Below, one piece after another: positions 1-64,000 of a stretch of 64,000 bases of DNA. The position numbers were made by a program, and so were the translations under genes. The stretch's first letter is position 1. The number at the start of each line of letters is the position of its first letter. Location: positions 65,657-129,656 of the forward strand of contig JANXBX010000006.1 in assembly GCA_025060595.1 (NCBI GenBank), given 5' to 3'. Below the pieces are notes generated by a model, which did not search any database, had not been told where the DNA came from, and was given only the letters and a program-made list of their open reading frames with translations. Source of the stretch: Synergistota bacterium (GTDB lineage Bacteria; Synergistota; GBS-1).

Positions 1-521
1 TATCACTCCAGAGGGAAGATGTGCCCATACATGAATTCCGAAGATAGCATCTACATCATTTAAATGCCCCTCATCAACGACCTTTTTCGCTCCAGCTCCA
101 CCTTCCTCAGCTGGTTGAAAGATGAGCTTTACTTTACCACGAATATTATCTTTAACCTCAGCCAATATCTTAGCTGAGGCAAGCAGCATAGCAGTGTGCG
201 CATCGTGCCCACAAGCATGCATCTTGCCAGGAACTTTAGACTTGTAAGGAACATCATTTTCTTCCTCTACAGGTAAAGCATCCATGTCTGCCCTGAGGGC
301 AACGGTCTTTCCCTTCTCGCTACCCACAATAACCCCCACAACGCCCGTCTGAGCCGCTTTAAATACTTTAAATCCCAGACTCCCTAGCTCTTCTTCCACA
401 AACTGAGAGGTTCTGAATTCCTCAAACCTAAGCTCTGGATGCTGATGAAGATCTCTCCTAACTTTAACTATATAGGGCTCTAACTCCTTAGCGATCTCCT
501 TGATCCTATCTTCCACATTCA
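1..521 (-). CDS. M20D family amidohydrolase (aminoacylase / hippurate hydrolase / AbgA-like). N-terminal part only; the C-terminus runs off the window start.
   Basis: Reverse-strand translation gives MNVEDRIKEIAKELEPYIVKVRRDLHQHPELRFEEF...KMHACGHDAHTAMLLASAKIL...LIFQPAEEGGAGAKKVV. The HPEL and HACGHD metal-binding motifs are typical of M20D amidohydrolases. It is adjacent to AbgT. Confidence 0.8.
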
Positions 522-533
522 CCCTAATCCCCC

Positions 534-2060
534 CTACTTAAGTCTTATGCCAGCTCCTGGTCCCACCGGAAGGCCTAAGAAATACCATATTATCGCCATA
601 ATTATCCAAGTCACTAAGAACAGCATAGAATATAAGAAGGTCCTTGAAATTATAGTACCTATACCTACGTCTTTTTTGTAAATTGAGGCATAACCTATAA
701 CTATCGGGAAGTAAGTCATAAGCGGAGTAAATGAGTTAGTGCTTGAATCACCTATTCTGTATAAAACTAATGTCCACTCAGGAGTATAACCAAGATAGTA
801 CATCATGGGTACTATAACAGGAGCCATAAACGCCCATTTGGTAGAACCGCTTGTTATGAAAAGATTTATGAAGGTTGAAATCAATGTGATGGCAACAAAT
901 AAACCTATTCCTGTGAACCCTGCACCCTTAAGGAAGTCCGCAAGCTTTATAGCAAGCACAGAGGCCATGTTTGTCTGAGTAAAGGTATAAATGAAGTTAG
1001 CTATGGGAAGTATTATAACGATATACGATGCCATAGTTTTCATGCTTTCCACCATGTAGTTAACCATGTCAGTTGGCCTCTTGATCTTTTCCATGCTCTT
1101 ACCATAGACATATCCTCCTATCACAAAAAAGATAAAGAGTATCGGAACCATGCCTTCAAGGAGAGTAGATGGTACTATCGTATTCTTGGCAGGGTCTCTT
1201 AAAGGACCACCGGGAATAAACGTTAGCAAAAGAACTATTAAAAGATATATGCCAGAAGACCATAAGGCTTTCCTAAGCGCACTAATCTCCTTGTCACTAA
1301 GATGACTTAAATACTCAGGTGGGACTTGCGCACGATCATACTCTTCCTCCCATTTAGCGAATCTCGGCATAGCATACTTTATGGTGAATATAGTACCAAC
1401 TATGGTAAGCACGAAGGTCGAAACTACCATAAAGTAATAATTAGCGGTAGGATATACGCTATACTTGGGATTTACCGCCTTAACAGCGGTATCAGTAATC
1501 CCCGCAAGCAAGATATCAGTACCAGCTATAAATAAGTTAGCGGTGAAACCTGAAGCTGCTGCAACATAGCCTAAAATAAGCCCAAAGATCGGATCCTGTC
1601 TTCTTGAATAAAATAAAGCCGCTGATAAAGGAGGAATGATGACTAAAGCCGCATCGGAAGCTAAATTACCGCAAATGCCGAAAATAAAAATAGCTGGTAT
1701 AAGATACTTGTCCGAGACTCTCGTCATGGTCCTCATGAGAGCCGGGATGAAACCCACCTTTTCAGCAAATCCAGCAGCCATAACCATAACTAACACCAAA
1801 CCTAATGGTGGGAACTTCGCAAAATTGGAAACCACGTTATTAAGGATCCAAGCGAGACCGCTCCTATTTAAAAGGCTTATCACTTTTATCTCCTTACCCT
1901 TTGAAGGATCTATAGCGGAGGCTCCTTCAAACACACCAGAGAGTAATATTACTAAAATCCAAAGAAAAAGGAAAATCCAGAACATATGCGGAAGCTTGTT
2001 ACCTACCCTTTCTATCCAGTTGACAAAACGTGTTAGAGCACTTCCCCTAGCTTCGGACAT
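534..2060 (-). CDS. abgT: AbgT family transporter (p-aminobenzoyl-glutamate / short peptide uptake)
   Basis: A 508-aa polytopic membrane protein. The overall sequence (MSEARGSALTRFVNWIERVGNKLPHMFWIFLFL...) is recognisable as the AbgT family. It pairs with the M20 amidohydrolase next door. Confidence 0.8.
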   Translation of the reverse strand: MSEARGSALTRFVNWIERVGNKLPHMFWIFLFLWILVILLSGVFEGASAIDPSKGKEIKVISLLNRSGLAWILNNVVSNFAKFPPLGLVLVMVMAAGFAEKVGFIPALMRTMTRVSDKYLIPAIFIFGICGNLASDAALVIIPPLSAALFYSRRQDPIFGLILGYVAAASGFTANLFIAGTDILLAGITDTAVKAVNPKYSVYPTANYYFMVVSTFVLTIVGTIFTIKYAMPRFAKWEEEYDRAQVPPEYLSHLSDKEISALRKALWSSGIYLLIVLLLTFIPGGPLRDPAKNTIVPSTLLEGMVPILFIFFVIGGYVYGKSMEKIKRPTDMVNYMVESMKTMASYIVIILPIANFIYTFTQTNMASVLAIKLADFLKGAGFTGIGLFVAITLISTFINLFITSGSTKWAFMAPVIVPMMYYLGYTPEWTLVLYRIGDSSTNSFTPLMTYFPIVIGYASIYKKDVGIGTIISRTFLYSMLFLVTWIIMAIIWYFLGLPVGPGAGIRLK

Positions 2061-2137
2061 ATCCCTACCCCCCTCGCTAAATAAGATTTTAACAACTTAC
2101 ACTACTATAATTATAACATGCTTAAATTAATCATAAT

Positions 2138-3796
2138 TTATCCTCTATCATCTACATTCGCAGCCAAGACAGCCACTATCTCTCCTTTGTCATTTCTAAC
2201 GGGACAAGATACCGCAAAAGCAGGTCTATTTGTTCCCAAACTCACGTAGGGCTCCCCAACAAAGGGCTCACCCTTCAAAGCGCCTTGGAACCAGGGCCTA
2301 AAAGACCAATCGATATTCCTATCAAGCTTAGAATCAGCGTGGATTATCTTACCGTTTAAACCAACAAGAAGGGGCGTTCTTATGTAAGGATGGCCCTGAA
2401 AGGCCTTATCAAAAAGAGGAATTAAACGATTAAGTTCAAGATTTTTAAACTCTGGAGTTTCAGCTAACTTCAAGAGTACACTTAAGCTTTCTTTGGCCAT
2501 GCGCTCCTTGGTTTCTTTGCTCCACGTTTCCTTAGTATATTGACCAGCTATATTCCTCAATCGACCAGCTACATCAACAAGTCTCTTAACATAGCCCTCT
2601 ATATGCTCTATGGCGGTGCTCTGTTCATTTATGGAAGCGGTAACTTCCTGGATACTTGCTGCCATCTCTTGAGAAAGGGAGGCCAACCTTTCAGACTCAT
2701 GGGCTATCTCGTTTAATCTCTCAACCTGCCCCTTAACCTTATCATCTATAAGATCTAAGGCCCTAGAAACCTCAGAGAAGGTTTGGGAAAATCTATCTAA
2801 GGAAGATACAACCTCTTCACCCTTTTTCAAGTTACCTTTAACAAGCTCAGCTCCCTTAGTTACCTCGGCAGCTACAGATGTAGCATTTCCCCTCATCTCC
2901 TTAGCTAGCGTAGCTATATCCAAAGCCGAAGCTCTCGATCTTGTAGCGAGCTTTCTTACCTCTTCAGCCACAACAGCAAAGCCCCTTCCGCTTTCCCCAG
3001 CTCGAGCAGCCTCTATAGCAGCGTTCAAGGCTAAAAGATTGGTTTGCTCAGCTATCTCAGCCAAGGTATCGACAAAACGATTAATCTGCTCCATTTGCTC
3101 AGCGAGCTCCAACACCCTTTTAGCGGTCTCCTCATTGGAAATTGTAACCTGTCTTATATCTCTCAACAGCGATCCCATCTTTTCCTTAACCTCTTGAGAT
3201 AAAACCTCTGCTTCACCAGATAACTTCCTTACACCCGATGTAGTGCTCGATATATCCTGTGCCAAAGAAGCTAAAGCCTCTATGCTATTAGCTACCTTCT
3301 GAGCTACCCCAGCCTCTTCATCAGCGGCAGTAGATACCTCATTCATGGCATTAGATGCCTCCTTCAACCCTTTCCTGTTAATTTCAACATCTTTATCAAG
3401 AAGAGATATAAAGTGGCTAAGCTCCTCCGAGCTTCTCTGAACATTGCCTATTAATTTGAAGAAGACATCAAGAAGAGGTAAGATAGCATTTCTGACATTT
3501 TGAGGGAACCCCTCCTTCCTTCTGAGAAGAGCGTGATCAACACCTACGATATCGCCGCTCCCTAGGAGCTTAATCAGAGCCTCAATCCTAGACAAAAACC
3601 TTAAATCCTTTAAGGCCCAAAATAGACCAAAGATACCGCTACCTACACCCAGGATGGCCAAGCCCAATGGTAGCGACAGTCGAGCCCAGGGAATCCCCCT
3701 TAAAAAATAAATAATAACTATAAACTCTAAAAAAAGACCTGTTAAAATAAATAGAGCGAATACTCTGATTTTCAAGGCAAAAATCCCTCCTCCCAT
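2138..3796 (-). CDS. Methyl-accepting chemotaxis protein. It has two N-terminal TM helices, a HAMP-like segment, an MCP signalling domain and a C-terminal Cache-like domain.
   Basis: MCP signature [31 protein letters not shown]. The C-terminal ~130 aa ([48 protein letters not shown]) resembles the Cache sensor signature. Confidence 0.8.
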
Positions 3797-3827
3797 TAAA
3801 TTTTAAAAACATGAAAACCTAAAATAA

Positions 3828-5033
3828 ATGATAGCATGTCTAAAAAAACGGTCAAGGTTTTGCTATCATATTCCTATGATAAAGCTATTCCAAAAACTAG
3901 AAAGGGTAAGCTTAATAGACAGGTTGAATCGATTTACACTTTTAGTCTCAAACGATAAGGGAGATATTATGAAAGCCTATCTTCCTAATTCAGGTAGCCT
4001 AGAGGAGTTATTAATCCCCGGTAGAGTTATATTAGTTACTCAAAATCCCGGTGGAGGACTGCCTCTTAGGGTAGCAGGAACCATAGATGAAGATGGAAAC
4101 GCAATAATGATAGACTCCTTAAAGATTAATGAGATATTCCCGGCAATTATAAATAATATCCCCTCATTAAAAGGATATAGTATATCCCAAAGAGAGGTGA
4201 GATATAAAAACGCAAGATTCGATTTTCTACTAGAGAAAGAGGGAGAAAAGCTTATATTAGAAATTAAGGGATGTACCCTATTTACACAAGATGTGGCATC
4301 CTTTCCAGACGCTCCTACTAAAAGAGGAGTCAAACATTTAAAGCTGCTTTCAGACCTGCAATCAGACCTTAAAGGTGGTATCCTCTTTTTAATCCAAAAG
4401 CCGGTTAAATATTTCCTGCCTAACTTTCATACAGATTTAGAGTTCGCAAGGGAGATATTCAAGGCAAAGGATAAAATTCTTATAGAAGCTATAAGCTTAA
4501 AATGGGATGAAGAGTTAAACCTTATCGAAGATTCCATATCTAAGGTGGAAATCCCCTGGGAAGCAACTAAGCCCTTCTTAGAGGACAAAGGTGTATATCT
4601 GATACTCATGTTTAACGAGAAAGATAAACAGATAAGCTTCTCAAGAGGATTAAGGGAAAAATCTGCCCTTTTCCCCAGAGGCTTTTACATATATACCGGT
4701 TCAGCGTTAAAGGGACTCTCCTCAAGGATAAAGAGACATATTAAAAAAGAAGGAAAAAACTTCTGGCATATAGATTATATAAAAAGACACATGAAAACTC
4801 TAAAAGCTATAACCATAAAAAGCCCTAACAAGATAGAGTGCGAAATAGCTAATGAGCTTATGACAATAGCAGATAGCTACATCCTAAACTTCGGATCAAG
4901 CGACTGCAACTGCAAAAGCCACTTACTTTATTTCCAAAAAGATCCAAGAAAAATGGATAAATTTATTAAAACTATATTAAAATTTAGATTCGACATTATA
5001 AAAGACATTGTTGAAAGGACTTCGCAATGGTAA
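3828..5033 (+). CDS. sfsA: SfsA (sugar fermentation stimulation protein A) domain fused to a C-terminal DUF123 / GIY-YIG-like nuclease domain
   Basis: The N-terminal ~235 aa carry SfsA hallmarks (LIDRLNRF..., SFPDAPTKRGVKHLKLLSDL). The C-terminal ~130 aa carry GVYLIL...FYIYTGSALKGLSSRIKRH...FWHIDYI, a GIY-YIG-like DUF123 signature. The true start may be the internal Met at ~3876. Confidence 0.7.
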   Translation: MIACLKKRSRFCYHIPMIKLFQKLERVSLIDRLNRFTLLVSNDKGDIMKAYLPNSGSLEELLIPGRVILVTQNPGGGLPLRVAGTIDEDGNAIMIDSLKINEIFPAIINNIPSLKGYSISQREVRYKNARFDFLLEKEGEKLILEIKGCTLFTQDVASFPDAPTKRGVKHLKLLSDLQSDLKGGILFLIQKPVKYFLPNFHTDLEFAREIFKAKDKILIEAISLKWDEELNLIEDSISKVEIPWEATKPFLEDKGVYLILMFNEKDKQISFSRGLREKSALFPRGFYIYTGSALKGLSSRIKRHIKKEGKNFWHIDYIKRHMKTLKAITIKSPNKIECEIANELMTIADSYILNFGSSDCNCKSHLLYFQKDPRKMDKFIKTILKFRFDIIKDIVERTSQW

Positions 5034-5056
5034 AATAGCATCAAGGGGGTGCCTTT

Positions 5057-5722
5057 ATGAATAGACACAGAGTGGGATTAATAAGGGTTCTAACTATAGA
5101 AAACGAGGAGCTTTTAAACGCTCATGGCAGAATGATAGAAAAGGCCTTCCCTGAACTTAAAGTTATAAGCAAATGCATAGAGGATCAACCAAATGGAATT
5201 TACGATGAAGAAACAGAAAGAATAGCAAAGCCAAAGATTTTACGGTTAATCAGAGAATTCGAGGAAAAGGAAAGCGTTGAAGCTATAATCATAAGCTGTG
5301 CTGCGGATCCGGCAGTTGAAGAGGCAAGGGAAACATCGAAGATACCAGTAATAGGCGCAGGGTCTTCCTCTGCTGCAATGGCATTGGCCCTTGGTAAAAA
5401 GGTGGGGGTGCTAAACTTAACGGAAAAAACACCGAAGGTTTTCAAAAGCATTTTAAAGGAAAACTTGGTTGCCGAAGATAGCCCCGAAGGAGTTAAAAAC
5501 ACCTTAGATCTCCTAACCGATTGGGGCAAGGAAAAGGCATTGGAAGCCGCCATAAGGTTAAAGGAAAGAGGATCTCAGGTTATAGCTTTCGCCTGCACTG
5601 GATATTCAACGATCGAGCTCGCCCCCTTACTGGAGAAAGAGATTAAAATCCCCATAGTAGATGCAGTCTTAGCCTCAGGAGCAGTTACACTTTATGCTTT
5701 AAAGATATTTAAAGGTAGGTGA
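5057..5722 (+). CDS. Asp/Glu/hydantoin racemase family protein
   Basis: A 221-aa protein with the layout typical of the Asp/Glu/hydantoin racemase (arylmalonate decarboxylase / maleate isomerase) fold, including AIIISCAADPAVEEA and VIAFACTGYST segments. Confidence 0.6.
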   Translation: MNRHRVGLIRVLTIENEELLNAHGRMIEKAFPELKVISKCIEDQPNGIYDEETERIAKPKILRLIREFEEKESVEAIIISCAADPAVEEARETSKIPVIGAGSSSAAMALALGKKVGVLNLTEKTPKVFKSILKENLVAEDSPEGVKNTLDLLTDWGKEKALEAAIRLKERGSQVIAFACTGYSTIELAPLLEKEIKIPIVDAVLASGAVTLYALKIFKGR

Positions 5723-5729
5723 GAAGAGC

Positions 5730-6812
5730 ATGATACTGAAGGTGAATGAAAAAATCGCTGAGGCTGCAGTTTTAGGAGGGGCCTTTCTAGGCGGCGGTGG
5801 AGGCGGAGATTTAAAGTTAGGGCTTTCTCACGCCATCTTAGCACTAGGCTTAGGTGAAATAGTAATAGCAGATATAGATAGTTTACCTCAAGATAGCTAT
5901 ATAGTAACTGCATCCTTAGTAGGTGCCCCAGCTGCAAAGGAAAGATACGTACTTCCATCACACATGGTCAAATCCTTCGAGTTGCTAAGGGAAACAATTA
6001 AACTTGAAATTAATGGAATAATATCCTCTGAAAACGGTGGATACTCAACTATAAATGGATGGATAGTTTCAGCACTTACCGGTATACCAATAGTAGATGC
6101 GCCTGCAGATGGAAGAGCTCATCCAACAGGAGTAATGGGGGCTATGGGATTACACAAACTTAGAGATTATATATCAATCCAAACTGCCGTAGGAGGAAAT
6201 AAGGATGAGGGAAGATATACAGAAATCCTCGTTAAGGGAAGCCTTGAAAGAGCCTCAAGGATGGTAAGAGAGGCTGCGGTTCAAGCTGGAGGCTTAGTAG
6301 CGGTAACAAGAAACCCTGTAAAAAGGGAGTACGTTAAGGAAAACGGAGCTATCGGAGGAATAACACAAGCAATAGAGATCGGAGGGCTTATGAAAAAATA
6401 CAAAGATGATCCATACACGCTATCAGAGAAGATCATAGCTTACTTCGGCGAAGGAAAAATAATAGACAAGGTAAGAATAGAAGAAGTATCTTTAAAGACC
6501 GAGGGAGGCTTCGATGTTGGGAAAATAATGGTTAAAGGGGAAAAAGACAGCTATGAAATAACCTTCTGGAATGAATTTATGACCTTGGAGAGCTTAAGCG
6601 GTGAAAGGCTCGGAACCTTCCCAGACCTTATATCCATGATAGAAATTGGGAGCTCTATCCCTCTAACTTCCTCTCAGGCGAAGGAAGGCATGGAAGCGCT
6701 TTTACTAGTGATACCAAAAGAGAAAATCCTTCTAGGCTCAGGCGTAAAGGACCCAGAGATTTTAAAAGGGATAGAAAAAGTTATAGGTAAAAAGATAGTA
6801 GGAGGCGATTAA
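5730..6812 (+). CDS. DUF917 family protein (hydantoinase / ASKHA-like)
   Basis: 360 aa. The N-terminal poly-Gly motif VLGGAFLGGGGGGD is characteristic of DUF917. It sits in an operon with racemase-fold proteins. Confidence 0.5.
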   Translation: MILKVNEKIAEAAVLGGAFLGGGGGGDLKLGLSHAILALGLGEIVIADIDSLPQDSYIVTASLVGAPAAKERYVLPSHMVKSFELLRETIKLEINGIISSENGGYSTINGWIVSALTGIPIVDAPADGRAHPTGVMGAMGLHKLRDYISIQTAVGGNKDEGRYTEILVKGSLERASRMVREAAVQAGGLVAVTRNPVKREYVKENGAIGGITQAIEIGGLMKKYKDDPYTLSEKIIAYFGEGKIIDKVRIEEVSLKTEGGFDVGKIMVKGEKDSYEITFWNEFMTLESLSGERLGTFPDLISMIEIGSSIPLTSSQAKEGMEALLLVIPKEKILLGSGVKDPEILKGIEKVIGKKIVGGD

Positions 6813-6814
6813 AA

Positions 6815-7753
6815 ATGCTAAAACAGGTCATTGAGGCATTTGAGCTTCTTGACAGCGCTTATATTAACGGGGAGAGGGTAAAAGAGGCCTTAAACCAGAG
6901 GGGTCTTAATAACGTGGAAGTTAAAAGGATCAGCGGAGAAAAGGGCTCTACAGATTTTATAAAGATCCTGATACCTGGTAAAAGAGGAAAATCCTCTGGT
7001 GGAAGCGCACATACTTTAGGAATAATAGGAAGGCTTGGAGGCATAGGAGCAAGACCAGAAAGAATTGGACTCGTATCTGACGCTGACGGAGCTATAACTG
7101 CCATAGCTGTAGCGCTAAAACTCGGAGACATGATTAAAAACGGTGACGTCCTTGAGGGAGATGTCATAATCGCAACTCACATATGTCCAAATGCTCCAAC
7201 CCAGCCTCATGAGCCTGTTCCCTTCATGGGTTCACCTGTTGATATGGCTACAATGAACAAGTTTGAGGTAGATCCCCAAATGGATGCTATATTATCTATA
7301 GATACCACTAGGGGAAACAGGATAATAAACGTTAGAGGCTTCGCCATAACTCCAACAGTAAAAGAGGGATGGATTTTAAGAGTAAGCGATGACCTTCTTG
7401 ACATAATGGGCTATGTAACAGGGAGAATGCCAGCGGTTGTTCCTATAACTATGCAAGATATAACTCCTTACGGCAACGGCATCTACCACCTAAATAGCAT
7501 CATGCAGCCTGCAACAGCAACAAATGCACCAGTTGTAGGAGTTGCCATCACCGCTGAGATCCCGGTTCCAGGTTGTGCTACCGGAGCAAGTCAAGCAATA
7601 GATATAGAGCTCGCTGGGAGATTTTGTATAGAGGTAGCAAAGGGATTTGGAAGAGGAAAGGTGAAGTTCTATAACGAAGAGGAGTTCAAAAGGTTAATAG
7701 AACTTTACGGTCCCATGAACCATCTGCAAGGGCTGGGGAGGCAATGCAAATGA
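6815..7753 (+). CDS. Hypothetical protein, possibly DUF1177 family
   Basis: 312 aa with no recognisable catalytic motif. It is co-operonic and tightly spaced with the DUF917 and AroM genes. Confidence 0.35.
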   Translation: MLKQVIEAFELLDSAYINGERVKEALNQRGLNNVEVKRISGEKGSTDFIKILIPGKRGKSSGGSAHTLGIIGRLGGIGARPERIGLVSDADGAITAIAVALKLGDMIKNGDVLEGDVIIATHICPNAPTQPHEPVPFMGSPVDMATMNKFEVDPQMDAILSIDTTRGNRIINVRGFAITPTVKEGWILRVSDDLLDIMGYVTGRMPAVVPITMQDITPYGNGIYHLNSIMQPATATNAPVVGVAITAEIPVPGCATGASQAIDIELAGRFCIEVAKGFGRGKVKFYNEEEFKRLIELYGPMNHLQGLGRQCK

Positions 7754-8406
7754 GGCTCGGCCTTATAACCATAGGTCAATCACCAAGGTCAGATGTAGTC
7801 CCAGAGATGCGACCATATATCAAAGATGTAGAGATATTCGAACTTGGCGCATTAGATGGTCTCTCCTTAGAGGAGATTAAAAAGCTTCATCCTAAAGAGG
7901 GAGAGCCAGTTTTGGTAAGTAGACTTAGGGATGGCACACAAGTTAAGCTAAACGGAAACATAATAGCCCAAAGATTAAAAGAGTGCGTGAAAAGGCTCGA
8001 AAATGAGGTAGATATAATAGGGCTATTGTGCACAGGAGAGTTTAAAGAGTTACGCTCAAATAAAATTCTAATTGAGCCATCTCTTATATTAACTAAGGTA
8101 GTTGAAGCTTTAAATGTTGAAAGACTCGGAGTGCTGATTCCCGAACCTGAACAAGAGGAGATGACCTTAAGAAAGTGGGATGGCAAGGCAAAAGAAATAT
8201 TGATAAGTAGCGTATCTCCTTATACCGGAAGGGAAGAGGATTTTTTAAGCGCTGGAGAGAAACTAAAGAACTGTGACATGGTGGTTTTAGACTGCATAGG
8301 CTACAACCTAAAGGTAAAAAGCCTTATAGGGAAAATAACAGAAAGACCGGTTCTCCTACCAAGAACCCTTATGGCAAGAGTTATAGGAGAGCTCTTAGAG
8401 AGGTGA
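7744..8406 (+). CDS. AroM family protein
   Basis: The N-terminal LGLITIGQSPRSDV is the AroM-family signature start. 220 aa. Confidence 0.55.
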   Translation: MQMRLGLITIGQSPRSDVVPEMRPYIKDVEIFELGALDGLSLEEIKKLHPKEGEPVLVSRLRDGTQVKLNGNIIAQRLKECVKRLENEVDIIGLLCTGEFKELRSNKILIEPSLILTKVVEALNVERLGVLIPEPEQEEMTLRKWDGKAKEILISSVSPYTGREEDFLSAGEKLKNCDMVVLDCIGYNLKVKSLIGKITERPVLLPRTLMARVIGELLER

Positions 8407-8413
8407 TGAAATA

Positions 8414-9382
8414 TTGAAAATAGAAATTAATAGGGATCTATATAGCGCCTGTGAGACAGCTTTAAGGGAATGCATGGGAGTAAAAGAAGATGAAATAGTG
8501 CTTATAATAGCTGACGAGGAAAAAAGAAATATAGGCTTACACCTATGGATAAAGGCAAAAGAGCTTAAAACGGAAGCAATATACGTAGAAATGTTACCGA
8601 GAAAGATGCACGGAGAAGAGCCACCCCTACCCATAGCTGAAGCTATGAAATCAGCAGATGTAGTTTTAGCACCTACCTCTAAATCCATAACGCATACCCT
8701 TGCTAAAAAGGAGGCTTGCGAACGTGGAACGAGAGTAGCAACCCTTCCTGGAATAACGGAAGACATATTTATAAGAACATTAAACGCGAACTATGAGGAA
8801 ATGCTTAAGATAACTAATAAAGTGGCAGACATCCTTGACGAAGGAGAAAACATTGAAATAATAACTTCCCTTGGAACACATTTAAGCTTTTCCATAAAGG
8901 GTAGAAAGGCTAAAAGAAGCACAGGGATATATAGAAAGGTTGGAGAGTGTGGCAACCTCCCTGGAGCGGAAGCTTTCATAGCTCCGGTAGAGGGGACGGC
9001 TCAAGGAGTAGCAATTATAGATGGATCGATGGCAGGAATAGGCTTGTTAAAGAAGCCTATTCGTCTAATAATTAATGAAGGAATGGTCAAAACTATAGAA
9101 GGAGGTGAAGAGGCGGAAAAGCTCAAAGATATTCTATCGAGGTATAGCGAAGAGGCGAAAAATATAGGAGAGTTTGGTATAGGAACTAATCCAAAAGCCA
9201 TGATAAGCGGAAACACTCTTGAAGATGAAAAGGTTTTGGGAACCATTCATATAGCGATAGGAAACAATATAGACTTTGGGGGAACGATCAAGGCACCAAT
9301 TCATCTTGATGGTGTAATAAAGGTTCCAACAGTTATCGTAGACGGAAGACCTCTCATAAGAGAGGGTAAGCTCCTAATTTAG
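8414..9382 (+). CDS. Peptidase M29-like (aminopeptidase T / AmpS family) protein
   Basis: TTG start. 322 aa. Conserved C-terminal GTIHIAIGNN...HLDGV block, as in thermophilic M29 aminopeptidases. Confidence 0.55.
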   Translation: MKIEINRDLYSACETALRECMGVKEDEIVLIIADEEKRNIGLHLWIKAKELKTEAIYVEMLPRKMHGEEPPLPIAEAMKSADVVLAPTSKSITHTLAKKEACERGTRVATLPGITEDIFIRTLNANYEEMLKITNKVADILDEGENIEIITSLGTHLSFSIKGRKAKRSTGIYRKVGECGNLPGAEAFIAPVEGTAQGVAIIDGSMAGIGLLKKPIRLIINEGMVKTIEGGEEAEKLKDILSRYSEEAKNIGEFGIGTNPKAMISGNTLEDEKVLGTIHIAIGNNIDFGGTIKAPIHLDGVIKVPTVIVDGRPLIREGKLLI

Positions 9383-9398
9383 AAAGGAGGGGAATCAA

Positions 9399-10982
9399 AT
9401 GGAAGCGAAAGGAAGACACCCATCAGCGCTTGAGCCTGCGGTCCTTATACTTAACATAGCGATGGCCGTATTCGGAGCCATAATAGGGCTTGAACTTATA
9501 ACTCGTTTAGGTATATCAACCAATACCTCAATTATCGGTGCCTTAATAGCTATTATCCTTGCAAGGGTTCCGGTTATGGCTTTACAGAAGTTCTTAGATA
9601 TTAATAGGCAAAACTTGGTTCAAACCACGATATCAGGAGCAACCTTCGGAGCAGCAAATGCCATATTCCTGCCAGCAGCGATACCTTGGCTTCTTAAAAG
9701 ACCTGACCTTGTTATGCCTATGTTAATAGGGGCCTTCTTAGGAGCAGTAGTAGACATGACCATACTTTATTGGCTTTTCGATACAAGAGCTTTCCCAGCA
9801 AAACATGCTTGGCCACCAGGAATCGCTACAGCTGAGACCCTTCTTGCAGCCGCCCAAAAGGGTAAAAGAGCTATGTATCTCATATATGGAATGCTTGGTG
9901 GGGGAACCCTAGCTTATTTTGGCATACCTGCTGACGTAGCTGGAGTAGCTTGGATAGGGAATATATGGGCTTTAGCGATGTTCGGCATAGGCTTAATAAT
10001 TAGAGGATACTCAGTTAAGCTATTTGGCATCGATATTAATAAGTACTACATACCTCATGGGATAATGATAGGTGCCGGTGTAGCAGCCTTAGTCCAGATG
10101 TTCATGGTCTTGCGCGAGAAAAAAGCTTATACTAGAGAAGAGCATAAAGAGTACAAGCCCTCGAGACCTGATAAAGACATAGCTCTGGGCTTAAGCAAAG
10201 GTTTCATACTATACATAGCTATAGGCCTGCTTATAGCTGTTACCAGCGGATTATATACGAATATGTCAGCAGGAATGTTTATATGGTGGATAATATTTGC
10301 GGCTATAGCAGCGCTTGTTTCTGAGCTTATGGTGGGGCTTTCAGCAATGCATGCGGGGTGGTTCCCAGCTTTCGCAACGGCATTAATATTCCTAACCATA
10401 GGAATGCTTATGGGATTTCCACCCATAGCTTTAGGCTTACTTGTAGGATACACGGCTTCAACTGGACCGGCTTTTGCAGACATGGGATACGACCTTAAAA
10501 CTGGTTGGATAATAAGAGGATATGGAAAAGACCCAGCCCTAGAAATGGAAGGAAGGAAACAACAATATATAGCTGAGTTAACAGGACTTGTAGTAGCAGT
10601 CATCATGGTAATGATTTTAGCCAAAACATACTTAGTTCAGGATCTTGTACCCCCTGTTGACAGAGTATACGTTAAGACCATAGAAGCTGGAGCTAACCCT
10701 CAAATAGCTAAATATCTAATCATATGGGCTATACCTGGAGCTATAATACAGGCAATTGGCGGACCGGATAGACAGATAGGAATACTACTCGCTACAGGTC
10801 TTCTAATATTAAACCCCTTAGCTGGTTTCACAGTACTTGCGGCCTTAGGAATCAGGCTTTTGGTCTTAAGCAAATATAAGCAGGAAGGACAAAACGTCCT
10901 TTATGTTCTTGGAGCAGGCTTTATAGCGGGAGCCACACTTGTTAGCTTCTTCAGATCAACACTAAGGCTTGGAAGGAAGTGA
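9399..10982 (+). CDS. Polytopic membrane permease, possibly OPT (oligopeptide transporter) superfamily
   Basis: 527 aa, highly hydrophobic, 14 or more predicted TM segments. It is flanked by two peptidase-like genes. Confidence 0.4.
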   Translation: MEAKGRHPSALEPAVLILNIAMAVFGAIIGLELITRLGISTNTSIIGALIAIILARVPVMALQKFLDINRQNLVQTTISGATFGAANAIFLPAAIPWLLKRPDLVMPMLIGAFLGAVVDMTILYWLFDTRAFPAKHAWPPGIATAETLLAAAQKGKRAMYLIYGMLGGGTLAYFGIPADVAGVAWIGNIWALAMFGIGLIIRGYSVKLFGIDINKYYIPHGIMIGAGVAALVQMFMVLREKKAYTREEHKEYKPSRPDKDIALGLSKGFILYIAIGLLIAVTSGLYTNMSAGMFIWWIIFAAIAALVSELMVGLSAMHAGWFPAFATALIFLTIGMLMGFPPIALGLLVGYTASTGPAFADMGYDLKTGWIIRGYGKDPALEMEGRKQQYIAELTGLVVAVIMVMILAKTYLVQDLVPPVDRVYVKTIEAGANPQIAKYLIIWAIPGAIIQAIGGPDRQIGILLATGLLILNPLAGFTVLAALGIRLLVLSKYKQEGQNVLYVLGAGFIAGATLVSFFRSTLRLGRK

Positions 10983-12040
10983 AAAGATATATGACCCTTT
11001 ACGAGTTTGAGCTTGGGCTTGCAGCAAAAAAGCTCGTTAGAGATATACTTGATGTTCAACCTGATGAAATAGTAGCGATAACAGCAGATACGCTATCCAG
11101 CGAAGCTGTGGCTAACGCCACCGCAAGAGCAGTTTTCGAAGCTGGAGCAAAACCTATGACCATATGGGTTGCCACACCCTTGGGGGTTGGAAAAGCCGCT
11201 GATCCGATGCTTCCTCAAAAAGCCTTAATAGGAGCCTTAAACAATGCAGATGTATGGATAGAGTTTAACTACCAGTGGCTCTTATACTCAACGGTATTTG
11301 ATAGGGTGATTGCGGAAAACAAAAACCTAAGATATATATGCCTTGTGGGAATGAACCCAGATATGATGGTAAGAGTCATAGGAAGGGTGGATATAAAGGT
11401 TTTAGCACAATTCCTAAAAACGATTGCAGAGATAACTATGAAAGGGAAACACGTGAGAGTAACAACACCCGCTGGAACAGATGTGGAATTTGATAATCAC
11501 CCGCAAAGGCCACCTATAGTTCACTCAGGATACATACCTAAAGGGACCTATGGAATGCTACCTGGACAGATAAGCTGGACACCCAAGCTCGAGACTATAA
11601 AAGGGTACATAGTTTTCGATGGCTCCATATATCCACCTATAGGGTTGCTAAAAGAACCTATTAAACTAACCATCGAGAAGGGCAGAATAGTAAAAATAGA
11701 AGGGGGAAGAGAGGCAAGGGAGCTTGAAAGCTGGATCAAAAGCTTTAACGATCCAAACATGTATCAGTTAGCCCACATTTCTTATGGGTTTAATCCGGGA
11801 GCAAAACTTACCGGTGATATAGTTGAAGATGAAAGAGTATGGGGAGCAACCGAATGGGGAATAGGAAACATAGGTCCCAGATTAGTTCCAGATATACCAG
11901 GAGGGGTACCTGCAGCCTCCCATACCGATGGAATATGCTTAAATTCATCAGTATGGATCGATGGAGTTCAAATAACAGATAAAGGGGTCGTAGTAAACCC
12001 ACCTGAGCTTGTTGAACTTGCAAAAAGGATAAAGAAATAG
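10979..12040 (+). CDS. Peptidase M29 family protein (aminopeptidase / 2,5-dihydroxypyridine dioxygenase-like)
   Basis: 353 aa. Conserved WGATEWGIGN...HTDG block, paralogous to the gene at 8414. Confidence 0.5.
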   Translation: MKRYMTLYEFELGLAAKKLVRDILDVQPDEIVAITADTLSSEAVANATARAVFEAGAKPMTIWVATPLGVGKAADPMLPQKALIGALNNADVWIEFNYQWLLYSTVFDRVIAENKNLRYICLVGMNPDMMVRVIGRVDIKVLAQFLKTIAEITMKGKHVRVTTPAGTDVEFDNHPQRPPIVHSGYIPKGTYGMLPGQISWTPKLETIKGYIVFDGSIYPPIGLLKEPIKLTIEKGRIVKIEGGREARELESWIKSFNDPNMYQLAHISYGFNPGAKLTGDIVEDERVWGATEWGIGNIGPRLVPDIPGGVPAASHTDGICLNSSVWIDGVQITDKGVVVNPPELVELAKRIKK

Positions 12041-12086
12041 AAAATTACCTTCAAATCAGATTAAAATTAGATACCAAGTATGTTAT

Positions 12087-12114
12087 AGGGCTCCAGTATT
12101 ATACTGGAGCCCTA
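12087..12114. terminator. GC hairpin, putative bidirectional intrinsic terminator
   Basis: The sequence gggctccagtattatactggagccc is a perfect inverted repeat between the peptide operon and the ATPase. Confidence 0.5.
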
Positions 12115-12150
12115 ATAGTCATAAGTTTTAAAATTAATGGAGTGTAAAAA

Positions 12151-14226
12151 GTGAGAACATATAAAAAGCTATCCCTCATTGGACTTGATTGCCCTAACTG
12201 TGCAGTAAAAATCGAAAAGGATGTAAAGGGCATAAAGGGAGTTAAAGATGCGATAGTATCCTTAAGCTCTCAAAAACTAACCTTAACGATAGAGGAGGAA
12301 AGTAGCTGGCCAGACATCTTAAATCAGGTAAAGCTTGTGGTTAATAAGTACGATACAAACATAAAAGTCTTAGAAAAGGACCTTGAAGATAAACATAAGA
12401 TAACTAAAGAGATTATAAAACTAGCTTTAGGAACCTCTCCCTTTGTGATAGCTTTTCTCGCTAATGGCAGCTTAAAGCAGGCGCTATTTATCCTTTCCTA
12501 TATTGCAATTGGACACAGCGTGCTTTTAAAGGCATTTAAAAATATACTAAGCGGCCAAGTATTCGACGAAAACCTGTTAATGTCAATTGCCACCTCTGGA
12601 GCGCTTTTGATAGGTGAGGTGCCTGAAGCAATTTCCGTAATGCTCTTTTATAAGATAGGCGAGCTTTTGCAAAACATAGCAGTAGAAAACTCAAGAAGAT
12701 CTATAACCGCATTATTGGACCTGCGTCCGGAGTTTGCAAACTTACTAATTGGAAACGAAACGAAAAAAACTAAAGCAGAAGCGATAAAGATAGGAGACAC
12801 AATAATTGTGAGACCGGGGGAGAGAATCCCGCTTGATGGCATAGTCATAGAGGGAAGCTCAAGCGTTGACACATCTACTATTACAGGGGAATCTATGCCG
12901 AGAAGCGTAACAGTTGGAAACGAGGTTTTAGCGGGATTTATAAATCTAGATGGCCTGTTAAAGATAAAGGTAACCAAGGAGTTCAAGGAATCGACGATTA
13001 GTAAGATCTTAGAGCTAGTTGAAAATGCAAGTGCCAGAAAGGCAAGAACCGAAAACTTTATCACTAAGTTTGCAAGGTTTTACACACCTATTGTCATTCT
13101 CCTGGCTCTACTTATAGCTTTAATCCCGCCTATGGCGTTCGGACGACCCTTCTCCCTATGGATATATAGAGCTTTGGTTTTCTTAGTAGTCTCATGCCCA
13201 TGTGCACTGCTAATATCGATACCCCTTGGCTTCTTTGCAGGAATCGGATCAGCTTCAAGGAATGGCATTCTGATGAAAGGAAGTAACTACTTAGAAGCCT
13301 TAAACGACGTTAATACGATAATCTTCGATAAGACCGGAACCTTAACCATGGGAAGATTTAAAATAAAAAACATATGGTCAGCTAAAGGATACGAAAGAGA
13401 AGATATCCTTAATTATGCAGCCCATGCAGAGTTCTACTCTAATCATCCCATAGCCCAATCAATTTTAAACGAATACAGCAATATAGACGAAACTAAGATA
13501 AAGGAGTACAGAGAAATACCCGGCTTTGGGGTAGAAGCGAAAATAAACGATAAAAGAGTTCTAGTAGGAAATGCTAAACTGTTATCGGATAGAGGAATAG
13601 ATATTGATAAAGAAATCGAAACAGAAACGGGAGTTTACGTAGCCATCAACGATAAGCTTGCAGGATACATCACCTTTGAAGATGAGATAAAGAAAGACGC
13701 AAAGGAAACGATCGACCGCCTAAAGGAAATCGGAATTAAAACCGTACTTTTCACAGGGGATCATAAGAATGCAGCGAAATACGTTGCAGAAAGCCTAGGG
13801 ATAGACGAATTTTACCATGACCTTTTACCCCACCAAAAGGTGGAGAAACTGGAAGAATTAAAAACCAAGAAAAGCAGAGGAAATATAATTTTCGCAGGAG
13901 ATGGCATAAATGATGCAGCAGTCATCGCTAGAGCAGATATAGGCATCGCAATGGGAGCATTAGGACAAGATGCAGCCATCGAAGCTGCAGACGTGGTCAT
14001 CATGAACGATCAAATTAAAAGTATACTTACAGCTATACATATAGCAAGAAAAACCAAAAAGATAGTGTGGCAAAACATCTTCCTTGCCTTATCCATAAAG
14101 TTTCTCGTTTTAATCACGGCCTCGCTAGGAATGGTAAATATGTGGGAAGCGGTCTTTGCGGATGTAGGAGTAGCTCTTATGACAATCTTAAACTCACTGA
14201 GAATAACCAATGAGAATTTCGATTAA
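12151..14226 (+). CDS. Heavy-metal translocating P1B-type ATPase (Zn/Cd/Pb type)
   Basis: GTG start. N-terminal HMA domain with GLDCPNC. CPC motif (VVSCPCALL). DKTGTLT phosphorylation site. TM8 Asp (ADVGVALMTILNSLR) typical of P1B-2 ZntA/CadA. Confidence 0.85.
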   Translation: MRTYKKLSLIGLDCPNCAVKIEKDVKGIKGVKDAIVSLSSQKLTLTIEEESSWPDILNQVKLVVNKYDTNIKVLEKDLEDKHKITKEIIKLALGTSPFVIAFLANGSLKQALFILSYIAIGHSVLLKAFKNILSGQVFDENLLMSIATSGALLIGEVPEAISVMLFYKIGELLQNIAVENSRRSITALLDLRPEFANLLIGNETKKTKAEAIKIGDTIIVRPGERIPLDGIVIEGSSSVDTSTITGESMPRSVTVGNEVLAGFINLDGLLKIKVTKEFKESTISKILELVENASARKARTENFITKFARFYTPIVILLALLIALIPPMAFGRPFSLWIYRALVFLVVSCPCALLISIPLGFFAGIGSASRNGILMKGSNYLEALNDVNTIIFDKTGTLTMGRFKIKNIWSAKGYEREDILNYAAHAEFYSNHPIAQSILNEYSNIDETKIKEYREIPGFGVEAKINDKRVLVGNAKLLSDRGIDIDKEIETETGVYVAINDKLAGYITFEDEIKKDAKETIDRLKEIGIKTVLFTGDHKNAAKYVAESLGIDEFYHDLLPHQKVEKLEELKTKKSRGNIIFAGDGINDAAVIARADIGIAMGALGQDAAIEAADVVIMNDQIKSILTAIHIARKTKKIVWQNIFLALSIKFLVLITASLGMVNMWEAVFADVGVALMTILNSLRITNENFD

Positions 14227-14255
14227 GAAAGCTTTATAGGCGTATCGCTCGCTTT

Positions 14256-15458
14256 TCAAGGTAAGCTTTCTTCCTTCCTCTTAGCCTCTATGAAAGCCCT
14301 CCTTAATGCCTCTTTAATATCCTTGTCCTTAAGAACCAGAATAGCCATTCTTCCTAAGGCTTTAGCGCCTAAAACTATGGCCTCATGAGCTCTCTCAGAT
14401 TTAGTAAGCTCTGAGAATTCCCTTGTGTGCAGAGGTACCTTCTTTCCAGTTATATCTAAGACAGGTTGAATGGCTGGACATCTATGACTGACATTACCTA
14501 TGTCTGATGAGCCCATAGGACCTGGTGGCTCGGACAGCTCAACCTTAAGATCACGTAATATATCCTCGAAAAGCCTCTCAGCCACCTCATTTGGAAGCAT
14601 GTTATCAAAGCTAAACTCATAGTTTCGCCAAGTCACCTCTGTAGCTGTAGCCAAAGCAGCACCCTTAGCGCAATTAAAGACCTGCTCAACGAGTCTTTTA
14701 AGATAACCCCTCCATGGTGCCCTAAAGTAGAACCTCGCTACAGCCCTTTCCGGGACTATATTAGGAACACTACCACCATCAACTATAACACCATGCATTC
14801 TAACTTCCGGCTTCACATGTTGCCTTAACATATCTATAGCATGAAAGAAAAGCTGAAGACCATTTAAAGCGTTCCTACCCTCCCAAGGAGCTGAAGCAGC
14901 ATGGGAGGATTTCCCCTTAAACTCAAACTCTATGGCATCAAGAGCCAACGAACGATATTTGGCAAAACTTATACCTCCACCCGCATGGATCATCATAGCT
15001 AAGTCCACATCATCAAAAACTCCTCTTTCAGCCATCAAAACTTTGGCCCCGCTCGTTTCCTCAGAAGGAGTACCTATGACTAAAAGCTCCCCTCTTAGCT
15101 CACCCCTTTTAAAGAGTTTTATCAAAGCTATCCCAGCTAATGTGGACATAGCACCATGAACGTTATGACCACAAGCATGACCAATCTCTGGTAAAGCATC
15201 ATACTCCACTAAAAGAACCACCTTAGCACCATCACCATTTTTCACCTTACCGATAAAGGAATAGGGTATACCTATAAATGGCGATTCCATATCAAATCCA
15301 TGTCTTCTAAGAAGATCCATGTGGATCTTACTTGATCTTTCCTCTTCTCCGGAAAGCTCAGGGTTATCCGCAAGGTAATCACTTAAGGCTATGGCCTCCT
15401 GAGCGCTTTCCTCTACTAATCTATCAATCTCGTTAAAAAGCCCTCTGTATTTTTCCAT
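14256..15458 (-). CDS. M20 family amidohydrolase (AbgB-like)
   Basis: 400 aa. Metal-ligand motif ...EIGHACGHNVHGAMS... and an M20 dimerisation region. Confidence 0.8.
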   Translation of the reverse strand: MEKYRGLFNEIDRLVEESAQEAIALSDYLADNPELSGEEERSSKIHMDLLRRHGFDMESPFIGIPYSFIGKVKNGDGAKVVLLVEYDALPEIGHACGHNVHGAMSTLAGIALIKLFKRGELRGELLVIGTPSEETSGAKVLMAERGVFDDVDLAMMIHAGGGISFAKYRSLALDAIEFEFKGKSSHAASAPWEGRNALNGLQLFFHAIDMLRQHVKPEVRMHGVIVDGGSVPNIVPERAVARFYFRAPWRGYLKRLVEQVFNCAKGAALATATEVTWRNYEFSFDNMLPNEVAERLFEDILRDLKVELSEPPGPMGSSDIGNVSHRCPAIQPVLDITGKKVPLHTREFSELTKSERAHEAIVLGAKALGRMAILVLKDKDIKEALRRAFIEAKRKEESLP

Positions 15459-15461
15459 GAT

Positions 15462-16805
15462 TTACCTCCTTATGATCTTCCCTTCTGGCGGTTCTATAAT
15501 TTTCCCATCTTCCACAGAAACCTTTCCATTAACCACAACATACCTTATACCCTTTGGGGAAGCTAATGGCTCCTTAAAGGTAGCCATATCTTTAAACTCC
15601 TTAGGATCAAATATGGTTATATCCGCATAAAAGCCCTCCTTTATCTTTCCTCTATATTCCATGAAGGCATTATCTGCGGGAATCGTTGTAGCATGCCTTA
15701 AAGCCTCTTCCCAACTAAATCCCGCTTCCCTAAGCCACAACAACGCCCTAGGAAAGGCACCAGATGCCCGGGGATGTCCCCAACCACCTCTTATAACAGC
15801 ATCAGAAGCTATAGCACACATGGGGTGAAGGATACAAAGCCTCATCTCATCTTCATTCATAACGTGAGCAACAACCAACGTTTCTGGCGCATTTTGCCTT
15901 AAAAAGCTAAAAAGCTCGGGATCAAGCCTACGCCCCCTGAAACTTCCACTTGCCACCTCTATATATTCTAGCCCCTTACCCCACCTCTCCTCAAACCCAG
16001 GATCGAAAACAGCCGAACCTATGTAGGTACAAAAGGCAGAGTAGGGATAGCTATCGAATCTCAAATCCACACCCTCCGATATCGCTTCCTCAATCAATCT
16101 TAAGGCCTCTTTAGAATAGCCAAAAGCCGTCATACTCCCTAAATGAGATATAATAACTCTCACCTTAACATCTTTAGCTAAAGAAATGGCTTCCTTCACT
16201 GCCTCAATACACCTTGGACCATCATACCTTATATGTATAGAAATGAATCTCCTCTCGAATTCCCTTAAAACCCAAGCTAGACCATATATCTCATCTTTAT
16301 CAACATATGGAGTATATTCAAGACCGAGAGAAAAACCGAAAGAACCATGTCTTAACTCTTCTCTCAATATCTCTCTCATGGCCTCGATCTCAGAGGGACT
16401 GGCACACCTATAAGGATCATTTATACCTATAGACTCCCTTAAGGCTCTATGACCCGTTAAAAAGCCAAGGTTGATATACTTATCTTTCACGACCTTTTCT
16501 ATTTCTCTAACCAAAGCACCAGAGCCGCAGTTTCCAGAAATCCCAGTAGTTACACCTTGAAGAAGGAGCAACTTCTGTACCGTATAAGGATCAGAAGGAT
16601 CCTCATCTACATGCATATGAGTATCTATAAAGCCAGGTGAAACAACAAGACCAGTAGCATCAATAACCCTCTTAGCATTCACCTCGGCTTCTAGATCTGC
16701 AACCTTCTCTATATATACATCTTTTATTAATATAAGAGCAGATTTAAAGGTCTGGGACTCACCATCCCAGACCTTATCTCCCATTATGGCTAAATCATAA
16801 ATCAT
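15462..16805 (-). CDS. N-acyl-D-amino-acid deacylase (D-aminoacylase), amidohydrolase superfamily
   Basis: The N-terminal MIYDLAIMGDKVWDG...GLVVSPGFIDTHMHVDE is characteristic of D-aminoacylases. Confidence 0.75.
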   Translation of the reverse strand: MIYDLAIMGDKVWDGESQTFKSALILIKDVYIEKVADLEAEVNAKRVIDATGLVVSPGFIDTHMHVDEDPSDPYTVQKLLLLQGVTTGISGNCGSGALVREIEKVVKDKYINLGFLTGHRALRESIGINDPYRCASPSEIEAMREILREELRHGSFGFSLGLEYTPYVDKDEIYGLAWVLREFERRFISIHIRYDGPRCIEAVKEAISLAKDVKVRVIISHLGSMTAFGYSKEALRLIEEAISEGVDLRFDSYPYSAFCTYIGSAVFDPGFEERWGKGLEYIEVASGSFRGRRLDPELFSFLRQNAPETLVVAHVMNEDEMRLCILHPMCAIASDAVIRGGWGHPRASGAFPRALLWLREAGFSWEEALRHATTIPADNAFMEYRGKIKEGFYADITIFDPKEFKDMATFKEPLASPKGIRYVVVNGKVSVEDGKIIEPPEGKIIRR

Positions 16806-16806
16806 G

Positions 16807-18186
16807 TCACTGATATCCTATGAAAGTAGCTATTGCTATAAAAAGCATTTGAACAGGGAATATTAACAGGAAGAAAGGAGTAAAGAACTTCCACCACCTT
16901 TCTATAGGGACCTTAGCTATACTACATATGACCGGGAGAAGAGTCGTAGGCCAAAGGAGATTAGAGAAACCATCTCCATACTGGAAGGCTAAAACAGCAG
17001 TTTGCCTCGTTATGCCAAGCAAGTCAGATAGGGGAGCCATAATAGGCATGGTAACAGAGGCCTGTCCTGAACCAGAAGGTATGAAGAAGTTTATTATTGT
17101 TTGAACAACAAGCATACCCTCAGCTCCAACCCATGGAGGAAGTCCCTCAAGAGGTTTTGACAAACCGTATATAACGGTATCTATTATTCGTCCTTCTCTC
17201 ATAACTATGAGTATCGCTCTTGAGAGTCCTATAACAAGCGCCCCAAAAACTATATCTCTTGCACCTTCAAGGAAGGACTCAGCAATCTTATTAGGAGTAA
17301 AACCAGCTATTAGGGCACAAACAACGCCCATAATTAAAAATAAACCCGCTAACTCATTGAAATACCAACCAAGCTCTATAACTCCCCAAATAAGCAAGCC
17401 CACTGTAAAGATAACAATACCAAAAATTAATTTTTCCCTTAGTGTAAACTCCCTAACTATAAGCTCATCATGCCTTAAGGCTAACACACCCATATCTAAG
17501 CCATACATTAAGCTCTTCTTAGGATCCTTTTTAATTCTTCTGGCATATCTTATGGTCCACCAAACGGCCAAAGTTACAAAGGTAAACCAGCTTACGATCC
17601 TAAAGCCCAAACCTGAAAAGAGCGGTAACTCCGAAAACTTTTGAGCCAAACCAACGGTAAACGGATTCATAAAAGCTGCAGCAAATCCCATACCAACGCC
17701 AAAACAAACCATGCTTAAACCAACTATGGCATCATAACCCATAGCTATAGCGAGTCCAACAAAAAGGGGAACGAAGCCTAAGGCCTCTTCAAACATACCG
17801 AAAACAGATCCGCATAGGGCGAAGAAATACATGAAGACAGGAATCATAAATATCTCTTTGCCCTCAAGCTTTCTCAGCAAGAAACCTATAAAGGAGTGCA
17901 ATGCTCCCGTCTTCAAAACCATATAGAAGGAAGCATAAACGATGAAGACGAAAAATATGACCTCAGCTGCATCTATCATCCCTTTCTGAACGGCAATAAA
18001 GGTTTCAAAGAAACCGACAGGATTAGGATCAACCAGCTTATAGGTTCCAGGAACAACCACAGTCTTATTAGTCTTCGGATCCTTTACCCTATCAAACTCC
18101 CCAGCTGGAAGAGCATAAGTAAGAATAGCAGCTATCACCACTAAGGAAAAGAGCAAAACAAAGGTGTGAGGAACACGGACTCTCAT
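16807..18186 (-). CDS. YfcC family (DcuC/AbgT-related) putative amino-acid transporter
   Basis: A 459-aa membrane protein with the YfcC-family N-terminal region (FVLLFSLVVIAAILTYALPAGEFDR...). Confidence 0.7.
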   Translation of the reverse strand: MRVRVPHTFVLLFSLVVIAAILTYALPAGEFDRVKDPKTNKTVVVPGTYKLVDPNPVGFFETFIAVQKGMIDAAEVIFFVFIVYASFYMVLKTGALHSFIGFLLRKLEGKEIFMIPVFMYFFALCGSVFGMFEEALGFVPLFVGLAIAMGYDAIVGLSMVCFGVGMGFAAAFMNPFTVGLAQKFSELPLFSGLGFRIVSWFTFVTLAVWWTIRYARRIKKDPKKSLMYGLDMGVLALRHDELIVREFTLREKLIFGIVIFTVGLLIWGVIELGWYFNELAGLFLIMGVVCALIAGFTPNKIAESFLEGARDIVFGALVIGLSRAILIVMREGRIIDTVIYGLSKPLEGLPPWVGAEGMLVVQTIINFFIPSGSGQASVTMPIMAPLSDLLGITRQTAVLAFQYGDGFSNLLWPTTLLPVICSIAKVPIERWWKFFTPFFLLIFPVQMLFIAIATFIGYQ

Positions 18187-18253
18187 CTAAACTTCCCCTC
18201 CTCTCTAAAATAAAATATTTCTGCAAAAATGATAAATTAAAAACTTAGCTATG

Positions 18254-20275
18254 TCAATATATACTATTCTTTGTACCATTTCCCTCCTCTCTCAAAACTT
18301 CAAGAAAAGCTTTAACTACCTTAGGATCAAAAAGCTTTCCGCTTTCTCTTTTTATATAATCGATGGCTTCTTCCCTGCTCCATGCTTTTCTGTAGGGACG
18401 ATCATGTATCAAAGCATCATAAACATCAACTACAGCAAATATCCTCGCTGAAATAGGGATTTCCTCTCCCTTCAAGCCCTTAGGATAACCGCTTCCATCC
18501 CATCTCTCGTGATGATAATAGGGGATTTCTAACGCTGGCCGAAGATACTCTATTTTTGAGAGAAGCTCATAAGCATAAACCGGATGCTTTTTCATTATCT
18601 CCCAATCTTCCTCGCTCAGCTTACCAGGTTTAAATAATATACTATCTGGAATAGCGAGCTTACCTATGTCATGAAGCAACGCCCCTCTTCTTATGTGAAG
18701 GAGAGCTTCCCCGCATATCCCGAGCTTTTTCGCCACTTTAACCGTTAATTCCGTTACCCTCTCGCTATGCCCTTCGGTTTCCCTATCTCGAAGCTCAAGC
18801 ACCTTAGCCAAGCTCTCGATAGTAGCCTCATAAGCTTGAATCAGTTTAAAATTGGTGGTCTCAAGGGATCTTAAAAGCTCAATGTTATCTATAGCTATTG
18901 CCAACTGCCCAGCTAAGGTTTCAAGGAAACTAAGCCACTCCTCATCGACATCAATAAAACTTCTCTTAAAAATTTCTAAAACTCCCAGGACCTTCCCCTT
19001 ACTTATAAGTGGAGCAACAACATAGCTTTTAAAGCCCTCTTCTCTCATAAGCCTTCCCCTAACCGGATCCTCATCCGCGTTTTCTAGCCACAGAACTCGC
19101 TTTTCAAGGATAGCTCTTCCAGCTAATCCTTCCCCCACCCTGATTCGGATCCTCTCCCAATTCCTGGTAGTGAAACCGAAACCACAGCAATTGATCCCCA
19201 ACTCCATAACCCAAGGATCAAGATGAAGCACAGAAGCAGCGTTAACGCCAAGCTGATTTACCACCTCCTCGAGAACAACCTTTATCGTTAACTTTGGATC
19301 TAAGCTACCACTTATCGCCCTATCTATGTTCCTTAAAGCTTGAAGCCTATTAAGCCTCTTTTGAGACTCCTCAAAGAGTCTAGCGCTTTCCAAAGAAGAG
19401 GCAGCAAAGTTAGCAATGGCCTGAAAGACCTCTACTTTTTCTTTCGTAAAGAAGCCTAGCTCCTTAGAGTACAAGGTTAAAACCCCATAGACCTTTTCCT
19501 TACTTATCATAGGGAAAGAGGCAACCGTTTTAATACCGAAGGGCTCAGCCCTATCCCCCCATACCTTGAAGAAAACATCTTTATATATATCCTCTATAAC
19601 CTGAGGAAGACCGCTTCTAATTGCCCTACCAGCGCTACCCATACCATAAGGGCTATCATCCCAGCGTACTATCAGACCATCGAAATAGGGGTGACCTTCA
19701 GGATAATTAGCTAATATCCTTACCCGTCCATCGGGCTCAGCCCAACCTATCAGAGACATATAAGAGCCAAAGTGTTCAACACAGCTTTTAACGACTATTC
19801 TCGCCCTCTTAAGAAAATCTAGATCTTCCAATATAAGCTCTTTAGCCAGGTTATACATATTAGTCATTGAGTTAACATATGTTTTAAGCTCAGTTATATC
19901 CTCTCCAGCGCTTATAATTTCCACTATATTACCAGACTCATCACGTAAAAAGCTATTGTGCCAGGCTATAAGCCTTCTTCTGCCATCCTTAGTAAGTATC
20001 GGATTCTCATTATACTTAACTGGCTCAAGCTCCCCATTAATTAGCTTTTGAAAGACCCTTTCAACATCCTTTCTAATCTCCTGAGGGAGAAAATTATCAA
20101 ACCAGCTCTTACCCAAAATCTCCTCTTCACTACAACCTAAAATCTCACAACCCTTGCGATTGATGAAGGTCACCCTTCCATCCCTATCAAGGGTGAGAAT
20201 GATCACTTGAGCTAAATTTAAAAGAGCCTTTAACTTGTTTAAGTCGCTCCCGTAATCGACCTCACCTCTCATCAA
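18254..20275 (-). CDS. PAS-GAF-GAF-HD-GYP domain phosphodiesterase (c-di-GMP signalling)
   Basis: C-terminal HD-GYP motifs HDIGKLAIPDSIL...HHERWDGSGYPKGL. N-terminal PAS (VIILTLDRDGRVTFINRKGCEILG) and two GAF-like regions. Confidence 0.85.
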   Translation of the reverse strand: MMRGEVDYGSDLNKLKALLNLAQVIILTLDRDGRVTFINRKGCEILGCSEEEILGKSWFDNFLPQEIRKDVERVFQKLINGELEPVKYNENPILTKDGRRRLIAWHNSFLRDESGNIVEIISAGEDITELKTYVNSMTNMYNLAKELILEDLDFLKRARIVVKSCVEHFGSYMSLIGWAEPDGRVRILANYPEGHPYFDGLIVRWDDSPYGMGSAGRAIRSGLPQVIEDIYKDVFFKVWGDRAEPFGIKTVASFPMISKEKVYGVLTLYSKELGFFTKEKVEVFQAIANFAASSLESARLFEESQKRLNRLQALRNIDRAISGSLDPKLTIKVVLEEVVNQLGVNAASVLHLDPWVMELGINCCGFGFTTRNWERIRIRVGEGLAGRAILEKRVLWLENADEDPVRGRLMREEGFKSYVVAPLISKGKVLGVLEIFKRSFIDVDEEWLSFLETLAGQLAIAIDNIELLRSLETTNFKLIQAYEATIESLAKVLELRDRETEGHSERVTELTVKVAKKLGICGEALLHIRRGALLHDIGKLAIPDSILFKPGKLSEEDWEIMKKHPVYAYELLSKIEYLRPALEIPYYHHERWDGSGYPKGLKGEEIPISARIFAVVDVYDALIHDRPYRKAWSREEAIDYIKRESGKLFDPKVVKAFLEVLREEGNGTKNSIY

Positions 20276-20437
20276 GATACCCCCTCATGACATAAAATTT
20301 TAAGAGCTTATTGACAGAAGAAAAAACAAAGATTAAAATCTTCCTGGTCATTTCAACAGAGTTTCAAAATCAAAACAATATAATTTTGGAGATTTCGCAA
20401 CAAATATCTCCAAAACCTTAAAGGAGGTTATTCAGTT

Positions 20438-22456
20438 ATGAGCGGTATTAAAAGCCTCAGGTTAAAGATGTTAATCCTTCTACTTCTTCCCACCATAGCT
20501 CTATCAACTATTATAACATTTATTACTGAAAAAAGACTGAGTTTCTCAATTGCCTCCATAGTTGAAAACATGTCGCTTGAGTTATCTGTTAAAGGAGCTA
20601 ACATAATTGATGAGTGGCTTAAGAGCGTAGTAAATGACATGGACTGGCTTGCAGGAACGAATGCGGTAAAGGATGCATTAAAGAGCGGTGACTGGAATAA
20701 TCTGCTAAAAAACTACCTTCCGCCAAGAATAAAGAATAAACCATTCCAAGATTTGTTTATAGCTGATGCTACGGGAAAGGCCGCAAGCCCGACCACCCCT
20801 GACTCAACTGTAGATGTAAAAGATAGAGAATACTTTAAGCAAATATTTCAGCAAGGTAAAGATCTCCATATCGGAAACGCTATTATCTCAAGAGTAACAA
20901 ATGAACCTGTCTTTGTAATTGCTAAAGCAGTGAAAGATGAAAAGGGTAATACTATGGGAATAATTTTTGCAGCCATACCTCTTACCACCTTTTCTAAGAT
21001 AGCCTCGGAAATAAAGTTAGGAAAATCGGGATATGGATGGATAGTAGACGCAAGCGGAACTGTTGTAGCGCATCCTCGCCAGGAATATCTCATGAAGCTT
21101 AAGATAAGCGAGGCCTCCAAAGCTAACTTTAAGGGACTTGAGGAAGCATCAGGAGACATTCTAAACGGCAAAACAGGATACACCAAAGTTACTCTACCTA
21201 ATGGATCTACTAATTTAACTTTCTATGCTCCCATCAAGGTCGCTAAGGGCTGGGCTTTCCTAGTAGACATGCCTGAGAAGGAGCTATATTCTTATAGTGC
21301 AGGCATAGTAAGAAACATAATAGTGCTTTTGGGAATATTAATAGGCGCAACAGCTTTAATAATCCTCCTTGTGAGCTTTTCCATATCCAAGCCTTTAAAG
21401 GAGCTTGCCCAGAAGGTGGCAAACTTCGGTAAGGGAGATTTAACGGTTAGCTTCCAGGCAAAGGGTAAAGATGAGGTAGCCCAAATAGCTCAGGCATTAA
21501 ACCTAATGGCGAATTCCTTAAGAGAATCTTTAAAGACCATAAGTGAAGGATCCAATCAGGTAACATCCTCGGCAGAAAACCTCGCAACTATAGCAGAAAA
21601 TGTAAGCACAGCAAGTGAGGAGCTTGTAGCGCAAATGGAGGAAATAAACAAGGCAGCGCAAGATGCTTCTGCATCCATAGAAGAGGTCAATGCTGGTATC
21701 GAAGAGATAGCATCAAGCGCTCAAAACCTCTCAAAAGCCGCACAGGACTTAACGGAAAGGGCAAAAGAGGTTGATAATGCCGTTAAAGAGGGAGAGGAAG
21801 CCATAAAGCTTATAGTTGATGTAATAAATCAAACTAAGGAAAAGTCTAAAGATACAGAAAGGGCGGTATCTGAGCTTTCCGAAATGGCCAAAAACATCGG
21901 AGATATACTCCAAACTATAAGCTCTATAGCTGAACAGACTAACTTATTAGCATTAAATGCCGCTATCGAGGCAGCTCGCGCAGGAGAGGCTGGTCGCGGA
22001 TTTGCCGTTGTAGCTGATGAAATAAGAAAGCTTGCTGAAGGGAGCAAAGTGGCGACAAATAAGATATCCCAGATACTAAACCAAATAAAGCAAGGGGCTC
22101 AAACTGCAGGCCTAGCCACATCTGAAACTGCAAAAGCGGTAGAAAAGGCTATGGAAAGCTCCATAAGAGTGAAAGATAAGCTCTTAAGTATATTAAGAGA
22201 GATAGAAGGAATGAGCTCTCAAATAGAGAGCCTAGCGGCAACAGCTCAAGAACAAAGCGCAGCTACTCAAGAGATGAGTAGCGCTCTAGACATAGCTACA
22301 AGATCCATAACCTCTATAGCTCAACAGGTTGAAGCTGCTACTGAGGTATCAAAGAAGCAAGCGGACTCAAGCCAGAACGTCAGTGCCTCTGCAGAAGAGC
22401 TATCCTCCATAACTGAGAGCCTGCAGGAGATGATAAGGAAGTTTAAGGTAGCATAA
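20438..22456 (+). CDS. Methyl-accepting chemotaxis protein with a periplasmic dCache_1-type sensor
   Basis: TM1, then a ~270-aa extracytoplasmic domain, TM2, HAMP and an MCP signalling domain ([34 protein letters not shown]). Confidence 0.9.
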
Positions 22457-22463
22457 AATAAAT

Positions 22464-22493
22464 AAGGCCTCCCCTTTTAAAAGGGGAGGCCTT
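22464..22493. terminator. Bidirectional intrinsic terminator
   Basis: The sequence aaggcctcccc-ttttaaaa-ggggaggcctt lies between convergent genes. Confidence 0.7.
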
Positions 22494-22508
22494 TAATTCA
22501 ACCTTTAC

Positions 22509-23858
22509 TTAAACTTCTGGAGCAGGTGGGATTATCTTCGACTCCATTAAAAGCTTGACCATTTCCCTTGACGACTTTATCGCCTCTTCCGCCTTCTTAA
22601 GCAGTTCCTCACGAGTAAGCTTAACCCTCGCTATACCTTGCTCTATAGCCTTAAGTCCGACAGCCGCGGCTTCCTCCACATATACCTCCCACATTTCCAT
22701 GGTAGGAAGTATAAAATCCTCTGAAAGAAGATTCTTTTTCTCAACATAGTCAGCCAAGGCGGTAGCAGCAGCTATACACATCTCATCAGTTATAGTTTTA
22801 GCTCTAACATCCAACGCTCCACGGAATATGGCTGGAAAACCAAGAGAGTTATTAACCTGATTTGGGAAATCAGATCTTCCTGTTGCAACTACCTTAGCCC
22901 CCGCCTCCTTAGCATCCCATGGCCATATCTCAGGAATAGGGTTAGCACAAGCAAATACCACTGCATTCTTAGCCATACCCTTTACCCAATCCTTCTTCAC
23001 AGTATCAGGCCCAGGGGTGGAAAGAGCTACTAATGCATCGGCACCCTTCATAGCGGCTTGGGCATCCCCAGCCACCTTTTCAGCGTTGGTCTTTTCACAC
23101 ATCTCCCACTTCTCCTTAAACTTATCTTTGTTCTTTTCTATGTCGGTCCTACCCTTATGAAGGGTACCCTTAGAATCACAAAGTATTAAGTTTCCACCAG
23201 GAACGCCAGCAGCCATAAGAAGCCTCGCAGTGCATATACCGGAAGCACCTGCACCTAAAATGACTATTTTCATATCCTGAAGTTTCTTCCCTACTATCTT
23301 AGCAGCGTTAATCAAGCCAGCTAATACCACAGCGGCGGTACCTTGCTGATCATCATGCCATACAGGTATTTCCATTTCATTTCTTAACCTCTCAAGTATA
23401 TAGAAACACTTAGGCTGTTCTATATCCTCGAGATTTATTCCACCAAAGGAAGGTTGAAGGTATTTAACGGTCTTAATAAACTCATCGGGATCCTTAGTAT
23501 CAAGGCACACAGGAACAGCATCAACTCCACCAAGGTACTTAAAGAGCAGAGACTTACCCTCCATAACAGGCATGGCAGCTTCAGGACCTATGTCACCTAA
23601 TCCTAATACCCTTGTCCCATCAGTTACTACAGCAACTACATTCCACTTCCAGGTATACTCATACACAAGCTCCTTATTAGCCTGAATAGCTTTGCATGGA
23701 GCAGCAACACCAGGAGTATACCAAATAGCAAAATCGTCGATGCTTCTTACAGCACACCTTAAGCCAGTTTGAATTTTACCGCGGTAAAACTTGTGCAATC
23801 TCATCGCATCCTCAGCTGGCTTGCTCGCCTTCTTTAAGAGCTCCTCCTTAGTTAACAT
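22509..23858 (-). CDS. NAD(P)-dependent malic enzyme (short prokaryotic form)
   Basis: Malic enzyme N-terminal and NAD-binding signature regions (...LHKFYRGKIQT...YTPGVA...VVTDGTRVLGLGDIG...). Confidence 0.9.
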   Translation of the reverse strand: MLTKEELLKKASKPAEDAMRLHKFYRGKIQTGLRCAVRSIDDFAIWYTPGVAAPCKAIQANKELVYEYTWKWNVVAVVTDGTRVLGLGDIGPEAAMPVMEGKSLLFKYLGGVDAVPVCLDTKDPDEFIKTVKYLQPSFGGINLEDIEQPKCFYILERLRNEMEIPVWHDDQQGTAAVVLAGLINAAKIVGKKLQDMKIVILGAGASGICTARLLMAAGVPGGNLILCDSKGTLHKGRTDIEKNKDKFKEKWEMCEKTNAEKVAGDAQAAMKGADALVALSTPGPDTVKKDWVKGMAKNAVVFACANPIPEIWPWDAKEAGAKVVATGRSDFPNQVNNSLGFPAIFRGALDVRAKTITDEMCIAAATALADYVEKKNLLSEDFILPTMEMWEVYVEEAAAVGLKAIEQGIARVKLTREELLKKAEEAIKSSREMVKLLMESKIIPPAPEV

Positions 23859-23871
23859 CTGTATCCCTCCC

Positions 23872-24423
23872 TTAAAGCACTCTATATTTCTTTACTCCCT
23901 CTACATAAAGATCGTTACCATTAGCATCTATACCCACTATCAGAGGAAAATCCTCCACCTCAAGCCTGTATATGGCCTCGGGCCCGAGATCTGGAAAGGC
24001 TATAACCTCTGCTTTCTTTATGCGCTTTGCAAGCAAAGCTCCAAGTCCACCTATGGCTAAAAAGTAAACTGCCTTATGCTTTTTCATAGCCTCAATAACC
24101 TGAGGCTTTCTTAACCCCTTACCTATCATACCCTTTAACCCATGCTCTATTAACGTAGGAGTATAAGGGTCCATTCTACCGCTCGTGGTAGGACCAGCAG
24201 AGCCTATCACCTGACCAGGCTTAGGGGGACAAGGTCCAACATAATAAATTACTTGCCCCTGAAGATCAACGGGAAGCTTTTCTCCACGAGATATCATCTC
24301 AAATAAGCGCTTGTGAGCTGCATCACGACCAGTATATATAACACCAGAGAGCAACACTTCATCTCCCGATTTAAGGCTTAAAACCACTTCATCCGTTAAA
24401 GGAGTAGTTATCCTTTTAACCAT
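23872..24423 (-). CDS. Fe-S hydro-lyase beta subunit (class I fumarate hydratase / L-tartrate dehydratase beta)
   Basis: 183 aa. FumB/TtdB-type C-terminal domain. Immediately downstream of the alpha subunit. Confidence 0.85.
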   Translation of the reverse strand: MVKRITTPLTDEVVLSLKSGDEVLLSGVIYTGRDAAHKRLFEMISRGEKLPVDLQGQVIYYVGPCPPKPGQVIGSAGPTTSGRMDPYTPTLIEHGLKGMIGKGLRKPQVIEAMKKHKAVYFLAIGGLGALLAKRIKKAEVIAFPDLGPEAIYRLEVEDFPLIVGIDANGNDLYVEGVKKYRVL

Positions 24424-24437
24424 GCGTTAGCACCCCC

Positions 24438-25292
24438 TTAAAGGACTACCTCAACGTGCCTTGCAACATGACACTGAATACTGACTGCCACAGGCAAAGC
24501 AACCAAGTGCGTCGGATACATCTCGATGTTAACTGCCAGAGCAGTTACTCTACCACCCAATCCCTGAGGACCTATACCTAATTTATTTACTTCCTCTAAA
24601 ATCTCCCTCTCAAGAGCAGCTACTTTAGGATTCGGATGAAACTCTCCTACCTTTCTAAGTAAAGCTTTCTTCGAGAGAACCGCCGCCTTATCCATAGTCC
24701 CGCCGACACCCACACCAACTAATATAGGAGGACAAGGATTAGGGCCAGCCTTTTCAACAGCCTCTAAAACAACTTTCTTTATTCCCTGAGGGCCATCCGC
24801 TGGAATTAGCATTCTAACCTGAGACATGTTCTCACTACCGCCACCTTTAGGCATAACAGCTATCTTAAGTTTATCTCCAGGAACGATATCAGTGTAAATC
24901 ACGGCAGGGGTATTATCCTTCGTATTCTTTCTCTCAAAGATCGGGTCGTCAACAATAGATTTCCTCAAATAGCCGTTTATATAGCCGCGCCTTACACCCT
25001 CGTTTATAGCATCATAGAGATTACCGCCAACTATATGAAGATCCTGACCTAACTCAACGAAAACAAGCACAATACCTGTATCTTGACAAATAGGAACCTC
25101 CTCTTTGGCAGCAACGAGAGCGTTTTCCACAAGGAGATTGAGAATATTCTTACCAATAGGGGATTCTTCAATGTCGTAAGCCTTTTTAATAGCATCCATA
25201 ACATCAGAGGGCAATATATTACAAGCTTCTATACACATCTTCTCAATGACAGGAATAATCTCGTTTACATGAAGCTCCCTCACACAGATCAC
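24438..25292 (-). CDS. Fe-S hydro-lyase alpha subunit (class I fumarate hydratase / L-tartrate dehydratase alpha)
   Basis: 284 aa. FumA N-terminal catalytic domain with conserved Cys residues. Confidence 0.85.
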   Translation of the reverse strand: MICVRELHVNEIIPVIEKMCIEACNILPSDVMDAIKKAYDIEESPIGKNILNLLVENALVAAKEEVPICQDTGIVLVFVELGQDLHIVGGNLYDAINEGVRRGYINGYLRKSIVDDPIFERKNTKDNTPAVIYTDIVPGDKLKIAVMPKGGGSENMSQVRMLIPADGPQGIKKVVLEAVEKAGPNPCPPILVGVGVGGTMDKAAVLSKKALLRKVGEFHPNPKVAALEREILEEVNKLGIGPQGLGGRVTALAVNIEMYPTHLVALPVAVSIQCHVARHVEVVL

Positions 25293-25309
25293 TCCTCCTT
25301 TACATAGAG

Positions 25310-25975
25310 CTAAAGGGAAGAAAGCACATTCTTGGATATATTTTGTATATGCTCTCTTATTGCTTCCTCAGCCTTTACAAGATCCCTTTCCTTTATAGCT
25401 TCCCAAATCTTTTCATGTTCCCTCAAAGAGTCCAAAGCTCTACCTGCAGTAAGAAGAGAGCGAAACTTATATCTTATAAGATGAACATTAGCACGCTCAT
25501 AAAGCTGTTTCAAAACGGAGTTATTAGCGAGATTTATTATTTTATCATGGAACTTACTATTTAGCTCAGAGTAACGAACAAAATCGTATTTCTCTAAGGC
25601 ATCTTTCATCTCTTTTATTATGTCACCCAGCTCAGCGATATCCTTCTCGCTTGCCCTAGTACAAGCAAGCCTAATAGCCGTGATCTCTAGCCCTTCACGA
25701 ACTTCAAAACACTCTGCCAAAGTTTTCTCAGACACAGGAGCAATTACAGCGCCTTTTCTTACCTCTAAAACTGCAAGTCCCTCATAAGCAAGTCTCTCAA
25801 GGATCTTCCTCGCAATCCTCCTTGATATCCCGAATTTCTCCATAAGTTCAGCCTCTCTCAGTCTCATTCCTTCTGGAAAATAACCTGTAACGAGCGACGT
25901 GTAAACCTTATTAAATACTTCTTCGAAGGTTAATGCCTCAGCCGAGGAAGACGATCCTCTTTTACCCCTTTTCAT
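25310..25975 (-). CDS. GntR family transcriptional regulator (FadR/FCD subfamily)
   Basis: N-terminal winged HTH (ISRRIARKILERLAYEGL) followed by an FCD effector domain. Confidence 0.85.
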   Translation of the reverse strand: MKRGKRGSSSSAEALTFEEVFNKVYTSLVTGYFPEGMRLREAELMEKFGISRRIARKILERLAYEGLAVLEVRKGAVIAPVSEKTLAECFEVREGLEITAIRLACTRASEKDIAELGDIIKEMKDALEKYDFVRYSELNSKFHDKIINLANNSVLKQLYERANVHLIRYKFRSLLTAGRALDSLREHEKIWEAIKERDLVKAEEAIREHIQNISKNVLSSL

Positions 25976-26046
25976 TGCAACCCCCCCTATTTCTCAAATC
26001 CCCCTCCTAATCTACCATCGAATCAACCCTTTTATTTTAATGAACT

Positions 26047-27135
26047 CTATAATTCCTTTTTCCTTGCTTCACTTAAAAACCTATTAAAGAGCTCTGAGGC
26101 ACCTATTCTTTCGCACACATCTTTAAATTCCTTCAACACTTCAGAAGTCAAAAGCACGTCTTTACCTTCGCTTTCAGCCGCCTTTAGAAACTCTATCTCT
26201 CCTGGCATATAAATCCTTTCCCCTTCTTTGGTCGGAGAAGATTTTACCTTTCTGATGTAATCATCAACGAGAGTCTCGAAATCTCCAGGAACAAAAACTG
26301 ACGGATCCAAAACCATAAATAAATGGCCTATTCTCATCACCTTAGAAAAGTCATCATTTGCTCCTACATCCTCAAGAAAAGCCGAACCTGTCAACAAGCC
26401 GCTTAACAGATCTATTATCAAGGCAAGACCATAACCTTTAGGCCCGCCTATTGGAAGCAAAGTCCCTTTCAAAGCCTTAACCGGATCATCAGTAGGCAAT
26501 CCATTCTCATCTATAGCCCAACCTAAAGGAATCTTTTCACCTTTTAAAGCCGCCAATCTTATCCTTCCACGAGCAACTACAGAGGTAGCCATATCAAGAA
26601 CAATGGGAAGCTTGTTCTTAGCTGGTATACCTATAGCTATAGGATTGGTCCCAAAAAGAGGAGTCTTCCCACCCCACGGAGCCATTGCTGGAGCAGTGTT
26701 AGATATGGCCAAACCGATCATGCCAGCTTTAGTAGCTCTTATAACATAGTAAGCCAAGCTTCCTAGATGATTAGAATTTCTAACTCCTACAACTCCAACA
26801 CCATATTTACCGGCAAGCTCAATGCATCTATCGATCGCCCAACATCCAACAACAGGTGCTATACCATTACCCGCATCAGCAAGTATAACCGCCCCCCGCG
26901 AGGAAACCTCCCTTATATCCGTTTTAGGGTTCATGAGGCCCAAGTTTATCCTCTTAATATAAACTGGAAGGCGAGCTATACCATGAGACTTTACTCCTCT
27001 AAGCTCAGAAAAAATTAAAGAATCAACGAAAAGCTCAGCATCCTTCTGAGGAACTCCTACTAAAGACAACAGGGAAGAGCAAAAACTCCGCAAACTATCC
27101 ATCTTCACCTCAACATTACTCATAAGGCACTCCAT
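26047..27135 (-). CDS. Ldh_2 family oxidoreductase (malate / L-lactate / L-sulfolactate dehydrogenase type)
   Basis: 362 aa. The N-terminal ...ELRGVKSHGIARLPVYIKRI... is typical of Ldh_2. Confidence 0.8.
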   Translation of the reverse strand: MECLMSNVEVKMDSLRSFCSSLLSLVGVPQKDAELFVDSLIFSELRGVKSHGIARLPVYIKRINLGLMNPKTDIREVSSRGAVILADAGNGIAPVVGCWAIDRCIELAGKYGVGVVGVRNSNHLGSLAYYVIRATKAGMIGLAISNTAPAMAPWGGKTPLFGTNPIAIGIPAKNKLPIVLDMATSVVARGRIRLAALKGEKIPLGWAIDENGLPTDDPVKALKGTLLPIGGPKGYGLALIIDLLSGLLTGSAFLEDVGANDDFSKVMRIGHLFMVLDPSVFVPGDFETLVDDYIRKVKSSPTKEGERIYMPGEIEFLKAAESEGKDVLLTSEVLKEFKDVCERIGASELFNRFLSEARKKEL

Positions 27136-27288
27136 TTTATTTACCTCCTTCAGAACCTTTCAAGAGGCTATTATATCAATTAAAGTAAAATAAAAAAAGG
27201 AGGGGGGAGGGGGGTGGGGATCGCTACGCTATCACTTCCCCCTCTCGATCTTATTATGTTTATCCTAACCCGAAGGGTTGATATCTCT

Positions 27289-28200
27289 TTACTCAGGAAT
27301 AGCCATATCAGGCTGACCGTTCGCACTCTGAACAGCCTCAGGATAGTAGCGTCTCACAAACTCGACAGTTAGAGCAGCCTGATAAGCCATATCTTTACCA
27401 TTTTGAGCGGTCGTCTTTACACCATGAGCGCTAACAACGGAGTTACCCGTCTTAAGATGTATAGGAGCAGCTATTCTAACCATCTCAGGAGCCTCAAAAA
27501 CCCTTATAAAACCACCAGAAGCTGGAGGATTATCTACATGAACATCCAAGGGAACTTTAACAGCCTGTCTTAAGGCAGCTATCATGGGAAGCTGCATATC
27601 TCTAACAGGGTTAATAGAATCAGCACCTAGATTCTCAAGCAACTTGAAGGACGCGGGATTAGCATGTCCACAGTGAGCGGATACCTTGAACCTCACATTC
27701 TTAGGAAGCTCTCCGGCCTTTCTCATCTCATTTAGTACCCAGAGCATACCTTCATCATAAACCAATATTCCCCTAACACCCAACTCAACACCACGCAAAA
27801 CATCCTCAATGGCCCTGACAAGCTGCTCAGCACCCCTTAGCCTATAACCGATTCTAACACCCTGAGAAGTTAACATGGTAGCGCTCGTATCATAAGTAGC
27901 TCTGGGACCAACAGACATATTAAGCTCTATACCATTATCCTTACAAATAGCAACAAACTCCTTTATCTCCTTAGCGGTGTAACGCATCATACCGAACGTA
28001 TCATCAACACGGTTTATAGTTATTCCCAAACTTTTAGCAGTATCCAAAAGGGCCCTCAAAGCCTCAGCAGAGTTAACGGTGGGAACCTCTATACGGAAGT
28101 GAGCCCCATCCGGAAACCTCATATTAGAAGTAGGTAAATCCCACGAATCTGAACCAGGTAAACCAAGCTTCTTTAAAAACGCTCTTGTCCGATCGAACAT
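27289..28200 (-). CDS. Hypothetical protein (possible TIM-barrel enzyme)
   Basis: A 303-aa ORF. Family not recognised from sequence alone. Confidence 0.3.
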   Translation of the reverse strand: MFDRTRAFLKKLGLPGSDSWDLPTSNMRFPDGAHFRIEVPTVNSAEALRALLDTAKSLGITINRVDDTFGMMRYTAKEIKEFVAICKDNGIELNMSVGPRATYDTSATMLTSQGVRIGYRLRGAEQLVRAIEDVLRGVELGVRGILVYDEGMLWVLNEMRKAGELPKNVRFKVSAHCGHANPASFKLLENLGADSINPVRDMQLPMIAALRQAVKVPLDVHVDNPPASGGFIRVFEAPEMVRIAAPIHLKTGNSVVSAHGVKTTAQNGKDMAYQAALTVEFVRRYYPEAVQSANGQPDMAIPE

Positions 28201-28352
28201 AACTCATTCCCTCCTTAAAAATCTAAGTTCTCTTCAATGCTAACATTAATATAGCACTTTCAAACCAACTTGTCAATATAATCTTCGAGCACAACTTATA
28301 AATATTTTTTGTAAACATTCTTGTTACAAAAACGAACATCAATAAAAGAAGA

Positions 28353-28381
28353 GCCCATACGGATAATATACCCGCATGGGC
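28353..28381 (-). terminator. Intrinsic terminator after tctA (hairpin plus U-run on the minus strand)
   Basis: The sequence gcccatacgg-ataatatac-ccgcatgggc is followed on the minus strand by cucuucuuuuauu. It shares its stem motif with the hairpin at 35596. Confidence 0.5.
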
Positions 28382-28402
28382 CACTATCCCTTCCAAACCT
28401 CT

Positions 28403-29860
28403 TTAAACTCCCTTCTTCACATATCTATACTGCAAAAGATAGCTTGCCACCACTAGCAGGATTATTACAAGACTTATGGGACGAGTAAAGAAAGATATGA
28501 AAAGATTTCCAAGGCCACCAGAAATTATCAAAGCTTTTCTGAAGTTCGTCTCTATCATGGAACCAAGTATTAAAGATAAAACTATGGGGCTGACGGGGAA
28601 ACCACCTTTTTCCATAGCATATCCAAGAAGGCCAAATATGATCATAAAAAGGACATCATAAACGTTGTTTTGCAGAGCATAAGAACCAACGATGCAAAGT
28701 ACGGAAATAAACGGAATCAAGAACCACTTAGGAAGGTTCAACATCCTAAGCATCAAGTTGCTTCCAAGAATACCAAGAACATAAGCGAAAATCGTTCCTA
28801 TAACTAGAAAAACAAGTATCATATAAAAATAATGTCTTTCCGTTAGCATAAAGGTAGGACCTGGTAATAACCCATGAAGGTAGAAAGAACCCAACATAAC
28901 AGCTGTAACAGAATCACCGGGTATTCCAAGAGTTAAAAGGGTTGTTATAGCTCCACCAATAGCAGCATCATTGGCTATTTCAGGTGCAGCAACTCCCTCA
29001 TAAGCTCCCTCACCAAAAGGTCTGGTTGGTTCCTTTATCAGCTGTTTTGAAACACCATAAGATACCAACGCTCCTATGTCTCCACCAGTTCCAGGAAGCA
29101 GCCCTATTATAGCCCCTATAGGGGCAGACCAGATAAAACATTTGGCTACCTTTTTAAAAACATCAAATCTAGGGAATAACCCTCTAAGGTTGAAATAAAA
29201 TCCCTCAACTTTAAAAGATCTCCTGCTACTTAGCTGGACAAACACCTCCTTCATACCAAAAAGACCAATCATTGCAACGATGTAGTTTATCCCGCCCCCT
29301 AGAGCAGTTATACCAAAGGTAAATCTCATTAAGCCTGTTATGGGATCCATACCTACAAAGGCTATTATTAAACCCAAACAGGCCGCTGCCAGCCCCTTAA
29401 GCATACTCCCCTTACTTAAAACGGAAACAAGAGTTAAACCCCAAAGACACATCAAGAAGTACTCATGATCTCCAAACCTTAAAGCAAATTTTCCAATAAT
29501 GGGGCCAAGAACAGCAAGAAAGAGTATCCCAAAAAAACCACCAAGTAAGCTTACAAACATGGAAAGGCCTAAGGCAGTATCTGCTTCCCCTTTCTGCTTT
29601 AAGGGATAACCATCGAATACTGTGGCTACTGCAGCAGCAGTTCCAGGAATGTTCAAAGTGATAGCTGAGATAGAACCTCCCATAACTCCTCCACAGAAGG
29701 CACCTATTATAAAAGCCAAAGCATCCATCATATGCCAGCCAAAGGTTAAGGAGACGACCAGAACCATAGTCATGGTCACCGTTAAACCAGGCAGTGCCCC
29801 CATTATTAACCCAATGATTGTTCCTATCAAGATGTACACAAGAAGAAGAATTATACTCAT
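28403..29860 (-). CDS. tctA: Tripartite tricarboxylate transporter, large permease TctA
   Basis: A 485-aa membrane protein with the TctA-family N-terminus (GALPGLTVTMTMVLVV). Confidence 0.9.
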   Translation of the reverse strand: MSIILLLVYILIGTIIGLIMGALPGLTVTMTMVLVVSLTFGWHMMDALAFIIGAFCGGVMGGSISAITLNIPGTAAAVATVFDGYPLKQKGEADTALGLSMFVSLLGGFFGILFLAVLGPIIGKFALRFGDHEYFLMCLWGLTLVSVLSKGSMLKGLAAACLGLIIAFVGMDPITGLMRFTFGITALGGGINYIVAMIGLFGMKEVFVQLSSRRSFKVEGFYFNLRGLFPRFDVFKKVAKCFIWSAPIGAIIGLLPGTGGDIGALVSYGVSKQLIKEPTRPFGEGAYEGVAAPEIANDAAIGGAITTLLTLGIPGDSVTAVMLGSFYLHGLLPGPTFMLTERHYFYMILVFLVIGTIFAYVLGILGSNLMLRMLNLPKWFLIPFISVLCIVGSYALQNNVYDVLFMIIFGLLGYAMEKGGFPVSPIVLSLILGSMIETNFRKALIISGGLGNLFISFFTRPISLVIILLVVASYLLQYRYVKKGV

Positions 29861-29877
29861 CCTAATCCCTCCTTACG

Positions 29878-30378
29878 CTACGGTAAAGCAACTAAAAAGA
29901 TCTTATTAAAAACAATATCTATTGAGTACACGATACAGAGAGACATGGCAAGAAGAATTACAGTCTTCTTTAAGATATTCCCATTAAGCTCGTTCCCAGA
30001 AAAAGCGAACATCGTTCCCATACAGAAAATCAGCGTAGTAAGTTTAAAGTGAAGCTTCTCCACAACCATAACATACACCACGAGCGCAAGGAAATATAAT
30101 ATAACAGTCCGCAAGTCCCTCATGTTAGCGAGATGAGTTTCTCTATCGATTTTATGCTCTTTCCAAAACTTAAACTGAGTTATCAATATAGATAACAATA
30201 GAATCAAAAGCGTAACAGCAACCAAAAAAGGAAAGATCAAGGGAGAATCAATAGTCAATAAAGGAATGTTATCAACTTTATTGAAAGTGTAAAGGCTATA
30301 AAAAACAAGGGAATTCGCAACAAACATAACAACTAAGGTTACTATGTCTAATAGCCTAGAGTAATCCATCACCCTCAC
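29878..30378 (-). CDS. tctB: Tripartite tricarboxylate transporter, small subunit TctB
   Basis: A 166-aa four-TM protein immediately upstream of tctA. Confidence 0.6.
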   Translation of the reverse strand: MRVMDYSRLLDIVTLVVMFVANSLVFYSLYTFNKVDNIPLLTIDSPLIFPFLVAVTLLILLLSILITQFKFWKEHKIDRETHLANMRDLRTVILYFLALVVYVMVVEKLHFKLTTLIFCMGTMFAFSGNELNGNILKKTVILLAMSLCIVYSIDIVFNKIFLVALP

Positions 30379-30383
30379 CTTCT

Positions 30384-30557
30384 CTAAGCTTTTTCTTCAA
30401 TAGCCTCGCTTGGACAAACGCTCTTACAGGCATAACACTCCACACACAAATTCACATTTATATAAGCCTTACCATCAACCATTTGAGTTGCACCAGTTCC
30501 GCAGACCGCAATACAAGCTTCACAAGCTTCGCACTTACTAACATTGACTACCAGCAT
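30384..30557 (-). CDS. 2x[4Fe-4S] ferredoxin (57 aa). It is below the ORF-track length cutoff and so is absent from it.
   Basis: Reverse-strand translation gives MLVVNVSKCEACEACIAVCGTGATQMVDGKAYINVNLCVECYACKSVCPSEAIEEKA. Two CxxCxxCxxxC(P) motifs. A GGGGGA ribosome-binding site 8 nt upstream. It ends 6 nt before the tctB start. Confidence 0.7.
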   Translation of the reverse strand: MLVVNVSKCEACEACIAVCGTGATQMVDGKAYINVNLCVECYACKSVCPSEAIEEKA

Positions 30558-30598
30558 TGATTATTCCCCCTTTTAAGTATCCTCCGCGTTTTAAAATA

Positions 30599-30631
30599 GG
30601 CTCACCCCTCTTTAAAAGGGAGGGGTGAGCC
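30599..30631 (-). terminator. Intrinsic terminator downstream of tctC
   Basis: The sequence ggctcacccctc-tttaaaa-gggaggggtgagcc is a perfect 12-bp stem followed by a U-rich run on the minus strand. Confidence 0.7.
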
Positions 30632-30646
30632 TTTAAATCTCAAAAT

Positions 30647-31657
30647 TTATTTAGGCCTCTTTATGCCGAAATCCTCTGGTGACTTCTTAGCAACGCCAGC
30701 ATCGTAAAGAAGCCAGGCGGCCTTAGCCGTCCAGTTTTTAACATACTCATAAGCATAAGGACCAGAGTAATCCAAAGGCACCAGGAAGAATTTCTTGCAA
30801 TACTCAAGCCATCTTGGGTCTTTCGCAGCTTCATCCATAGCCTTCGTTAAGACCTCTACAACCTCTTGTGGAACACCTCTTGGGGCAAAGAGCCCAAAGT
30901 AAGGACCATAAGGCAAATGCTTAGCAAGAGATGGGAAAGCCTTACCCATAGGAGTAACGTCCAAGCCTGGGACAGGTTCGTTAGTGAAGGAAGCCAATAT
31001 CTTTATCATCTTACTCTGGTGAGCTTCGATCATCTGCTGAACCATCTCTATAGTAGAATCAACATGGCCACCCATACAAGCAGTTACAGCTGGCTTTCCA
31101 CCCTGATAAGGAACAAAGGTGAATTTGCAACCAAGTTCCTTCTCCAAAAGAAGTCCACAAACATGAGGAACAGTAGCCGGACCAGCGGTACTCAACTTAA
31201 GCTTTCCAGGATTCTCTTTAGCATACTTTATAAACTCCTCTACGGTATTAAAGGGAGAATTAGGAGGAACAGCTACCACAGGAATAGCTTCAGCTACAAG
31301 TCTAATTGGGATAAAATCTATGTAAGGACTTAACTCGGCTGTTCCCATAACCTGCCAAGTAGACATCGCTTCAGAACCAAACATTAAGGTATAACCATCC
31401 TTTGGACGAGACATAACCTGTGAAGCAGCTATAGCGCTTGCAGCTCCAGGGACATTCGTAATCCCGATTCCAACACCAAGCTTCTCCTGAAGTATGGGGA
31501 GTATACCACGAGCAATAACATCAGTAGCACCACCCGCAGGGAAACCAACAAAGACAGTAATAGGTTTTTCAGGATACTTCGCATAAGAGCTCGTAACAAA
31601 GCCCAAAGCCAAAACCACCATCAAGGCCACCAAACCTAATACCACTACCTTACGCAT
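30647..31657 (-). CDS. tctC: Tripartite tricarboxylate transporter substrate-binding protein TctC (Bug family)
   Basis: Signal peptide followed by the Bug/TctC signature PITVFVGFPAGGATDVIAR. Confidence 0.85.
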   Translation of the reverse strand: MRKVVVLGLVALMVVLALGFVTSSYAKYPEKPITVFVGFPAGGATDVIARGILPILQEKLGVGIGITNVPGAASAIAASQVMSRPKDGYTLMFGSEAMSTWQVMGTAELSPYIDFIPIRLVAEAIPVVAVPPNSPFNTVEEFIKYAKENPGKLKLSTAGPATVPHVCGLLLEKELGCKFTFVPYQGGKPAVTACMGGHVDSTIEMVQQMIEAHQSKMIKILASFTNEPVPGLDVTPMGKAFPSLAKHLPYGPYFGLFAPRGVPQEVVEVLTKAMDEAAKDPRWLEYCKKFFLVPLDYSGPYAYEYVKNWTAKAAWLLYDAGVAKKSPEDFGIKRPK

Positions 31658-31734
31658 GAAATGCCACCCCCTTCTTTATTTTTAAGATTTAGACAATGAA
31701 AAGCTTTCCCTCCCTCTCCCTCTATCACCCCCTT

Positions 31735-32496
31735 TTATATGTACATGCGTTGAGGATCGATCTTTTTCCTAAGAAGATCAATTTCCTCGGCAGTAGGCTC
31801 ATCAGTAGTTTTAACTCCGCTCGATAAATCTAAAGCGACTCCTGTATTTTGAATAACATCTTCAGGCTTTACACCAGGATGAATAGAGAGAACCTTAATA
31901 GCCTTGGTCTTCTCATCAAAACCAAAGACACATAGGTTTGTTATTATTTTTACATCCTCAGGTACAGGAAGCCCCTCCTCCTTCCTGCTATCATAGCCCC
32001 TTAGATATCCTACGCTCGTTAGATAATCTAAGCTATCCACTATCTTTCTCTTCTCGTGCCTCATCATTATAAGAAGCCTCCTAGCCATTGTAGCCATATC
32101 TGCAGCTCCACCGCTACCATTTATATGCCTTGTACCTTTCTCCGTTTTAACAAGCGTGCTGTTTATATTCCCATATTTATCAACCTGAAGCCCTCCCAAA
32201 AACCCAACATCTATCAGGCCCTTCTGAAGAATAGCTCCCAGCGTACCGACGAAGCTTGTAAAGTGCTCAGCTTTATACCAAAGCCTTGGATCAGCAACTC
32301 CCACTCCCATCTCTTCAGCCTCAGGATTAATAACCCCTATTTCATAAATTATCGTTAAATTAGGAGCGTGAGTGTTTTGAGCAAGTAAAGCAGCTATCTG
32401 AGGCAAACCCAATCCTACAACTACATTCTCCCCATCCCTTAAAAGCCTTGCGGCCGTAACCGCCATTAACTCATTAGTTGTGTAAGGTAAAGACAC
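31735..32496 (-). CDS. CoA-transferase subunit B (3-oxoacid / glutaconate CoA-transferase beta)
   Basis: 253 aa. ...GNINSTLV...GSGGAADMA... is typical of family I CoA-transferase beta subunits. Confidence 0.85.
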   Translation of the reverse strand: MSLPYTTNELMAVTAARLLRDGENVVVGLGLPQIAALLAQNTHAPNLTIIYEIGVINPEAEEMGVGVADPRLWYKAEHFTSFVGTLGAILQKGLIDVGFLGGLQVDKYGNINSTLVKTEKGTRHINGSGGAADMATMARRLLIMMRHEKRKIVDSLDYLTSVGYLRGYDSRKEEGLPVPEDVKIITNLCVFGFDEKTKAIKVLSIHPGVKPEDVIQNTGVALDLSSGVKTTDEPTAEEIDLLRKKIDPQRMYI

Positions 32497-32509
32497 CTCA
32501 AATCACCCC

Positions 32510-33409
32510 TTAATAACCATATACTGGATCCGCCTTTATCTTATTCAATCGTCTAACGCCACCCACTTTTTCCAAAAATTCCTCAAAATCCTTAGTACCT
32601 AAAATGTACTCATCAACAAATTTCTTAAATTTTTCCCCGTCCTTACTAACCTCAGCATATTCTTCAAGCATCTCCTTGTCATAGTCATAGCACTTGTACA
32701 CAGCGTTAGGAAAAGCCCCAAAAGGTACCTCAGCAACAGCATGAACATAAACGCTGGGTATAATGACCTTTTCAGGATGTCTCTTAACAAACTCAGTTGA
32801 AACTACCTTTTCAACAGTAACGAATAACTTTTTCGCAGACTTTGCAGTCTCCACATCCCAATAAGGGCCTTCAATGATAACGTTACCCTTTTCATCGGCA
32901 TATTGAGCGTGAATAATCGCAAAATCCGGTTGAAGAGCCTTAAGATATACATACTTTTCACCATCAAAAGGAGATCTCTCAACCCTAACGGCGTCATCCT
33001 TTTTCTCAAGCAAGACTTTAAGCATTTCGGTTCCCAACAAGTATTTTGTAGGAATAAATGGTATACCCATAGATCCTGCTAAAAACCTCAAAGCCATACT
33101 TGTTCCACTATACTCCCTAACATCTATCAATTTTTTATCTATAGCCTCGTTAATTCTCTCAAGCCTCCCAAATCTATCAAGAGAACCAGCACTGTACTCG
33201 AGTCTCTTAACTAATCCCGCCCCAACAAGAAGATCTGTCTCCATACCGCCCACTATTTGGTATACAGTTAGATTCTTCTTACCCTGCCTTATAAGCTCAA
33301 AAACGAAGGCCACAGGATTCCTCGTTATAGCGAAACCACCTAGAGCTATATGAGCACCATCGGGAATCTCAGCTACGATATCCTTTAAAGCTCTCACCTT
33401 GCTGTTCAA
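32510..33409 (-). CDS. CoA-transferase subunit A (glutaconate CoA-transferase alpha-like)
   Basis: 299 aa. The N-terminal VAEIPDGAHIALGGFAITRNPVAFV is the alpha-subunit signature. Confidence 0.85.
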   Translation of the reverse strand: MNSKVRALKDIVAEIPDGAHIALGGFAITRNPVAFVFELIRQGKKNLTVYQIVGGMETDLLVGAGLVKRLEYSAGSLDRFGRLERINEAIDKKLIDVREYSGTSMALRFLAGSMGIPFIPTKYLLGTEMLKVLLEKKDDAVRVERSPFDGEKYVYLKALQPDFAIIHAQYADEKGNVIIEGPYWDVETAKSAKKLFVTVEKVVSTEFVKRHPEKVIIPSVYVHAVAEVPFGAFPNAVYKCYDYDKEMLEEYAEVSKDGEKFKKFVDEYILGTKDFEEFLEKVGGVRRLNKIKADPVYGY

Positions 33410-33424
33410 AACAGGTTCACCTCC

Positions 33425-33889
33425 TTAACTCTTAACGACCTCGGAGGTGCCCATCTTCGCAAGGGTTATCTTACAATCGCCATCTTCAACTTCAACAGGC
33501 AAAAGCTCAGGAGCAAGCCCACTATTAAGCTCCATAGAGTACATGAAAATATTAGCTATAGGACAGGAAAGAGGATTAATCTTAGAGCTTAAGAAAGCGT
33601 CTCTTACATTTTTCAAGCAACATCCCTTTATCTTCATCTTAAGAGTATAGTTATCCTCTTCAAATTCCACTTCACCACAGAACCCGCTTTCCTTCAACCA
33701 TTTCTTTATCGTCTCTCTATCCTTGATACCTTCACCAAGCTTATCCTTAGCGAAGGCAACACCAACTCTCGTAAGCCTATAACGAGCTCCCTTCCCACGT
33801 TCATTCCAAAACTCTTTCTGAACCTCAAAAACCAAATTCTCCATAAACTTTTCAAATAAACTCATTCGATTTACCTCCTTTCGAATCAC
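33425..33889 (-). CDS. Hypothetical protein (possible V4R / hydrocarbon-binding-like small protein)
   Basis: 154 aa with several conserved-looking Cys residues. Family uncertain. Confidence 0.3.
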   Translation of the reverse strand: MIRKEVNRMSLFEKFMENLVFEVQKEFWNERGKGARYRLTRVGVAFAKDKLGEGIKDRETIKKWLKESGFCGEVEFEEDNYTLKMKIKGCCLKNVRDAFLSSKINPLSCPIANIFMYSMELNSGLAPELLPVEVEDGDCKITLAKMGTSEVVKS

Positions 33890-34545
33890 TCGGAGTAGTA
33901 AGGCTTACCAAACTTCTCGCTAAAAACTATGTCCTTAAGAGCTAACCTTGGTCGAGGATTGGGCATTCTTGCAGGCTTACCTATAGATATTATGCTTATT
34001 ACCTTATAGTCCTCCGGTATCTCAAAATAGGTCCTTACCTTCTCTTCATCCCTCACATCTATGCAAGGAGCAATAACCCAACAGGCTCCCAAGCCCAGAC
34101 TTGCAACCGCAAGAAGGATATTCTCTATAGCCGCAGAGGTATCGTAAGGAAGATCCCAAACATCCTTTCTACCTATGACCATAAGTATCAAATCTCCTTG
34201 ACTTACGAACCCAGATACATCACCAGATGTAAGCTTCTTAAAAGCAGCTAATTTCTTCTGTTCATCCTGAAGCCCTTTGAATCTCTCTTGCATGTGCTTA
34301 CTTAAAAATTCACCCGTAAACCTTCTTCCACTTGCCTTCTTTGACACATCTGCCAAGAACTTTTTCCCTTCCTCATCCCTAACGATTATGAACCTCCAAG
34401 GCTGAGCATTTTCACCAGAAGGTGCCCAACGGGCGCATTCCAATATAAACCTTAAATCTTCTTCAGATACTTTTTCCGGAGTATAATCCCTTACACTTCT
34501 TCTCTCGTAAACCACTTGAAAAAACGTATCTTTTCTTGAATCCAC
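33886..34545 (-). CDS. Nitroreductase family protein
   Basis: RRSVRDYTPEKVSEEDLRFILECARWAPSGENAQPWRFIIV is the canonical nitroreductase FMN-binding motif. Confidence 0.8.
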   Translation of the reverse strand: MDSRKDTFFQVVYERRSVRDYTPEKVSEEDLRFILECARWAPSGENAQPWRFIIVRDEEGKKFLADVSKKASGRRFTGEFLSKHMQERFKGLQDEQKKLAAFKKLTSGDVSGFVSQGDLILMVIGRKDVWDLPYDTSAAIENILLAVASLGLGACWVIAPCIDVRDEEKVRTYFEIPEDYKVISIISIGKPARMPNPRPRLALKDIVFSEKFGKPYYSE

Positions 34546-34586
34546 AATCGCTCCCTCCTTGCCTAAATTTTATGGCAGGGTTACCC

Positions 34587-35555
34587 CTAAAAGCGAGGTA
34601 ACCCCAAGGAATAAAGGCTTTTTCCACCTCTACGAGGCCCTTTCAACAATGCCTCAACTTCCTTCTCATCTCTTTCTGTTAAGTACTTAGCGTCAGGAAG
34701 CTTGCCAGGCGGGAATCTCTCCAATATATCGTTGTGAAGCTTAATAAGATAATCTATAATCTTGTCCACAGCGTTATAAGCCTTTTCAGCTCTGGCTAAA
34801 GATGGCTTTCCGATAACCCCCTGAGGATAAACCATAAGCTCCAAACCACCCATACCCACTTGAGCATGACCAGGTATGGGATATTGATATATATCCCCAC
34901 CTTTATCTACATGCCCCTCGGGCATAAATCCCCACGGCTCAGAGTCCTCCATATGCTCAGGCTCGTTCATCTCGGGAAAGAGAGCTAAAGATATAGAGGC
35001 TTCAACCTCATCTGCATGCCTAAAGGGGGTGTCCCATGGCCCACCGTGAGCTTTATCTTTAAGCTCATTTGCTACAACCGTTGGCCAGTTAACCATACAT
35101 ATTATCGCAGGAACTTGATATTGCTTCCAGAAAGCTTGTATAGCAAGAGGAATAACATACTCTTGACCATGACCATTAAGAAGGATTTGCTTTCTAAAAC
35201 CCGCGTTCCAGTAACCAGCTATAACTGACATAAGATAGGGAATAAACACCTCATCGGGAACAATGACAGTACCAGGCTGACCTACCTGATTCCATGGGTG
35301 AGAGCCAAACCAAATAGGCTGTGATACAGTACAACCCGTTTCCTTCGCAACAGTTTCAGCGATCCTTGTAACTATAAAAGTATCCTCTCCAAAACACTGT
35401 CCCTTACCGTGATTTTCCGTACAGCCTACAGGAATTATTATGATATCGTTCTTCTTAAGTCTTTCCTCTACCTGACGCCAGGTCATATTTTGAAAGTATA
35501 TACCATCAGCTTTATCCATGGAGCCTGTAGAGTATTTATATCTCATAAACTGCAC
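34587..35555 (-). CDS. Creatininase family amidohydrolase (long form)
   Basis: IIIPVGCTENHG...ILLNGHGQ matches the creatininase / ArfB metal-binding pattern. Confidence 0.7.
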   Translation of the reverse strand: MQFMRYKYSTGSMDKADGIYFQNMTWRQVEERLKKNDIIIIPVGCTENHGKGQCFGEDTFIVTRIAETVAKETGCTVSQPIWFGSHPWNQVGQPGTVIVPDEVFIPYLMSVIAGYWNAGFRKQILLNGHGQEYVIPLAIQAFWKQYQVPAIICMVNWPTVVANELKDKAHGGPWDTPFRHADEVEASISLALFPEMNEPEHMEDSEPWGFMPEGHVDKGGDIYQYPIPGHAQVGMGGLELMVYPQGVIGKPSLARAEKAYNAVDKIIDYLIKLHNDILERFPPGKLPDAKYLTERDEKEVEALLKGPRRGGKSLYSLGLPRF

Positions 35556-35595
35556 CTCCTCCCCTTATAGAAACACCATACCAAGCGTGACAAAA

Positions 35596-35628
35596 CCCAT
35601 ACGGATTTACTTATTCTACCCGTATGGG
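35596..35628 (-). terminator. Intergenic hairpin (terminator / attenuator) between the cupin and creatininase genes
   Basis: The sequence cccatacgg-15 nt loop-ccgtatggg is a perfect 9-bp stem. A UUUUG run follows on the minus strand. Confidence 0.45.
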
Positions 35629-35637
35629 CCTTTGAAA

Positions 35638-36006
35638 TTACTTCGCTAAGTGTTCAGGAAGCGGTGGAGAATAAGCCCAGACAAGCTTTATAGGCTCATC
35701 TCCCGTATTAATTATCTCGTGCTTTACCCCACACGGAGCAAATATAGCTGTTCCTGGTGTAAGCTCGTACTCACCGTAACCCTCGACTATAAGCTTTCCT
35801 CTACCAGAGATAATAAACATCGCTTCCTCATGACCCTCATGACAATGGGCAGGAATCCTACTTCCCACCTCTGTAACATTTACCCCCATAGAAATCTTAG
35901 TAGCTCCTACAGTCTTATTACATATAAGAACCTTAGAGACCCTAGGAGGAACCCTCTTTACTCCTTCAACTTCACTTTCATGAACAGTGAATTTAGCCAT
36001 CTTCAT
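35638..36006 (-). CDS. Cupin domain protein
   Basis: 122 aa. The cupin_2 motifs HCHEGHEEAMFIISGRG...GVKHEIINTGDEP. Confidence 0.75.
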   Translation of the reverse strand: MKMAKFTVHESEVEGVKRVPPRVSKVLICNKTVGATKISMGVNVTEVGSRIPAHCHEGHEEAMFIISGRGKLIVEGYGEYELTPGTAIFAPCGVKHEIINTGDEPIKLVWAYSPPLPEHLAK

Positions 36007-36028
36007 CTACCCCTTTCCTCTAGAAGTT

Positions 36029-36253
36029 TTAACCTCCAAGATATACGGGAAAAATCTCTACCTTATCCCCATCTTTTAAAAGGTAATCTATATCTTGCCA
36101 TTTACCGTTCACGGTAACTATTCCCACTTGATCCACAGGAACTCCCATATTCACAAGCAAATCTCCTATCTTAAGGCCATTTTTAACCTCTATTTCCCTT
36201 TCCTCAGCCCTGGCATACTTTTTAAGATAAAGGTGAAACCTTACTTTTACCAT
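36029..36253 (-). CDS. MoaD/ThiS family sulfur-carrier-like protein (C-terminal GG)
   Basis: 74 aa ending ...KVEIFPVYLGG. It lies directly downstream of the AOR gene. Confidence 0.6.
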   Translation of the reverse strand: MVKVRFHLYLKKYARAEEREIEVKNGLKIGDLLVNMGVPVDQVGIVTVNGKWQDIDYLLKDGDKVEIFPVYLGG

Positions 36254-36256
36254 ATC

Positions 36257-37960
36257 TTAAACTATAGCCTTTTTCATCTCCTCTTCAGGAACATCAAAAA
36301 CAGCGTTTGTTGGAGGAAGCGGCTCCTTATAGAAGAACTCAGCAAGTCTATCATGAGCCGGGCTTATTCCGGCTCTCACATTAAACTCCCTCTCTACCTT
36401 GAGAGTCTCGATTCCCATCTCCCATACCTGATCGACAGTAAACTTAACCCCATAACGATAATAAAGCATATCAGCAAGCAATTGAGGCTCCTTAAGAAGA
36501 GGCGGTCTAGCAAATATACAGAAACCAAGACACTCTAAGGTTGTGATTTTTATCTGAAGGTTTCTTGAAAGCTCCCCCTGCTTTTCTCTACTTAACGGAT
36601 TAACTTCATTCCTCGAACCAAAAGCGTTACCCGCAGTATGGTCAGCACCCATAGGTGATGTAGCGTAAAGCACGCCATTTCCTTTTAAAGCCCTTGGATC
36701 ATATCCAGGAATACCTTGCCCTTTTGCAACAGGCACTCTGTAGACACCTAAAACCTTCCCTGTTATTTCAACGCCATTACCCAAAACCCTACCTAGAACG
36801 GATCCTTTCCTTATCTCATCAAGGAGAACCATACAGCTTTTCTCATCACCAAACTTAGCTAAACCAGCATCTATTGCAACACCTAAAACGCCACCTATCT
36901 CTATCGTATCCATTCCGATATCGTTTATCTCCCTATTTAACCTTGCAACGGAGTCCAAATTATCAAAACCAAGATTTGAACCTACAAGAGCTATAGTCTC
37001 ATACTGTAATGTGGAAACTATCTTCTTACCACGCTCATCCGGATAGATGTTACCGCACATTATCATGCAACCAGGCATACAAGTAACACCAGTTCTACCC
37101 TCTCCGCCTCTCTTCACAACCGTTTCATAAAGAACCTCCCCACTTAAGTTCTTAGCATATTCAAAAGCACCATATCTAAAGTTCATCGTTGGAAGAGCAC
37201 CAATAGCATTTACAGCATTGACTATCTGAGCGGTTCCATATTTTTTATAAGCATCACCCGTCTTAGGATCCTCTAAAAGCGCTCTATTTATCTTCTTCGC
37301 AACCTCTAAAAAGGCATCCTTATCGTAATAAGAAACGCTTTCCTTAGAGGGCTTAACTACTATTGCTTTAATACCCTTACTCCCCATAACAGCGCCAACT
37401 CCACCCCTAGCGGCAAACTTAAGCTCCCCATTAGGATCACTCAAGGCAATAGATGCAGATCTTAACCTCATCTCCCCAGCAGGTCCAATACAGATTATCG
37501 CTACATCTTTGCCATACCTAGAATAAAGCCTTTCAACCGTAGCATAAGTTCCTAAACCCCTAAGATCGTTGGCAGACAACAGCTTGACATTATTCCCATC
37601 TATTTCCAGAAGATATAACTCCTCATCCTTAGGCAATCCTTCAATAATCAAAGCCTTTATGCCAGCCCTCGACAAGTATGTGCCGGCTAAACCTCCACTA
37701 TTAGCCTCCTTTATGCCATTCGTAAGGGGGCTTTTACAACCAACAGATATCCTACTTACGCTTGAAACTGCCGTACCACCCAATAAACCAGGAGCGATCA
37801 CAAGCTTATTAAACTCACCTAGAGGATCACAGGTAGCATCAACTTCGTCTAAAACAATTCTTGAAGTAAGCCCTCTTCCACCTAAAAATTTATAATCTTC
37901 CTTAACAGCTCCCACTCTTATCTCCTTAGTTCCAACATCCACCCTAATTATTTTGTCCAT
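36257..37960 (-). CDS. aor: Tungsten-containing aldehyde:ferredoxin oxidoreductase (AOR family)
   Basis: 567 aa. AOR N-terminal domain (MDKIIRVDVGTKEIRV...GGRGLTSRIVLDEV) and the tungstopterin-binding C-terminal domains. Confidence 0.9.
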   Translation of the reverse strand: MDKIIRVDVGTKEIRVGAVKEDYKFLGGRGLTSRIVLDEVDATCDPLGEFNKLVIAPGLLGGTAVSSVSRISVGCKSPLTNGIKEANSGGLAGTYLSRAGIKALIIEGLPKDEELYLLEIDGNNVKLLSANDLRGLGTYATVERLYSRYGKDVAIICIGPAGEMRLRSASIALSDPNGELKFAARGGVGAVMGSKGIKAIVVKPSKESVSYYDKDAFLEVAKKINRALLEDPKTGDAYKKYGTAQIVNAVNAIGALPTMNFRYGAFEYAKNLSGEVLYETVVKRGGEGRTGVTCMPGCMIMCGNIYPDERGKKIVSTLQYETIALVGSNLGFDNLDSVARLNREINDIGMDTIEIGGVLGVAIDAGLAKFGDEKSCMVLLDEIRKGSVLGRVLGNGVEITGKVLGVYRVPVAKGQGIPGYDPRALKGNGVLYATSPMGADHTAGNAFGSRNEVNPLSREKQGELSRNLQIKITTLECLGFCIFARPPLLKEPQLLADMLYYRYGVKFTVDQVWEMGIETLKVEREFNVRAGISPAHDRLAEFFYKEPLPPTNAVFDVPEEEMKKAIV

Positions 37961-38207
37961 TCTTTTAATCCCCCCTTACTCAACCTAAGTGTGCCTGTTG
38001 AGAGCTTCATATCATCCGCGATTACTTGTCAATTTAAAGTTAACATATTTTGGTTTCAATGTCAAGCTATCATTTAGATCAAAGTATTGATATTCATTAT
38101 GAACATTTTTGTTCTCATGATTTATTATATTTAATGTTCTCTATAAAGCAACTCAGTTTCATAAAAAGTAAAACAATCTCTCAAAGCTTTCTGATATAAT
38201 CATTCTT

Positions 38208-38681
38208 ATGAGGAAAGGGCTAACGCTAATAGAGCTTCTTATAGCCTTAGCTATAGCAGCATTAATAGGTGGAACTCTCCTAGGGCTACTTATGGGGGCT
38301 ACAAGAAGCAGAGAGTTTTCAGAAAATGTCGCTTTAGAAAACCAGATAGTAAGGGGAATTTTAGAACTACTTTACTCCGATCTAAGAGCGTCTTTTCAAA
38401 TTAAGACGGGTTTAAACTTTGTAGGAGAAAAGACGAGGCTATCTTTCCTAAAAGCTGGAAGAAACGGATTAGAAAAGGTCGACTACGAACTAAAGGATGG
38501 AAAGCTTTTAAGAAATAATGAGGTTTTGTTGGAAGATGGTAGTTTTGGCATATCTTTTAAATTCATCAAGGATAAGAAATATATGGAGGTTTGGGAAGTT
38601 CAGGGAGATAAACCTGATGCAGTCGAAGTCGAGATAAAATATAGGGGAGCAAGTTATAAGAGGCTTATCTTAACCTATTAA
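38208..38681 (+). CDS. Prepilin-type N-terminal cleavage / methylation domain protein (type IV pilin or pseudopilin)
   Basis: MRKGLTLIELLIALAIAALIGG is the class III signal peptide with G/TLIELL. 157 aa. Confidence 0.8.
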   Translation: MRKGLTLIELLIALAIAALIGGTLLGLLMGATRSREFSENVALENQIVRGILELLYSDLRASFQIKTGLNFVGEKTRLSFLKAGRNGLEKVDYELKDGKLLRNNEVLLEDGSFGISFKFIKDKKYMEVWEVQGDKPDAVEVEIKYRGASYKRLILTY

Positions 38682-38694
38682 GGAGGGGATATAT

Positions 38695-40872
38695 TTGAAA
38701 ACGACATTAAAGATGATACTTATTGCATCCTTGATTTTATTTCCCGGATACGCTTGGGGGATAGCAAATTGGACAGTAATGATTTACATGGCAGCGGATA
38801 ACGATCTAGAATATTATGCTTTAAATGATTTTTTAGAGCTTTCATCAGTAGGCTCAAGCACAAACGTTAAAATAGTGGTCCAGCTTGACAGAGGTGGATA
38901 CGATTCAAGATATGGGGCTTGGACTAAAGCCCATAGGTTTTACGTAACTAGAGGAATGACCCCAACTGAAGGTAATGCAATCTCAAATTGGGGAGATGGA
39001 AAGGGTGGAAGAGAGATAAATACGGGAGATCCAGGAGAGCTTAAGAAGTTTGTAGAATGGGCAATAACTAACTATCCAGCAAATAATTACCTTCTTGTGC
39101 TATGGAATCACGGACAAGGTTGGAAAAACAAAAGCGAAAAGGAAGGAAAAGAGCCCACCAAGTGGATTTTCTACGATGATACCAGCGACGATGTATTATG
39201 GATGTTTGAGTTGAAAGAGGCATTAAAAGGAAAGAGATTAAGCATAGTCGCAATGGATGCCTGTTTAATGGGAACTATAGAAGCTATGACCGAGCTTCTC
39301 GGAATAGCAGATTATTTCGTAGGTTCGGAAGCAGAGGTACCCGCAAATGGACTACCCTACAACACGATAATGAGCTCCCTTTTATCTAATCCGTCGATGA
39401 CACCAAGGAGCTTATGCGAGATTATAGTGGAAAAATATGGAGACTTTTATAAAAGTAGCGTCCTTCCAGTGACCATCTCAGCAATAGATATGAGTAAGTT
39501 AAACCAAGTTATAGAGGCATTAGATAATTTCGTAGAGGGAACGATTTCAAGAAAGGACTGGAACTCCATTAAAAACGCAAGAAGCAGCGTTTTAAGTTTT
39601 CCGTATGAAGAAGATTATAGATATCAAATCGACTTGGGAAACTTCACCAGTGACCCGAGCCTTAAGAGCGCAATAGGAAACGCGGTTTTCAAGAAATATA
39701 ACTCTTCAGAGTTAAGCAATGCTTCAGGAATATCTATATACTTTCCCCAAGGAAGAGAGTACAATCCTTTCTATAGCGATACAAGAAGAACGTTCTTAAG
39801 CCTGTCCAAATGGAATAACCTGCTTAAGGAATACCTGAAAGGAACAGCGCCTCGAGCCGATATCCCAAAAAGCGATGTTAAACCTAATATAGATGGAATA
39901 ATAAAAGGAAATGAGTGGGAAGACGCATATATTATAGAAAAGGAAGGAGTTAAGATTTACCTAAAGTGCGATGAAAAATATATTTATATAGCCGTAGATG
40001 ATATAAAAGACTCTACGCTCAACATAAACGATAGGGTAGGAATATACTTTGATACAAATGGAGATTGGAGCTGGCCTCAGAGCAGGGGTAACGAAGGTAA
40101 CTATTGGATCAGATACGATGGAACAAAGTGGGAGGGAGTTTTTAGAGCCATCTGGGGCAATTCTGGGATGCCAAACTCCGATGAAAACTATGAAAGTCTC
40201 TCAAGCAACGAACTTACCTTTGCGACGTCTCTCTCTACAGGACATTTGGTTTACGAAATAAGGATAGATTATACCCTAAGATGGAAGGCAAATCCTGGTG
40301 ATGAGGTCCATCTTTACATATTTGCTTATGATGGAGGAAAAAATCAGGACGATATTTGCTGGCCACAAGATTTAACAGGCATTGACTATGGACATCTTTC
40401 TCCCCTTAATTATGGAACGGTCAAGCTCGGTGAAAGGATAGAAATCCCATCGATAGAAGTAAAACCAGAGGAAATAGACTTCGGAGAAGTTAAAGTGGAT
40501 AAAACCGAAACCAGAAATATAACGGTTAAAAACGTGGGAACAGGAACATTATTTGTAGAAGCGAGCTTAGAGGGGAAGGGTTCTTCAAGCTTCTCCATAT
40601 CTCCCGCAAGCTTAGCTCTTTCTCCAGGGGAATCAGGTAATATAAGCGTATCCTTCAAACCAAAGAGGGATGAAAGCTATACCGCCTACGTAGTCATCCG
40701 AAGCAACGATCCCTTAAAAGACACCTGTTATGTCTACCTAAGAGGAGAAGGTAAAGAAGAGATCTGGCTTTTAGGGGGATGTACAGCGTCTGGGTGTGAA
40801 AACGGGCTTTCCTACCTTCTTTTCTTAATACCTCTATTCTTAATAGGCTCCCTTTCCAAGAAGGACAACTAA
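38695..40872 (+). CDS. Clostripain-like cysteine peptidase (family C11) with a C-terminal Ig-like / choice-of-anchor-D-like domain and a putative sorting tail
   Basis: Signal peptide, then the C11 hallmark WTVMIYMAADNDLE and the catalytic region SIVAMDACLMG. C-terminal beta domain (ITVKNVGTGTLFVEASLEG...YVVIRSNDP). The tail GGCTASGCENGLSYLLFLIPLFLIGSLSKKDN is a hydrophobic helix followed by a basic end. Confidence 0.75.
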   Translation: MKTTLKMILIASLILFPGYAWGIANWTVMIYMAADNDLEYYALNDFLELSSVGSSTNVKIVVQLDRGGYDSRYGAWTKAHRFYVTRGMTPTEGNAISNWGDGKGGREINTGDPGELKKFVEWAITNYPANNYLLVLWNHGQGWKNKSEKEGKEPTKWIFYDDTSDDVLWMFELKEALKGKRLSIVAMDACLMGTIEAMTELLGIADYFVGSEAEVPANGLPYNTIMSSLLSNPSMTPRSLCEIIVEKYGDFYKSSVLPVTISAIDMSKLNQVIEALDNFVEGTISRKDWNSIKNARSSVLSFPYEEDYRYQIDLGNFTSDPSLKSAIGNAVFKKYNSSELSNASGISIYFPQGREYNPFYSDTRRTFLSLSKWNNLLKEYLKGTAPRADIPKSDVKPNIDGIIKGNEWEDAYIIEKEGVKIYLKCDEKYIYIAVDDIKDSTLNINDRVGIYFDTNGDWSWPQSRGNEGNYWIRYDGTKWEGVFRAIWGNSGMPNSDENYESLSSNELTFATSLSTGHLVYEIRIDYTLRWKANPGDEVHLYIFAYDGGKNQDDICWPQDLTGIDYGHLSPLNYGTVKLGERIEIPSIEVKPEEIDFGEVKVDKTETRNITVKNVGTGTLFVEASLEGKGSSSFSISPASLALSPGESGNISVSFKPKRDESYTAYVVIRSNDPLKDTCYVYLRGEGKEEIWLLGGCTASGCENGLSYLLFLIPLFLIGSLSKKDN

Positions 40873-42246
40873 GAGTGTCCTGATTATTATCTTCAAGTCA
40901 AGCCATAAGGACCAATTTTGTATGTAGTACGCATCAAGGCGCAGCCTCTCCTCGAAAGTGGTGAGGTTGCGCCCGCTTATCTGCCAAAGCCCCGTTATCC
41001 CAGGTTTAACCTCCAATATTACGTCAAAGTAGTCCCCTATTTTCTCCCTTTCCCTTGGAAGATAAGGTCTCGGCCCAACTATACTCATCTCTCCCCTAAG
41101 AACGTTCCAGAGCTGAGGAAGCTCATCGAAGCTCCATCTCCTCAAAAACCTCCCAACCCTTGTAAGTCTTGGATCATGTCCCCTTAGTTTAGCAAACTTT
41201 TCCCACTCCTCTCGGGCCATTGGATTCTCTTTAAGATATTTCTCAAGGATATCGTCAGCGTTAAGGTACATGGTCCTAAATTTATAACAAGGAAATGTAG
41301 TACCTCCCTTACCAAGTCTTGGTGCTACATACAAAGCAGGACCAGGAGAGTCAATTTTAATTAATATAGATATAAGTAGAAGTATAGGGGATAAGATTAC
41401 CAAAGCAGGGATAGATATAAGAAGATCGAAAGCCCTCTTTACTAAGGCATTCCAACCCTTTATGAGGTTTCTTTTTATTTCTATAAGAAATAGACCCTCT
41501 ACCTCCTCAAGGCGAACAGAGGCAGAGGAAAGCCCATAAATGTCCGGAACAACTTTAACTGGAACGTTAAGTCGCCCGCATCTTAGGGCTATAGAGTTAA
41601 GGCCGTTACGACTCAGGGATGGAACAGCAATGATGACCATGTCAACCCTTCTCTCATTAATGATCCTTTCTATGTCCTCTAAACCCCCTAAAACAGGAAG
41701 ACCTTCAACAACATCTTCAAAAGCTTCATTATCAATAAAACCGATAGCTTCGTATCCCCAAAGCGGGTATTTCCTCAGCTTAGACAATATTAACTTGCCT
41801 GTCTCTCCTGCTCCAACTATTAGAGTTTGTTTTCTAAAAAGCCCGATCTTCAAAGAAAGATATCTTATTAAGTATCTCACATAGAAGATCACCGGCAAAG
41901 ATATCAAGAAAGAAAGCAATACGACAACTCGAGAAAACTCAAGAAGCCTATAAAGAAAGCTGAAAGAGAGGAATAAAAGAGCGGTTATAAATGTAGCCTT
42001 ACCTATATAAAAAAGCTCATCTAATGGATCTAAGAAGGACTCCACGTATAGACCTTCCCATGCTAGGGCTAATATCCAGATTAAAAGAATAAAAGGTATT
42101 ATATCAAGATATGCCCCCCATGGAACAGCTCCCCCTACGAAGAAACCTTTTAAAACCTCATGCCTTAAAAGATAAGATAAAACGAAGGATAAAAGTATAG
42201 CAAAAGCATCACCGATCAAAAGAAGCATAGGGAAAATTTTTCTCAA
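40840..42246 (-). CDS. Undecaprenyl-phosphate sugar phosphotransferase (WbaP / EpsB-type bacterial sugar transferase)
   Basis: 468 aa. N-terminal TM block. C-terminal PF02397-type domain (FDELPQLWNVLRGEMSIVGPRP). Confidence 0.85.
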   Translation of the reverse strand: MRKIFPMLLLIGDAFAILLSFVLSYLLRHEVLKGFFVGGAVPWGAYLDIIPFILLIWILALAWEGLYVESFLDPLDELFYIGKATFITALLFLSFSFLYRLLEFSRVVVLLSFLISLPVIFYVRYLIRYLSLKIGLFRKQTLIVGAGETGKLILSKLRKYPLWGYEAIGFIDNEAFEDVVEGLPVLGGLEDIERIINERRVDMVIIAVPSLSRNGLNSIALRCGRLNVPVKVVPDIYGLSSASVRLEEVEGLFLIEIKRNLIKGWNALVKRAFDLLISIPALVILSPILLLISILIKIDSPGPALYVAPRLGKGGTTFPCYKFRTMYLNADDILEKYLKENPMAREEWEKFAKLRGHDPRLTRVGRFLRRWSFDELPQLWNVLRGEMSIVGPRPYLPREREKIGDYFDVILEVKPGITGLWQISGRNLTTFEERLRLDAYYIQNWSLWLDLKIIIRTLLVVLLGKGAY

Positions 42247-43322
42247 CTTTTCACCACCTCTAAATAAAGCGAGGAAAGCTTTTCTATCAAAACTTCAAGG
42301 GAAAATTCCCTTTCAACCCTTCTTCTACCCTGTATTCCCATCTTTAACCTTAAATCCCTATTCTCTATAAGCCTTCTAAGGTAAAGAACTAGCTCATTTT
42401 CGTCTTTGCCCACAAAGCCCGTTTCCCCATGGATAACTACATCCCTATTTCCAACCACATCAGTCGCAACAACAGGTTTAGAGCAGGCCATAGCCTCAAG
42501 CACAGCTATAGGCATACCTTCCCATAAAGATGTCTGAAGATATATATCTATGCCTTTAAGATAAGATATAGCCTCTTTTCTACTAAGCCAGCCTAAAACC
42601 TTTACGGGAGAGCTTTTAATCTCGTCTTCAAGTTCTCCTCCGCCTATCCACAAAAACTCAACTAAAGGAGAGGAAAGTTTACAAGCTATGTTCTTAAAAA
42701 GCCATGGAGCTCTCGCATAAGTCACTCTACCAACGATAGCTACTCTAATTTTATCCTCATTAAAGATATGAGGTGGAATTTCGTCTATCTCCTCAAGGTC
42801 GATAGCGTTATTCAAAAGCTTCGCTTTAAGCGAAAGCTTCTTAGCTTCAGCGAGCTCACTAAGCGAACACGCGAGTATTACCCCCCCAAATGAAGCGGCT
42901 ATCTTCTCAAGATAGAAAAATAGAGCTCTTTTCCATACAGAGACATCTTTCATTAAGAAAGAAAAACCCCTTGGAGAGTAAAAAACCCTCTTCCTCCGGA
43001 GAAGAAAAGCAGCAAGCCTTCCTAAAAATCCAGCTTTAGAAGAGTGAAGGTGAATTATATGAGGATCATATCTTTTTATCAACTTAATCAAACCAAAGAG
43101 AGCCTTTAAATCCGCAATAGGAGAGATTTCCCTTGTCATTGGAAGATATATCTTTTTTACATCTTCTCTGATAAGAGACTCCCAATTAGAAGGGGTTTCC
43201 TTTCTTAAGGAATAAATGAGATAAACTTCGAAAAGATCACGAGGAAGATTATTACATATCTGCCTTACCGATTGAAAGACCCCTCCGCCGAAGGACTCAA
43301 CTACCTGAAATACTCTATACAT
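42243..43322 (-). CDS. Glycosyltransferase family 4 (GT-B fold)
   Basis: 359 aa. The C-terminal EGMPIAVLEAMACSKPVVATDVVGNRDVV...GETGF matches the GT4 motif. Confidence 0.75.
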   Translation of the reverse strand: MYRVFQVVESFGGGVFQSVRQICNNLPRDLFEVYLIYSLRKETPSNWESLIREDVKKIYLPMTREISPIADLKALFGLIKLIKRYDPHIIHLHSSKAGFLGRLAAFLLRRKRVFYSPRGFSFLMKDVSVWKRALFFYLEKIAASFGGVILACSLSELAEAKKLSLKAKLLNNAIDLEEIDEIPPHIFNEDKIRVAIVGRVTYARAPWLFKNIACKLSSPLVEFLWIGGGELEDEIKSSPVKVLGWLSRKEAISYLKGIDIYLQTSLWEGMPIAVLEAMACSKPVVATDVVGNRDVVIHGETGFVGKDENELVLYLRRLIENRDLRLKMGIQGRRRVEREFSLEVLIEKLSSLYLEVVKS

Positions 43323-43355
43323 TACAACAATAATTTTATCAGATTAAAAATTTTT

Positions 43356-43385
43356 GGGGTAGAGGGCGGGAGCACCCCCTACCCC
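43356..43385 (-). terminator. Possible terminator at the end of the lys/arg operon
   Basis: GC hairpin ggggtagaggg...cccctacccc with flanking A/T runs. It is less canonical than the other terminators. Confidence 0.3.
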
Positions 43386-43391
43386 ATCTAT

Positions 43392-44429
43392 CTATAGGGT
43401 GGGAGGAATGGAGCTCAAAACATCCTTCAATATCTCAATGGAAATAAGATATTCCTTCAAATTTATGTGCTCTCTCGGAGTGTGATCAAGGGAGCTATCA
43501 CCAGGGCCATAAGCCACTGAAGGACAACCCCAAGCCGGAGCAAGCAAGTTCATATCGGCTGTACCGCTCTTCATCTTATGCTTCGGAGTTAAGCCTCTTC
43601 TTCTTATAGCCCTGTTAAAGGCTGAAACTAAAGGATTGCTTCTGTCACACTTATAAGCTTTAGCCTTAAAGTGTGGTACCCAACCATCGCCTAATATATT
43701 AAGAAGATCATCGGGATCAAGCCACAAGGGAAGCCTAAAGGAGATCCCCAGGTCAAGCCTTTCAAACAAACCATCGCTAAAAGATCTTATTTCCCTAACC
43801 TTTATATCAACCCTATCTATAGAGCCATCTCTACCTTCGTTTAACCCTTCTAAAAGCTTAGATATATCATTTAGGCTCCTTAAACCTTCCTCTATAGCTC
43901 CATCGTTTCCAGAAGCAGGGTGAGAAACCTCAGAGATAAAGCTCTTCTTTATAAACAATGAGCCCTTGTATCCTAATGTAACTCCATCAATACCGCTCGG
44001 CTCACCTATTATTAGATAAGAGGGTGGCTTTGAAACCTTCTTTAAAAGATGAAGAGCTCCTGTCGATGGTCCCTCCTCTTCAACTGCACCAACTACTACA
44101 AGCTTAAGATGCTCAGGAATAGAAACCTCAGAAGCAGCCACTATAAAGGCTGCTAACGGACCTTTTGCATCAACACTTCCCCTACCATAAAGAAGATCAC
44201 CATCGATTCTCGGCTCTATCCATCCAGGAGCTGTATCCATATGTCCCACAAGATAAACCTCGGTTTGCCCTTTACCACGAACAGCGATAAAGTTTCCTAC
44301 CTCATCCAAATAAGCTTCATCAAAATTAAGATTCTTTGAAGCATCAAGTAAAAACTCACCTATTTCCTTTTCCTCTCCAGCGAAGCTTTTTATCTCAACC
44401 ATCCTGCGAAGAAGCTCTATCGGACACAT
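43392..44429 (-). CDS. lysK: [LysW]-lysine/ornithine hydrolase (LysK / ArgE-like M20 peptidase)
   Basis: M20 motifs (VYLVGHMDTAP...GSVDAKGPLAA). Last gene of the LysW operon. Confidence 0.7.
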   Translation of the reverse strand: MCPIELLRRMVEIKSFAGEEKEIGEFLLDASKNLNFDEAYLDEVGNFIAVRGKGQTEVYLVGHMDTAPGWIEPRIDGDLLYGRGSVDAKGPLAAFIVAASEVSIPEHLKLVVVGAVEEEGPSTGALHLLKKVSKPPSYLIIGEPSGIDGVTLGYKGSLFIKKSFISEVSHPASGNDGAIEEGLRSLNDISKLLEGLNEGRDGSIDRVDIKVREIRSFSDGLFERLDLGISFRLPLWLDPDDLLNILGDGWVPHFKAKAYKCDRSNPLVSAFNRAIRRRGLTPKHKMKSGTADMNLLAPAWGCPSVAYGPGDSSLDHTPREHINLKEYLISIEILKDVLSSIPPTL

Positions 44430-45597
44430 CTCTTGAAAGCACCCTCCTAACTTTATCTACGACAAAAAGGATTTCCTCCTCACTTATAACAAGAGGAGGA
44501 AGAAACCTCATTACAGTAGGCCCAGCTTGAAGGGCTAAAACCCCTTCTTCAGCCAGAGCCTTAAGGTAAGGGGCGCTCCTTTTCTTTAACTCGATACCTA
44601 TCATTAAACCTAAACCCCTTACATCTTTAACAAAGGGGGAATCTATGCTTTTCAATCCATCGATAAATAAACCACCTAATTTTTCAGCCCTTTTGTCGAG
44701 GACCTTCTCTCTCATAAACCTTATTGCCGCCCTCGCAGCAGCACATGAAAGAGGATTTCCGCCAAAGGTCGAACCATGGGTTCTAGATGGTACTTTGCCT
44801 AAAGACTCTCTCATTACGACTGCACCTATAGGAAGACCTCCTGCCATACCTTTAGCTAAACAAACCATATCAGGGGAAAGATCATGCCACTGGAAACCGA
44901 AGAACTTACCGGTTCTACAGAAACCAGTTTGAATTTCATCAGATATAAATAAAGCCCCTTTACTTTTACAAAGATCCTGAGCAAATCTTAAAAACCCCCC
45001 ACTTATAGGGTAAACCCCTCCTTCACCCTGAACGGGCTCGAATATAAACGCTGCAGTATCTTCATCTATCGCCTTCTCAAGCTCTTCCCCATTCTCTGGT
45101 TCCACGTGAACAAAACCCGGAACCAACGGTTCAAAAGGCTCTCTATATTTAGGATTCCAAGTAGCGCTTAAGGCCCCAAAGGTTCTTCCATGAAAACCCC
45201 TTTTCAAAGCAACTATCTTCTTTCTCCCTGTTAGAAGTCTCGCAAACTTTATAGCCGCTTCAATAGCCTCTGTACCACTGTTACATAAAAAAACGCTACC
45301 CATATACTCCGGCATAACATCAAGAAGCTCTTTATAAAGAAGGGCTCTCTCCTCATGATAAAAAGTTTCGGAGCAAACTATAAGTTTTTTAGCCTGCGTT
45401 TCTATAGCTTCAAGAACATAAGGATTAGCATGCCCTACTATGCCTACCCCGTGCCCTCCAACACAATCTATATATTCCCTCCCCTGATCATCCCAAACTC
45501 TAGCTCCCTCTCCCCTAACTAACCTCAAGGGCACCTTGGGATATACTCCACTTCCATACTTCTCTTCCAGCTCTATCAGATTCAAGGTTAAGCTCAC
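44395..45597 (-). CDS. lysJ: [LysW]-aminoadipate semialdehyde / acetylornithine aminotransferase (LysJ / ArgD), PLP-dependent class III
   Basis: 400 aa. Class III aminotransferase motifs (DCVGGHGVGIVGH..., LIFDEIQTGFCRTG, CLAKGMAGGLP). Confidence 0.85.
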   Translation of the reverse strand: MSLTLNLIELEEKYGSGVYPKVPLRLVRGEGARVWDDQGREYIDCVGGHGVGIVGHANPYVLEAIETQAKKLIVCSETFYHEERALLYKELLDVMPEYMGSVFLCNSGTEAIEAAIKFARLLTGRKKIVALKRGFHGRTFGALSATWNPKYREPFEPLVPGFVHVEPENGEELEKAIDEDTAAFIFEPVQGEGGVYPISGGFLRFAQDLCKSKGALFISDEIQTGFCRTGKFFGFQWHDLSPDMVCLAKGMAGGLPIGAVVMRESLGKVPSRTHGSTFGGNPLSCAAARAAIRFMREKVLDKRAEKLGGLFIDGLKSIDSPFVKDVRGLGLMIGIELKKRSAPYLKALAEEGVLALQAGPTVMRFLPPLVISEEEILFVVDKVRRVLSRDVSDRASSQDG

Positions 45598-46414
45598 TCC
45601 TTCCTCTAAATATGGTTCCTTTACCCTGGAGAGCTGATATAATCGGGCTCTCGATACAACCAGAGGCTATTACACCTTCCCTGACTCCTCCTCTAACAGC
45701 TTCAAACAATGCCATCACCTTTTTCTTCATTCTACCTTTGGCTATCTGAAGTATCTCCTCTTCCATGTCAAGAGAAACCTCTTGAATTAAGCTTTCAGGA
45801 TCACTTAAATCCCTTAAGAGGCCTGGCACATCCGAGAGAATAACCAAGCTTTCACTTCCTAAGGACAAAGCTATCTTTGATGCAAGGGTATCTCCATCAA
45901 CGTTAAGGAGCTCTCCATTAAAGCCAAAGGCCAAGGGAGCTACTACAGGAACAAAACCCATATTTAAAAGCTCCCTTAAGAAAGAATCGTTAATCCTCTC
46001 TATCTTGCCGGAGTAGTCATCTTTTATAACCTTAACCTTCCCATCAGGTGTAAGAGCCTTTATAATCTTCCTCTCGGCTTCAATCAGCCTACCATCGGCT
46101 CCGCTTAAACCTATAGCTTGAACCCCTATGCTTTGAAGCTGAGCAACAAGAAATCTGTTTATCTTTCCAGCACACGCCATAACAAAGACTTCAAGAACCT
46201 CTTTCGTCGTTCTTCTGCTTTCAAACCCAGAAGGAGAAACCACCTTTTCTACCTCGACACCTAGCTTCCTTGATAGCTCATTTGTAGCCTCACCACCGCC
46301 ATGGACTATAACAAGCTTTTCACCCATATCATAAAGCCTTTTAATATCACTGCATACATTTTTGAAATTCCCATTCAGGCTTCCACCTATCTTTAAAACT
46401 ATCAAAAACTTCAC
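45515..46414 (-). CDS. lysZ: [LysW]-aminoadipate / acetylglutamate kinase (LysZ / ArgB)
   Basis: Amino-acid kinase fold (LIVLKIGGS...VIVHGGG). The likely start is the GTG at 46412-46414, preceded by AGGGGG. The ORF-track start further upstream is an in-frame extension. Confidence 0.8.
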   Translation of the reverse strand: MKFLIVLKIGGSLNGNFKNVCSDIKRLYDMGEKLVIVHGGGEATNELSRKLGVEVEKVVSPSGFESRRTTKEVLEVFVMACAGKINRFLVAQLQSIGVQAIGLSGADGRLIEAERKIIKALTPDGKVKVIKDDYSGKIERINDSFLRELLNMGFVPVVAPLAFGFNGELLNVDGDTLASKIALSLGSESLVILSDVPGLLRDLSDPESLIQEVSLDMEEEILQIAKGRMKKKVMALFEAVRGGVREGVIASGCIESPIISALQGKGTIFRGRSELNLESDRAGREVWKWSISQGALEVS

Positions 46415-46418
46415 CCCC

Positions 46419-47447
46419 CTAAACGGGATAAACAGGTACAAGCTTTAACCCCATATCTTCAGGCAATCCCAAAGCGATATTAGCCGCTTGAACTGCACTG
46501 CCTGATGCTCCTTTAACCAGATTATCTATAACGCTTACCACGGTTAATGCTCTTCCACCAGGATGAAGTTTAAGCCCGATCATACAAAGATTAGTCCCTG
46601 TAACCCATCTTGGATCAGGAAAACGAAGATGCTCCGGCTTAAAAGGACAGAGCTCAATAAAAGATTCAGAAGAATATCTATCCCTATAGATCTTAAGTAT
46701 CTCCCTTTCACTAAGATCCTCTTTAAGCTCACATCTAACAACAGCTTGAATACCTCTGACAAGCTCAACAGCTGTTATCCTTATCTCTCCATTAACTCCC
46801 GTCTCTTGAGTGACCTCAGCAAGGTGCCTATGCTCATAAGTAGCATAGATCCTTAAGGCCCTGCTTCTTTCTGGATGATGTCCGCCCTCTGAAGGCTTAG
46901 CTCCTCCCGCAGAAGAACCAACCCTTACATCCGCATGAAAACTTTCCAATAGCTTCTTCTCAGCCAATGGCAAAAGAGCCAAATTTATAGCTGTTGCATT
47001 ACATCCCACACCCGAGATCAACTTAGCGCTTCGTAACTCCTCTCTATGAGCCTCGGGAAGACCATAGACTGAACTTTTCAGAAGCTCCGGATAAGGATGG
47101 CTCCAAGAGTACCACTTTTCATACTCCCTGGGCTCCTTAAGCCTGAAGTTAGCGCTTAAGTCAACAACCTTTTTCCCCTTATCGTATATTTCTTTAACGA
47201 GATCAGCTCCCTCACCATGAGATAGAGCAACAAAGGCTATATCAAAATCCTCATCAAGGGCTTCTCCGTAACTTATAAAGTTATCCTTAAAAAAAGGCCT
47301 TAGGTGAGGATGATACCTCCAGATGGGCTCCCCTACCGCCCCCTGAGAGGCAACGCCTATAACCTTTATCCCTTCATGAAAAGAAAGTATCCTCAACAGC
47401 TCTCCTCCAGTGTATCCCCTTCCTCCGAACACAATAGCCTTTATCAC
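46419..47447 (-). CDS. lysY: [LysW]-aminoadipyl-phosphate / N-acetyl-gamma-glutamyl-phosphate reductase (LysY / ArgC)
   Basis: IKAIVFGGRGYTGGELLRIL is the NAD(P) Rossmann start. Catalytic Cys region SGVGCNATA. Confidence 0.85.
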   Translation of the reverse strand: MIKAIVFGGRGYTGGELLRILSFHEGIKVIGVASQGAVGEPIWRYHPHLRPFFKDNFISYGEALDEDFDIAFVALSHGEGADLVKEIYDKGKKVVDLSANFRLKEPREYEKWYSWSHPYPELLKSSVYGLPEAHREELRSAKLISGVGCNATAINLALLPLAEKKLLESFHADVRVGSSAGGAKPSEGGHHPERSRALRIYATYEHRHLAEVTQETGVNGEIRITAVELVRGIQAVVRCELKEDLSEREILKIYRDRYSSESFIELCPFKPEHLRFPDPRWVTGTNLCMIGLKLHPGGRALTVVSVIDNLVKGASGSAVQAANIALGLPEDMGLKLVPVYPV

Positions 47448-48290
47448 GAAAGCACCTCCTCAACATAGTCAGCTATCATCTCTCCCACATCGATTCCAAC
47501 ATCTCTGGATGATCTTGCAAACTCTGGCGTAGAATTAACTTCATTAACTAGAAGCCCTCTTTCGCTCTCAAAGAGATCCAAAGCTATAAAGTCTCCACCA
47601 ACGATAGAAGCCACCTTTTCCGATATTCTAATTAACTCATCACTTACGGAACATAACGCAGCTTTAGCTCCTCTAGCCGTATTTGTTACCCAATGGGAAG
47701 AGCTTCTATAAACCGCATACTTAACTTTCCCACCTATAACAAGAACCCTGATATCCCTTCCAGGCTTCCTTACATACTCTTGAATATAAAAGGCCTTCTG
47801 ATGAACTCCTCCTAAGTTCCAGCGACAAAATATTATAGCTTCGGCAGCATCCCTATCATTAACCTTTGCTAAGAGCCTTCCCCAGGAACCGTTAACGGGC
47901 TTTATAACAGCAGGATAACCAATCTCCTCTAAGGCCTCTAAAGCCTTCTCAGGGGTAAAAGCAAGATAGGTACGGGGAACAGGAATTCCCTCCTTGGCCA
48001 AAAGCTCGGTAGTCAAAGCTTTATCGTTACAGACGACCATTGTTCTAAAGGGATTTATAACCTTAACTCCCCTATCCTCAAGCAAAAAGGATATATAAGT
48101 AGCCTGAGAGGCACTTAAGGTTCTATTTATAGCTAATCTAGCTCCAGGAACTCCATTACCTAACTCCCAAAGGGTCCTATTCCCCAGAACCTTTTCCACC
48201 TTTATCCCCCTTCTACTTAAAGCTTTATCTATTATCCTTTCCTCATCCCTCAAAATCGTATAGATTAAGAGAATCTTCTTGTCCTCCGTC
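47444..48290 (-). CDS. RimK-type ATP-grasp ligase, second paralogue (LysX/ArgX-type LysW-gamma-glutamate or alpha-aminoadipate ligase)
   Basis: ATP-grasp motifs ([27 protein letters not shown]...). No canonical start codon lies between the LysW stop and KKILLIY, so the 5' end is uncertain. The ORF-track start at 48337 would overlap lysW by 40 nt. Confidence 0.7.
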
Positions 48291-48296
48291 CCAAGG

Positions 48297-48485
48297 CTAC
48301 TCCCCCCAATCCTCTTCAACCTCGGGAGCAACCTCAAGCTCCAAAGGATTAAGACTCACAATCTCAAGTTCAACACCACAATCAGGACATATAACAATTT
48401 CTCCCACCTCTGGATCTTCAAGCTCTAATACCACATCACACTCAGGACAACGAGATTTAATCACCATTAAATTCACCCCCATCAA
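48297..48485 (-). CDS. lysW: Amino-group carrier protein LysW
   Basis: 62 aa. Zn-ribbon CPECD...CPDCG. Acidic C-terminal tail ending EDWGE, the LysW hallmark. Confidence 0.85.
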
Positions 48486-49318
48486 AGGAAACTTTTTATA
48501 TACCTTACTATCTCCCCTGGTATGTCCACACCCGTAGGGGCAATGCTATTTCTAAACTCAGGGGAGTGATTTATCTCGTTAACCAAGAGCTCACCCGAGG
48601 GTGTCTCAAAAATATCAAGGGCTACCACCTCTCCATCTACAGCACGAGCTGCTCTTTCAGAAAGCTCAACTAGCTCAGAAGTTAATGGGCAGTTTCTAGC
48701 TTCACCACCACGAGCGGTATTTGTTATCCAGTGAGGCGAAACCCTATATATGGCAGCAACACACTTGCGTCCTATAACGAAGCTTCTTATATCCCTGCCA
48801 GGCTTATTCACATACTCTTGAATATAGAAGATCTTCTGAAGCCCATTTCCTAAAGTGTACTTATGTTCCAATACCGCCTCAGCCGCATCTTTATCATTAA
48901 CCTTCGCTAAAAGCCTTCCCCAAGAACCATTAACAGGCTTAACAACCGCTGGATATCCAACCCTCTCTATTGCCTTTAAAGCATTCTCTGGAGAAAAAGC
49001 AAGATAAGTACGCGGAACAGGAATACCATTTTCCACCAAGAGAAGAGTTGTTATAGCTTTATCTAGACAGCTAGATATTGCCCTAGAGGAACTTATTACC
49101 CTTATTCCGTTACTTTCAAGGACCCGCGATACATAGAAAGCATGAGAGGCTGAAATAACGCGGTTTAAAACCACCGCAGGGGGTTTAATAGAAAGCTCCC
49201 CATTAGCAAAGAGAGGAAGTAAAAGACTATCCTCGTGAAGAAGATTTAGAGCAACACCCTCCCTTTCAAAGGCATCGATAAGCAACTTTTCCTCAACTCT
49301 TAACCTTGAGTAGACCAT
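48482..49318 (-). CDS. lysX: RimK-type ATP-grasp ligase LysX (LysW--alpha-aminoadipate / glutamate ligase)
   Basis: 278 aa. ATP-grasp ([27 protein letters not shown]). Paralogous to the gene at 47444. Confidence 0.8.
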
Positions 49319-49368
49319 CCAAGCCTGCGCTTCCCCAAGTCAACCACCCTCCTTAAAAGATAGATATA

Positions 49369-49410
49369 AAAAAAGCCCCGCTCACCCTGGGAAGGTGAGC
49401 GGGGCTTTTA
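49369..49410 (-). terminator. Intrinsic terminator in the leader of the lysX operon, the attenuator
   Basis: Minus-strand RNA AGCCCCGCUCACC-UUCCCAG-GGUGAGCGGGGCU, a 13-bp perfect stem, then UUUUUUU. It sits between the leader ORF and lysX. Confidence 0.6.
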
Positions 49411-49430
49411 AAAATCCCTAGAGTTTAGCT

Positions 49431-49544
49431 TCAGCCTAAAGCTGAAGCAATAAACCCACCTTCCCAAGCCCTAAGCTTAGGCTTCTTGTAACCCTTGTTC
49501 CGCTTCAAAAGAGACTTGGAAAGATGAGCCTTTAAATTAATCAC
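49431..49544 (-). CDS. Putative Lys-rich leader peptide (37 aa) of the LysW operon
   Basis: AGGGAGG, then a 9-nt spacer, then GTG. The ORF reads VINLKAHLSKSLLKRNKGYKKPKLRAWEGGFIASALG. It has 7 Lys including a KK-P-K run, and 2 Arg. It lies downstream of a TTGACA-18-TATATT promoter and upstream of the terminator. Confidence 0.45.
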   Translation of the reverse strand: MINLKAHLSKSLLKRNKGYKKPKLRAWEGGFIASALG

Positions 49545-49577
49545 CCCAATTAACCTCCCTCACCAATTATCGCGCAT

Positions 49578-49607
49578 AATATAGCATACTACTCTCTTCC
49601 CTGTCAA
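49578..49607 (-). promoter_or_regulatory. Sigma70-like promoter for the leader and lysX operon
   Basis: On the minus strand, TTGACA (49602-49607), an 18-nt spacer, then TATATT (49578-49583). Confidence 0.4.
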
Positions 49608-49775
49608 GGGTTTTTGAAATCAATATTTAAAGAAATTTACACCAGGGAAGTCTCAGAAATAACACCTTAAAAATAATCTCCTTTCAAACTTATAGACACA
49701 TAAATAGTCACTATCTATAATATTATTAACTTAAGCTGTAGATATTAAGCAAAATCTTAAGGAGGGATACCTCTT

Positions 49776-50987
49776 ATGGATCTTTCCTCTTTAATATTTA
49801 TTATAACTTATATACTTTTAGCAATAGGACAGCCACCTATCTTTCGAATAGATAGAACGGGTGCGGTACTTATAGGCGCTACAGCTATGTTAGCATTAAA
49901 GGTTATATCCATTCAAGAAGCTTACTCGGCAATAGATTATAAAACGATAGCTACACTTTTCGGCTTAATGGTCTTGGTGGCCCACTTTCGACTATCAGGA
50001 GCTTTAAATCTATTAGTAAAATACCTGATTTCAAAAGTTAAAAACCCCTCTGAACTTTTATATTTTATAATCTTTAGCGCTGGTATTCTCTCAGCATTTC
50101 TAATGAATGATACGATATGCTTACTTTTCACTCCTCTGGTTTTAAAGATAACCAAGATATCAGGATTAAATCCTAAACCCTTTCTCTTAGCCCTATGTAT
50201 GTCTGCAAATATTGGAAGCGTTGCCACGATCACTGGAAATCCCCAAAACCTTATAATAGGTATCTCCTCTGGACTAACATATAGTGAATTCTTTTACTAT
50301 CTTTTCCCGGTTGCCATATTAGGGCTCCTCACTCTAATAACAATACTCAAAATAGCTTACAAGAAAGAATTATCAAAGCCTATAAATAACGAAGTAAAGC
50401 TTAAATTTAGATACAAAAAACCCATCGTAATTAAATTCTATATCATCGCTCTATTATGTTTAATTGGCTTCTTTATAGGGCTACCCATACAAGGAGTGGC
50501 CATGATTACCGCCTGCCTACTTTTGATTACAAGGAGAATAAAACCTGAAAAAGTTTACAATCTGATAGACTTCAAGCTTTTAGTCCTTTTCATAGGCCTA
50601 TTCATAATAATAAAATCCTTCGAAAACTCAGCCCTATTTAAGCATCTCTCAGAAATCTCTGGAACCTTTCTAAAAAACCCACTTACCTTTGTATCATCGG
50701 TTACCATTTTATCTAACGCTGTAAGTAACGTCCCTGCAGTCTTAATATTCAAGCCCTTCATAGAAACCCTATCTTTAGGCAAGGAAGCATGGCTATACCT
50801 CGCCATGAGCTCAACATTAGCAGGAAATCTTACCGTACTTGGCTCTATAGCAAACATAATAGTCATAGAGTCAGCCTATCCGAAGGTAAAAATATCCTTC
50901 CTTGAGTACCTAAAGCTTGGCTTACCGGTAACCACTCTTACGCTACTTATTGGAACCCTATGGTTAAAAATAGCTTTACTCTGGTGA
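49776..50987 (+). CDS. ArsB/NhaD superfamily anion permease
   Basis: A 403-aa membrane protein. The SANIGSVATITGNPQNLIIG motif is typical of ArsB/NhaD/CitMHS-type permeases. Confidence 0.55.
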   Translation: MDLSSLIFIITYILLAIGQPPIFRIDRTGAVLIGATAMLALKVISIQEAYSAIDYKTIATLFGLMVLVAHFRLSGALNLLVKYLISKVKNPSELLYFIIFSAGILSAFLMNDTICLLFTPLVLKITKISGLNPKPFLLALCMSANIGSVATITGNPQNLIIGISSGLTYSEFFYYLFPVAILGLLTLITILKIAYKKELSKPINNEVKLKFRYKKPIVIKFYIIALLCLIGFFIGLPIQGVAMITACLLLITRRIKPEKVYNLIDFKLLVLFIGLFIIIKSFENSALFKHLSEISGTFLKNPLTFVSSVTILSNAVSNVPAVLIFKPFIETLSLGKEAWLYLAMSSTLAGNLTVLGSIANIIVIESAYPKVKISFLEYLKLGLPVTTLTLLIGTLWLKIALLW

Positions 50988-51037
50988 TGAATCCTGATAT
51001 AATGGTCGCGCTTGTATATAGCTAAGCAGCTAAAGTA

Positions 51038-52054
51038 TCATCTATTAATCATAATGAAAAGATCATTAGCTAAATCTTTATCAAGATTTTTTAAAACTTT
51101 ATACTGCTTTATAGCAAAATTTTCCTCACCAAGCGCTAAATAAACCAGACCAAGACCATAACGTGATTTAGCGTGATCAGGTTTTAGCTCCACAGCTTTC
51201 TCTAAAGCATTTGATGCCTCAACATAGCGTTCAAGTTTCGCATAGCACACACCAAGATTATAATAGGCCAAGGCATAATCTGACTTTAACTCATTCACTT
51301 GCCTATAAATCCTTATTGCTTCACCATAGCGGCCGATCTTGCCATAAGCTGACCCAAGGTCATTAAGCATATTAATATCATCTGGCTTCAGCTCAACAGC
51401 ACACTTGAAGGCCCTTACCGACTCAGAATATTGATTTAGCTCCCAATAGTGCACTCCTATGCTATAATAGGATAAAGCGAGATTATCATTGGCTTCCTTA
51501 TAGTCAGGTCTTATCCTTACGGCCTGTCTAAAAGTCTCTATAGCATTTTCATACCGACCCAGTTTAGCATAGGATAAACCGAGATTATAATAGGCTTCAG
51601 CACAATTAGGCTCTAACCTTATAAATTCCTTGAAAGCTTTGATCGCATCCTCATAGCAACCGAGATATCCATAGACTAAGCCAAGACCTATATACGCTTC
51701 AGCAAAATTAGGATCCAGCTTTAAAGCTTTCTTAAACGATTCTATTGCTTCAGCATAACGTTCCAGCTTTATGTACGATAATCCATGGCTAGAATAACCC
51801 TTAGGCTCAACATACTGACCGAATTTAATACTAGATAAACTAAGCCCATGATAAGCTAAGACAAAATCAAGCCTTAATCTTATAGCTTCCTTAAGCTCTT
51901 CAATTCTTTCATCATCCTCTTCCTCAAAAACTCTTATACCAATACCAGAATAAAATTTAAGCATACTCTGCGCAAAAGCCATAGAAACAGGCAAGAAACA
52001 GAAAGTGAAAATAAAACAAGCTAATAAAAACCTTCTTCTTTGTAACATATCCAC
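51038..52054 (-). CDS. Secreted TPR-repeat protein
   Basis: Signal peptide, then 8 or more tandem 34-aa TPR units (AEAYYNLGLSYAKLGRYENAIETF... repeated). Confidence 0.8.
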   Translation of the reverse strand: MDMLQRRRFLLACFIFTFCFLPVSMAFAQSMLKFYSGIGIRVFEEEDDERIEELKEAIRLRLDFVLAYHGLSLSSIKFGQYVEPKGYSSHGLSYIKLERYAEAIESFKKALKLDPNFAEAYIGLGLVYGYLGCYEDAIKAFKEFIRLEPNCAEAYYNLGLSYAKLGRYENAIETFRQAVRIRPDYKEANDNLALSYYSIGVHYWELNQYSESVRAFKCAVELKPDDINMLNDLGSAYGKIGRYGEAIRIYRQVNELKSDYALAYYNLGVCYAKLERYVEASNALEKAVELKPDHAKSRYGLGLVYLALGEENFAIKQYKVLKNLDKDLANDLFIMINR

Positions 52055-52255
52055 ACCACCCTAAGAAGCCTTAAAACAGGCTAATATCATTAGGTATTAT
52101 CTCAAAAATAAAATTAAAGTCAATAGATTTACAAAAGGCAGAAAAGAAATAAAAATTATTTTAAGCAAGATGCCAACCGCATCAGAAAATCATTGACTTT
52201 TAAAACTCATTAATTTAAATTATCCTTGAAGTAATTTCAGAAAGGAGGGAAGGAT

Positions 52256-53635
52256 ATGATTTTACCTATCATTATCATTTACATGATCGCTATGCTACTT
52301 ATAGGATGGTGGGCAAGCAAATATTACATAAAAGGTATGACCGACTTCCTACTTGCTGGTAGAAGGCTTGGCGTATTACTTGGTGCTGCCACTTTAGCAG
52401 CGACGCACTTTGGCGGTGGAGCTGTAATGGGTGGAGGAGAATATGGCTTTAAATATGGTATCTCTGGCGCATGGTATGGAGTATCTTGCGGAATTGGCTT
52501 GCTGTTCTTAATTTTAACGGCAGAAAGATTTAGAACCCTTGCTCTTTATACTGTGCCTGATTATCTTGAACAAAGATACGGCGGAAAAACAATAAGAGTC
52601 TTAGGGGCATTACTTTCACTTATAGCCCTTATAGGTATTCTTGCAGCTCAAGTCTTAGCTGCAAGAAACGCTTTAAGCATAGTAGGATTAAAGGGGAATA
52701 CCGGCGCCATAATAGCAACCTTAGTATTTATAATTTACACTACCACTGGAGGACTATGGGCCGTTACGCTAACCGATCTATTTCAGCTCATCTTAGCAGC
52801 TATAGGGGTAATAATAGGAGCTTTTGTAGTTCTTGTTAAGGTTGGAGGCTTTACTGGATTAACATCCGCTTTAACTTCAAAAGGAGTTGCCGCAAGCTAC
52901 TTCAGCTTCTGGGGAATGGGAACGGCTAGCATAATGTGGTTACTCCTTCCTACAGTAATGTATACCCTTATAGGTCAGGACTTTTACCAGAGACTATTTG
53001 CTACAAAAGACCCAAAAACAGCTAAGAACGCAGCTCTTCTTGGTGGAATAATATTAGTTATAATAAGCTTTTTCCCAACGATAATAGGAATGGGAGCTAA
53101 AGCGTTATCAAGTGAAGATCTGGGAAGAATGTCTGTACCATGGGTCTTACAAAACCTTATGCATCCTATCCTAGGAGGAATAGTTCTATCGGCTATACTT
53201 GCGGCCATAATGTCCACAGCGGATTCCCTTCTTACCGCTGCCACATCCCATATAATTAAAGACCTCTGGATCGAAACTTTCAAGGCAGATGAGTTAAAAG
53301 AAGAGAGGAAGCTCTTAACCTTATCAAGGATCTTTACCTTCATAGTCGGCATTTTATCACTTATAATAGCTCTTATCGTCCCAGGAATAATAGACGCACT
53401 TATATACTCCTACACTATGTACACAGCAGGAGTATTCATACCTGTAATAGGAGGAATCTTATGGAGTGGAGCAACAAAGGCAGGAGCGATTACATCTCTT
53501 GTTGGTGGAGCAATAGTAGCGCTCTACGGCATATTAACAGGAACAGAAGTCTTTGGAGCACCTGCTGAAATATACTCAGCTTTAGTATCATTAGTATTAT
53601 TTATACTAGTATCAGCGGTAACGAAAAAGGCTTAA
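52256..53635 (+). CDS. Sodium:solute symporter family (SSF) transporter
   Basis: A 459-aa, 13-TM membrane protein with SSF N-terminal motifs (...DFLLAGRRLGVLLGAATLAATHFGGGAVMG...). Confidence 0.85.
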   Translation: MILPIIIIYMIAMLLIGWWASKYYIKGMTDFLLAGRRLGVLLGAATLAATHFGGGAVMGGGEYGFKYGISGAWYGVSCGIGLLFLILTAERFRTLALYTVPDYLEQRYGGKTIRVLGALLSLIALIGILAAQVLAARNALSIVGLKGNTGAIIATLVFIIYTTTGGLWAVTLTDLFQLILAAIGVIIGAFVVLVKVGGFTGLTSALTSKGVAASYFSFWGMGTASIMWLLLPTVMYTLIGQDFYQRLFATKDPKTAKNAALLGGIILVIISFFPTIIGMGAKALSSEDLGRMSVPWVLQNLMHPILGGIVLSAILAAIMSTADSLLTAATSHIIKDLWIETFKADELKEERKLLTLSRIFTFIVGILSLIIALIVPGIIDALIYSYTMYTAGVFIPVIGGILWSGATKAGAITSLVGGAIVALYGILTGTEVFGAPAEIYSALVSLVLFILVSAVTKKA

Positions 53636-53643
53636 AAACAAAA

Positions 53644-53669
53644 GGGGCTGGAGGTTTTCTTCCAGCCCC
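53644..53669 (+). terminator. Intrinsic terminator after the SSF gene
   Basis: The sequence ggggctgga-ggttttct-tccagcccc followed by ttaattt. Confidence 0.65.
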
Positions 53670-53687
53670 TTAATTTATACCATTTAT

Positions 53688-54068
53688 TTAGAGTGGACAC
53701 AACGATAGCCTATGCAAATAGGGACAGTGAGCGCAATTAGGTAAGTTCCCCCAGCAATCGCTTTGGTTACTTAAAGTAAAATCACAACCTTCCTTAAAGG
53801 GGCACTCGAAACAAGAAGGAAGATAATTGAAAGTTAATCTTAAAAACATTTCAGAGTATTTATCTCTCCAAACATCCATTAGATTATCACAAGCTATATT
53901 ACCTAAGGAAACCTCTTTTATATTCCTCTCCTTATTTAGGACCTTGACCTTCCATGACCTTGAAAAGTATAAGCACGGAGCTATTTCTCCATCACATCTT
54001 ATAAAAAGAGCTCTGTTTGAAGCAAAAGGACAACCCCTTGCAAACCTTGTTAGATGATAACAACACAA
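53688..54068 (-). pseudogene. Orphan SPASM/twitch-domain fragment. This is the C-terminal auxiliary Fe-S domain of a radical SAM maturase with no radical SAM core upstream.
   Basis: 126 aa. SPASM motifs RCDGEIAPC, GNIACDNLMDVW and CAHCPYLHRLSLC. No CxxxCxxC core region. The AT-rich upstream 290 bp has no ORF. Confidence 0.45.
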
Positions 54069-54379
54069 CTGAAGAACAAAGCACTGGAGGATAAGTCACA
54101 GTGCTAAGGATAATCATACTTCATTTGTCATCCCAGTGATATTAGCTATCACAATTTTTAATAAGATAATTCCTCAGAAAGGCCATTAGATTCTAACGAG
54201 GAGCCTCTATTACTTTAACAGCTTAAATTCCGCACCTTACTTAAAAAGCTTTAAATCTATTGACTTGATAGAAGAGACCGTTTAAACTTAAGATAAAAGC
54301 TAAAGAGCGGCAGAGAAAGGGAGAGCCATTCTTAGAGTGAAGAGTGGCTCTCCTTTTACTTTATAGGAGGTGACCAGGT

Positions 54380-56080
54380 TTGAAAAAAGAACAAAAAACA
54401 GGAAACGCATCAAAACTCTTAGAAAGTATCGAAAACATGTTCTTCGAGATTTTCCAATTAACTTGGCTTTTAAACGAAAATATAAAGGTTTTTGAAAACA
54501 TAGCTGAAAGTTTCTCTAACGTAGAAAAGCTTAATATTAAGAGCTTTGACAATGCCTCAATAATAATGGAGATAGTGAATGAACTTGTAAAAATATCCAA
54601 CAAACTAAGGGAAGAAACTCTACGAGCGAAAAACATTACAGAAACACTTGAAAACACCTGTAGAAACTTAAGCATCTCTATAGCTATGGCGCGGAACGCT
54701 TTAGAAGAACAAGAAAAAATCTTCAAAAAGGTTGTAGAAACTAATGAAAATCTTATAAATCAATCAGGAGCCGTAGCAGAAATAATAAAAACTTTAAACC
54801 TGCTTGCTAAACAGATAAACCTGCTTTCTCTCAACGCCTCTATAGAAGCCGTAAAGGCCGGTGAAAAAGGGAAAGGCTTTGCGGTTGTATCACAAGAGAT
54901 AAGAAAACTCTCAGAAAAAACAAGAGAGGCTAACTCTGAAATAGAAAAAACGATCAAAAATATCGTGAACACGATAAAGGAATCTTTTGAAATAACTAAT
55001 AAATCCTTTGAAGAGTTTTCGAAACTTAAAGAATCGTTTAAGGCGTTTATGGGTTTTATATCCCAAACGGCCTCAGGATTCGAAAACGTTTTTCAAGTAA
55101 CAACAACGATAAATAGCATATCTGATGAAGTTCTTAAAGTAACAAACAAAATAGAGGAATCTTCAAGGGAAATTTTTGATACATCTAAGAATGTAAGAGA
55201 GCTATCAAGGGAGGTGGGAAATACCGTAAAGACCCAAGAAAGCAAAAACCAAGAGGTTTTAAAAATGATATCCTCTCTCAACAAAACCCTTTTCGATATA
55301 CAAAGGCAAGCATCCACCTTAAGATCCGAACAGGAGATAATTTTTGGAGTCAATCCTTTCACAAATCCTAAAACTATAAGAGAGATGTACTACCCCATAA
55401 TAAAGTGGGCTTGCGAAAAAGCAGGTTATACATCAAGAATGGTTATCGTTCACAGTTACGATGCTTTGACTCAAGCCTTAAAAGAAGAGATAGTTGATGG
55501 AGGTTGGTTTTCCCCATTCGCATATGTTGAAGCAAAGGAGACTTTGGATAATATAGTTCCTATAGCGACTCCCATAGTTAACGGAAGAGCAAGCTACGAT
55601 GGATATATTATTACCTCCAAAAAGTCCAATATAAAAAGCCTTAAAGACCTTAAAGGAAAGCGCTTCGGATTTGTAGATCCCAAAAGCGCTTCAGGTTATC
55701 TATTTTCAAAATATGCTCTACTTCAAGAGGGAATAAACCCTGATAAGGACTTCAAAGAAACCCTCTTCCTGGGAAGTCACGATAATGTTATAAAGGCTGT
55801 TCTTCAAGGAGAAATAGATGCAGGTGCCACTTACAATGAAGCACTAGAAAGAGCTAAAGAACAGGGAGTAGACATAAGTGATGTAGTTATAATAAACACC
55901 GTTAAAGATATACCTAAAGACGCAATAGTCTTACTTAATCGCCTACCACATAACTTCATAGAAAAATTCAAGGAGGCGCTTCTTTCATTTAAACAAGCCA
56001 AGGGAATTCAAGGTTTTGTTGAAGCAAGAGATGAGCGCTATGACATCATAAGAAGGGTTAAAAAAACTATATCTTTATAA
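54380..56080 (+). CDS. Soluble chemoreceptor-like protein: an MCP signalling domain fused to a C-terminal PhnD/SsuA-type periplasmic-binding-protein domain, with no TM segments
   Basis: TTG start after AGGAGGTGA. MCP signature LLSLNASIEAVKAGEKGKGFAVVSQEIRKLSEKT. The C-terminal ~250 aa match PhnD-like binding proteins (IIFGVNPFTNP...LKGKRFGFVDPKSASGYL...AGATYNEALE). No hydrophobic helices. Confidence 0.75.
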   Translation: MKKEQKTGNASKLLESIENMFFEIFQLTWLLNENIKVFENIAESFSNVEKLNIKSFDNASIIMEIVNELVKISNKLREETLRAKNITETLENTCRNLSISIAMARNALEEQEKIFKKVVETNENLINQSGAVAEIIKTLNLLAKQINLLSLNASIEAVKAGEKGKGFAVVSQEIRKLSEKTREANSEIEKTIKNIVNTIKESFEITNKSFEEFSKLKESFKAFMGFISQTASGFENVFQVTTTINSISDEVLKVTNKIEESSREIFDTSKNVRELSREVGNTVKTQESKNQEVLKMISSLNKTLFDIQRQASTLRSEQEIIFGVNPFTNPKTIREMYYPIIKWACEKAGYTSRMVIVHSYDALTQALKEEIVDGGWFSPFAYVEAKETLDNIVPIATPIVNGRASYDGYIITSKKSNIKSLKDLKGKRFGFVDPKSASGYLFSKYALLQEGINPDKDFKETLFLGSHDNVIKAVLQGEIDAGATYNEALERAKEQGVDISDVVIINTVKDIPKDAIVLLNRLPHNFIEKFKEALLSFKQAKGIQGFVEARDERYDIIRRVKKTISL

Positions 56081-57170
56081 GCTCGTATGCTTGGTTTCCT
56101 AAACCTATCTCCTCAGCATAGTCAAGCATGACCTTCCAGTTAGTTTTAGGATGAATCAAGGTAAACTTATCCTCCCCTTTACGCATGTCTTTTTCGGAAA
56201 GAGGACCAAAGGGATTTGGCAAAGCCTGATTTACAAGATCAACTGAAGCCTTATCTATAGCAACAGGATCAAAAGAGGCTAAAACACCTATATCAGGAAC
56301 TATAGAAGCATCGTTATAATTCCAGCAGTCACAAAATGGAGAAACATTAGTAATGAAGTTTATGTGAAAGGCTGGCTTATTCTTCAAAACCGCATAGGCA
56401 TACTCCACTATACGCTCACACGCTTCCAAGCTCATATCCCAATCTATATCTATCGCCTCTGAAGGACAAACAACTATACACTGACCACATCCAACGCATA
56501 TTTCGTAATTTATGTAAGCCTTCCTATTCTCATCAAAGCTTATAGCGCTATAATTACAGTTTCTAATGCACGCTCCACAAGAAACACAATCATTCTTTGA
56601 GATCCTGGGCTTAGAGTTAGAGTGCATCTTAAGCTTGCCTTCCCTGGAAGCACAACCCATTCCAACATTTTTAATTGCGCCTCCAAAACCGGTTAACTCA
56701 TGTCCTTTAAAGTGATTTAAGGAAATAATCACATCAGATTCCGCTATAGCAGAAGCTATCAACGCATAAGAAAAGTGTTTTAAGTTTATCTCTACCTTTC
56801 TACAATCAAAGCCCCTTAATCCATCGGCTATTAAAACATGACACCCAACCGTTAACGGATTAAACCCATTCTTGAAAGCAGCTTCAAGATGACTTACCGC
56901 GTTAGACCTGCTTCCCCTATAAAGTGTATTCGTATCTGTCAAAAAGGGTTTGGCACCTAAATCTCCCAAAATCTTAACGAGCCTACCAACAAAGTTATGC
57001 CTCACATAGGCCAAGTTTCCGAGCTCTCCGAAATGCATCTTTATGGCCACAAATCTTTCGGAGAGACTCAAATGACCTATGTGGGCCGTTCTAAGAAGAC
57101 GTTCAAACTTATCCAGAAGATTCTCCCGAGAAGAAGCTCTAAGGTCCATAAAATATACCTTTGAAGCCAT
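56067..57170 (-). CDS. DUF362 domain Fe-S protein with an inserted 2x[4Fe-4S] ferredoxin domain
   Basis: The N-terminal MASKVYFMDLRAS... is typical of DUF362. CVSCGACIRNC...CVGCGQCIVVCP are ferredoxin motifs. Confidence 0.75.
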   Translation of the reverse strand: MASKVYFMDLRASSRENLLDKFERLLRTAHIGHLSLSERFVAIKMHFGELGNLAYVRHNFVGRLVKILGDLGAKPFLTDTNTLYRGSRSNAVSHLEAAFKNGFNPLTVGCHVLIADGLRGFDCRKVEINLKHFSYALIASAIAESDVIISLNHFKGHELTGFGGAIKNVGMGCASREGKLKMHSNSKPRISKNDCVSCGACIRNCNYSAISFDENRKAYINYEICVGCGQCIVVCPSEAIDIDWDMSLEACERIVEYAYAVLKNKPAFHINFITNVSPFCDCWNYNDASIVPDIGVLASFDPVAIDKASVDLVNQALPNPFGPLSEKDMRKGEDKFTLIHPKTNWKVMLDYAEEIGLGNQAYELIKI

Positions 57171-57176
57171 TATTTA

Positions 57177-57494
57177 TTACTCCTCCTCTCCTCCATAATA
57201 GGCTATACTTGGATTAATGGCCTCAACCACCTTAATTCTCTTAAATCCCATACCCTCTAATTTACTAACGATGTCCCTTGTGATCTTATCTACTATGGTC
57301 CAACCCAAGGCTTTACAGAAGGGACATACACTAAGCCTCCGAGCTAAACTGACCCATATTTCAGCATAGCTTTCCTTAATCGTCATACCATAAACTAAAC
57401 CAAGGGAAACGATATCGCTTTCGGTCTCGGGATCCTTAACCTTCTTAAGCTCCTCCAAAACACTCTTTTCAATTTCATTAAGCTCTCTTTTCAC
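57177..57494 (-). CDS. DUF59 / MIP18-like metal-sulfur cluster assembly factor
   Basis: VKDPETESDIVSLGLVYG matches the DUF59 core motif. 105 aa. Confidence 0.5.
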   Translation of the reverse strand: MKRELNEIEKSVLEELKKVKDPETESDIVSLGLVYGMTIKESYAEIWVSLARRLSVCPFCKALGWTIVDKITRDIVSKLEGMGFKRIKVVEAINPSIAYYGGEEE

Positions 57495-57669
57495 TTCAAG
57501 CTCACCTCTGAATCAAAAGATTTATATAATTATAGCACTAAATAATATAATACGGTAGCGGATTCTCGCAAAGAAAGACCATCAAATTAGCTTTTAGTTC
57601 TATAATCAAAGGGATCTTTAATCGCACTCCTGATATAGATGTGACCATTCCTAAGCTTTATAAATATAA

Positions 57670-57702
57670 AAGGGCTCTCAAGCTTAAAACTTGAGAGCCC
57701 TT
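57670..57702 (-). terminator. Intrinsic terminator after the cupin gene
   Basis: The sequence aagggctctcaag-cttaaaa-cttgagagccctt, a 13-bp stem, followed on the minus strand by a U-rich run. Confidence 0.65.
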
Positions 57703-57727
57703 CGAAATCAAAGATTAATAGCTGTAC

Positions 57728-58135
57728 TTAATCCTCCTCAAAGATCTCATAAGGGCACGATGTAGGCCACTGAGGTAGCAAGCCAACAAACATTATTCCT
57801 GCTACAACCAAAAGCCTTAAATCCTCATCGCCTGTATTAAATACCCTGTGACATGTATTCTCTTTATTATAAACGGCATCACCAGCCTCGAAAGGAAACC
57901 TCTGTCCCTCTACCTCAACTTCCCCTTTACCTTGAAGAACGTAATATATTTCCTCACAATTATGACGATGAAGAGGGCTATGAGCACCTGGCGGAATCTC
58001 CACTATCCCAACTATTAGCGATTTTGTAGGAAATCCAGTCTCAGGATATATTACCTTCCAGTCCCTTACTCCCTTTTTCTTTTCCATGGGAGCTCCTCCT
58101 ATAAACTCGCTCTTTTTTATGACCACCTTATGCAA
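57728..58135 (-). CDS. Cupin domain protein
   Basis: 135 aa. Cupin motifs PGAHSPLHRHNCEEIYYVLQGKG...AVYNKENTCHRVFNTG. Confidence 0.7.
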   Translation of the reverse strand: MHKVVIKKSEFIGGAPMEKKKGVRDWKVIYPETGFPTKSLIVGIVEIPPGAHSPLHRHNCEEIYYVLQGKGEVEVEGQRFPFEAGDAVYNKENTCHRVFNTGDEDLRLLVVAGIMFVGLLPQWPTSCPYEIFEED

Positions 58136-58167
58136 TGTTTGTACACCTCCTTATGTTCTTATCTCTA

Positions 58168-59502
58168 TTAAAATATAGCCATAAATACCAATATCATAAC
58201 AAGGGTTGTAACCGCATTAATAGCAGTGGCCAAAGTATAGGTCTTAAAACCACCTTTAGTAGTTAGCCCTGAGACCTTAGCAACAACCCAAAAACCGCTA
58301 TCGTTTATATGACATCCCAAAAGAGCTCCAGAACCAATAGCCAATGCTAGCCACAAGCCAGGTACATTGAGCTGAGATATCAAAGGAGCCATAAGATTGG
58401 CAGTGGTTATTATAGCAACAGTTCCTGAACCTTGAGCTATCTTTATAACAGAAGCTATTATCCATGCTAAAAACAGAATAGGTATCTGATAAACTTTCAT
58501 AGCTTCTGCTAAAACCTTTCCTATATTACTTCCACCTAAAACGGCCCCAAGAGATCCACCTGCGCCAGTTATAAGTAAAACTATTCCAGCGCTTGCAAGA
58601 GCCTTATCTACAGACTTAGATAAACTCTCTCTGTCCATGGTGGTATAACCCACATAGAGGGCACACATCGCACCTAAAAGCATAGCTATGTTCCTATCAC
58701 CTATGAAAAGAAGGAAGCTACCAAAAGGACCTGGTTCCTTTCCAGCTATAACCCTTACCAAAGAAGCTAAAAGAATCAAAACTATAGGTGTAACTATAGG
58801 AAGAAGAGAAAGAGCAAGAGAGGGAAGTTTACCCTTCGTTGTCTCTTCGTAAGAAACATCCTTAAAGAAAACATCTTCATCTTCAGAGGTATTCCAGAAA
58901 CCCTTAACCTGAGTTATAAACTTATAGATGTAGAGAGCCAAGAAAGCTCCAGGTGCTCCAACTAAAAAGCCTCCCAAGATCATCTTTCCTAAAGGAACCT
59001 TCAAGGTATCAGCCACAACCAAAGGCCCAGGGGTAGGTGGAATAAGCATATGAGCCGTTCCTAAACCGATGATAAGCGAAGATAAAAGAAGAGGCACGCT
59101 TCCACTAGTAACTTTAGCGATCCTTCTTGCTATAGGAGCTAAGATTATAAAGCCGACGTCAAAAAATACAGGCGTAGATACTATCAGCGAAGCGGAACAA
59201 AGCGCTTCAGGTGTCCTCTTAGGAGAGAAAACCCTCAGTAAGGATCTAACTATACTCTCAACAGCACCAGAGTCAGCCAAAAGCTGTCCTATAATCACAC
59301 CGAAACCTACAACTAAGCCTATTCCCGTCATTGTGGTACCAAATCCAGAAGCTATTGTAGAAGCGGTTTTTAAAGCACCTTGACCCGAAGCTATTCCAAA
59401 GTACAAAGCTCCCAAGATCAAACCAAAGACTGGAGACCATCTATAGCGTATTATAAGTATCAGAGCTATCGCTATAGCAACAACTAAATGAAACACAAGC
59501 AT
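58168..59502 (-). CDS. GntP family permease (gluconate / sugar-acid:H+ symporter)
   Basis: A 444-aa membrane protein with the GntP-family N-terminal and internal patterns. Confidence 0.8.
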   Translation of the reverse strand: MLVFHLVVAIAIALILIIRYRWSPVFGLILGALYFGIASGQGALKTASTIASGFGTTMTGIGLVVGFGVIIGQLLADSGAVESIVRSLLRVFSPKRTPEALCSASLIVSTPVFFDVGFIILAPIARRIAKVTSGSVPLLLSSLIIGLGTAHMLIPPTPGPLVVADTLKVPLGKMILGGFLVGAPGAFLALYIYKFITQVKGFWNTSEDEDVFFKDVSYEETTKGKLPSLALSLLPIVTPIVLILLASLVRVIAGKEPGPFGSFLLFIGDRNIAMLLGAMCALYVGYTTMDRESLSKSVDKALASAGIVLLITGAGGSLGAVLGGSNIGKVLAEAMKVYQIPILFLAWIIASVIKIAQGSGTVAIITTANLMAPLISQLNVPGLWLALAIGSGALLGCHINDSGFWVVAKVSGLTTKGGFKTYTLATAINAVTTLVMILVFMAIF

Positions 59503-59521
59503 AAATTAACACCTCCTCCTA

Positions 59522-60640
59522 TTAAAATGCATATTTATTCAAGGCTTCTTCATTTACATCTATCCCTAAGCCTGGTCCATCAGGCGGGATAGCATAACCA
59601 TCAACTATCTCCAACGGGGTTCTCAGCACCTCCTCCCTTAAGGGTGTTAAAGAGACATCCCTTGGCACCTCTAAGCGGTTAGGAACTGCACAAGCAAAGT
59701 GAAGGGTAGCTGCAAAACCCACATCGCTACCATAAAAGTGAGGTGAATAAGGAAGCCCTCTTTCTTTCAGCAGATCGCATACCTTTCTCATTTCACCTAT
59801 ACTTCCCACTCTCGTTATATCAGGCATACCAATATCTATAGCTTTAAGGTCAAGGGCTTTCCTAAAGTCGCTAATACCGAAATAGTTTTCTCCAGCAGCA
59901 AGGGGGATGGTTAATCTTTCAGCTATTTCCGACATGGTTTTCAGGTCTTCACAGAGCGTAGGCTCTTCTATCCAGTCAGCTCCAGCTTCTTCCACCCTAA
60001 GCACCATTTCATAAGCCTCCTCGCTTTCCCAACCTTGATTAGCATCCACGTAAACCTTAACATCCTTACCAACGATAGATCTCGCCTTCTTTACAAGAAT
60101 AACATCCTCTTCTTTGTCAAAACCTACCCTTATCTTCAAAGCCTTAAAACCAAGTTTTAAACACATAGTTAAAGAGCTCTCCAAATCAGACATATCCATA
60201 CCTATCGCATAAAGTAGAACTTTATCCTTTTTCCCTCCGAGAAGCTTATAGAGAGGCTTATCCTCTACTTTACCCTTTATATCCCATAGCGCTATGTTAA
60301 TGGCACTTATAGCCTGGTATATACAACCGCGAGCCCCCCACTGAAGACCTAATCTATAAAGCCTTGACATAACTCTATGGGTTAATCCCTCCGGATCAAG
60401 AGGGTTTTCGCCAATCAAAAGAGGTTTAAGACCATACTCTATGGTAGCCTTTCTCTCATAAATCGCCCAAGAAGGAAAGTTAACGAAAGCCTCACCCCAA
60501 CCCGATATTCCTGCATCAGTCTCAACTTTAACCAACGCAAAGTTTCTATGAGTCAAAACACCCAATGAAAATTTAATAGGTTTAGGCAATTTACATTTAA
60601 GAGGAATGAATTTAACCTCAGTTATCCTCACATCTATCAC
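59522..60640 (-). CDS. Enolase-superfamily enzyme, mandelate racemase / muconate lactonizing subgroup (probable sugar-acid dehydratase or epimerase)
   Basis: N-terminal capping domain (...VKVETDAGISGWGEA...). Barrel-domain metal ligands (KVYVDANQGW, IEEP, LAAGENYF). Confidence 0.85.
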   Translation of the reverse strand: MIDVRITEVKFIPLKCKLPKPIKFSLGVLTHRNFALVKVETDAGISGWGEAFVNFPSWAIYERKATIEYGLKPLLIGENPLDPEGLTHRVMSRLYRLGLQWGARGCIYQAISAINIALWDIKGKVEDKPLYKLLGGKKDKVLLYAIGMDMSDLESSLTMCLKLGFKALKIRVGFDKEEDVILVKKARSIVGKDVKVYVDANQGWESEEAYEMVLRVEEAGADWIEEPTLCEDLKTMSEIAERLTIPLAAGENYFGISDFRKALDLKAIDIGMPDITRVGSIGEMRKVCDLLKERGLPYSPHFYGSDVGFAATLHFACAVPNRLEVPRDVSLTPLREEVLRTPLEIVDGYAIPPDGPGLGIDVNEEALNKYAF

Positions 60641-60692
60641 CCCCTATAATAATATATAATATGTATGATATTTAGCAAAACAAAAAAACAAA

Positions 60693-61397
60693 CTACCTAT
60701 CCTCTATAAGTTTAAAAATCTCCTCAAAATGCTTTAGCATTGCTTCTTTTGCCTTCTCTTTATTTTTCGTCCTCAAGGCATTAACTATAACCCGATGAGT
60801 ATCAACAGACTCAGTCCAGCTTCTATCTTTCTCCTTAATACACTTTTCCTTAATATATCTCCATAAATGCTTTCTCATCAAGAACAAAAATCCCTCCAAC
60901 GTACTCTCAAGTATAGAGTTCTTAGTAAATTTAGCCAAATAACTATGAAAGAAATAATCAGCTTCTATAAAGGAATCAACATCACCTATCTTACCTGCCT
61001 CATTCATCTTATTCACGAAAGACTCAAGGGTCTTGATTTCGTCTTCAGAAATCCTCTCACATACAAGCTCTGCGATACCAGGCTCCAAAGCTTTCCTAGC
61101 CTCAATTATATCTATGGTATTTTCATCCTCTTGAAGTATCTCAAGAGCCCTACTAAAGGAGATGGGAAGATATCCTGTTACGTAAGTACCATCTCCCGCT
61201 TTCCTTTCTAAAACTCCAGCCATTTCTAAAGCAACTAAAGCCTCCCTTACCGCCGTTCTACTAACACCAATTCCTTCAGCTATGACCTGTTCTGGCGGTA
61301 TCTTATCACCTACCTTAAACTTTCCAGCTTGAATGTTGTTTATTATCTGTTTAGCTACATATACGGACTTCTTGTCCCTATCAAGCTTCTCAAACAG
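60693..61397 (-). CDS. GntR family transcriptional regulator (FCD subfamily)
   Basis: An HTH (IAEGIGVSRTAVREALVALEMAG) lies upstream of the tracked ORF, followed by an FCD domain. The in-frame upstream stop is at 61404-61406 and there is no ATG/GTG/TTG between it and the HTH. The start is possibly CTG at 61395-61397, with GGAGG 9 nt upstream, or a sequencing error. Confidence 0.65.
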   Translation of the reverse strand: MFEKLDRDKKSVYVAKQIINNIQAGKFKVGDKIPPEQVIAEGIGVSRTAVREALVALEMAGVLERKAGDGTYVTGYLPISFSRALEILQEDENTIDIIEARKALEPGIAELVCERISEDEIKTLESFVNKMNEAGKIGDVDSFIEADYFFHSYLAKFTKNSILESTLEGFLFLMRKHLWRYIKEKCIKEKDRSWTESVDTHRVIVNALRTKNKEKAKEAMLKHFEEIFKLIEDR

Positions 61398-61438
61398 AGA
61401 GCTTCACCTCCAACTATCCCTATTAATTCCCGTATACC

Positions 61439-62065
61439 CTAATACTTAACCCCCAAAGCCACAAATATACTCACGCTTGCATAATCACCCTTACAGCATG
61501 ACCGAGCACAGCAGCTTTCCCCAATACCTTCCACAAAAACGCCCTTAAGCCCAGCATCTAAAAACCACTTCTTTACTTCTTCCCTTTTAAACCCCATCCA
61601 GCGATCGTGATGCTCCTCTTTTAAAAAGGTAAAGTTATGTTCATCCAAGTCGGTTATTACAAGCTTTCCACCCGGTTTTAGCACACGGGCCATCTCTCTT
61701 ATAGCTTTAGCCGGATCTTCAACATGATGAAGGCACATGTTAGCAAAAATATAGTCAAAAGAGCTATCCAGAAAAGGTATGCTTTCAGCCCCGCCGATAA
61801 CATAAATCACTTTTTCAAAATTAGAAAACTTGCTCCTCATTTTCTCTAACATGGCTTTCGATTGATCCATAGCTACAACCTTTAATCCCTTGGTAACTAA
61901 TCCCTCTGTTATAAATCCTGTTCCAGCTCCAACATCGAGAGCTTCCTTACCCTCTTTAACATCTGCAAGAGCTATAGCCTTCTCTCTAACAGCCTCTGAA
62001 AAAAAGCTAGACCTCATTTGATCCCAATTAATAGCTACTCTGTCAAAATATTCCTTACTATCCAA
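61439..62065 (-). CDS. Class I SAM-dependent methyltransferase (Methyltransf_11-like) with a Cys-rich C-terminus
   Basis: SAM-binding motif ALDVGAGTGFIT. Acidic motif II. C-terminal ESCCARSCCKGD. Confidence 0.8.
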   Translation of the reverse strand: MDSKEYFDRVAINWDQMRSSFFSEAVREKAIALADVKEGKEALDVGAGTGFITEGLVTKGLKVVAMDQSKAMLEKMRSKFSNFEKVIYVIGGAESIPFLDSSFDYIFANMCLHHVEDPAKAIREMARVLKPGGKLVITDLDEHNFTFLKEEHHDRWMGFKREEVKKWFLDAGLKGVFVEGIGESCCARSCCKGDYASVSIFVALGVKY

Positions 62066-62084
62066 AAATATCCCCCCCTCACCC

Positions 62085-62136
62085 AGATTAAAATATGGGT
62101 TAGGCAGGTTAACCTGCCTAACCCATATTTTAATCT
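62085..62136. repeat. 52-bp perfect palindrome
   Basis: The sequence agattaaaatatgggttaggcagg-ttaa-cctgcctaacccatattttaatct. It lies between the methyltransferase start and the truncated TRAP permease remnant. Confidence 0.85.
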
Positions 62137-62186
62137 AAACTTCTTTCTTTCGCCAGGTATAGGTCCCAAATATTACAAATAAGGTT

Positions 62187-62898
62187 TCAAGGAACAAAGC
62201 TAAGATCGTCACCCATGTCCAAATAGGAAGTCCCAATGCAGAGCGAGCATTCCAAGATCGAGGAGCATATTGTAAGTGTAGGCTTAAAGGTCATGAAAAG
62301 CGCCAAAGCTATCAGGATAAAAAGGGAGTATCTGCTTGCTCTTATAACCTGCTTTATAAAGACTGACTTAAGGTCAAATCTCTCCTCTCCACCTACCTGC
62401 AATGGAAAAGGCTAAATCTATAAAAAACTGCCCCGCCCCAGTTACACTAAGCAACGACCCAAATATTATAAAAACGATAATCACATTAGCAGAAACATCT
62501 AAAGCCGTCCCAAAAATCCCTTCAGTTCCATAATAAATTATGGTTGCGATCCTATTTAGGCTGTAACCCCTATGTCCGATAACAGCGGGTAGCCATTTGC
62601 CAATAAACACATATATTAAAAAGGCTATAGCTGTAACTGGCAACATCATACCAATGCTACGGCGTGCTCCTTCTATACTGACTAACACAGCGAAAATGGC
62701 TAAAACTATCTCCAAAGGCGTCCTCTGCCCAACCCCAATAAGGGTAATCTGCCTCCAAGCGACCATCAAGTAAATTCCTGAAAAAAGCGTCATGAAAACC
62801 AAAGCTAAATCAATAAAAACTGAGGTCTTATTCTTTTTACGACTTATTAAAAACATATATATAAAAACCCCAATCCAGTGGACCACCCTTTGATCCAA
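62187..62898 (-). pseudogene. TAXI-type TRAP transporter fused permease, truncated and frameshifted
   Basis: ORF 62374-62898 encodes ...GARRSIGMMLPV...HRGYSLNRIATIIYYGTEGIFGTALDVSANVIIVFIIFGSLLSVTGAGQFFIDLAFSIAGRWRG, which matches the conserved mid-N-terminal region of the ~650-aa fused DctQM permeases. The reading frame then breaks, a second-frame ORF covers 62187-62402, and the gene ends at the palindrome. Confidence 0.55.
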
Positions 62899-62976
62899 AG
62901 TGGATAAAGAACCAATAGCATTTGATAAAACGAAGGGTTCCTTCTTACATCCTCAAGAAGGAACCCCTATAAATGC

Positions 62977-63927
62977 CTATTTTAAAACCCCTTTCTCCTT
63001 AAAGAATCTCTCAGCCCCAGGGTGAAGCGGAATAGGGACGTCTTTACCATTTTCCACATTCATAACCTTAGCTGATTCAATGGTCTTTATAAGGATATCC
63101 AAATTTTCATACACAGCCTTACATATCTTATAGGCTATTTCCTCTTCTAAATCATCTCTGCAAAAAACAGCAGTTGTAGCAGCAACAGTAACCACATCTT
63201 CGTTTAATCCAGAATAAGTGTTTTTAGGGATGATAAACTTTATAAAATAAGGAGAAGCTTTAGTAACGCGCTCTATCACATCATCCTCAAACCTTATCAT
63301 TACCCAATCTTTGCTTCTTGCCGCTAACTCTATAACAGCTTTCTGGGGTATAGCAGCCATAGCTAATAAAGCATCAGCATTACCATTTAGGAGAGCTTGA
63401 ACGCCTTGGGTGTAAGAAACATAAATAGGCTTTAAATCCTCAAGGGCCATGTTATATTGCTTCAATATCTCTTTAAATAGCACTATCTGGCCTCCACCCG
63501 CTGGTCCAAGAACTACCCTTTTACCCTTCAAATCCCTCACAGTTTTTATACCAGTGGTTTTAAGAGTTAAAACATGAACAACGCTTGGCTGAATCGTAAA
63601 TAGGCCTCTTAAGTTTTTATATGCTTCCTTGTAAGGTTCAAGTCCATGATATCCAGCATAAAGTATATTACCATTAGCCATACCAATTTGAACCTTGTTT
63701 TTGGCAACCAAGACAACATTTTCAACTGATCCACCCGTAACTTCAGCGGTTGCCTGGACTCCCTCAACATATTTATTAATTATGCTTGCAATAGCCCCTC
63801 CTAAGGGATAGAAGTAACCCCCTGTTCCTGCAGTTCCTATAGAAATGTGTTTAGTAGCAGCCAGAGCGACTACATTAAAACTCAGCAATGCAAAAGCTAT
63901 CAGAAACAAAATCACAAGCCTTTTCAT
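62977..63927 (-). CDS. TAXI family TRAP-transporter solute-binding protein
   Basis: Signal peptide, then ISIGTAGTGGYFYPLGGAIASIIN, the TAXI signature. Confidence 0.8.
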   Translation of the reverse strand: MKRLVILFLIAFALLSFNVVALAATKHISIGTAGTGGYFYPLGGAIASIINKYVEGVQATAEVTGGSVENVVLVAKNKVQIGMANGNILYAGYHGLEPYKEAYKNLRGLFTIQPSVVHVLTLKTTGIKTVRDLKGKRVVLGPAGGGQIVLFKEILKQYNMALEDLKPIYVSYTQGVQALLNGNADALLAMAAIPQKAVIELAARSKDWVMIRFEDDVIERVTKASPYFIKFIIPKNTYSGLNEDVVTVAATTAVFCRDDLEEEIAYKICKAVYENLDILIKTIESAKVMNVENGKDVPIPLHPGAERFFKEKGVLK

Positions 63928-64000
63928 CTAAATACCCCCTTTCTGCATTTTTTTAAATAATAAAATTTGTTAAAAAACATTAACAGTAAGCGATATGGTG

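Follow-up and report, generated by a model that had tools for sequence, protein, structure and literature searches.

Organisation of the locus

The window, that is, the whole 64,000-nt stretch of the Synergistota (GBS-1) contig analysed here, carries on its minus strand a LysW-type operon in which lysX is followed by lysW, a second gene for a LysX-family ligase (lysX2), lysY/argC, lysZ/argB, lysJ/argD and lysK (Table 1). For both LysX1 and LysX2, the LysX of T. thermophilus (3vpd/1uc8) was a better match than the 3vpb chain, taken here to be the ArgX of Sulfolobus, and every Chloroflexota ligase was closer to LysX1 than to LysX2.

The region upstream of lysX contains a promoter with an 18-nt spacer, 11 of 12 consensus matches and the TG of an extended -10, from which transcription would start near 49571/49570, ~26 nt 5' of a short ORF. 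This leader ORF lies downstream of the promoter and inside the 5' leader, is equipped with a ribosome-binding site and a start codon of its own, and is presumably translated. It contains seven Lys codons (codons 5, 10, 14, 17, 20, 21 and 23), every one of which is AAG. An intrinsic terminator is located between the leader ORF and lysX, the first structural gene. An earlier note on this DNA had described a near-consensus minus-strand promoter, the AGGGAGG site, the 37-codon GTG ORF with seven Lys codons, a hairpin at its stop codon and a terminator with a 13-bp GC core and T7, and each of these was found at the locus. The terminator does precede lysX as that note had it, but the spacing of ~20 nt given there was found to be 49 nt from the last U to the ATG (49318).

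Table 1. Coordinates of the leader elements and of the operon genes in the window.
Feature	Position	Strand	Details	Support or conservation
-35 hexamer TTGACA	49602-49607	-		Invariant in all 7 aligned relatives
Extended -10 TGcTATATT	49578-49586	-	TATATT at 49583-49578	TATATT or TATTTT in relatives
Leader Shine-Dalgarno AGGGAGG	49554-49560	-	9 nt before GTG	GGAGG-like in all relatives
Leader ORF	49431-49544	-	GTG start, 37 codons + TGA; peptide VINLKAHLSKSLLKRNKGYKKPKLRAWEGGFIASALG	ORF length kept in relatives
Segment 1, AGGCUCAUCUUUCCAAG	49515-49531	-	Codons 5-10; 5' strand of anti-antiterminator helix P1	Minimum-energy fold and RNAalifold
Small hairpin within P1 loop	49492-49511	-	CUUUUG/CAAGGG; loop displays the K14 and R15 codons (AAGCGGAA)	RNAalifold
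Codon cluster 1	49494-49505	-	AAG CGG AAC AAG (K14 R15 N16 K17)	Invariant save synonymous AAC/AAT
Codon cluster 2	49476-49487	-	AAG AAG CCU AAG (K20 K21 P22 K23)	Leader alignment
Segment 2, CUUGGGAAGGUGGGUUU	49452-49468	-	Codons 26-31; alternative partner of segment 1 (P1) and, via 49466-49454, of segment 3	
Hairpin H	49428-49448	-	8 bp; holds the leader stop codon (49433-49431)	100% paired in relatives
Intrinsic terminator	49368-49409	-	Stem 49409-49371, U7 at 49374-49368	-32.8 kcal/mol
Segment 3, GCUCACCUUCCCA	49388-49400	-	Inner half of terminator 5' arm + loop; 3' strand of antiterminator	Inverted repeat
Second Shine-Dalgarno AAGGAGGG + TTG-initiated ORF	49300-49354	-	Shine-Dalgarno 49354-49347; 12-codon ORF 49338-49300	
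Operon lysX-lysW-lysX2-lysYZJK	43392-49318	-	Putatively regulated operon	NCBIfam scan and gene calls, same contig
lysX	48482-49318	-		
lysW	48297-48485	-		
lysX2	47444-48337	-	Second LysX-family ligase	
lysY/argC	46419-47447	-		
lysZ/argB	45515-46441	-		
lysJ/argD	44395-45597	-		
lysK	43392-44429	-		

Conservation of the leader in close relatives

The leader was compared with those of six distinct relatives, the LysX proteins of which are 81-91% identical. The leader peptide padded to 42 aa and used as a protein query added one new variant, and a metagenome scan with LysX gave no relative beyond the GBS-1 contig. The leader ORF was exactly 37 codons long in all six distinct relatives (6/6) and free of indels over its 114 nt, with indels in both flanks. 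GTG, TTG or ATG occupied the start column, the other two frames contained stops in every relative, and the Shine-Dalgarno stood 9-11 nt from the start, except in the L165/L166 subclade, where its distance to the ATG was 14 nt. The substitutions found at N16, K21 and P22 were synonymous; over the whole ORF the third-position bias was weak, with 16, 18 and 23 columns varying at the first, second and third codon positions, respectively. The Lys-rich ORF and the terminator, the conservation of which the reading in the earlier note implied, were both kept in the six distinct relatives, and the U tract of the terminator was interrupted in a GBS-1 relative (L003).

Alternative RNA structures of the leader

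The minimum-energy fold of the leader consists of helix P1, hairpin H and the terminator (z = -5.2 against dinucleotide shuffles), and RNAalifold recovered these three elements independently. In P1, codons 5-10 pair with codons 26-31 over 17 bp (49531-49515 with 49468-49452; -19.8 kcal/mol). The arms of hairpin H are GCUUCAGC and GCUGAAGC (-12.9 kcal/mol). The terminator stem has 16-18 bp with a G+C-rich core of 13 bp and was the predicted minimum-energy structure even at 85 C; in the model, the P1, antiterminator and terminator structures all persisted to this temperature. Segment 2 can pair either with segment 1 over the 17 bp of P1 or with segment 3 over 13 bp, of which 10 form an exact Watson-Crick run. 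This antiterminator joins UGGGAAGGUGGGU (49466-49454) to GCUCACCUUCCCA (49400-49388) at -20.1 kcal/mol. The 1:2 pairing (P1) is compatible with the 3:4 pairing (terminator), whereas the 2:3 pairing (antiterminator) excludes both. Thus, the 10-13-bp antiterminator that the earlier note drew from leader codons 27-30 exists, and folding of the leader bore out its terminator and antiterminator alternatives, but added the helix P1, which was absent from that note.

In every relative, the terminator and the antiterminator excluded each other as in the window, and the sequence changes were compensatory. Changes on both sides were seen in 6 of the 17 pairs of P1, a count that is inflated by shared ancestry because the sequences are only six and closely related. 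When the 3' partners of P1 were slid, 35-58% of the cells were paired as compared with 91% in the true register. The antiterminator was paired in 96.7% of the cells, segment 3 was invariant save at the last aligned position, and all the changes in segment 2 fit both of its partners, giving C-G pairs with segment 1 and G-U pairs with segment 3. The small hairpin in the P1 loop (alignment columns 70-75 with 84-89) is weak in the sequence of the window itself, where it includes two G-U pairs. The nucleotides of the block L13-K17 do not vary and can fold into a small hairpin, and the conservation of this block may therefore reflect a constraint on the RNA rather than on the codons.

Such a constraint would be expected if the P1 stem and its two internal hairpins were a ligand aptamer or a protein-binding site, occupation of which locks segment 2 and causes termination, the ORF being incidental. 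P1 and the two small hairpins make a junction-like fold, the loop UUGAAGCGGAAYAAG is almost invariant in its nucleotides, and little of the peptide is conserved beyond the helices. We nevertheless regard this explanation as improbable, as an incidental ORF is at odds with the conservation of its start column, its length, its freedom from indels and its status as the sole open frame, and with the synonymous nature of the changes in N16, K21 and P22. The fold also matched no Rfam family. Furthermore, the Chloroflexota leaders described below are of unrelated RNA sequence and share only a K/R-rich ORF and a terminator, and an aptamer would not explain how the K/R content of the leaders tracks the number of ligases.

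Regulatory codons and the predicted mechanism

Five of the codons from 14 to 23 specify Lys (binomial P = 3e-4 at the window Lys usage of 6.9%). The R15 codon between them, CGG, was invariant and is the rarest Arg codon in the window, accounting for 2% of the Arg codons in 45 window ORFs; a rare codon at the sensing site has a precedent in the leu leader of E. coli (CUA). The Lys cluster and the invariant rare CGG match the products of the operon. In cluster 2, the relatives had K or R at position 20, K (AAG/AAA) at 21, P (CCU/CCC) at 22 and K or G at 23. K was replaced by R at leader positions 10 and 20, which is as compatible with dual sensing of Lys and Arg as with a mere need for positive charge. 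No tRNA genes were found in the window.

Taken with the conserved alternative structures, this arrangement makes it probable that the element is a ribosome-mediated (leader-peptide) transcription attenuator of the LysW-type Lys/Arg operon. Through this leader, a translating ribosome most likely signals how well the cell is supplied with Lys, and probably with Arg. The core of the earlier reading, a ribosome-sensed Lys-codon attenuator in front of the LysW operon that possibly responds to both Lys and Arg, is thus supported by the conservation, by the structure, by the lack of a match to another RNA family in Rfam and by the analogues considered below.

Four segments would take part, namely codons 5-10 (segment 1), codons 26-31 (segment 2), the inner half of the terminator 5' arm with its loop (segment 3) and the 3' arm (segment 4). 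When charged Lys-tRNA is scarce, the ribosome would stall at K14-R15-N16-K17 or K20-K21-P22-K23, and a shortage of the tRNA that decodes CGG, the rare Arg codon, would probably have the same effect. The stall codons sit between segments 1 and 2, and the stalled ribosome would hold segment 1 off segment 2. The freed segment 2 would capture segment 3 as it emerges, so that no terminator forms and the polymerase continues into lysX-lysW-lysX2-lysYZJK. In agreement with this, setting a ribosome footprint at codon 14, 15 or 23 flipped the predicted fold to the antiterminator. With the footprint at codons 17-21, thermodynamic folding still closed P1 around the blocked stretch, and the argument that a ribosome at these codons would disrupt P1 is a steric one.

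At ample supply, the ribosome would reach the UGA inside hairpin H and P1 would re-zip behind it. The terminating ribosome would occupy the loop that the antiterminator must close, and the terminator would form and stop transcription at the U7 tract. An untranslated leader would adopt P1 and the terminator by default. The earlier note likewise expected termination at ample supply, and this part of its off state holds. It relied, however, on a ribosome at the stop codon covering codons 27-30, whereas the assumed footprint (ORF nt ~97-124) abuts the segment at nt 79-91 and does not cover it. The off state would instead depend on the conserved 1:2 helix and on steric exclusion by the terminating ribosome. 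We infer the stalling, the steric exclusion, their timing and the Lys/Arg response of the leader from the sequence and its predicted folds.

Comparison with known leaders and RNA families

When the whole window and seven related loci were searched with Rfam, no family reached its gathering threshold. A search with 4227 families at E <= 10 over 48800-50200 gave only sub-threshold matches (CopA, sX13, PyrR and the Thr and Phe leaders), which were carried by the terminator hairpin. Thr_leader (RF00506) and Phe_leader (RF01859) reached 17.9 and 17.7 bits, respectively, where the threshold is 55, and their alignments rest on this hairpin. The lysine riboswitch (RF00168) and the T-box (RF00230) had no gathering-threshold match in the window and were not among the matches listed at E <= 10 for 48800-50200. 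The L-box (RF00168) is a large five-helix aptamer that senses free lysine directly; the window leader resembles it in the feedback on lysine genes through a choice between terminator and antiterminator in the 5' leader.

Leader-peptide attenuation is a classic case of translation controlling transcription, and in the E. coli trp attenuator it follows the 1:2, 2:3 and 3:4 pairing model. The trp and window leaders share four segments with a 1:2 anti-antiterminator (which may also pause the polymerase), a 2:3 antiterminator and a 3:4 terminator, and also share, by prediction, termination as the default when the leader is untranslated. Unlike in trp, the regulatory codons of the window leader are placed in the loop that separates segments 1 and 2 and not within segment 1, its stop codon is past segment 2 in an extra hairpin, and other amino acids are predicted to be sensed. 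Multivalent attenuators are represented by the thr leader (Thr + Ile) and the ilvGMEDA leader (Leu/Val/Ile) of E. coli, which the window leader resembles in that a single leader holds codons for two or more end products of a common pathway. Comparative data suggest that the window leader would sense both Lys and Arg; we know of no Lys + Arg combination among the classical systems, nor of any Arg-codon attenuator for amino acids.

For lysine, the only leader-peptide attenuator known to us is that of Thermus. In 2005, Tsubouchi and co-workers reportedly described attenuation by a leader peptide with tandem Lys codons for the lys cluster of Thermus thermophilus, upstream of hcs. A leader ORF of 14 codons, MLARAKKLGRRGVG, was found in L177 (2990-3034), a contig of the T. 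thermophilus type, and its alternative pairing was confirmed. Like the window leader, this leader precedes genes of the alpha-aminoadipate/LysW pathway, has a Lys-codon ORF with a terminator downstream of it, and carries the 5' strand of its antiterminator within the 3' portion of the ORF. It differs in having 14 codons with one KK pair, as against 37 codons with two clusters (5-7 Lys and a rare Arg codon), and in preceding hcs and not lysX. Moreover, its design comprises two structures: a ribosome that has reached the stop codon covers the strand of the antiterminator, and there is no segment 1 helix. The two leaders, compared by reading and folding only, had no evident sequence similarity, and Rfam has no family for the Thermus leader. 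The suggestion in the earlier note that the Thermus mechanism extends to this locus does not hold in the sense of relatedness, since the window leader shows no evident sequence relationship to the 14-codon, two-structure Thermus leader.

Analogous leaders in Chloroflexota

The region upstream of lysX was scanned in 134 other loci with enough flank for small ORFs that are rich in one amino acid and have a terminator downstream. K-rich ORFs were found in 17 loci (one of them a GBS-1 relative) and R-rich ORFs in 10, as compared with 3 or fewer for every other amino acid; the reverse-strand control gave 0 for K and 1 for R. Operons with one ligase had K-only leaders (mean 4.1 K and 1.05 R, n = 19), whereas those with two ligases had mixed leaders (mean 1.8 K and 3.6 R, n = 10; Fisher P = 2e-4).

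In their genomic role, these Chloroflexota lysW/lysX leaders are the same as the window leader, and they are exemplified by MIKFVESKKKQVKKPALRSG for type A (L040) and MTSFGKRNSKSNLPKRPRARRSLWGVSPCRMLLWE for type B (L022). Type B has the geometry of the window leader, with 35 codons against 37, segment 1 at codons 5-10 and a two-ligase operon downstream; its antiterminator pairs in 100% of the cells, and the distance from the end of the antiterminator strand to the end of the stop codon is ~24 nt against ~21 nt in the window leader. The motifs KRN and K[KR]P[KR] and the W-G codons in segment 2 are shared as well. Type B is Arg-dominated and the window leader Lys-dominated, and the first gene of the operon is lysW in Chloroflexota and lysX in the window. 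Some Chloroflexota leaders have no P1. As an nhmmer search of 158 other loci with a profile of the clade leaders gave no significant match to the Chloroflexota leaders, we do not claim homology or common descent.

The absence of any regulation was also considered, with the terminator being leaky or insulating and the Lys-rich ORF and pairings fortuitous, or with the ORF encoding a small functional protein or a peptide substrate. The intergenic region is A+T-rich, AAG/AAA codons are common in such DNA, and the terminator hairpin by itself accounts for every sub-threshold Rfam match. Against this stand a dedicated and conserved promoter upstream of the terminator, a segment 2 that stays complementary to both partners in the relatives, and an amino-acid-specific enrichment that is confined to the sense strand; the peptide is also too variable for a structural product. 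We consider this explanation highly improbable.

The recurrence of [KR][KR]P in three leader types that have no evident mutual sequence similarity bears on another mechanism, in which the nascent basic peptide (K-R-N-K ... [KR][KR]-P) arrests the ribosome in response to free Lys, Arg or an intermediate, as in TnaC or SpeFL. The Pro codons of this motif vary synonymously (CCU, CCC, CCG and CCA), sensing by hunger codons has no need of such a motif, and N or Q is conserved in the basic cluster. The sign of the response is, however, wrong, because a ribosome arrested by an end product would let the antiterminator form and turn on biosynthesis at a time when Lys is plentiful. The rest of the peptide is variable, and the K-only or K+R content follows the make-up of the operon as codon sensing predicts. 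Arrest by the peptide is thus quite improbable as the main mechanism.

Returning to attenuation by codon sensing, we tentatively suggest a wider reading, which may well not hold in full. The window leader could be a multivalent Lys + Arg attenuator belonging to a broad, undescribed class of LysW leaders, present in Chloroflexota and in this uncultured lineage, the codon mix of which matches the presence of one or two ligases and in which the nascent chain helps to set the stall through [KR][KR]P.

Novelty and significance

The principle of attenuation is textbook knowledge, and documented leader-peptide attenuators come mostly from Proteobacteria and Actinobacteria. A predicted his leader of Firmicutes was added by a survey in 2010 (PMC2965389). 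We found no description of the Chloroflexota lysW/lysX leaders in the literature library searched, and both these and the version in the window appear to be undescribed. If our reading is correct, leader-peptide attenuation extends to deep-branching uncultured lineages and to Chloroflexota, and governs the LysW carrier-protein route that makes both Lys and Arg. The codon content of the leader would then be a possible sequence-only sign of whether a LysW operon serves Lys alone or Lys and Arg, which is hard to settle from ligase sequences. If the dual reading is also true, this would be the first ribosome-mediated attenuator known to read Arg codons for an amino-acid biosynthesis operon. Annotators would likewise have a reason to keep basic ORFs of 20-40 codons upstream of lysW/lysX.

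Other small ORFs

Other small ORFs followed by a terminator in the window were treated as chance occurrences. The downstream genes were checked for two of them (33522-33466 and 62236-62135), and both precede non-biosynthetic genes.

Between the terminator and lysX, the TTG-initiated ORF overlaps the ATG of lysX in a different frame. A programmed frameshift joining this ORF to lysX was considered and ruled out because there is no slippery heptamer. The second Shine-Dalgarno and TTGGGGAAG were invariant in the relatives, and together with the TTG ORF this Shine-Dalgarno possibly functions as a translational coupling device.

Leader architecture and predicted fold

The operon of the window is ordered lysX, lysW, second LysX-family ATP-grasp ligase, lysY/argC, lysZ/argB, lysJ/argD and lysK. 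The promoter, ribosome-binding site, 37-codon GTG ORF, stop-codon hairpin, terminator and antiterminator that the earlier note had read in front of it were all found on the minus strand; the terminator, placed there ~20 nt before lysX, has a U tract ending 49 nt before the lysX ATG.

Leader elements and first gene of the LysW operon in the window
Feature	Position	Strand	Remarks
-35 TTGACA	49607-49602	minus	18 nt to -10; promoter scan 11/12
Extended -10 TGcTATATT	49586-49578	minus	promoter scan
SD AGGGAGG	49560-49554	minus	of the leader ORF; with the GTG ORF, about 26 nt downstream of promoter
Leader ORF	49544-49431	minus	GTG start, 37 codons; peptide VINLKAHLSKSLLKRNKGYKKPKLRAWEGGFIASALG
Hairpin H	49448-49428	minus	8 bp, encloses the leader's UGA; fold
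Terminator stem	49409-49371	minus	U7 at 49374-49368
Segment 1	49531-49515	minus	codons 5-10, AGGCUCAUCUUUCCAAG; minimum-energy fold
Segment 2	49468-49452	minus	codons 26-31, CUUGGGAAGGUGGGUUU; minimum-energy fold
Segment 3	49400-49388	minus	GCUCACCUUCCCA; inner half of terminator left arm plus loop
lysX	49318-48482	minus	first gene of operon

When the leader was folded, as the earlier note had proposed, segments 1 and 2 were paired (helix P1) in the minimum-energy structure together with H and the terminator (z = -5.2 against shuffles). The alternative partner of segment 2, which includes the antiterminator strand read earlier, is segment 3, a near-copy of segment 1. The helix energies, each in isolation, were -19.8 (P1), -20.1 (antiterminator), -32.8 (terminator) and -12.9 kcal/mol (H). 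Because hot springs are a possible source of the relatives, folding up to 85 °C is relevant, and the predicted optimum kept the same leader structures. Since segment 2 is shared by P1 and the antiterminator, the predicted design is that of a classical 1:2 / 2:3 / 3:4 switch.

Conservation among relatives

Six further distinct leader versions, taken from MAGs and Logan/ENA/JGI assemblies and accompanied by LysX 81-91% identical, were compared, and both the Lys-rich ORF and the terminator pointed out earlier are conserved in them. The ORF has 37 codons throughout with 0 indels over 114 nt, and indels are present in the 5' UTR and the pre-terminator spacer. The start column is GTG, TTG or ATG, stops interrupt both other reading frames in every leader sequence, and variation at N16, K21 and P22 is synonymous. 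P1 shows both-sided changes in 6 of its 17 pairs. For P1, H and the terminator combined, all found unguided by RNAalifold, 91% of cells pair as against 35-58% with the 3' partners slid by 1-3 columns, the relatives being few and akin so that shuffle statistics overstate independence. The antiterminator is paired in 96.7% of cells, with segment 3 almost invariant. Substitutions in segment 2 all fit both partners, as compensated C-G with segment 1 and tolerated G-U with segment 3, which, as a sequence pattern, is the signature expected for a strand with two alternative partners. In the bacterium GBS-1 relative (L003, 2430-2450) the U tract of the terminator is interrupted (GGGGCTTTAACATTTT), and therefore termination may be weaker there.

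Proposed mechanism

If the ribosome is taken to protect about -12 to +15 nt relative to the P site, a stall at K14 or R15 would cover the 3' end of segment 1 and a stall at K20-K23 would bring the ribosome against the 5' end of segment 2. A ribosome within the 46-nt P1 loop would hold segments 1 and 2 apart, leaving segment 2 free for segment 3. Footprint-constrained folding gave the switch when codon 14, 15 or 23 was occupied; with the ribosome at codons 17-21, P1 still closed around the blocked stretch, and so its opening there would rest on sterics. The stop-codon ribosome, which the earlier note had covering the antiterminator strand, would occupy ORF nt ~97-124 and leave segment 2 (nt 77-93) uncovered. 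P1 could then re-zip behind it, and the ribosome would fill the loop that the antiterminator must enclose, both favouring the terminator. The attenuator reading is supported by the comparative evidence, its mechanism being corrected for P1, which had been missed, and the element probably works by ribosome-mediated attenuation.

Amino acids possibly sensed by the leader

Leader codons 14-23 read K-R-N-K-x-x-K-K-P-K, and five Lys in these ten codons have P = 3e-4 given 6.9% Lys usage in the window. K14, R15, K17 and K21 are invariant in the relatives, K and R alternate at positions 10 and 20, and two relatives carry R at position 18. R15 is encoded by CGG throughout; over the window's 45 long ORFs this is the rarest Arg codon, at 2% of Arg codons. 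A rare codon also marks the sensing position of the E. coli leu leader. This K/R pattern, the rare CGG and the two ligases in the operon suggest dual sensing, and the chances that the leader would respond to both Lys and Arg appear about even.

The motif [KR][KR]P (49481-49479 in the window; also the Chloroflexota loci L040, L022 and others) is common to three leader types without evident sequence similarity between them. Its Pro codons differ synonymously (CCU, CCC, CCG, CCA), and N or Q occurs inside the basic cluster. The motif and the N/Q exceed what simple hunger-codon sensing requires. The attenuation reading leaves the conserved motif with synonymous Pro codons unexplained, which speaks for a nascent chain sensing free Lys or Arg; the regulatory sign of such sensing, however, would be wrong.

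Leaders at other LysW loci

The regions upstream of lysX at 134 other loci with enough flank were scanned for small ORFs that are followed by a terminator and enriched in a single amino acid, whichever it was. The ORFs were K-rich in 17 loci (one being the GBS-1 relative) and R-rich in 10, every other residue reaching at most 3, and the reverse-strand control gave K 0 and R 1. This strand-specific enrichment and the variable peptide disfavour chance or a functional small protein as the origin of the ORF. Among the matches listed, those with a taxon label were, GBS-1 contig aside, all Chloroflexota (Anaerolineae, Caldilineae, Phototrophicales); matches from metagenome contigs were unlabelled.

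Type A leaders (e.g. MIKFVESKKKQVKKPALRSG*) head one-ligase operons, lysW-lysX-lysY-lysZ-lysJ, and their antiterminator strand spans the stop codon. Short Lys-only leader ORFs, with the consensus ..KKKQxKKPxxRSG*, occur some 280-400 nt before lysX in Chloroflexota lysW-lysX operons (L040, L139, L050, L045, L126, L042, L023, L118, L038, L071, L079); the antiterminator strand, pairing with the terminator downstream, is formed by their final codons and the stop codon. Type B leaders (e.g. MTSFGKRNSKSNLPKRPRARRSLWGVSPCRMLLWE*, 35 codons) head two-ligase operons, have segment 1 at codons 5-10, and carry an antiterminator strand that stops about 24 nt short of the stop-codon end (about 21 nt in the window). 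The type B family (L013, L019, L022 at 1099-1206, L047, L112, L056) is Arg/Lys-rich, ..FGKRNSK....KRPRARRSLWG.., with 1:2 / 2:3 / 3:4 structure. As nhmmer gave no nucleotide similarity between the window's and the Chloroflexota leaders, the claim extends to a common design and common motifs (KRN, K[KR]P[KR]), not to common descent.

Across 29 operons with a detected leader, the best 12-residue leader window had means of 4.1 K and 1.05 R in one-ligase operons (n = 19) and 1.8 K and 3.6 R in two-ligase operons (n = 10). At least two R were present in 5/19 and 10/10, respectively (Fisher P = 2e-4, uncorrected for phylogeny). Such tracking of pathway content by codon identity fits a tRNA-charging sensor and would be predicted neither by an aptamer nor by a peptide acting through charge alone; together with the conserved ORF, it disfavours a ligand- or protein-binding RNA.

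A second Lys-rich small ORF (..KKAKK..) with terminator-like hairpins of its own lies about 450-520 nt upstream of lysX in L040, L042, L023, L034, L024 and L015, and may form tandem attenuators in series with the downstream leader.

Relation to known leaders

No Rfam family matched the window or related loci at its gathering threshold. The Thermus leader (peptide MLARAKKLGRRGVG*) was retrieved upstream of hcs on a T. thermophilus-type contig (L177). It resembles type A because its antiterminator strand passes through the stop codon; it differs from the window's element in length, in having no segment 1 helix and in showing no evident sequence similarity. On the same contig (4231-4651) a hicA/hicB toxin-antitoxin pair lies on the opposite strand between the hcs and homoaconitase genes of the lysine cluster. 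A 2010 survey noted that leader peptides were unshown beyond Proteobacteria and Actinobacteria, except its own Firmicutes his example (PMC2965389). No description of LysW-operon leaders, including the Chloroflexota Lys-only ORFs, turned up in the literature searched, and the wider set of Lys and Lys/Arg leaders is apparently undescribed. Although the principle is textbook, novelty that can be tested lies in the amino acids, the lineages and the tie to ligase content.

Ligase paralogues and the lysX start region

Compared with LysX1 (48482-49318), the second ligase, LysX2 (47444-48337), has diverged further from all Chloroflexota ligases, the two paralogues of two-ligase loci among them. Because of this the duplications may be independent, and similarity does not assign Lys/Arg specificity. 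L169 (GCA_053989855.1, 2001-2837) has the leader of L166 followed by one hybrid ligase gene, without lysW or a second ligase, either a recombination of paralogous ligases or an assembly chimera.

Between terminator and lysX (49354-49300, minus strand) lie a perfect SD, AAGGAGGG, and an ORF of 12 codons with a TTG start, in another frame than lysX and overlapping its ATG (49318). The ATG of lysX itself lacks an SD; the upstream SD and TTGGGGAAG do not vary in any of the relatives, and the relative L004 has TTA at the expected ATG. The upstream SD, the overlapping ORF, the missing lysX SD and this TTA suggest that lysX may be translated via coupling or reinitiation.
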